DNA of 41,735 nucleotides from Folioceros fuciformis (GCA_049999805.1 JBNGIO010006246.1:1-41735), one strand, 5' to 3'; positions 1 to 41,735 are shown, counted from the stretch's first letter. Made by a program: numbers and translations. The notes: a model not told the origin generated them from the letters alone.

Positions 1-47
1 CAGCACAGCACAGCACAGCACAATCGCACAGCACAGCACAGCACAGC
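1..47. repeat. (CAGCA)n pentanucleotide microsatellite
   Basis: Direct reading: about 9 CAGCA units with one interruption at the window start. Confidence 0.9.
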
Positions 48-1318
48 GGGCAGCCAGGCCAGGGAATGTTTTGTATTGTACTGTTTGTTGTTTGCAGATA
101 GGCAGCCGCAAAGAGCAGCAGCAGACAAAAGGGAAGCAGCAGAAGAAGAAGAAGGCGATGTTTAAAAGAATATTTGTACAGAAGAGGGTCGGGGTCGGGA
201 GTCGGGGTCCGGGCCCAGACCGGGGCCGGGCCGGACCAGGTGCGGGCCTAGCCTAGGCTCGGTCGGGGCCGAATCGGGCCGTCTTGCTCCGCCATTCACG
301 GCGGATGGAAGCGCAGGGAGCGGCAGGGAATGGAGGAAAAGAAGGTGCTGACAGACGGGGCGGGCTGCGGCAAGGGCAAGGCAGCGACAGGCGAATCCAT
401 GCTCAAGATCTCCTATTCCTGCGCTTTTTCGTCTCAAGCAGCACGCCCTTCCTGCAGGCTGCTCTTTCTTTTCTCGAGACGCGAGGCAGCGGAGCCGCGC
501 AGGCGCAGCTGGCGGAGCGACTGCTGCTGCTGCTGCAGCGGCTGCGGCCACGCCAGGACCAGGGTACCTCATTGGCTGTGCTGGATAATCTAGAATACTG
601 CAATGAATTGCATTGCCTGTCGCCTCGATCGGCGAGCTCTTTGCCTGAGCCTGCGCCTGCGCTTGCTCCTGCTGCGACTGAGCCCGCTTCCCAGGCCCGC
701 CCCGCCCCGCCCCTGCCATGGCCTGGCCTCGATCTAGCAGTCCATAGTGGCAACGGTGATGAGTAAGATTCTCGTGGCGCCTCCGCCTCCTGCTGCTGCT
801 CCTGCTCCTGCTCCTGCTCCAGGCCACGTACCGCCCCGAGGCTGGCTGGCATTGCTCTTTTTACTATCCTCGCATTCTACTCCTCCTCCTGCTTGCTTGC
901 TCCCTGCGTTGGCCATGGCCGCTCCCTCCGCCTTTCCCTTTCCAGCTGCGAGCGAGCACAACGATGGCCGTTGTCGGCCATGGCCTCCGTTCCGTTGCCA
1001 GACATGCATGTGGCCCGGGCCGGCCCGGCCCGGCCCGGCACGTGCTACCGAGCTACTACTGGTCGGCCACCTGGATCCTTTAAAACACGGACCACGCAGT
1101 AGCACTTACAAGTAGAGTAGATAGATGCATAACATGTATGGAAAGCATTCAACACACAATGGAGAACCATATGGGAGCCAGGTGAATCACTGTGTGCCAG
1201 GATGCATGACATGCTCTGTCCTCCGCCTTCACCAAACGGAGCAGATCGACAAGAGATGCAACAGACGACACAAGAACGGGACGTAGGAACAAGACGCCTC
1301 CTAAGGCATTTGCCTTCC

Positions 1319-4300
1319 TCATTTCATAACGTTTCCGACATTGGGTGGTCCCGGATGTCCGGGGTGTTGAAGTAGGGGAGTAGGGCCGGGGCCGACTCCC
1401 AAGCTGGGATTCGGTACAAAAGGGGCAACACTGGAGGGGTGACCACCGGGCTTGAATGAGAAACCCTGGGTAGGCCTAGGGATGCCCGATGTACCTGGGA
1501 CGGCGGTTGCTAGTCCAGGAGTAGCTGACAGCGTGGAGGATGGTGGTACAGTCAGGCCTGCCGGTTTCGACAGGGGGAAGAGGCTGGAGATGGATGTAGA
1601 TTGCGCCTGACTCGGAGGATTCAGCCTCGACGTTATGAGTCGTTGCCGCTCCGCAACGTACTTCTGCCTGGAACGGTCCACTTGCTCGCATTCTTTGGCG
1701 AGCATCACCTCCAGCTCGCTGAAGTGTTTCAACTTTATTTCCAGTTTCCTTAGCTGCATACACCGCTCCCACTGTGTCAGTTGTGGGCCGCCCCAGAAAC
1801 GCTGCAGTTGCGCACGGACTTTCACTGTTACTAACTTTTCCAACATTTATTTACGCACCTGGTTTTCGATCACGATGCCCACGAGGTGCTGGATCTCCCG
1901 CTCCTCCTGGTCTGCTAAAAGCTTGGATTTTACCGCAGCGGCAGCCAGAGCAGAAGCCGCGGCTCGTTTCACACTCACCACAGATACAACGTCTTCATTC
2001 TCCACTACGGCGGCAGAGTCATCTTCTCCATCCGCTTGATCTTCCTCCCGCTTTGCTGTGAAGATATAAAGACAGATTAACCGCTGCCAAGATATAAATA
2101 AAGACAGATTAACCTCCGCTATGGAATCTACGAGGAGGCACCCGGACGTGGTGAATTCTGTCAGGCAGTGTACCTGCATCCTCTTCTGGCTCTTGAGAAT
2201 CCACGTTTTTCGATGCTCCCCCAACCTCCTTTCCAGATTCAACCACCACGTCTGCAGCATGATGATCTTTGGATTCTGGAGTCACATCCTGCTGGGATGC
2301 TTCCTTCAAGGCTTCAACATGAGGATCATTATCTGCCGCTGCCTGGGATGTCCCCTCTTTATCAGCGAACTCTACTCCAGCGCCTTTGATTGCTTTATGG
2401 TCGGCCGATCTATGACAAGCAGGACATAACTAGTGTAACGCTTCTTGCAAATCGTACAAAAGGCTTGCAGCAGCTGGTGTCACAACATGGGCTAGGGCAC
2501 ACCTTGACGGATCGGGGCCAGGCTTTGACCAATCAAAGTCAGGTGGATCCATGACAAAGCAATTCCTTCCTGCAAGACTGTGAGCGGGGTTTTTGCCTGA
2601 CAGCACCATTAGAGCAGACTGTGCAGCTGCAGCAGCCACCCGGGGGCCAACCATAGCCGCAAGGAATGCAACCTGACCACACAAAAATGAAAAATCATAT
2701 GAGGCTGGTTCAGCTACAAAACTAGTCCGAGGACAAATACCGAGTCCTCGAACTGCATAAAAACATGAGTGTCGGAGCGAACCTGTGTCATAACAGGATT
2801 TCCAGCATCTGCGAAGGCAATGACGTCTTCAGCTTTAGATTCTGCATTACTCATAGGCCTTCCAGTCCTAGAACTCCCAGACTCTTTAGATCTTTGTCCA
2901 CTGTCCGTCAGAGCAGAACCTTCCGTGTCTTTCCTTGATGCGCTTGCAGGAGTACTTGCACAATCCGCTGCCGTATCCTTGTCAGTCAATAGTTTTGTGT
3001 TTCTGGAGTCAGATGACAACCTAGATGCAGGAGGAGCAGATGTCACATATCCTGCAGTCTCCATGTCTTCTAGAAAAGGGTCCTCAATAGGCAGCCGTAT
3101 GAAGTGTAGGATACACTGGGACTTGGATTTTGTTGCCACGTGCTCTGCTATTTCACTCCAGTTGTCGCCAAAAAGCTCCAAAGCCTCCAGTAACAGGAGG
3201 GTTTCTTGATCAGTCCAACCACCACCATCGGAATCTGCCGTGTCAGTCAGCGCATCCATTCTGATGAAATCTGTCGATGTCATTCCTTCACCAAACTTGC
3301 CATCGTTATAGCAATCGGGACAGAGGTCGAAATCTGCCTGTCGCATCCCACAGACAGGTTATGCAAGCACCGACATACATATGAGATACTCACAATCAAA
3401 GCAATAAACCGCACAAATGACAAGCAAACGACAGTACCTGCTTCTGGCAGTGGTAGCGATGCTTTGAGCAGTCTGCCGCACATGCATTACAATGATATTC
3501 TACTGAAGGTCCGTCTGAGAAGGACAGAGCCTCAGCAGCCTTGGTCTCCAGCAACGAAGCACCAGACTCTCTACGTTCCTGAGATGGTGCGGGCTTTGAC
3601 ACAGGTTCACCTACTGAATCAAATGCGTACAAGCTCTGCAGTGGAGGCTCTGTGAGAGGAGTTGCCTGTAACTTCCTATCCGGAGCTTCCTCAATAAGAG
3701 CTGCCTGCCCTAACCAATCTGGCAGATGTTTGTTCGGATCCAGGGCAGCCTGATAGTTGATAATTCCCCAATGATCCAGGAACTCCAAAATTCTGGCGGC
3801 AGCATTCCCATCGCCAACAAGCACATCCTTCATATCCTCAATTGTGATAACCTTGGGGAGATTCTCCCTATATTTACAAATAATAGCATTCCGATGCTCC
3901 AGATAAATCTCTGGAGTCTTCAGTTTGGACTTCCCATCGAAAAATTCTGGAAGTCCTCGCCGCTCCAGAACATTTACACTGTTCCATGAAAACCAGCCTG
4001 CGGCATAAAATAGAAAATAGAGGGCAATTAAGGCAAGGACACAACACACTCAAACTTGAGCTCGACAAAGCCCTTGAAGGAAGGGAACTCCACTCATCAA
4101 CGGTTTCACCTGCATGGCAAGGAATGAGGTGGACCCTATCAGCTGGTGTTTCCGTAGACGACACTTTCGGCCGAGGAGACGACAGGGACAATGTTGCATC
4201 CGACTGCTCGGGACGAACTCCGCCAGGCAGATCGGACGGGACCAGCTGACCGTGAGATAAGTTCTCTAAGCTGGAAATAGGAGCCTTGCTTTCCAGCTCC

Positions 4301-4551
4301 CGCTCCTCACCCGTTTCCACGGCACGCTCGGCCTGCACAACAGCAAGGACCGAGGAATGCGGCAGCCCCAAATGCTGCTTGATCACCCGAGGTTCATGCG
4401 CCACCACCTCTGCTCGATCCGGGAAAACCTCCAACGGCTCACCATTGGCTCCCAAAGGAGGTGGGGTGTCCTCCCTGTTGAGCTTTTTGCTAGGTGGCTC
4501 TTCTGGAAGCGGGGGGGAGGCCCGCTTCCGCTTGGACATTCCCATGCTCAT
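1319..4551 (-). CDS. SWI3: SWI/SNF complex subunit SWI3 (SWI3C/D type; SWIRM, ZZ finger, SANT, C-terminal coiled coil), multi-exon
   Basis: Minus-strand ORF pieces: SWIRM ([34 protein letters not shown]), ZZ finger ([31 protein letters not shown]), SANT ([39 protein letters not shown]), [26 protein letters not shown], and [23 protein letters not shown]. Pieces are separated by GT-AG introns. The start ATG at 4551 ([10 protein letters not shown]) is tentative. Confidence 0.92.
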
Positions 4552-4859
4552 CTGGAACACCCCTGCTGCATCTGCAACGCCGTCCTGGGAAACCCTGCTC
4601 AGGCTACCCTGCAATTTCCACAGCTACTCACGCCACCTGACTGGCACACACTTGATTTCACCACCATCCCGCGAGCTCGACATCCGAAACCTAGAGTCCT
4701 GGAACGAATGTGGCCTAACGTACTGTTATTATTTGCCAGCATGAGACACAAGTGATAAAAGGGGCGACGCCAAATTCCGAGATCGGGGTGGAGCAAGATG
4801 TACGTAGCTAGACTCTTACTACTTAGGTGCTCCGAGATACGTACTTGGATCGATCAATT

Positions 4860-5533
4860 CTCGCCGTCCCAAAATTCCTTGGGAAGTGGTGCTTTTCAAT
4901 TTTCATACGGAATAAAAATATTTAATATAAAAATACCCAATTGAGTAATGGCATAAGTGAAATAAGGTGAAAGTTAAAAGTAGAAAGGTGAAAGCTAAAT
5001 CTAGAGCTGTCTTGATGAAGAAGCAAGTATGCTTCTTACTGCCTTTGGAAACAAATTGTGTGTTCCAGGCAAAACCTCCTAAGAAGGATGGAGTTGTAAT
5101 GACCACTAGTATTCTAGGATGAGTGGTGTGTATCATTCCCAGTTTTAGCAGTGGCTTAGCTGTGGAGTATAAATAGGCCAGTGTTAAGGTCTTAAGGATA
5201 CGGTGATACACTGATACACAAAGAGGCAGATAGTGAGAAGTCTAGCCTGGAGGCATAGCTTTGGAGGGCTTGAAGAGCAAGCTTGTTAGATAGAGTCGAG
5301 GGCAGTAGCCAGTGGGGCGTAGATCGCCAGACTCTTTTGTAAGTAACTGGAATAAAGAGCAGCACCTAGAGGAGGTGGTCTGCGAGTCGTCAGTGGACGG
5401 CGGGCTACTTGGAGCCTAGTGCTGAGTCGTGTGAGAGGGAGTGAGTGAATTGCAAGTGGAGCGCTGCGGAGTGTTTAGACGAGATTCGAGGCCGTTGCTT
5501 CCTTTTACGCTGCGTAAGGAAGGGGGGCGTTAC
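4860..5533 (+). mobile_element. Possible degenerate solo LTR
   Basis: Non-coding stretch with TATAAATA (~5168) and AATAAAG (~5351), ending in GGGGGCGTTAC, which resembles GGGGYGTTACA LTR termini. No clean TG..CA ends or target-site duplication seen. Confidence 0.3.
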
Positions 5534-5679
5534 TAATTGTGTTGTTAACCATTTCAGCCACACTTAGTACTAAATGAGGTGTATTTATATATTTTATTTG
5601 AAAGAGCCAGGATAGGCATCAATCTATCTAGGCCAAAAAAAAAAAACTTGCACCCAGATCGAGATCAGCACCTAAGTAT

Positions 5680-6030
5680 CTACAACCCCTAATATGTCAT
5701 AGTTGAATACAATCAAGCCCAAGAACCCCTAAGATGTCATGGTTGGATGTAGCAAAGCCATGTAATCTCTAAGATGTCATGGTTGGATGTAGCGAAGCCA
5801 TGTAATCTCTAAGATGTCATGGTTGGATGTAAGGGAGCCATGTAACCTCTAAGATGTCATGGTTGGATGTAATGAAGGTGCATAAGTATCTACAATCCCT
5901 AAGAGGTCATGGTTGGATATAATGAAGGCACATAACTATTTACAACCGCTAAGATGTCATGCCTGGATACAATAAAGCCCCGTAAGCATCTATAGCCCTT
6001 GAGATGTCATGACATAGTTGGATATAGGTT
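5680..6030. repeat. Minisatellite with core TAAGATGTCATGGTTGGAT, 8 copies, period 40 bp then 50 bp
   Basis: Core copies start at about 5690, 5730, 5770, 5810, 5850, 5900, 5950 and 6000. Confidence 0.9.
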
Positions 6031-7126
6031 AGATGTCATCTTTCTACACCACCTTGGTGACGAAAGAGCTAGCTAGTCATGAATAATTAACTAAGCCCAG
6101 CAACACAAAAGAGGATAGGAATGGAAGTCGCAAGCAACCAACATGACCAACTGGACAGTGGAGGTGCTAGAATTTATGTGTTTTGCAGGGAAACTCACCT
6201 CTAAGGACTTCCATGATTTTTGCTATTGGGTTGCGAAGCCCAACATCCAATTGCAATGGGATTATGGCCACAAATGGGCACACTCCAATTGGTAGCTACA
6301 GCTATCAACATTTGAGTTGGAGAGGCTACATGTGCGTAGAGTTTGAAGCGACCCCCACAACTAGATAATGCAATAGGTGCGACAAGTGTACGAGAGGCTA
6401 GAATAGAAGTAGGATGGGGTTGTGTCATGGAGAAAACAAGCGAGGGGAAGCATGTTGCCAACCTAAGGTCACCAGAGAGATGGAGAGGGGTCTCAACACA
6501 AGAACACATTGCGCAATGGTTGGAAGATTGAGCTAATTATCGATCCCAAGTGGAGGCTCTTCACTCACATAGTCCTCGGCCTCATTTGTTGCCAAAGGAC
6601 TTTCTACTATAGTACTGCTTTCTTGTACTTCGTATAACGCTTGCAACAAGGGACCACTCCTAATTGGGGGTTAGTCATGTTTCAAGCCTATGTGCACCAC
6701 AAGGATAAATAGCTCAAGCCCAACATCATGAACAACAAAAATTGAGAGGCACAACTTATACCTTAGTGCCTATTTGGTACACCTCTAGTCTACCCATAGC
6801 CTTCTCACTCCGGATGACTTCTTGAAATCCACGCAATCCTTCAAGGTGTTTTATTTGGGGATAGCCAAACAAGATCCTATCAAGCTTCCAACTAGATCCA
6901 ATGTGAAAGAGGAAGAGATGGCCCAATTAGAAGAGCTCATTTTGGTTGTAGTATCCTGGGAAAGCATGAGCTTCTTATTGAAAGTCTCATCTTTGATGGC
7001 CATGACCCAAAAACCAAAGGCAAGGACCCTCTCTTATAAATATTGCTTTGAAGACACTATTTTATACAATAATAATAACATTAAATATTTAAGGTTTAAT
7101 ACATAATTATTTAATTTTATAAAAGA

Positions 7127-7151
7127 TATATATATATATATATATATATAA
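7127..7151. repeat. (TA)n microsatellite
   Basis: Direct reading. Confidence 0.9.
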
Positions 7152-7801
7152 TATTTTAATGGTATAGTCCTAATTTATAATACCTTCTCTTAACCTACAC
7201 ATAAAATGTAACTTTTTTATGGTAATTTTTTCTTATTTATTTTAAGATTTTGGTCACTTCCCCTATTGTATCTTTTTAGCATATTTCTCCTAGAAACCAA
7301 TTTAGTATGCATGGGAGTTAGGCAATGTGAACTTATGCTAAGTTATAGTGTGACCATATCAAAGAGAAATTTGTTTCAATATATGTATATGTGCATTGTC
7401 ACATCACCCGGAGTAATTGCCTTAAGAATACGGTTGCTCCTTTTACCCATGCATTTAATATTAATAAAATTAATAGTTACTATCAGATCTATTAGTAAAG
7501 AAAGCTTTTCTTGCAAGCTTAGACGGAGCAAGCGAAAGGCTAGACCAAGCTCAAGCAAAACTTGTCTTAGTAGAAAAAGAGGATTGTGTGATTTGAAAAG
7601 CTTGGATGCTAGGCCAAGTACGAAAGCCATAAATTTGCTCCCATAGCCTTAACCTACCCTAGGCATGGAGGAATCCCGAAGGAGGCAAACTACGCCCATT
7701 GCTTGGCTTTGATAGATGCTTGAAGTCTATGAAAGTGAACTTTGAGGAGCTAAGTGAAGAGGAAATAAAGGCCTTAGTCTTTGCAAATAGAGAATCTCTT
7801 G

Positions 7802-7995
7802 CCAACCAAGGGACGTTTGCAAGGAGAACGTGGTGCCCTCTTCAATCCTTGTGACAAAGGACTCAAAAAAGCAAGATTCTCAAACTGGGGATCTCTCACC
7901 AACCAAGGGACACGCGCAAGGAAAAGGTGGTGTCCTCTTTAATGGATGTGACCAAGGACTTTAAAATGTGAGACTGTGACAAAGGACTACTAAAT
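7802..7995. repeat. Imperfect ~97-bp tandem duplication
   Basis: CCAACCAAGGGAC...GTGGTG..CTCTT..AAT...TGTGAC.AAGGACT occurs at ~7802 and ~7899, with a further TGTGACAAAGGACT at ~7975. Confidence 0.7.
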
Positions 7996-8494
7996 GCAAA
8001 ACTCCTTAATGATGGATTGTGAAACTAGAAGGGAAGTTGGGAGGGCCTAACTCTTTATGAACACTGAGGCCTCTCTGACCAAGAGATCAATACCACCTAA
8101 CGAATTGGGACGGGGCACTTGTCACCTAATGGTTGGCAATGAAGTCCAACGTGCTCGACCGAATAACATAGGAATGAACAATGTCGACTAGCACCAACTG
8201 AACTTGTCGATGAAGGACAAGAATGCCAGGAGGGCGGGAACATTCACAAAGAGGTAGTCTGGCCAGTATGCAAAAGTAAGTTAGATAAGCAAGCTTTCCC
8301 ATCTTTTATGTCCTGTGGAAAGAACGGTGATCAGTTGCCGAGAGTGTGCTATCGACGCCGGACAACTGGCCTTGTGAACCGGGTTTTAAGCCTTTTACGA
8401 CTACATACTCGCTGAGGTACCTGCCCATGTCATTCCTGTGCAATTGAATAATCAATTCATACCTATCTAGTTTGTACAAAAATGTTTATACTTT

Positions 8495-11400
8495 TCAATT
8501 CTTTTCCACAGGAAGCTGTTTCAGCCTTGCATAGATACTTTCACTCTCAGGATACCTGTTGTCCCCAACCAAAAAACTGTGCACCATTCCTTCCATGTCC
8601 GTCCACCAGCTCTGGCCGGGCTGCTTCCATGCCCCAACGTCTTTTCTCTTAGCTTGCATCTTTCGCGCGAGCTCCCACATCTGCGCGCCTGCATATATGT
8701 TGGACATCAGCACATATGCAGCAGCATCTTTCCCGTCTAGCTTCGTCGCTTCCTCAAATGCATATCGTCCAACATCCACGTTGGCCCACTTCGAACAAGC
8801 ACCCAACAGGGAGTGCCAGAGTGCAGCGTCAGCCAGCACTGGCATTGTCCTTACCAGACCTAGGGCCTCGTCCAGTTGGCCTGCACGTCCCAGGAGATCC
8901 ACCATGCATATATAGTGCTCTACAGAGGGAGTAATGCTGTAGCGTCTGCTCATAGCCTCAAAGTATCTTCGTCCCGTGTTCACTAGACCTGAATGACTGC
9001 ACGCTGTCAGTACGCTTAGGAATGTGACGCCCTCTGGCTGCATGCCATCCAGTCTCATTTTGTGAAACAAGTGCAAGACCACTTCACTTTCACCCTGCCG
9101 GGCATAGCCTGCAATCAGTGCGTTCCAGCTAGTATTGTCTTTCTCAGGCAATGCTTCAAAGACAAGCTGTGCATCAACCGTGCTCCCAGACTTGGCGTAC
9201 ATGTTTATCAGACTGATAGCTACAAGCACATCAGTTTGAAGGCCTTGTTTTTCGATCTGCATGTGAAGTTGCCTTCCCATATGCAAAGCTGCCACATTAG
9301 CACAGGCCTGCAAGAGGCACACAAATGTCACAGAATTGGGTACAACAATGCCTTCTTCTTGCATAGCCCTGTAGAGGTCAAGCGCTTCCTGCCCCATGTC
9401 CTGATGGGAATACCCTGCAATCATGGAGTTCCAGACCACCACGTCTTTCTTAACGACCCCATAGAACACATCATATGCGTCTTCCAAGCTGCCACACTTG
9501 GCATACATGTTAACCAAACTGCTGGTTACAAACGCATCAGCTTCAAGCCCACGTTCTCTTATCTGGGCGTGAAGGTGCGTCCCTTTCTCCAGAGCCGGAG
9601 TGCCCACACCTGCGCATGCCTGCAAAAGGCACACAAAGGTCACCGAAATTGGTGCCACCGAGCCTTCTTCTTGCATTGCCCTGTGAAGAGAAAGAGCTTC
9701 CTGCCCCATTCCCTCCCGAGAGTAACCTCCTATCATGGCGTTCCATGTCAGCACACTTTTCCGACTTAGTCCGTCGAACACGAACCGGGCATCCTCTAGG
9801 CTGCCACACTCTGCGTACATCTTCACCAGACTGCTGGCAACAGCTTCATCAGCTTCAAGCCCTCGCTCTCTAATTTTCGCCTGAAATTGTTTCCCCTTCT
9901 CCAAAGCTGAGGAGGAGCCCACACTTGCACATGCCTGCAGGAGGCACGCAAATGTCACAGAATCCGGTGCAATGGTGGCTTCTTCCTCCATACTGCTGTA
10001 AATGCGAAGGGCTTCGTGGCCCAGGCCCTGCTGGGAATATCCTGCAATCAGAGTGGTCCATGTCAAACCATTCTTTTGAGCGAGCCCATCAAACACAAGC
10101 TGCGCGTCTTCTAGGCTGCCACACTTGACATACATGTTCAGCAGACTGCAACCTAGAACATCATCAGCATGAAGGCCTCGCTCTCCACTCTGTCTGTGCA
10201 GCTCTTTCCCGTGCTGTAGAGCTGGTGCGCCCACACATGCACACGCCTGCAGGAGAGAAGAAAATGTCATAGCATCGGGTACAACAAGTCCTTCGTCCAT
10301 CATAACACTAAAAAGATGAAGCGCTTCCTGACCCCTGCCCTGTTGGGAATATCCTGCTATCAAAGCCGTCCACGTAACCACATCTTTTCGACCAACTCCA
10401 TCAAACACTTTCTGAGCTTCTTCCAAGCTGCCACACTTCGCATACATGTCTATCAAACTGTTGGCTACAAATCCATCAGCTTGATGTCCTTGTTCCCTAA
10501 TTCGTCTGTGAAGCTGTTTTCCCTCCTCTAGAGCCGGGTTGCCAATACTTGCGCATGCCTGCAGGAGGCACACAAATGACAGAATCCGGAACCATGCCTT
10601 CAAGTTGCATGGCCTTGTAAAGATGAAGGGCTTTCTGCCCCATGCACTGCCTGGCATATCCTGCTATCAAGGCATTCCATGTCACCACATCTTTCTCACC
10701 AAGTCCATCAAAGAGTCTTTGAGCTTCTTCCAGCCTGCCACGCTTTGCATATTCTGCAATTACCGTTGTCCACGTAGCCATATTTTTACAAGGAAGTCCA
10801 TCAAAAACGCCCTGAGCATCCTCTAGGCTGCCACACTTTGCATACATGTTTACCAGACTACAACCAACAACATCATTCACCTCAAGGTTCTGTTCTCGCA
10901 CCTGTGCATGGAGCTGTGTCCCCTTCTCCAGTGCTGGGGTACCCACACTTCCACATGCCTGCAGTAGATGCACAAACATGATGGCATCTGCTACAACAAT
11001 GCCGTCTTCTAGCATAGCTATGTACAGATCTAGAGCTCCCTGACCCATCCCCTGCTGGGAGTACCCTGCTATCAGAGCTGTCCAAGTCACAACATCCTTC
11101 TGACCAAGTCCATTGAACACTTTTTGAGCGTCTATCAGGCTGCCACATTTTGCATACATATCTACCAAATTATTGGCTACAAAGACATCATTTTCTAGCC
11201 CACATTCTCCGATATGAGCATGAAGCTGTTTTCCCTTCTCCAAAGCAGGGCTACCCACACTTGCACATGCGTGCAGGAGGGACACAAAGGTCAGGGCATT
11301 TGGGACAGAAACATTTTCTTCTCGCATAGCTTTGAAAAGCTGAAGGGCTTCCTGACCCATTCCCTGCTGCGAATATCCATCTATCAAAACAGTCCACGTC

Positions 11401-12254
11401 ACCACATCCTTTTGCACAAGTCTGTCGAAGACTTGACGAGCACCTTCCAAGCTCCCACACTTTGCATACATGTTCACCAAACTGTTGGCTACACACATGT
11501 CAGCGTCAAGTCCTTGTTCTCTAATTCGTTCGTGGAGCCGTTTTCCCGTCTCCACACTCGGAGCACCCACATTTGCACATGCCTGCAGGAGGCACACAAA
11601 TGTCACAGAATCGGGCGCAATATTCCCTTCTTGTTGCATAGCACCATAAAGATGAAGAGCTTCCTGTCCCATGCCATGCTGGGCATACCCTGCTATCATG
11701 GTATTCCACGTGACCACGTCTTTAAGTACAATGGCGTCGAATATTTCGAGCGCGTCCGCCAGGCTGGAACACTTCGCATACATGTCCACCAAGCAATTAC
11801 TGACACACAAATGAGGCTCAACGCCACTGGCCAACACAGCAGCATGCACCTGCTGTCCAGTTTCCAAGTCTGCTGCCCTTGCACAAGCCTGCAGAACTGC
11901 CACAAAGACATGGCTGTCGGGTTTCACACTTGACCAGCGCATCCGATGATACAATTGTATGGCCTGCTTAGCTTGCCCGTGCTTAACATGTGCAGAGATC
12001 ATGGAAGACCACATGAAGGCATCTGGTACGGCAACCATGGTGAACACATCCATTGCTTCGTCCAACCTGCCATGAGAACCATACATTCGCACAAGATGGT
12101 TGCACAGGAACGTATCCGATTCATATCCCGTTTCCACAGACAGAGCATGCACACGCCGACCCAGCTCCAGATCCTTGTTAACCCCACACAGCTTGAGCGT
12201 CGCGTACAACAGAGATTGCGAGACACGACAGTCTGTCTGCACCAAAATTCCCAT
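8495..12254 (-). pseudogene. PLS-class PPR protein, ~33 P/L/S motifs + E1/E2 + truncated DYW (E+; PGQSWW box); frameshifted in this assembly
   Basis: Two overlapping ORFs (10497-12254 and 8495-10657) of P-L-S triplets. The junction reads GATTCTGT--CATTTGTGTGCC versus GATTCTGTGACATTTGTGTGCC in a sister repeat (11591-11612), i.e. a 2-nt deletion at 10578/10579. C-terminus: LLGAC..AAYVLMSNIYA..KQPGQSWWTDMEGMVHSFLVGD..IYARL then stop. It could be an intact gene with a sequence error. Confidence 0.85.
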
Positions 12255-13577
12255 CGCTTCAACGGCCTCATAGAGCTAGAACCCAGTATGGTTTGCACAA
12301 ATGCAACCACACCAAACTTCTTACAGCCTCTCCGATGACCCCCAAGGAATCGCACACCATATACCCAGCAACTTCTTGACCTCGCAGGACAGCCCAGGTT
12401 GGCAGCTCTAGGGGTGTCCCCACAGGACACGCGTAGCTCCATGCCCTTGCAGCTCCGGGGCAGTGCTTCTCTGTATTGACTGCCTACTCCTGGCAAGGGA
12501 GCAGAACTTCACTCCCCACCAATTTCCCTCCCCCAGTTCCCTATACACGAAGGGATTGAATTGTTTGCCGCACAGAATGCTAAAGCAAATACCCCAGACG
12601 AGGATTTTGCTGCCAAGTGCTTTGAGTAATTCCGGGTTCTATACTCTTCACTCGCCCTTGTGAAGCCTTAGGCACGACATGACGGGTAAGGTTCGGGGCA
12701 TGAATTTCCTTTCAGCAGTCAGTCAGCAGGTACCAGGAGATTGGGAGCATGGTCCGGCACAGCTCAAGGTGCATGGCTTGTTGGCCTCCCTCACGGATTA
12801 GGTTGGCGAACCAGCTGCGACTGTGCAGAAACTAGCTGAAGGCTTTGCCATTAGCGTACAATCAACCCAGGACCTTGGTAAAAACGCGTCCTTCTCACAA
12901 GCAAACCATAATAACCAGTTGTAATCAGACGAACTGTGATGTGAACCTCGTTGTTTAAGGTCCTCGTCATGCAGAAGCTAAAAACAACACAGAAAACGTG
13001 AAGCTCTAGAGTGTGGAAGAACGGATAATGCATGGAACGATAGAAAAGGCCAACAAGGGAGGTCCAGAACTGCTGCTTCTGCAGGTTCCTAGGAGCCTTA
13101 TCCACACTCCAAGGTCTGCAACGTAAAATGAACCTCGTTCGGGCAGCACTTGTGGTCAAAAAAACCCCGCGGCTCCTGTGGCGTCGCGAGTCGTGAAAAC
13201 GGCCCGTTGCCAGCAATCCGCCGGCGCCACGTCCACTCCACTGTAATATCGGCTCAAACGCAGTCCTGGCCGGTCCAGGACCGGGAATACCAGTGACCAG
13301 CTGAACACAGCCTGCCTATAACACGCCTGCGCCTGGCCAAGCATTCTTTGATTCTCATCCATGTGCCCACGTCCCAGGGTTGTAGAAGGCACCAGGAATC
13401 CAGCGCCAAATGGAGCTGCGTTTTAATTGCACTGTGCCAATCGATCCAGGCGCATTCGGCTGTAGCAGCAGCAATAGCAACAGCTACAGCAGATTCTCCC
13501 CACAACCCACAACCCGATCACGCAGATGCCTGGACCAGCAGCAGCGGAGCTCCTCGTTTCCCACATTCCTCTAAGGC

Positions 13578-16500
13578 ATGTCGGGGATAATGGGGTCGGC
13601 AGGGACCCGGCATTGGCGTCACGCACCATCTGCGGCTCCACTCGTCCCGTCCTCCCTGGTACCGTTTCTGGCCTAGGTGGGTGGTTTGTGTCTGGTGAAT
13701 CCTGAATTTGGGCAGCGAGGAATTGAGCTTGTTGGCGTGGTTTCAATCAGATGGTGCAACGACGGGGGTTGCCCTTGCTGGGCCACGGGAAGGTCTGGGA
13801 GCAGGCTGCTGGTGGGCGTCTGCAGTGGTCTCGGAACGGGCTTTCGGACCCTGGCCCATGGCACCACTCTGGCTCTCTCCTCATCTTGAGGAGGAAGAGG
13901 GCCGAAATTCGGGGGCTGGGGATTGTGAGTCTGAATGTGCATATGCAGAGACTGCCGGCAGCAGCAAGCTCGTTCTGCTTTGTTGTTGGGTTAAGGAAGA
14001 GGGGACAGTTGGTGTTGGGTTTTAGAGGGGGCAGGAGTAGGAGAAACCAGTCCGTCATCATCAGGTCACATGCTGAAATTGCATCAGGGGTAGAGATTAT
14101 CAACAGCCTGGGTTTGGATACTTTGACATTCTTAGCAGCAACGGTATTCTTCGTTCCTGCCTTCAAGGCCATCAAGGCCAGTCCGGTGAGTGGGGTGGTT
14201 TGTATGCTATGGGGAGTGTCAGAAACTCTCTGTACTGTTCCCAAAATTGTAGGACACCTTATAGTACTTGTCTTCCAGGCCACCTGAAGGTCCGTTCTGG
14301 ACGTTCCTACTGTTCAGATTCTAGGATTTCTCTTGTCCGGATTGATACTCAATCAACTCGGCATGATTCGAAATGTCACGGAAATCAAGGCATTGGCGGA
14401 GCTTGGTATTCTTTTTCTTGTAAGTTTCCAGGCTTGTTGGGAGTATCGAGCATGGCAGTTGCTAGTGGACCCAGGTTGAGAACAGAAATGCTCATCCTTT
14501 GTCTTGTGTGCTTCCTGTTATCATTCAGCTGTTTGAGATGGGTTTGGAGCTCTCCCTTGCTCGCTTGAAGGCCTTGGCAAAGTTTGCCTTTGGCATCGGT
14601 TTAGCGCAGGTGAGAGTTGGAGTTATCACCGGAGTTTGAGTATAATCAAACAAGTCGAATCACGAACAGGCACAGAAGGCTGGACAAGAGAGTCACGGTG
14701 TGTGTTTGGTGGCTATCATGCAGGTTATTCTGTGCACACTGGCATTCACTGCTTTTGAACTTCCACCTGGTGGGGCTATGGGCACGAAGATATTGGAGTT
14801 CGTGTTCCATGCGAAGCCATCCCTGGTACGCCTGTGGTTGTGCAGATCTCCCTTCTGTAGGTGACTTCCTCCACAAGGCTCTCTGCTTGAGTTAATGTAG
14901 CAGGTTCTGAGACGTATAGGTGCAGGTGGACATCCGTTCTATTGATGAAGCTGTGGTCATAGGAGCGGCTCTCTCGCTCTCGTCTTCTGCCTTTGTGCTG
15001 CAGGTACTTATATTGGGCCATGCCGCTTCTGATATTAATAACCTGTTGCATTTCAACTGGGGCACGTCACTGACTATGCAATGCTTGCCCTCAGCTCCTT
15101 GCAGAAAAGGGTGAGCTTCCTACCCGTTTTGGGTCTGCTACACTCGGGATCCTCCTCCTCCAGGTTGGCGTCCCTGGCAATATATGAATTGCATCAAGAT
15201 TTTTATGTTCTTGGAGGCACTTAGTGCTGCCGTAGACATCTACAAGTGATTCTCTAATTCGTGTGCAGGACATCGCAGTGGTGCCCTTGCTTGTGATTCT
15301 CCCCATTCTGGAGTCTGGGGTTTAAATTCTGAACTCAAGACATCTCCTTTACATCCTTGGGCCTCTTCTTTCTTTTGAAACATTTGAGACCATAATTCTT
15401 GGTTCTTTCTCGTCCAGAATTTCACTGAGGAGAGCCTTTGGCCGATGCTAGCCGTCGAGAGCTTGAAAGCACTAGGTGGCCTGGGTGCCCTTTCCTTTGG
15501 GGGTCAGATTTTTCTTCGACGCTTGTTTGAGGTTTGTTCTCTTGTTACTTTCTTTTGGACTGTTCGGAGTTGAAATGTGGAAGGGTTCACTTACGGATTT
15601 TCTGGCCGCTCTCAGATAGTTGCAGATTCGAGGAGCTCAGAGGCATTTGTAGCCTTATGTTTGCTGACAGTCACCGGCACCTCGCTGTTAACACAGATGC
15701 TTGGTTTTAGTGACACGGTATGCTTGTATCTGTTTTTGTTTTGGTGGGTTGCCAAGTCCCTCGATGTGTAAAATGACATGTCTGTTGCTCTGGTCTCTGC
15801 CAGTTAGGTGCGTTTTTGGCTGGTGCTCTCTTAGCGGAGACGAATTATCGCACTCAAGTAGAGGCAGACATACGTCCATTTAGAGGACTTCTGCTTGGGC
15901 TCTTCTTCGTCACTACAGGGACCTCAATCGACATGCAGGTGAGACACAAGCTGTCTCAGAATGTTATCACCACTATTGCACAAGTGAATTCGCACTCGTT
16001 ACTAATCACTCCGTTGTGGGCATGGCTGTACACTCAGCTGCTCTTGCGTGAGTGGCCCAACATTCTGGCTCTTCTCGTTGGTTTGATTACCATCAAGACG
16101 ACTATAATCACAGCCATTGGTCCACGAGTAGGCCTAACCTTAGCAGAGAGTGTGCGTCTGGGACTACTTCTCTCCCAGGGTGGAGAATTTGCGTTCGTTG
16201 TGTTCTCTCTTGCCAATCGGTGAGTGGCTGCTTCTGTGACTGCATTTGGAGGAAGAAGTGCAGCTGAAGTGACCGTCATTCATGTGTTGCATTACAAGTG
16301 ACGTCGTGCCTTTCTCCTGTCGCGTAACAGACTTGGTGTGCTGCCCTTGGAACTGAACCGCCTACTTATCATCGTCGTGGTGCTGTCCATGGCCCTGACA
16401 CCATTTTTGAATGAGCTGGGGCGAAAGGCTGCAGCGATGATAGAGTCAGGGTCTGACGGCGGGGACGAATTCGTGAGTTCCTGCTCACTCCCTAGGACAG

Positions 16501-18397
16501 AACTGTAGTTTGATGCATGTATCATATTCTCTCGCTGCTTTGAAGCTCACCGCATGGGTGCATCCTTCCAGGTCGAAGCCACAAGGGTTCGAGATCTCGA
16601 GTGCTACAATCCGGTTGTAATATTAGGATTCGGGCAAATGGGACAGGTGAGTGCCCAAGAACAAGGCATTTTACTCCCACCATGCAGCTTCAAGTCGATG
16701 ATGATGATTCATCTTCCTTCATTGACATACTTGTCATGCTTACAGGTGCTGGCCAACTTTTTGTCAGCACCTCTAGCCACCGGCGAAGGTGGAGATGCTG
16801 CTGGCTGGCCCTATGTTGCTTTTGATCTCGACCCCGGGAGAGTGAAGGTAAAGCTGCAAGCTGCAACCCGATGCCGAGACGTACATTTGTCCCTTAACGC
16901 ATGCTTCCTTCTTGATGATCGTTGTGCAGGCTGCTCGAAAACTGGGGTTCCCCGTACTGTATGGAGACGGAGCTAGGCCCGCGGTTCTGGAAACCGTCGG
17001 GATCTCCATGCCTAAAGCGGTCATGGTGATGTATACGGGAAGACAAAAGGCTGTGAGGGCCGTCGAAAGGCTCCGTCTTGCGTTCCCCGGGGTACCAATG
17101 AACGAGTGACTCAGAATGTCACAATCTCTGGTCTCAGTTGCATCTGAACAAGCGACGTTTGCATCTGTTTCAAACCCGACATCTGATCACAATCCCGACA
17201 TCTGATCACAGCCCCGTGTTTGTTCATGTAGGTTCCCATATACGCAAGGGCCCAGGACCTAGGCCATCTCCTGGAGTTGAAGGGAGCGGGCGCGACTGAC
17301 GCCATTCTTGAAAACGCAGAGGTGCGCGTACATTGTACAAACTCTGGCATTGGCAACGACAGGCAGACAAAAACAGTGTGATCTCACGAGGCCCGTGTGC
17401 GGTTGCAGACTAGCCTGGAGCTAGGATCGGTATTGCTGCGGGGACTGGGAGTGCTGTCGGACGATGTGGTTTTCCTGAGACGGCTCATGCGCGAATCCAT
17501 GGAGTTGCGTGCGCAGGAAGCCTTGGAGAAGAAGGACGCTCAGGACGGCACTTGGTTTGGGCCGTTTCAGGTAACTTGGACCGAACTACTTGATTTCATC
17601 CTTCCTCGATCCAGACTTCTTCCTTGCCACACGTACATCTCTCTACGGTAGGGTTTCTCACGACTTGAGACGTTGTCGTCTTCGTGGTCGTGGCTTTCTC
17701 CCAGGCGAAAGTGAAACAGGCATTGCGTCCGAGGAGTAAGCCTCCGGCGTCCCATGAGGACGAGGCTTCCTCATCGGCTGCTTCCGCCTCCACCAACAGC
17801 AAACCGACAGTGTGGACCGTAAGTAACGCGCAGGCCGGCAGTGGTGAAACTGGCAGTCAACCCGTCTCGACCAACGGCGCCCGGCCAGATGTCCAGAGCG
17901 CGCTGCTGGAGTCTGGCAAAGGGAGCTTCTTGGACGATGCCGAGACGGGTGGCAGCATCTTGTCCGCATCCGTGGCCGTGGTGGCTCCGACAGGGCTCGT
18001 CTTGCAGACGCAATCTGCATCTGGAGCCGGATCCGCTTGCCAGGAGCAAGAGCAGGAGCAACAACAGCAGCAAGAAGAGCAGCAAGCTCACGCCGCGGGT
18101 GCGAACGGCGTCGTCCCGGATGCCCTGACTGTGACCATGAGCAGCGAACCAAGCGCTGCGGCGGCGGAATCGAGCGCTTCACAGCAGACGGGCCTGGCGA
18201 GTCGCAGGCTGAAGTGGCGCAAGGTGAGGCGGTTCGTCGGGGAGGAAGACGGTGGCGTGACGGTGTGCTCCCTGGAGCCCCCCTCGGAGGAGCTTGTGGC
18301 GGAAGGGGAGGACAGTGATGAGGCGGAGGACGAGTTGGACGAGAGCCTGCCGTGCATCGAACGGGAGATAAGGGGATTGAAGGACAGAGATTGCTGA
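13578..18397 (+). CDS. KEA3: Chloroplast thylakoid K+ efflux antiporter KEA3 (CPA2 transmembrane domain + KTN/RCK domain), many exons
   Basis: Exons encode VEIINSLGLDTLTFLAATVFFVPAFKAIKASP, LFEMGLELSLARLKALAKFAFG, IDEAVVIGAALSLSSSAFVLQ, LAETNYRTQVEADIRPFRGLLLGLFF, GLLLSQGGEFAFVVFSLANR, PVVILGFGQMGQ, GFPVLYGDGARP, GATDAILEN. Exon 1 (13578-13658) splices in frame to 13751; last exon 17705-18397. Start is tentative. Confidence 0.92.
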
Positions 18398-19264
18398 CGC
18401 GAGAGAGAGAGGTTAATGAGGGACTTTGATTCTCTTCCCCCAGATCTGTAATTGTACCATAGCCGCAGCGGCAGCAACTTTGTACAACAAGCAAGGAGGT
18501 GTGTGTGTGTATGTGACCATGATGAAATAGGGATGCACTGCTCTGAATGGGGGAGACGATGGGACGGGTTGAAGGCCTAAGTCAGGTAACGAGGGTGGTC
18601 CGGTCTGTCTCCGGTTGCCGGTGGCAGTGGCGTTTAATTAAGCGGCAAGTGGGGAGGGGACACTGTACGTGTTGCACTGTTACTGTGGCAGTAAAGGGAG
18701 GCAACGTTCAAATGGGCTGATTAACCGGGGACGATGGAGACCTGGTTGTCCGTTCAAACGGCCTGATTAAGCGGAGACGATGCTTGTCCCGGGCCTCGGA
18801 GTGGCTGTCAGTGTGCAGTTGACGTTGAAGAGAGCGGAATTAAAGTAGTGTTGTTGATGAGGTGCGCAGAGCACCTGCCCGCATTCTCGAGGCCGCCTGC
18901 CAGATTTGGCGTTGGGGAGGCGGGGCGGGTGCGGGTGAGAGCCGGTGGCGAGAGACCAGAGGACGTTGGGAGTTGCAGTGTCCGGATTTTGCCCATCGCG
19001 ATCGCCAGCCTTCAATGATGATAGCAGAAGAGGAAGAGCGGCGTGGGAAGGGGCGCTGGTTGGATTTTGGTGGCAGAAGAATGCCGGGCGGAATTCTAGC
19101 TGCTCCAACTCTGACAGAAGGGCCGATTTGATAGCTGCTGGTGAGGGAGCTGTTGCTGGATCCCATGGCTGGTGACGAATCGGACCTCGGTTGAGAGAGG
19201 CTGCAGTCCCGGCCGCTGCTGCTTCTCTCAGTGCCCCGCCTGCTGCCGCTGCACCCAGCAGGCG

Positions 19265-21012
19265 ATGGCGGGTTACCGAGTTCGGTTCTACGATGACGAC
19301 GACGACGATGACCTNNNNNNNNNNNNNNNNNNNNNNNNNNNNNNNNNNNNNNNNNNNNNNNNNNNNNNNNNNNNNNNNNNNNNNNNNNNNNNNNNNNNNN
19401 NNNNNNNNNNNNNNNNNNNNNNNNNNNNNNNNNNNNNNNNNNNNNNNNNNNNNNNNNNNNNNNNNNNNNNNNNNNNNNNNNNNNNNNNNNNNNNNNNNNN
19501 NNNNNNNNNNNNNNNNNNNNNNNNNNNNNNNNNNNNNNNNNNNNNNNNNNNNNNNNNNNNNNNNNNNNNNNNNNNNNNNNNNNNNNNNNNNNNNNNNNNN
19601 NNNNNNNNNNNNNNNNNNNNNNNNNNNNNNNNNNNNNNNNNNNNNNNNNNNNNNNNNNNNNNNNNNNNNNNNNNNNNNNNNNNNNNNNNNNNNNNNNNNN
19701 NNNNNNNNNNNNNNATTTCCAGGTGGTGAGCGGGTGGAGGGACTTGTGGGCGGCAATCCTGTTTATGCTTCACGTGGCGGCGGTGGCAGGGATGGCCATT
19801 ATTTTCGGGCTGCGGGCCCTGGGCAAGAGCAGCAGCAGGCTGGGGGGACTGGCGGGGGGAGCCCACAGGTACGACATTCTGGAGTGGGTGCCGCAGATGG
19901 GCGCGGCCGGGGCGGTGGGGCTGGTGTTCTCGCTGGTGTGGCAAACCCTGTTTCGTGTGTACATGGAGAACATGGTGGTGTTCGCGATGTGGTTCGGGGT
20001 GTTGGCCATGTTCTGCCTGGGGATCGTGCTCATCTCTACGGGCACGGCTATTGGGACAGTGGGGCTCATCTTCATCCTGTCCGCGGTGCTGCAGGCGCTC
20101 TACACGTACCGCGAGCGGCCCCGCAAGGAGTTCACCAACGACATGTTGGCCAAGCTGCTGCTCATCAAGCCCCACTACCGCTTCTCCATGTTCTTCGTCA
20201 CCTACTGCGGGCTACTGGTGGCGGCGGCGTGGCAAGGGTTGTTCATCTTCGGCGTGGCGGGCGCCATTTCCCAGAGCTACGCTGGCTACTTCGTGCTCAT
20301 CTTCATCGTCAGCCTGGCGTGGACCATGGAGGTGATCAAGAATGTGCTGAACGTGACGGTGTCAAGCGTTGTGGCCATCTACTACTTCCAGGAGAATTGC
20401 ATGCCGCGGGGGCCGGCCCGGCACGCGCTGCTGCGGGCCTGTTCCACCTCCCTCGGCAGCGTATGTTTAGGATCAATGTTCGTGGCGCCCATCGGCGCCC
20501 TGCGCATTGTGGTGCGCGCCGTGAGCAGCTCGCAGGGCGGCCGCGAGTTTCCCTTCTCCTGCTGCTCCTGCCTGGACGCAGGGCTGCAGTGGCTCTCCCG
20601 GTACTTCAACAAGTGGGCCTTCGTGCACGTGGCCATCTACGGCAAGAGCTTCGTCTGGGCTGCGCGCAGCACTTGGGACATGGTGAAGCAACAGGGGGTG
20701 CAGCCGCTGCTGGAGGACGATCTCACCGACAATGTCTTTTTCGTGGGCTCATTCGCCGGGGGTTCTCTATCCGCGATAGTGGGTGCTAGCTGGGAGTGGG
20801 CCACGCACAAGAATTTCACTGTCTCTGTAGCCGTGATCTCCTTCTTTTTGGGCTACTTCTTCACATACATTTCCGTGGTGGTATACCAAAGCGGCATAGC
20901 TGCCATTTATGTGTGCTACGCCGAGGACCCCGAGACTTTGCGACGACACGACCAAGGGACCTTCGGCCGGATGCAGGAGCGCCTCAATCACCTCAAGCCT
21001 CAAGTGTCCTGA
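19265..21012 (+). CDS. Plasma-membrane choline transporter-like (CTL/PNS1 family) protein, 5' part interrupted by assembly gap
   Basis: The 19723-21012 exon (acceptor TTCCAG at 19722) is multi-TM with WRDLWAAILF, SLAWTMEVIKNV, TSLGSVCLGS, YFNKWAFVHVAIYGKSFVWAAR, YVCYAEDP. A probable first exon MAGYRVRFYDDDD starts at 19265, before the gap. Confidence 0.85.
19315..19714. other. Assembly gap (400 N)
   Basis: Run of N. Confidence 1.
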
Positions 21013-22050
21013 GCTGAGCTTCAGGTGCACAATGCGTGCCCTTCAATTTTGTAGGCCAGGCACCCACGGAATGTTCAGTAGCACCACCGCACCACGTAGG
21101 GTCATGGCCGTGGCCGTGGTCAACGTTCTGGACTCTGATGCCTGGTGATTCCAGCCCATTCCGTGCCGCCAGCTTCACCATGCATCAGATCCTTTCCCTG
21201 CTCCCATTCCTCTTTTTTGCAGTCTGTAACATTTTGTTCCCAGTTACCCCGCGCACCTCGCCAATTGCCACCATTGGCCGAGCCGGCTATCTCTCAAGTT
21301 GTACAGATCTCCACACTATTGTGGATTTCCTCCTCTCCTAAATTATTCGCCACAGCTTGCGGCTTCCTCTGTACACCTCCTACTGTCCTGAGATTGGCAC
21401 TTGCGATGTGATACCTGTGTGCACCAGTTGCTTCTTTGAACTGCTTACATCTCACAACCAGTCGGTGCAGTTGACAAGGAAAGAGAGATGGTTACGCTTA
21501 GATGTAGCGGGGCCCGATTGATTATAAAATAGAACTACATGTACTTTGCCCGACGCAGCATCACATTCTGCGTCCACATGCTCTAGAACGTGTGTGGCCG
21601 CTAGGACGCAGAAAATGGGAGTAGTTGTAGGAATGCCACGGAGAGGCAGGAGCCGCGACAACGCAGATTCAGATACTCCTGCACACAGGAGACGACAGAC
21701 GCCTTGTGACCATAAACAGCTCGACACCTGGGGAAAACCACGGCAGGCTCGAACCGCTGATGAGCAGGCGGTTTTCCAACTCAGCTTCAATGTCTTTTAG
21801 ATTCACTACTACTCCCCGTAGCCCGTGTCACACGACTGTGGCCGAGGCATCATCAGCGCGGCACCGTAGATAAGCAGCCTACCGGAACTCGCATCTGCAG
21901 ACCCTCCGATCTCATGTCCTTGAGGAAGGATTCAGCATGCCTTTTACACAGGTGCAATCATTATTCGTACTGCTTCCACCCTGGAAAATTTGACTAACGA
22001 CGATTCACACAACGAGCAACACAGCAACCCCCCAATGAGAGTGGCCGGCT

Positions 22051-23288
22051 TCAACGATCCTTCAGTATCGTCGATAGCACCAGTTCCTGGACAAACCTCG
22101 CTCGAGTGTCTGCTTGCTTCCACCTCTGCTGCCTTTCCTCCCGTGTCAAGGAGGCTTCGAAACTGCATACCCCGACAAACGTTTCCTCACTCACTATACG
22201 AGGTGCAGGAACAAAATCCCGAACAGAACACTTTTTCAGGCAAGAGGGACGAATCTCATCACGACAGCTAAGCGGACGCACCTGGGCTTTTGATGATGCC
22301 CTGACAGCGAATGTTTTCCCGCAATGTCATCGTTGGACGTACTCGGTTTGGAGCTGTCCTCCGTTTCAGGAATAGGGAGACTGTAGACAAGGGTTGATAG
22401 CAAGGGGTCTGCCGTAGTGGGGTTTATTGAGCCTGCACGTGAAGGGCCGCCTCCCAACAGCGCCTGCAAATGGGCTTCCCTCAACTCCTTACCAAGAAGA
22501 GAAAAGGTCGCGTTAGATGGAGCTCCTGCCCTCCTAAATCTTCTCCTCCGTTGCATGTGCTGGTACCATTGTCAAGGAAAGTTTCCCGCTTTCAAGCGTA
22601 AAGTGATGATCAAAGAACAACATCACAAACAAGCTGGATGTCACCACTTTCCAGTACATGCATGAATACAAGAAAACCCAACGACCCCTAGAGTCCTGCA
22701 AGGATATCTTAAACAGATGGGCGTGTTGTAGAGTAATGTGCCCAACCATATCCTTGGCAACCTTTGCCACACAAATGGGACATATCTGGACGGACAAAGC
22801 AGAGACGAGAAAACAAATTAGAAGCCTGAAAGACGGAAAAAATTAAGGTACTTTCGAACCTCTTTTTTTTTCTTTTTTTTTTTCCCCTCAAGCGTTTCTC
22901 ACTTCCTCACGAGAGTGTAGATCCTGGAGCTTCGTCCAGGTCACAATGACTTTACCACAACTCTGGTCTCAAAGCAATGTTCATCCTCAAGGTGAGAACA
23001 TAGAGATGTGATGTCAAAATCTTCATAACAATAGGGGCAGGAAAAGTCAGGCCGCATGTCGTTGTCAGCTTCCACATCATCAATGCTAATAGGGCGACCT
23101 GCACACGCAAACGAACCGCAAAATCCGTGAGCTACCAGACATCCAGGAGTGCAATCTGTGCATGAAACCTAAAATGTCACAGGTTCCGGTTTCTTACCAC
23201 CCGTATATGAGTCAACATAGGCACTGCCAGTTTTCTGAGATACTGCTTGTCCACTGTTTTGAAGGATCCACTCTACAAACGGTCGCAT
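22051..23288 (-). CDS. DI19: Drought-induced 19 (Di19) family C2H2 zinc-finger protein
   Basis: Exons encode RPDFSCPYCYEDFDITSLCSHLEDEH, ICPICVAKVAKDMVGHITLQHAHLFK, RRRRFRR..SLLGKELREAHLQALLG..DPLLSTLV, and RARFVQELVLSTIL*. Start tentative; further upstream exons to ~23900 look non-coding. Confidence 0.9.
22557..22707 (-). other. U12-type AT-AC intron in Di19
   Basis: 5' site TTTAAG|ATATCCTT, branch point TTCCTTGAC, 3' site CAGCAC|ATG. Removal joins ..HLFK to MQRRRR in frame. Confidence 0.9.
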
Positions 23289-24848
23289 GTGAGTGGAGGA
23301 TAACCGCTCACTCCGAAGCAACCTGTCCCCTACATCGCTAGAACCTCCTGCACATCCGCAACCAGCGGGCACAAAAACGTCACGACTAGGTTTTCCAACA
23401 ACTTCCCGATTCTTCTCACATAGCAATCTGAACTACGAAGCTGAAGAGATGCCTCATCAGGTCGACAACAACCCGGATGGCATGGGAGGTCTGAAACCGA
23501 CTCATTGCAGCGTGTTGACGAGGCTGTCCCGTTGACTCAGACTCCTTTTCATGCAAAAAGCTAAGTGAGAACCACATCCACATGTACTTTGCTGCTCCAA
23601 TTAAGGAAAAGAAAACCTAAACTGGCATCACCGACACACAATTAACGCACTACGAAACACAGATGTCTCACCATCCCGAGAACTCAGATTCAAGACACAC
23701 CCCCTCCCACGCAGGTCCGACGTCCCATCCACCACTCCTCCTTCACTCTGCACGCCACCACGTCTCAAAAACCGGCTATAGAAAAATACAATCGCCGATC
23801 AAAACAGGCCAAGCTCAGGCATCCTGCACGATCCCTACCTGCTTCTTCCAATCCCTCCTTCTACACACAATCCCTGCGTCCTCACAGAGAAGATGACCAA
23901 ACAAGATGGCCAAATCAGCGGTGGCAGAAACTCCCCGCGCTGTCTCATTTGCTAGCAACAAATCCAAGATCGTTCGCATTTGCGTCTAAATGCCCAAACG
24001 TGGCACTCTCGATCAGCAACCTTTCCAGCATTTGAATACATACACCTCGTCCAGAAGGCGCAAAACCTGCCCTTTCCTTCCCTGTCCTTCCCGTCACCTT
24101 CCTTGCGCTCAAATTGGAATCGTCTCCCCAGATCCTAGCACACCAATGCAAAAACGTTCCGCCGCGTTCACGAGGCGGTCCAGATTCAACGTTCCTCCAC
24201 GCCGGATTCTGGCGCCATTCTGCTGGCTAGGAAACGGACCAACGTTAGGGCTTCGTCTCCGGCCAACGATCGTTCATTTTATGCATGACGAGATGCGCAC
24301 TCGCTCCGTCTCGCTGGACATACATACTGTATGTATGTCGCGTGTCTTCAGATCTACCTATGTGTGCATATATGCATATATATTTATACACGTATGCAAA
24401 CAACGGCTGTCGGTTCAATGGGACCACGCCAGGTGGCACAACCGTGGTCTGCCCCGACAAACGGCCGCAACTTACGATGACCCGGACACGACACCGGACA
24501 AAGCGCAAGAACAGCCGCAGCAGCCTGGACCGGACGAACCACTCCCCACCCCGGGCGATGCAGCGGACGAGAAGCTTCCGTGCCGAACAGCTCAGCGCCA
24601 GCCGCCAGCCTCCCCGCTGTGAGCATCTTGCCAGCGGGCGTCGCAAATCGGAGCGGACGTGATGAAATTGTCGGTCAGAAGATTGCTGGGCTGCGGGAGA
24701 AGGAAGAGCTTCGTGATGTTGGGTTGTGGAAGAAAGGAGCAGGAAATTTGAATTGAGGCAAGAAATTGCTGATTTGGGATAGTGGGTTGTGGAATGCGGC
24801 ATTGGATTGCAAGATCGGGTCGTCATCGGGCGAAGCAGCTGGAAACGA

Positions 24849-26528
24849 ATGTCGAGATCAGTTGGATTAGGGGGACAGGACGGTAGGGGAGGGAAGGTGG
24901 GAGATTTGCTACAGTCATGGCCCCAAGCCAAGGTGGTGAAGTTCCTCTTGCTGCTGCTCGTGCCTTTGTTCATTCTGCTGCCCATGGTGACATTCCAGAG
25001 CAGGTTTCTGGAGAGCGCGCACGGATGGATGTTTCTAGCCTTCGCCGGATCTGATGGCAGGGAACTAGGGCCGGGGCGTGGGCATGGCTGGGAGAGGTTG
25101 CTAGATCTTGGGCGGCAGGACAAGAGGTGTTACAGCAGGACGCAGCATTTGCTGTACAGAAGAGCGTCCAGGCAGTTTGCTCCAGGGACGGAGTTTGTGC
25201 AGGCGTGGGAGAAGTATGAGGTGTTGCACCGGAGGTGTGGCCATGGTAGGAGCTGGCAGGACACGTTCAGGAATTTGTCTTCGGAGGATTCTTGCAGGTT
25301 TTTGTACTACGAGGAAGGATTCGGGGGGTTAGGGAACCGGTTGCTCTCTTTGGTCTCTGCCTTCACTTATGCCTTGTTGACAGACAGGGTGCTGGTAATG
25401 GATGCTCACAGCAATCTTGCGAAGTTGCTGTGTGAGCCCTTCAAGGGGTCGTCGTGGCTGCTGCCGGACAACTTTCCGTACTGGGAGATGCTCCCCATGC
25501 CGCACCTGGGAGATGCGGTGCAGCAGGATTTCATGAACATCAGCCGGCTGTACGTGGAACTCCTGCACGAGCAGTCCTGGGGCGATCAGCAGTTCTTCTG
25601 CCAGAAGACACAGCAGCAGTTGCAGGAGGTGGCATGGATCTCGTGGAGGAGCAACCAGTACTACGTCCCTCGGCTCTTCACCATGGCTGGCCACTGGGAA
25701 GCCTTGACTCCACTCTTTCCAAATGTGTCTCTGGTCTTCACCCACATCAGCCGGCGCTTACTGCTGCCTCGGAACCCCATCTGGGACAGGATTCTGAGGG
25801 TGTACTGGTCATACTTGGCGTTTGCAAGCCAGCAAGTAGGAGTCCAGGTGAGAAGGCATTCAGCTCCTCCAGACTTCGACCCTGCAGCTCATGCCAGGGT
25901 TGTGGAATGCCTCACAGGGCATGGCATTCTCCCCAATGTGACATCCTCCCGGGAAGGCGAGGGCGACCTGCAGGGACTGTCCCTCTTACACCCAGCAAAA
26001 GCCATCCCGCAGCCCGACCAGAGCGCGATAGCCAAGAGCTTGGGCGAGGAGGTCACCACCCTGGGCCCCACCGTCGTGCTCGTAGCATCTCTCCAGATTG
26101 GGTACTCGCAGGAGCTGAAGAAGGCGTACACCAACACAAGAACAGCCGACGGCAGCCTGGTGCGGGTGCATCAAGTCACACAGGATGGCACGGAATGGGC
26201 ATCCTACGAGCAAGCCGTGGATGCCTTCACCGAGATGTGGCTGCTCAGCTTCAGCGACCGCCTTGCCACCAGCAGCTGGTCCACATTCGGCTACATAGCC
26301 CAAGGTCTGGGGGGCCTGCATCCCAGCATCATGAACATCAAGGGCGATTTCCAGCAGGATGGCCGCCCTGCTTGCGTCACTGGCCAGTCCGTGGAGCCTT
26401 GCAACCACTTCCCCTTCTACGACGTCGACTGCGGCTCTGACAGCCGCAGTTCAGAGCATCTGGCGTGGATCAAGAGGCATGTCCGACACTGTCAAGATGA
26501 AATTCGAGGCATTCAGCTAGTCCAATGA
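24849..26528 (+). CDS. GT37 alpha-1,2-fucosyltransferase (xyloglucan/AGP FUT family), intronless type II membrane protein
   Basis: N-terminal TM (KFLLLLLVPLFILLPMV), motifs GLGNRLLSLVSAFTYALLTDRVL, LLCEPF..SW, VGVQVR, EMWLLSFSD.L.TSSWSTFGYIAQGLGGL, SVEPCNHFP. First in-frame ATG at 24849. Confidence 0.92.
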   Translation: MSRSVGLGGQDGRGGKVGDLLQSWPQAKVVKFLLLLLVPLFILLPMVTFQSRFLESAHGWMFLAFAGSDGRELGPGRGHGWERLLDLGRQDKRCYSRTQHLLYRRASRQFAPGTEFVQAWEKYEVLHRRCGHGRSWQDTFRNLSSEDSCRFLYYEEGFGGLGNRLLSLVSAFTYALLTDRVLVMDAHSNLAKLLCEPFKGSSWLLPDNFPYWEMLPMPHLGDAVQQDFMNISRLYVELLHEQSWGDQQFFCQKTQQQLQEVAWISWRSNQYYVPRLFTMAGHWEALTPLFPNVSLVFTHISRRLLLPRNPIWDRILRVYWSYLAFASQQVGVQVRRHSAPPDFDPAAHARVVECLTGHGILPNVTSSREGEGDLQGLSLLHPAKAIPQPDQSAIAKSLGEEVTTLGPTVVLVASLQIGYSQELKKAYTNTRTADGSLVRVHQVTQDGTEWASYEQAVDAFTEMWLLSFSDRLATSSWSTFGYIAQGLGGLHPSIMNIKGDFQQDGRPACVTGQSVEPCNHFPFYDVDCGSDSRSSEHLAWIKRHVRHCQDEIRGIQLVQ

Positions 26529-26984
26529 CACAATGGGTAGCGTGCGTATGCGAGTGAGTGTGTACAAAAACAGCGGCTGTCCGCTTTAGTCAGTCGGCAG
26601 CAGAAGAGACTCAAATCCCGGACATCTCTTCACACACAACAAAGGTTTCCATTGTACTAGTAGACGCAGGCTTGCGTCGTCTGTCGCTTGCTCGATTCGA
26701 GAAAAGGAGACGCGTTTTTTCTCATCCGAATTAGTTACCCTGCGTCTCTGCTGTCTGTAATGCAGGCCCATTTCAAACTTGGCGCCAGAATTTCTGGATC
26801 GAGGAGGCCTCGCTTCCACCGGTCTGCTGCTCGGCCCCGTTCGAAATTTTTGCAGTGGATGATGCTTCGAGACGCGAATTCGTACATTGCGAGGACAAGG
26901 CTTGTGCTTTGACATGGCGTGTGGAACGGAGAGGAGCATCTTGTTGGCTTGTGTCGATGGAGCAGCTGGGTTTTCGCGTTGGGT

Positions 26985-26992
26985 TTTGGCGG
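26985..26992 (+). promoter_or_regulatory. Candidate E2F site upstream of DPB2
   Basis: TTTGGCGG matches the plant E2F consensus WTTSSCSS, ~55 nt upstream of the ATG of a replication gene. Confidence 0.4.
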
Positions 26993-27047
26993 GGCAGGGC
27001 TTGGATGGGGCGCGGCAGTAGAGGGCTGTAGATTGCTGTGAGGGAGG

Positions 27048-29707
27048 ATGGGGTTGGAGCAGGTCCGTATGCACAAAGTGCAACAGAAGTTCAAGCTCAG
27101 GGGGCTGACGCTGACTGTGGATGCAGCCAAGGCGTTTTTCGCGTTTGTGAACGAGTCTGGCTTGCCGTGGCAAGATGCGCTAGACCAGATTATCTCTCAC
27201 ATCGATCGAATCTCATGTAAGTGCTGCTGCTTTGGCTTCAGGGGAGTTGGGGAAAGGGGGGGGATCGGTGTCAAGGTTGTGCTGGGTCGAGGTGTGTGAG
27301 CCTGTGTGAACCTGGTTGTGGTGGTGCAGTGAAGAGCAATGTGGTTGCGAAGGAAGCACTTGAGGAGCTGGTGCAGTGCGTCACTGGTGTGAGTGGAAAC
27401 GATGACACGGTGTTGCAAGTCATTGATGCCTTCGACATTCCCAAGTTCTTCTATGATCCTGTCCGCAAAGTCTTCTTCCCGTAAGAGGGTGACGGGCTTG
27501 TTGAAGCTGACGATTGTGCTTCCGAGTTGCCATCGTGGTGGTGGGACTCACGGGCTTGTTGTATTGGCATGCTTGAGGCAGGTTCAAGGGGAAGTTATCC
27601 ATTCACGGCGACGCGGCCTCTAAAGCAGAGTTGTACAGAGACAGACTGCAGCTCCTTTACCAGCGTCTTGCGAGGGACAAGCTCTTCTCCAAACCTGCCT
27701 TTGGAATGTCGGGGTCAGAGACTGGGAGCTGCCAGGTGAGTTCTCAAACGTTCTTCGCTAGACTGAGATGCTTTCATTCTGAGCTGTACTTCGCTTCTCA
27801 CCTGCTCGAACCCCTTTTGCAGATGACTCCTCTGCAGTCTTTGGTGGGGTCTGCTGGAATCAGATGGGTGATGGGTGTCATGTCGCAGCTGGAAGATGGA
27901 AGGTTCTTCCTTGAGGATTCAACAGCAGCCATACCGATAGACGTGTCCCAAGCAATATCCTACCGTCTTGACTTTGATGCTGCTGCGAGTTCGATGTCTT
28001 TCTCGAGTTCATGCTGGAGACTTCTTCTTGACTCCTCGTTTTGCACAAGATTACAGCAGGCTTCTTCACCGAGAACTGCATTGTGGTCGCGGAGGGGGAG
28101 CTCCAGCCGTCTGGCACTTTTGTGGTAATGCATCCTGAGCAACATGCTGGGGCTTTGTTTCTGCTCATCGATTGCCTGTGGTTACCTTGCCTTGAAAGCG
28201 ATGTCATTGTAATGTACAGATCTACTCACTGGGATTGCCGCCCTTAGAAAATCGGAATGTGTCCCTCACAGTGACTGCTGGCCTTGACTTTTTTGGAGGA
28301 GGTGTTTTGAGTTCTGAAGAGACAGTATCCTTGAACCCGCAAGAACAACGTGATAGGACCCCATTGCTGTCGGAATGCGTACGCTAACCTACTTGAGGCG
28401 CACCTTAACAGCCTCCAGCTGCGGCTTACCAAGAGGGAGGAGCTGGCCGTGAACGACATGTTTGTTGTCATATCAGACATCTGGCTGGACAGTGAGGAGG
28501 TATGTGACGGGTACCCAAAGTGCTGTGGAAAATTGCTTCCTTCTGAGTTGTGCCAACACCACTGATCTGTCTGACGCAGACAATGCAAAAGCTTTACATG
28601 GTCTTCACTGGCTACGAGTCGGTGGAAATCGTACCCACTTTATTCATTCTAATGGGAAATTTCTGCTCTCAACCTTGCTGCCAAACATTCCATGCGTTTG
28701 GAGACCTTCGGTACAGTAACCCAGAACACCTCCTTCTCTTGACCTACCCATGAAAGCATGTCGCCATTTGCAAGCTCTCAAAGGACTCGTCCATTCATAG
28801 GTCACAGTTCAGGAGACTAGGGGAGTTGATAGCTGCTTGTCCGCGGATAAACGAGCAGAGTCGGTTCTTATTCATTCCCGGCCCCGACGATCCTGGTAAG
28901 AGGCACATCTCTCATGCATGTGGCTTACTCTACTTGGATCTCTCATGCATGCAGCGTACTAACATCCTTGGTCTTCTTCCCTGTCTGTGAAGGACCTGCA
29001 AAGGTGCTTCCTCGACCCCGGCTGCCGGAGTACTTCGTAGCGGACTTGGGGAAGCTCGTTCCCAATGCTGTCTTTGCCAGTAATCCTTGCAGGTCTGCCC
29101 TGAATTCCTTGCTTCAATTCCAGTATCTGTTGTGCGACTTGTCAACCATAGTCCACACATGTGTCATGCCCTTGTCTGGCAGGCTCCGGTACTACGCACA
29201 AGAGATTGTTCTTTTCCGGCAAGACATGGTTCACCGGATGCGCAGATCGTGCATCATACCACCTTCGCAAGAAGAGACGAAGGAACCCTTTGAGCACGTA
29301 TGTTTCTGTTAACTGAAACCAGTCTTGCTCTTCTTGCGTGTGCTGGAAAAATGCCAACCTGCTCCGTTTCCTTCTGTCGCAGATGGTTGCCACAGTGACG
29401 CACCAAAGCCACCTCTGCCCTTTGCCGCTTCTCAGGGTACCTATTATCTGGAACTATGATCACTCTCTTCGGTTATACCCGACGCCCCACACGGTACGAT
29501 ATGCTTTCACATAGTCTATTCCAACGTGCAAAAAGACGACACTGACTCTACTTGCCACCCATGCAGTTGATACTGGCAGATCAATCACAGCAACGGACCT
29601 TCAACTACGTGGGAGTGATAGCATTTAATCCGGGATCCTTCAACTCTGATGGCACGTTTATTGCATACAGACCTGCTAGCAAAGAAGCAGAACTGTCCGC
29701 GGTATGA
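27048..29707 (+). CDS. DPB2: DNA polymerase epsilon subunit B (DPB2/POLE2), multi-exon
   Basis: Exons encode KVQQKFKLRGLTL, VIDAFDIPKFFYDPVRKVF, LYRDRLQLLYQRLAR, WVMGVMSQLEDGRFFLED, GFFTENCIVVAEGE, MFVVISDIWLD, FILMGNF, FLFIPGPDDP, SNPCR, LFRQD, QSHLCPLP, LRLYPTP, FNPGSF; stop TGA ends at 29707. Confidence 0.95.
27955..28046 (+). other. U12-type AT-AC intron in DPB2
   Basis: GCA|ATATCCT..., branch TTCTTGAC, ...TGCAC|AAG. Removal gives ..IDVSQA-KITAGFF in frame. Confidence 0.88.
28325..28418 (+). other. U12-type GT-AG intron in DPB2
   Basis: ACA|GTATCCTT..., branch CCTTAAC about 10 nt before CCAG|CTG. Removal gives ..SSEET-LRLTKREE in frame. Confidence 0.88.
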
Positions 29708-30054
29708 CGTCGTACGAGATTTTGTACAGACCAACCTGCCTACGTCAGGCAAGTCAAGCCACAACGTGGATTCTGGAACATCGGACTCTCACATCATGCT
29801 ATGATCCATGTCAGTCTCAAACTAGCCCTGTAGGTGCCCGTCTTAGGATCCTGGCAAGAAAAGGATTGCTGTACAATGCTTAATGCAGAAGAACCCCATC
29901 TCACCCCGGAGTATCGTGTCGATGCGCAGAGTGCCGGACCAGGCTCTGTGCTCCCAAGTTTAGCGTAGGGCGTGAGCTGTCCGAGGTACATGGCCAGGAC
30001 CAGACTCAGCCGGAATGCACTTTTCCAAAAAAGCCGAACAAGCTGCTCCAGACA

Positions 30055-31602
30055 TCAGCCCAATCCGGGGAAATACTTGTCCCATGGAAAGAAATGACCC
30101 AAACCCGGTGCCGTGATGGAGGAGGAGGATGAATAGACGGGCCACCACTTAAATAAGGTGCCAATAACGAGGGACTTCTGCGTAAGAGATGAAACCTTGG
30201 CTAAACAGAACAGCGCATAATCCTCCACTTCAATGTGTTTTACAGCTCCTGGAGTCAGCTGCAAACCATTTGAACTGGTCAGAGAAGGGCAAATCGAGAG
30301 ACGAAGTACATCATTGAAAAGATAAATCAGAAAACGCAATAAACCCGATGTCTAAATAATTCACCATAGGGCCCTCGTGCAGTGGAAAGTTGATGTCTAC
30401 CTGTGATCTGATGCGGTCAAACCCACTCATCTCAGTTTTTCCGTCCGTCCGCATCTATCATATTAAGGACTTCATCAGAAACAACGAAATTGGATCATAG
30501 TCATGAATAGGATGCTGTCCACTTCCATGACATTCGAAAACTCAAGTCCCCTGCATGTGCTACAAGGAAGCATAACCAACACACAAGCTACGTAACCAAG
30601 ACACCCATAAAAATGCCAGAGTCACACGCTGAAAGGCCGCTAGGAGGGAAAGGAGTGGCAAATCCAGAAACAACAGGGCAGCAAATGACATACCTGTTCA
30701 GCCCAGACATAAATCGAATCACGTGGTGGTTTGGTCCAACACAGAAGCAAACTGATGGTCACAATCAACGAACTCGGATAATGCCATCCCAAAATAAGGG
30801 CTCCCACAAACGAAGCTGCTACAAGAACTACTGCTACCCACTCAGGAACCTCCCGTAGCTTGTCACGATTATTCGGCCCATACGGAGACCATACTCTATG
30901 GTCCCCTTGATCTGCAATTCCCACACGCGCAGCCAATGAAGGGGCAACTTACAAACACATAAACCAAGATGAAACTTGACTGACACCTCCCACTTGAATC
31001 ATCCGCTAATCTACCTTTCTCACACAGGGCAGCATCCCGTGCATACACCCTGCCGTGATGACCAGCTGCTGCAGTGAAAACCAGTACCTTGGAAGTATGA
31101 CATCTCCATCCTGGTACACCACACACACAAATTATGACAAACATCCTCGCCGACTGCATACAATCTGCCTAATCCCCGTTGGAAACAATGATTTACACCT
31201 TTAATTCCACCAGCACCCCCTTGGAGAAAAAAAAACCTGGATGAATGGCCGGCCACACGGTTTGCTTCAGTGCCCTTAATTCAGCAGTACCAGCTGAGAA
31301 ATATCTGAAGACGGAGCCAGAGGAGCCAGCACACGCAAATGGATGACACTTGCTGAGACCTGCATTCAGAAACGCGATTAAACCGCTGTCCGCCGCATAT
31401 GCACCACTCTCACAAACATGACCTAGACCTACTAGATCCATGGCCAAGACTGCACGGCACTGTAAGGATCTGCAGCCGGAACTGAGCTGAGCATGCACCC
31501 TAAAGCACCTGGCGCGCCGAAAGGGGAGAGCCTAATCGACCAGTGGGGGACGGAAGCGGACAGGCGCAGACAAGAGGGCGCCACCAGCCTGGCGACCTGC
31601 AT
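30055..31602 (-). CDS. Small uncharacterised membrane protein, possibly plastid-targeted; 5' exon structure unresolved
   Basis: In-frame spliceable exons 30911-30694, 30454-30401 and 30258-30055 give ..EWVAVVLVAASFVGALILGWHYPSSLIVTISLLLCWTKPPRDSIYVWAEQ-MRTDGKTEMSGFDRIRSQ-LTPGAVKHIEVEDYALFCLAKV..LVIGTLFKWWPV... A transit-peptide-like ORF MQVARLVAPSCLRLSAS begins at 31602. Confidence 0.6.
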
Positions 31603-32712
31603 GACGAGCTGGGAGCTCGAAGCTTGGACCGTGGCCGCAACAGAACTACGTATTACCAAACCAAGCGAAGTAATCCCTTCACTTCTAGCCCTCAAACCAG
31701 TTCAAACGGCCTTCGGGAGAGAAAAACACACAAGTAATCATCTCAAGGGACGTCAAAGAAACCCAAAAACGTCAGTCACCGTAGGATTGTCGAAGGAGTC
31801 TCATTCTAGAGAGGCGGAGACTCCACTGCAAGAACACAAGTGAAGATCGTAATAAAAAAACATATAATTAGAAATTTTGTTAGAAGAGTATTAAGGCATC
31901 CATTTACCCAAACAATAACTCTGCTAGTTGTGCATACCTATCTTCAAACTATGTACTGCAATGCAAATGTTATGGCAGGAGATAAGGAAAGGCCTACCTA
32001 AAACAATGCGCATGACATGTTATCTTCTTGTGGATTGCCGTAGTAAATCACTAGAAAAAAATTTTATTTATTTCAGAAAACCAAGATGGAAAAACCATCT
32101 AACCTAGAGAGCATGCTAGGGCTAACCCCTGAAGCCTAATGTCTACCAATAGCACCTAAAACTATTATGATTTGGGAGGATAAAGGGTCTACAAAAGTGC
32201 AAAGGTTTGAAGAAAGTGTTAGCATTGCAGTAACACTTTTTTCAATAACATACACTCGTTGTGAAGAAAGGTTGCCACCAAGAAGACCCTAACCTAAAAC
32301 TCACAAATGCTTCTCACAACATATATGTTGCAGGTATCTCTAGGAATAATTTGGGTTTCATGGCAAACCAAGAAAGATTGAATACAAACTTAAAGGTAGA
32401 TTAGTGAGGTACCTAAACTACATGAAATTAATGGAATATGGATTGTAACTTGATTTCTAGCTCATATGGAGCTAGAATGCCTCAACAATGGGATGTTGGT
32501 AGAAGAGCCAATGATTTCATTTCTAGGGATTGATCACCTTGTTTTCTCTTCTGATGTTTGAAAGGCTTTGTGTTGAAAAACAAGAAGCTAGCATAGTTCT
32601 AGGAATCCCAATAAGAAGAGTCCAGGAGTCCTAGCTCGAGAGTTTTGACTAAGCCAATTCAAGGAGTCTCGGCTTAAATAGTTGCGAGAGTCCCAGCTAG
32701 AACGGTCCAAGC

Positions 32713-32784
32713 AATCTTAACTAAAATAGTCTCACTTTCTCGGCTAGTAATCTTAACTGAAATAGTCTCACTTTCTCGGCTAGA
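32713..32784. repeat. 36-bp tandem duplication
   Basis: AATCTTAACT(A/G)AAATAGTCTCACTTTCTCGGCTAG occurs twice in tandem. Confidence 0.85.
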
Positions 32785-33184
32785 AGAATCTCGAGAGTCC
32801 CAATTGAACTTCCTCAAAACGAAAAGAGTCTTGCTAATGGGGTTTAGGTAGAGCTAGTGAAGCATCTACTCCTTCGAGAGACTCCCTCTATAATGAGAGG
32901 GAATCACAAAGGTTACTTTACATGGAGCTTGGTCAAGCTAGTTTGCACTAATTGGGAGCCCATTGGTCACACCCAGATGTCATTCAGAGGTGCATACAAC
33001 AATGAGAGAAATCTACTTTACATTTCTCAGCAAAAGAGCTACAAAGGCCTTTTTCCTCTAACAATAGCACTTCAAGTTCAACTTTGAAGAGAGCATGCAA
33101 GTGCGCACCACTGACTTAGTGGCATGCCCCAAATATGGTCTCGAAGTTGGCTAGTGTGTGGGGCTTCAAGCATGTGCTGGAAGC

Positions 33185-33440
33185 TGACTAGCCCTAACAA
33201 AGTGCACACCAGGAGTCTACTAGCACAGCCCAAGAGCACGCTAGCACTCGACTAGCACGCCCCAAGTGCACACCAGCAATCGACTAGCACACCCCAAGAG
33301 CACACCAGCAATCGACTAGCACACCCCAAGTGCACACCAGCAGTCGACTAGCACACCCCAAGTGCACACCAGCAATCGACTAGCACACCCCAAGTGCACA
33401 CCAGTGTATGTCAAGAGCTAGCTAATATGCCCCAAGTGAG
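33185..33440. repeat. 32-bp minisatellite (GACTAGCACACCCCAAGTGCACACCAGCAATC), ~7 copies
   Basis: (G/T)ACTAGCAC at 33218, 33250, 33282, 33314, 33346 and 33378 (32-bp period), with degenerate flanking copies. Confidence 0.92.
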
Positions 33441-34700
33441 CATTGAGAGCAGTTTGGCGGACCTCATGTCAATCAGCATGCACTGGTCAGAAAATTCAAA
33501 AACATATAAATAATCCAAAAATCCCATTCTACTACAAAATATGTTTTTTCTGTACTCTCATGAGCTTTGTGATATTTTTGAAGATAGTTTGTAAAGATTT
33601 CAACTCTTTTAACACACCTTTTGTAGAACAAACATGAGCTCATTTTAGCTAGTCGATGAGTTCATCTTTCTTCTTGTGGTCTAAACTATAAATAAAATAA
33701 AATAAGAATATTTATCATGTTTCATATCTTGAAATGTTTAGCTTAAGTGTAATTTTAACTGTAAACAATACCCATCTTATTCTAGAATGACACGCGAATC
33801 AAGAACATAATATTTTTTCAAGTATAAAAGATAAATTTAATGATGCCTAAATTTAATAAAAATCTAAGAATAAAAGTATTGTTAGGTTTAGTGAGTGAAA
33901 GATTTGTTTGCACACTAGAATCTAAGCATGTTGTATGAAAATCCTAAATATCTATTTTTCGTCAAACTTGATAATGATCTTGTTAATCTTGTAAATTTTA
34001 AAATCAAATATATTTATAGTAACATAAAGAAACCATAAACTCTTTAAAATAGCCATATTTTGGAAGAATTTTTTAGATGTAGGAAAGAGCTCTAAGTGGA
34101 AAAACAGGTTTCTTCTTCCCCGAACATTGTTGCTCATATGAGCATCATATTCTCCTAATTCTCCAAGCAAGACATCTTGAAAACTTCACCAGAGCTTACC
34201 TTACAAGTCATGGTGCTTAACGTAAGCTTCCTTTCTTAAGGCTGTTGTTGACAAGAGCATCTTATTATGATTACGTTAACCAATACTTAATGTAGTCAAA
34301 GTGCCGTGACAAGCTATGCAATGCAAATTTCGAGATAACTTGTCATCTTCACGGCATGTAATATCAAAAGATTATTTTCTATTATTGAAAGAGAGATTAA
34401 AAGTCCTATCTACTCCAAAGATGGGAGGAACAACTCAATTAGGGCCAAACCCAAAAAGGCATTACTACTAGTGCCCCCTTCAAACATCATTCTCAAAAAC
34501 TACCTACTACTCCCAAAATATCACAATGTGTAATATGTAAAGGTTGCGGCGAATAGTCTTTTTGTTCGTTCCCATCGTGACACAACGGGAGTAGTGGGTA
34601 AGGGGATTGCTCTGCAAGGTAGTGATCTCTTTGAATGAATATGGATTGCCCTTCTAGTGATGGTGTTGGCCAATGCAAATTTCAAGCCAAGATAAAAACT

Positions 34701-34862
34701 CTAAACCCTAAACCCCAAACCCTAAACCCCAAACACTAAACCCCAAACCCTAAACCCTAAACATTAAACATTAAACCCTAAACCCTAAACCACTAAACAC
34801 TAATCGCTAAATCCCAAACACTAAACCCTAAACACTAAACCGTAAAATCCAAAACCCTAAAA
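34701..34862 (+). repeat. Degenerate interstitial telomeric repeat, Arabidopsis-type (CCCTAAA)n
   Basis: About 22 heptamers: CCCTAAA plus variants CCCCAAA, CACTAAA, CATTAAA. Confidence 0.9.
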
Positions 34863-36239
34863 ACATAGGGCATGCAACATAACACTTTGTAGTAAGTGAT
34901 CTCTTTGTTTTTGGTAAGGGCGAGCTTGAGGATAAACAAGGAATGGGATATATAATCATGAAAACTAACTACTCTAAGCAAAGGCAAAGAACAATAAGAA
35001 AAACGGGTCTGGACTACAGTTCCCCAGAGAGAATGTTCAGAAGTTTCCATAGCCGCCAAGTGCAAAATACGTTATCTCTACGTACATATGTATTTAAATT
35101 TATCCTCATCGTTGGCAGATACATACACAGGGAGATATGTATGTGAAGTGAGTCATGATTCGTATGCTGTAAAACGCTTCCGCCAACTAAGGCTCGTACG
35201 GGCAGCACAAAACATGTGGCAGTGCGCGATACAGTAGTCAAATCATAAAAGCCGGCCCGCTGGAGAGAGACTTTGCAGGCTGCAAGCCGGATGCTTTTTC
35301 TTTCAGCAGCTTCCATTCCTTCAACTCCTGTCGGACGCAACGCCAGCGGTAGCACTGACGCGGTCTGTCTGGGATACATTGACGGGCTCCATAAAAGCCC
35401 GTTTCACATGTCCCAGCTATCGATGGTTCCACCGCTGCGTGGATGGAGCTCATTCGGCGCCAGGGTATCTGGATCTTCCTCCCCCGTAGTAACGTGCTTG
35501 ACGTGGGAGTGAAATGCCTGGTTTGTTCTCGGGGCGCACATGGGTGGACGGCCCCGCGGACTAGTGTTCATCATTTGTACCGACACCGCAGAGGAAATGA
35601 TGCGGGTGGACCCTCCGCGCCCGTGCTCCGAATTGTTAGGTCATGGTCTTGCTCCGTTTGGTCATTGAGATCATGTGTTTAGCGGAAATGGGACAAGCTC
35701 GCTGGAATGAAGCGTCACTTGCTGATGCCGCCTCTCTTTGACTTCGCATTTTAAGGTGGCAGGAAGAAGTTAGATGAATGCGACGAATGTGAGCAGATCT
35801 GAGAAAATGGACTGTCGGAGGTCTCGGCAATGACGATGGTGGCCTTGCTACGCGGTTATGTTCACAAACCTCTTCAGAATACACATCAAAAATCATGGAA
35901 CTGGTGATGAATCTGTAATGGAAATGGAAACCTGACACTCTGCTGTATGATCTACAAATTCCCTAAGGTACTGAAGGACAGGTATAAGCGCGCTCTGGCA
36001 GGTGGTAACCTTCGCCGGTTTGTTCGGGGATGCAATGTACAGCAAGGGGAACACCGGACTTCATACACAGCTAGACGGCAATTCTCGCCGCTTCGAAAAA
36101 AAATCTCCACACCTGGAGCATGCCTGAATCTGAGGCTAATCCGGGATGAGGTACACACTAAGGACTCCCTCCAGCAGTGTAGTCTGTAGAGAGTTTGAAA
36201 GCCGAAGTCGAGGGTTCGGAGCGATAGGGATGGCCGGTC

Positions 36240-36781
36240 TCAATACCCTTGGTACACATAATCGGTGTGAAATCCGGAACCCTGGGACGGCGCAGCTGGC
36301 GGTGGTGGTGAAGGCGGTGGCGAAGTCGCTTCTGAGGAAGGTTTTGCTTCCGCCAGACTTCGCCTCTCTTGGCTGGATGATCTCATACCCGTCTCGACCT
36401 CAGGCTCCTGTCCACAAAAGCATGGATTCCGGCAGGTAAGTCAGCTCCCACGTCGCACACACTGTGAAAGAAAACCCGATCCGTCTGGCTGCGGATGCAG
36501 GGGGGAAGAGAAAGAGTGTAGAAGCTTACAAACTTATACTCGCTGACGAGGCTCAACAAATTCCTGCTTCCAGCTTGCGCGGATGACAGCACGAGAGCTG
36601 CAGAATCAACACATCAGAGCACGGGTGAGGAAGCGCACGGCAGCGTTTATGGAAAACTGTGCTGAATGTGAGGTGAAATGTGGTGAGCACCTGCTTCCGT
36701 GAGAGGACGGATGCTCTGGGCTGAGACATGAAGCAGGGCGAAGCAGAGGAGCAGAAGCCAGGCTCTGGCGAGACAAGCCAT
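36240..36781 (-). CDS. Secreted small-peptide precursor, phytosulfokine (PSK)-like, 108 aa, 3 exons
   Basis: Exons 36781-36691, 36597-36530 and 36407-36240 with GT-AG introns of 93 and 122 nt splice in frame to MACLARAWLLLLCFALLHVSAQSIRPLTEAALVLSSAQAGSRNLLSLVSEYKFEPEVETGMRSSSQERRSLAEAKPSSEATSPPPSPPPPAAPSQGSGFHTDYVYQGY*. It has a hydrophobic signal peptide, an RRSL basic motif and a C-terminal HTDYxY motif. Confidence 0.72.
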
Positions 36782-38954
36782 TTCCGAAAATTGTTGAGAC
36801 TTCTCGCGGTCGCAAATAGCTCAGTCCCGAACAAATGACCAGCAGCAGGGTTCGAGTGTAAACAGACACTCCAGGGAGGTTGCACTGTGGGAGGACTCTG
36901 TGCCGGCTTGAAGCACAACCTTGTCCTCACCTTCCTGCCCTCTAGCTCTCTTGACGCACAGTCACGAGTTAGATAGTGCATCTGACAGGGCCATGGTTGA
37001 CCTTTGTAGGTGCAATAGAGAGAAGGAGGCCGGCCTCGGTGGAGCTGCACGAGTAGACGTGAGAGGAAATGATGAGAGACCGCGGCGGCTCTGGTGCAGG
37101 TTTCCAGGTATAGGGGATGTAGCTGCAGCGGTGGTCTGGAGAGAGATGGTATCGCAATGAAAATAAAATCCAGCATTGGGGCCAGGGAGTACATACAGTA
37201 CTGTGGAGGAGTGTTGTTGGCTCTTGCCCCCTCATTGGCTGCAATGCGGCCACAAGGCAGATAGATAAGAGGAAGTGATCCACGATTTGTTTCCTTACCG
37301 AACAAGTTGCAACAACATGGTTCGAAGCATAAAAGGCACTTGGGTCTTGGGAATTGGAGCAGCAAGCGTCCGAGGCTGGGGCCCTGGATGAGCAGGACAA
37401 CACTGTTTGCAGCTTTCTGCTAGGGGCAGGTTAAGGTCAAATGAGAGAGAGGCAGAACCTGCCTGCGTCACTCCTTCCCTCCGGCTTTCGTTCGTGCCTT
37501 TTCACGTCTAGATTATATGCTACAGACTTGTCTCTGTGAGCCACGCCATCTGCCGTCTGTCCAGCTGACAATGCAAAGGAGAATGGGGCATCCCCAGCTG
37601 TACTGCCTGTCCTTCCGGCTTGCTGCAGGGAAGCAGCAGCAGGAGTGCTTGATGGTGGGCTGATGCAACGGGGTAGCTTGGCTGGGACATTGTTACTATA
37701 CCAATGGGACGGAGTTGGTCATCCGAAGAGTGAGGGCAAGTGCAGTGCAGCTCTCGCACAAAGACGTCTTTATGGCTCGTGCATGCAGGGGCCACGGAAA
37801 CGAAGAGAAGGCAAAAATAGAGAGAGGTAGCTACACCTGTTATGGTCGTTGAGTGTCCCGGGCAACTTGGTTGCATCGCGGACACGCATTAACGGCGGTT
37901 TCCAATGCCATGGCGGGCCTCGAGTCGGCAGCATTCCTTTCTGCCAGCAATATATCCCCGCGTGTCACCACGAGGAGCCAGCTGACGTGAAAAAATAGGC
38001 AACAGCCGCAGAAAATTGCCAACATCTGGACGGGACAAGATTGGAGATGCTGGGCCCGCCTTCCACCGCTCTTGAAAGCTGGACACATGTCGGTACCCCA
38101 GGCAGACGCTCGTTATCAGGGCCGTTATGTATGGTGTAGGTCAAGGTGTATGGAGCTTGGCTCCCAGCCCTCCTCGCCGAGTCGCCGGGCCCGGACACCT
38201 CTCCTTCACCTACAAATTGTTCTAGATGATGAGCTTTTCAATGAACTTGAACTCCTGTTATGAATAATCACTCTGCATATTTATCAGATAGAGGTTCACA
38301 CCGTGGTGTCTAATCCATAGGTGTCTTGCCTCGTCGTGTTGATACGACACTCCTCAGTGGAGACCAAAGCTGAGGAGAGATGCTTGCATCCGTTGGTTGG
38401 TGATCGAGGGACGGCAGCTTAGCTTCATGTTTTTGTTACCGAATTCGAAGACTCTGTAGATGTATACCCAACCCTTGTGGACTCAAAGTATACCTACATC
38501 AATTGCCGGATTAGGAAACCCCAGAGCATGTAATCCAAAGACACTGCTAGGCGATCTCGCAGCACAACAGGCCCAAACCGTCCAGAGACTCCATCCAAGC
38601 ACTAAGCCGTGAAAGTTGGGATGTGTGCACCCCATCCGCCATGAAGAACGGAGAAAAATACCCCATCCGAGCACCTTGTCCGTCTGATCACCGTGGGTTT
38701 TAGGGAAGGCATGTTTGGATGCCATTCCAAGGGAGGACAATGTGTAGGCTTCTTGCCGCTAGCACGACTCGGTATGCAGTCACGACGGAGGCACCTTCCG
38801 GCCAACCCTTTCATCACCGTGGCCGGCTTGCCAAACTATTGGAAACTTGACTACCTACCTCGATTCGTGTTTAAGCTTGCGGCTGGCTGTACTGCACGTC
38901 TCAGGCCTTGTTTGCAAGGTGAGGTTTAGGGCTTTGTTTAATTGGAGTCCAGCG

Positions 38955-40355
38955 ATGGGCGATAGCTCCGGGAGGCAGCCTCCTCCTCCTTGTGCATCCC
39001 GGTATCTGGAGCCGAGCTACTGGTAATTCTTGAACACTCTTCTTAGATGAGCTGTATGGGCAGCAATGGGTTTTCTCGCAAATCTGTGAATTGCAGTCCT
39101 CCTCAGGAACGCGCGGTTTTCGACAGAGGAGCACTACGAGTGGTGCAGGGATTACTCCCACTTTCAGCACTTGATTCAGGAACACGTCACATTGTCTGAT
39201 ACCGTGAGTTCCTGATACTGGCTTCGAGTGGCCTTGAATGTGCCTTCAGCAGATTGTGCTGTTCTTCGTACAGGTTAGGTCGTGGTAGTCGGTACTGCAG
39301 GGGAAGTGGTTTGGTCCTTCACAAGACATGATGTCTGCTCTCAGGTGCTCGAAGTAGGTTGCGGAAGTTCACGTCTGAGTGAAAGTATGTTCAACAGCGG
39401 CATTAGTCGGATCACATGTAGTGATTTGTCGCCTGTGGCCATCGAGCATGTTAGGAAACGTTGCGCTGCACTTGGATACGAAGGTCAGCAGCACTTCAGG
39501 ATGGCGATGCGCGTGGATTCGTGTTGAGTATTTTTGGGAATCTTCTGATAATGGGTAGCTCTTTGCAGGCATCATACCAGTTGTGGCCGATATGTTGAAT
39601 CTGCCATTCCAGGACTGCAGCTTTGACGTGGTCATAGAGAAGGGGACTATGGTGGGTACCCGGAGCCTTCCCGTAGTACAGCTCAGAACTATGACTGAAG
39701 GGGTCTTGCCTGAGCTTTCGCCTTAGATTCTGTGAGAGGTTCAGCTCTCAATTGATGATGCTAATTGCAACAGTAAAAGGATGTCCTTTTTGTGGATAGT
39801 GGTGATCCATGGAATCCAAAGCAAGATGTGAAGAGTAAAGTGCTTGCGATGCTGGCAGAGGTACATCGTGTGTTGACACCAGCTGGGACTTTCATCTCGA
39901 TTTCTTTCGGGCAGGTAGTGTTATGCGGGTTCCCACATCTGAAGCTGACGATGAAAACTTTCTTATCCTTCGTTCATCTCGTAACTATGGTGCCTGTACC
40001 TCATTTTTCACAGCCACATTTCAGGCGGCCTTTCTTTGAAGCGGAGGGATTCACGTGGTCCATGCAGTGGACCACTTTTGGTGAGGACTTCCACTATTTC
40101 TTCTACACGTTGAAAAAGGTGAGTAGTAGAGTTGTATCGTTCTCTTCTTGGTAACACGTTTTGATCCTGCCGTCTGAAGAGTCTAGATGGGGCATGGCTC
40201 GTGCACAGGGTACGAAAAGTACGACCACTGTCTCAGACTCGTCGGGTTCAACTCACCTCCAACAGTTCAGTGAAAATATGGAGCATGAGTACATGGATGA
40301 TGAGAATTATTTGTTCCGGTCGACTTTGGCAAATGAAGAGGAGGAAGACTCATAA
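38955..40355 (+). CDS. SAM-dependent methyltransferase, EEF1A lysine methyltransferase 4-like, multi-exon
   Basis: Exons encode YLEPSYWNARFSTEEHYEW, VLEVGCGSSRLS (motif I), SDLSPVAI, ADMLNLPFQDCSFDVVIEKGTM-DVLFVDSGDPWNP, EVHRVL..GTFISISFGQPHFRRPF, FHYFFYTLKK. Confidence 0.88.
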
Positions 40356-40597
40356 TGGGCCGGTGGCAGTGATGGACGAGGATCGCTGGCTTGCACGAAG
40401 AAACTCTTTTTTTTGCCGGCTTTTGTGGAGAATTGACAGACATCAAATGATGCTCTGGGGGTGAAGAGTACATTCCCATGATGACATTACTCTGATGATT
40501 GTGCCTCGATGGAAGGCTTGCGTTCACTTTCTGACTTCCTGATGAGCAACGAAAATTCTCATTGCGTTTCACAGGTGCTTTGTGTCTGGCGGAAGGA

Positions 40598-41735
40598 TTA
40601 GATAGTAGCTGTTAGAACAATGTAGGATAGGAGTCGATATGCCACAACATATGCAGCCATGACCACCACACTGATCCATTTGCTTTGTTGATAAAGCCCA
40701 GCTTGCTGGAGTACACCTTCCCCGGTCAACTGGCAGTGCAGCATCTCGACGTTGTCCACGGAAAGCAGATCTTCAGGAAAGTGTCTCAACAGGAAGCACT
40801 TGTCTCTGAGGCCCGAGAATTCGTTTATGAGGAGAGCATCAAGAGGGTATTTGAATAGGGACAGGTAACTGAGGAACACCATGAAGTTGGGAATGTCATG
40901 CTTAGCAATGAAGTAACCCGAAAACAGAAAGAAGGCCCCCAACAGCCCTTGCGTGACGCAGTTCCCACTGATGTGGTCAGGTACCAAGGTAGACACTAGC
41001 GCAACGACGGAGTTGCCCGTGATCAGGCTTAACCAGACAACCATGAGAAAGAAGAAAAAGTTGGCGACAGTAGAACACAACCCAGCCATGAAGTAAACCG
41101 GGATAGCGAAGGCAACCGCTTCCGGAAACAAGAAGACCATGAACGCGAAGGAAGTCGACGACACGTATGACGATTTTCTGTAAGCACCGCGTGATACCTC
41201 GCTCGTCATCACGATCCCTTCCTGCAGGAAGATGGGCAGCCCTCGGTTGCCGGCACTGATCGATCAAAGGAAGACTTGTTTAAGGAAGGAAAGAGGCCGT
41301 AAACAACTTGGGAAATCGATATCGGATTGACGTGTACCAACCTGGTGAGTAGGAACATGAGGCAGTAGGCCAGAAGCCCGTTCCGTTGTCGAATACCCCG
41401 CTCGTCGAGATGCCGGCCGGTCCGGAAGAAGAGCGTCCCCAGAGTCAGAGACGTGAGAAAGTTCTGCACCATGGAGAACTGGAGCAGGGTTCGGGAGGCA
41501 GGATGGAACGTGGTTCTGTAGAAACGTGTGGCGAGAATCCACGTCTCCATCGCCCATTTGTTGTTGTAATTGAATTCAGTGACAGGCGGGACCAAGTGTT
41601 GACAAAGTGTTTCCGTTTGTGTTGCCCTGGGCGTCCTCGTTGGTTGAGGAGGCAAGACACAACCATGGTGGATGGCGAATTCCAGGGCAGTCATCTCCGG
41701 CGGGACGCAATGTCCGGCATCGCGCAGCCTGGAGG
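40598..41735 (-). CDS. Half-size ABCG (WBC) transporter, C-terminal ABC-2 transmembrane domain; 5' part outside the window
   Basis: LEFAI..ETWILATRF..LGTLFF..RNGLLAY, intron 41341-41256, then GLPIFLQE..EVSRGAYRKSSYV, GAFFLFSGYFI, YLSLFKYPLDALLINEF, YRLLSY. Confidence 0.9.

Follow-up and report, generated by a model that had tools for sequence, protein, structure and literature searches.

A small spliced gene from a non-seed land plant as a candidate precursor of a divergent phytosulfokine-type peptide

Phytosulfokine precursors inside and outside seed plants

Phytosulfokine (PSK) precursors are described, in the available portions of PMC13081851, as proteins of 80-120 aa with a signal, a variable region and a C-terminal motif. 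According to the same portions, variation among the five PSK types described from plants is confined to positions 2 and 5, with Thr4 constant; PSK-gamma and PSK-epsilon of plants have Val at position 2, and a residue other than Thr at position 4 is known from nematode PSK mimics alone. The Asp preceding Tyr is given as the main determinant of sulfation in the excerpted text of 10.1101/2025.11.07.687175. Precursor cleavage is documented in the excerpted text of PMC2667306, which reports that AtSBT1.1 cuts proAtPSK4 within RRSLVLHTDY, between RRSLVL and HTDY, that HTD is highly conserved among PSKs, and that, in PSKs, di-basic residues precede the mature peptide by 8-10 positions and P3 is Leu. 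The profile for the family has the accession PF06404 (PMC11253845, in its available part).

Figure 6E of the supplement to Furumizu et al. 2021, in the portion available, contains seven entries, five of them from seed plants (including Amborella, Elaeis, Picea and Zea). All five seed-plant precursors carry a Cys pair ending in EEC, the stretch x-x-[RK][RK]-T-[LV]-x-A-H-x-D-YIYTQ and a tail of 4-6 residues; that the Cys pair and EEC block would be a defining feature of PSK is our own reading of these five sequences. The putative bryophyte PSKs given in the same source are Mp3g14960 (YIYTSQ, 257 aa) and Pp3c7_6940 (YIYTQ, 185 aa). As presented there, their N-termini are not hydrophobic, Ser or Phe rather than Asp stands before the motif, and the Marchantia motif lies far from the C-terminus. 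No hornwort entry appears in that portion of Figure 6E, and in the searchable text of the supplement the string 'yvyq' occurs 0 times, with 'dyvy' found inside receptor-kinase alignments in two passages.

The origin of PSK signalling is unsettled. A 2026 survey, in its available part, places the emergence of PSK in gymnosperms, and a moss study (10.1101/2025.11.07.687175, in excerpt) notes that the bryophyte orthologues are without Asp-Tyr, casting doubt on a sulfated moss PSK. According to the same excerpt, AtPSK1 peptide given to a moss tpst mutant brought no rescue; PSK signalling in plants of the bryophyte grade is thus itself a hypothesis. In the full text searched on phytosulfokine in hornworts, Anthoceros, bryophytes, Selaginella and ferns, no report of a hornwort PSK was found.

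Gene structure, transcription and genomic setting

The window, that is, the whole stretch of DNA analysed (41,735 nt), contains on its minus strand a small, unmarked nuclear gene of three exons, and this gene is real, transcribed and spliced. The coding part of exon 1 (36691..36781, 91 nt) starts with the ATG at 36781-36779 and comprises 30 codons plus 1 nt, ending in a phase-1 donor. It is followed, all on the minus strand, by intron 1 (36598..36690, 93 nt, GTGCTC..TGCAG), exon 2 (36530..36597, 68 nt), intron 2 (36408..36529, 122 nt, GTAAGC..GACAG, phase 0) and the coding part of exon 3 (36240..36407, 168 nt), which holds residues 54-108 and the TGA stop at 36242-36240. The spliced coding sequence totals 327 nt, equal to 108 codons and a stop, with introns in phases 1 and 0. 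When read unspliced, the frame reaches a stop 14 codons into intron 1, and the open reading needs both splices. An in-frame stop lies 42 nt 5' of the ATG and therefore bars a longer N-terminus within exon 1.

Splicing was assessed with a 2017 sequencing run (X3), whose sample and study are distinct from those of the two DNA runs that may underlie the assembly, and which contains 72% of the sampled words. The RNA label of X3 is itself a guess; the run was taken as cDNA-like from intron skipping, because its contig bridges both introns. This contig, 1314 nt long, matched the window with 0 mismatches and covered 36026-36406, 36529/30-36597 and 36691-37400, plus 154 letters beyond. At the two joints of the contig, 122 and 93 nt are left out, and the skipped segments have ends CT..AC on the plus strand, which correspond to GT..AG on the minus strand; the intron-2 joint was given as 36406/36529, with the cut at +1. 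The DNA run X1 was collinear over 35700-37400 with no joint, and intron 1 was present in it. The stop codon at 36242-36240 showed 0 differences between two independent data sets. The depth of the X3 contig (596) is no measure of expression level, and X5 and X6, runs of other organisms of the same study, gave 0 contigs matching at 80% likeness, a result that carries no weight either way. The initial annotation had proposed three minus-strand exons with GT-AG introns, joined in frame in phases 1 and 0 into a 108-aa product, and these coordinates proved exact to the base; the check by RNA data that it had suggested for the junctions 36691/36597 and 36530/36407 found the X3 contig joining at both.

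At the 3' side, the untranslated region (35928..36239, minus strand) extends to the limit of X3 contig cover, and the true transcript end may differ from it. No AATAAA-like words were found in this region and no TATA-like words in the leader. A 173-nt X3 contig covers 35928-36055 and then, after 15 other letters, returns onto 36026-36055; this resembles a fold-back made in assembly close to the low-coordinate limit of cover. At the 5' side, the stretch 36782..37400 (minus strand) belongs to the same X3 contig as the coding exons and may be a 5' leader, an alternative start, or an overlapping or merged transcript. The contig reaches at least 773 nt 5' of the ATG, a distance that includes 8 ATGs if it is collinear to 37554, and upstream ORFs of 88 and 182 codons in the same contig had codon log-odds of -5.4 and -0.9. 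Because the contigs carry no strand information and may fuse transcripts that overlap, the long leader is only putative. A Pfam search of three nearby ORFs (37520-37888, 35014-35403 and 36969-37235) matched no family, so no hidden neighbour accounts for the long X3 contig.

The proposed frame has coding-like codon usage. With codon log-odds trained on seven clearly coding stretches within the window, it scored +11.6 bits, against -13.2 and -7.8 when the same sequence was read in either alternative frame, and it outscored 88 of the 100 window ORFs of at least 100 codons, a set in which the seven training stretches also lie. A search of 35700-37800 against Rfam gave no family at threshold; the sole match was Xist_exon1, whose 17 bits fell short of its gathering score of 50. 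No tRNAs were found, and 35700-38900 contained no meaningful repeats.

The neighbouring ORFs encode a xyloglucan fucosyltransferase (Pfam XG_FTase, E 5.4e-82), a PLS/E-motif PPR protein and an ABC-2 transporter domain; the small gene is flanked by XG_FTase and a methyltransferase-like neighbour. In the Atlas, the fucosyltransferase grouped with streptophyte clusters. Within the best 120 of 121 proteins at E<=1e-30, its top match showed 64% identity. Among the matches listed, the nearest named relatives were from a lycophyte (43-49%), liverworts (44-47%) and Selaginella (45%), followed by Sphagnum (43-44%), a fern (44%), Physcomitrium (40%) and angiosperms (27-36%). These relatives indicate a non-seed land plant as the source of the window, one for which no close relative has been annotated; a hornwort would be compatible with them. 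The initial annotation, which had suggested a non-seed plant, agrees with a fucosyltransferase closest to non-seed relatives among the matches listed.

Three further observations concern the window at large. At 8495-12275 (minus strand), two long PLS-class PPR ORFs (592 and 722 aa), read in different frames, share 167 nt, and the PPR repeat pattern runs across the overlap if the frame shifts near 10560-10600; the two appear to form a single PPR gene of ~1,290 aa, interrupted by a frameshift, by an error in sequencing or by an intron of very small size. A 400-N assembly gap (19315-19714) lies inside a long plus-strand ORF (19312-21012). The segment 32001-36000, directly downstream of the small gene, is AT-richer (GC 0.385-0.434, compared with 0.50 for the window) and includes the ORF 35014-35403, which is without a Pfam match.

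Predicted signal peptide, motifs and family tests

The N-terminus of the product resembles a secretory signal. Residues 1-21 (36719..36781, minus strand) were predicted as a signal peptide, with the cut after residue 21, by a simple purpose-made n/h/c heuristic rather than by SignalP. The features behind this call were a single Arg within residues 1-6, a hydrophobic core of 12 uncharged residues and small residues in positions -3 and -1. In a scan of the window in six frames, the heuristic passed just 3 of the 596 ATG-ORFs with 30 aa or more, the product included; the other two start at the minus-strand ATGs 31159 and 30710. The clean N-terminal signal peptide of the initial annotation is thus also predicted by this heuristic, and the motifs that the annotation had named (RPL, RNLL, ERRSL and FHTDYVYQGY) all occur in the spliced product.

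Three elements stand out downstream of the predicted signal, all encoded on the minus strand. RRSL (residues 68-71, 36354..36365) is a di-basic putative subtilase motif and is identical to the opening RRSL of the AtPSK4 site. SPPPSPPPP (residues 82-90, 36297..36323) is an extensin-type pair of Ser-Pro3 and Ser-Pro4 and a likely site of hydroxyproline formation and arabinosylation. HTDYVYQGY (residues 100-108, 36243..36269) combines HTD, the Asp102-Tyr103 sulfation signature, the YVY core and a QGY end. The spacer between RRSLA and HTD is Ser/Pro-rich, 27 residues long, and contains SPPPSPPPP. The 87-residue pro-region comprises 16 Ser, 11 Pro and 9 Ala, and Cys is confined to residues 3 and 13, both inside the signal peptide.

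Chance expectations for these motifs, which are post hoc statistics on a single locus, were estimated by shuffling. DY[IV]Y occurred once in the six frames of the window, compared with 0.275 per mononucleotide shuffle; at most 5 residues from a stop, 0.085 were expected, and H.DY[IV]Y appeared in 0 of 200 shuffles of the window. When the pro-region was shuffled 200,000 times with its composition preserved, 0.0085% of the shuffles contained DY[IV]Y and 0.57% contained RR[ST]L, and none had H.DY[IV]Y close to the C-terminus. A scan of the window for paralogues in six frames (DY[IVL]Y, Y[IV]Y[TQ][QNG] and H.DY[IV]Y) returned the product itself and one DYLY at 33515, outside notable ORFs.

Homology searches gave no family assignment. 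The Pfam PSK profile (PF06404), which the initial annotation had named as a check, did not match at E<=10 when searched with residues 54-108 or with residues 61-108, although the part searched includes the entire conserved block; these searches returned Dscam_C alone (E 0.1 and 0.2), read as noise. A word-based protein search gave 618 word-sharing candidates among longer proteins, 0 of them at E<=10, and no relative among proteins of 30-97 aa. phmmer over 1,835,955,588 representatives produced one match (E 3.3e-4), to a 939-aa protein over the Ser/Pro-rich query residues 20-50, which we read as low-complexity. The exon 3 product had no usable match in the ESM Atlas. Judged by these comparisons, nothing past a short motif is common to the product and the proteins in the libraries searched.

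When set against the PSK precursor features one by one, the product agreed in part. It has 108 aa, a predicted N-terminal signal, a variable region and a C-terminal motif (100-108), as in the ~80-120-aa layout, and Asp stands just before the first Tyr within an H-x-D tripeptide (HTD 100-102, Tyr103), the same HTDY that follows the SBT1.1 cut in AtPSK4. The core Y-[IV]-Y-T-[QN] (in AtPSK6 also with H) is present as far as YVY, with Gln at position 4 and Gly at position 5. The di-basic RR (68-69) lies 34 residues before Tyr103, where 8-10 would be usual, and His is preceded by S-G-F, which puts no Leu at P3. The Cys pair and the acidic EEC block before the di-basic site are absent. The assignment to a PSK family or a PSK-related peptide made by the initial annotation accordingly stands for length, layout, C-terminal position, HTD, Asp-Tyr, the YVY core and RRSL, and falls short on the profile, Thr4/Gln5, di-basic spacing and the Cys pair. 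Its description of the motif as non-canonical holds, since Gln replaces Thr4 and Gly occupies position 5 relative to the described PSK variants.

Alternative readings and comparison with known systems

On the features of the product, we consider there to be an even chance that the gene encodes a divergent PSK-type precursor of a tyrosine-sulfated peptide. Unlikely, but the most substantial of the alternatives, is a secreted small protein unrelated to PSK, either a short extensin-like, hydroxyproline-rich wall protein or another lineage-specific secreted peptide. As an extensin-like protein, it would be glycosylated at SPPPSPPPP, and YVY, with Tyr108, would serve peroxidase-mediated isodityrosine cross-linking rather than sulfation. 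The product does pass the BIO OHIO short-EXT screen, which asks for at least two SPPP motifs and treats YXY as optional, as given in the available text of PMC4769139, with SPPP at 82, SPPPP at 86, a length below 200 aa, a predicted signal and one YXY; its pro-region is rich in Ser, Pro and Ala, and the missing PSK profile match and Thr4 point the same way. However, an extensin domain consists of repeated SPn making up the protein, whereas here there are just two SPn motifs, adjacent to each other, with 11 Pro in 87 residues and no extensin repeat over most of the protein. Classical extensins average 5.7-27.5 YXY with SPn repeated throughout (same source, in part), against a single YXY here, which lies 12 residues past SPPPP and does not adjoin it. 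The one moss surveyed in that text had no classical extensins, though short ones were found. Moreover, wall cross-linking leaves the HTD-Asp context, RRSL and the extreme C-terminal place of the motif unexplained.

We regard it as slightly less probable still that the 108-codon frame is untranslated or non-functional, the RNA being a long non-coding or other transcript and the signal and motif coincidental. The long X3 contig bears on this directly: if the upstream stretch, 773 nt or more in length and containing 8 ATGs as well as the ORFs of 88 and 182 codons, is one RNA with the gene, its leader would hinder translation, which also counts against the PSK-type reading. Long ORFs are common in the window (100 of at least 100 codons in 41.7 kb), no homologue was found in the libraries searched, and a motif-driven scan over many windows carries a look-elsewhere effect. 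Against this, the 108-codon frame alone scored positive (+11.6 bits) while both upstream ORFs scored negative, and its openness depends on both splices. A signal-like start (3/596) together with DY[IV]Y (0.0085% of shuffles) is jointly very improbable by chance. Furthermore, Rfam gave no family at threshold, and the leader itself is putative, as the contigs are unstranded and possibly merged. A sulfated DY-peptide precursor of another known class (PSY, RGF/GLV/CLEL or CIF/TWS1) is very improbable. Asp-Tyr and a Pro-rich precursor are common to these families and our product, but the Pro-rich part lies upstream of DY in our product, not downstream, and mature PSY, RGF and CIF peptides begin at DY and span 13-21 residues (PMC8462819), so these types were excluded by the just six residues between Asp102 and the stop. 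A burpitide-type Tyr-crosslinked peptide was likewise rejected, with no BURP context and no repeated core.

Under the PSK-type reading, we infer secretion, sulfation, processing and receptor pairing as follows. The precursor would enter the ER co-translationally and lose residues 1-21. In the Golgi, TPST would sulfate Tyr103, directed by Asp102, and probably Tyr105 too, as in PSK; the SPPPSPPPP spacer would probably receive hydroxyl groups and arabinose. Subtilases may recognise RRSL, the setting of HTD or both and cleave just before HTD, and N-terminal trimming would follow, the route described for AtPSK4. A peptide of 4-6 residues with a sulfated Y-V-Y core (YVYQ, YVYQG or YVYQGY) would be freed into the apoplast, a length set by the just six residues after Asp, and the released peptide would act on a PSKR-type LRR receptor kinase.

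The gene is a good candidate, by its predicted features, for the PSK growth-peptide family outside seed plants. Shared ancestry with seed-plant PSK, as opposed to a merely similar mode of action, is a tentative proposition that we place somewhat below an even chance. We are more doubtful, though we think it possible, that this is the first non-seed PSK precursor with the full secretion and sulfation signature (predicted signal, RRSL, HTD and Asp-Tyr), with a mature peptide, sulfated YVYQG or YVYQGY and perhaps bearing a third Tyr, that departs at Thr4. A transcribed non-seed gene with a predicted signal and an intact HTD-Asp-Tyr-Val-Tyr terminus provides a concrete, synthesisable peptide for testing. 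If the reading is right, PSK signalling would be older than seed plants, contrary to the 2026 survey that, in its available part, starts from gymnosperms; a co-evolved receptor pocket would be implied in this lineage; and a 27-residue Hyp-type spacer inside the usually contiguous RR-x-L-x-A-H-x-D would represent a new precursor architecture. Because the conserved part spans just ~six residues, such genes are missed by ORF-based annotation and by profile searches.

Compared with seed-plant PSK, the gene product shares a secreted-type precursor of ~80-120 aa, a C-terminal motif, HTD before Tyr, Tyr-aliphatic-Tyr, RR-[ST]-L and a short tail. It differs in having no profile match and no Cys pair or EEC, in Gln4 and Gly5, in the 27-residue spacer, in just 3 residues after YVY and in a gene with two introns. 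The nematode PSK-like peptides theta (DYIYDN) and omega (DYVYDN), described in the available portions of the 2026 preprint PMC13081851, have the DY[IV]Y core and a non-Thr position 4, as does our product; unlike this plant product, they are animal effectors that mimic host PSK. The putative bryophyte PSKs share the Tyr-Ile/Val-Tyr core with it, and both they and our product are PSK candidates outside seed plants. At positions 4-5, our product fits PSK worse than the moss YIYTQ, whereas it fits the precursor layout better than either bryophyte protein, with its signal-like start, its length, the HTD-Asp context and a terminal motif. As far as can be judged from the proteins compared, the product of this gene is a stronger candidate than the putative PSKs published for bryophytes.
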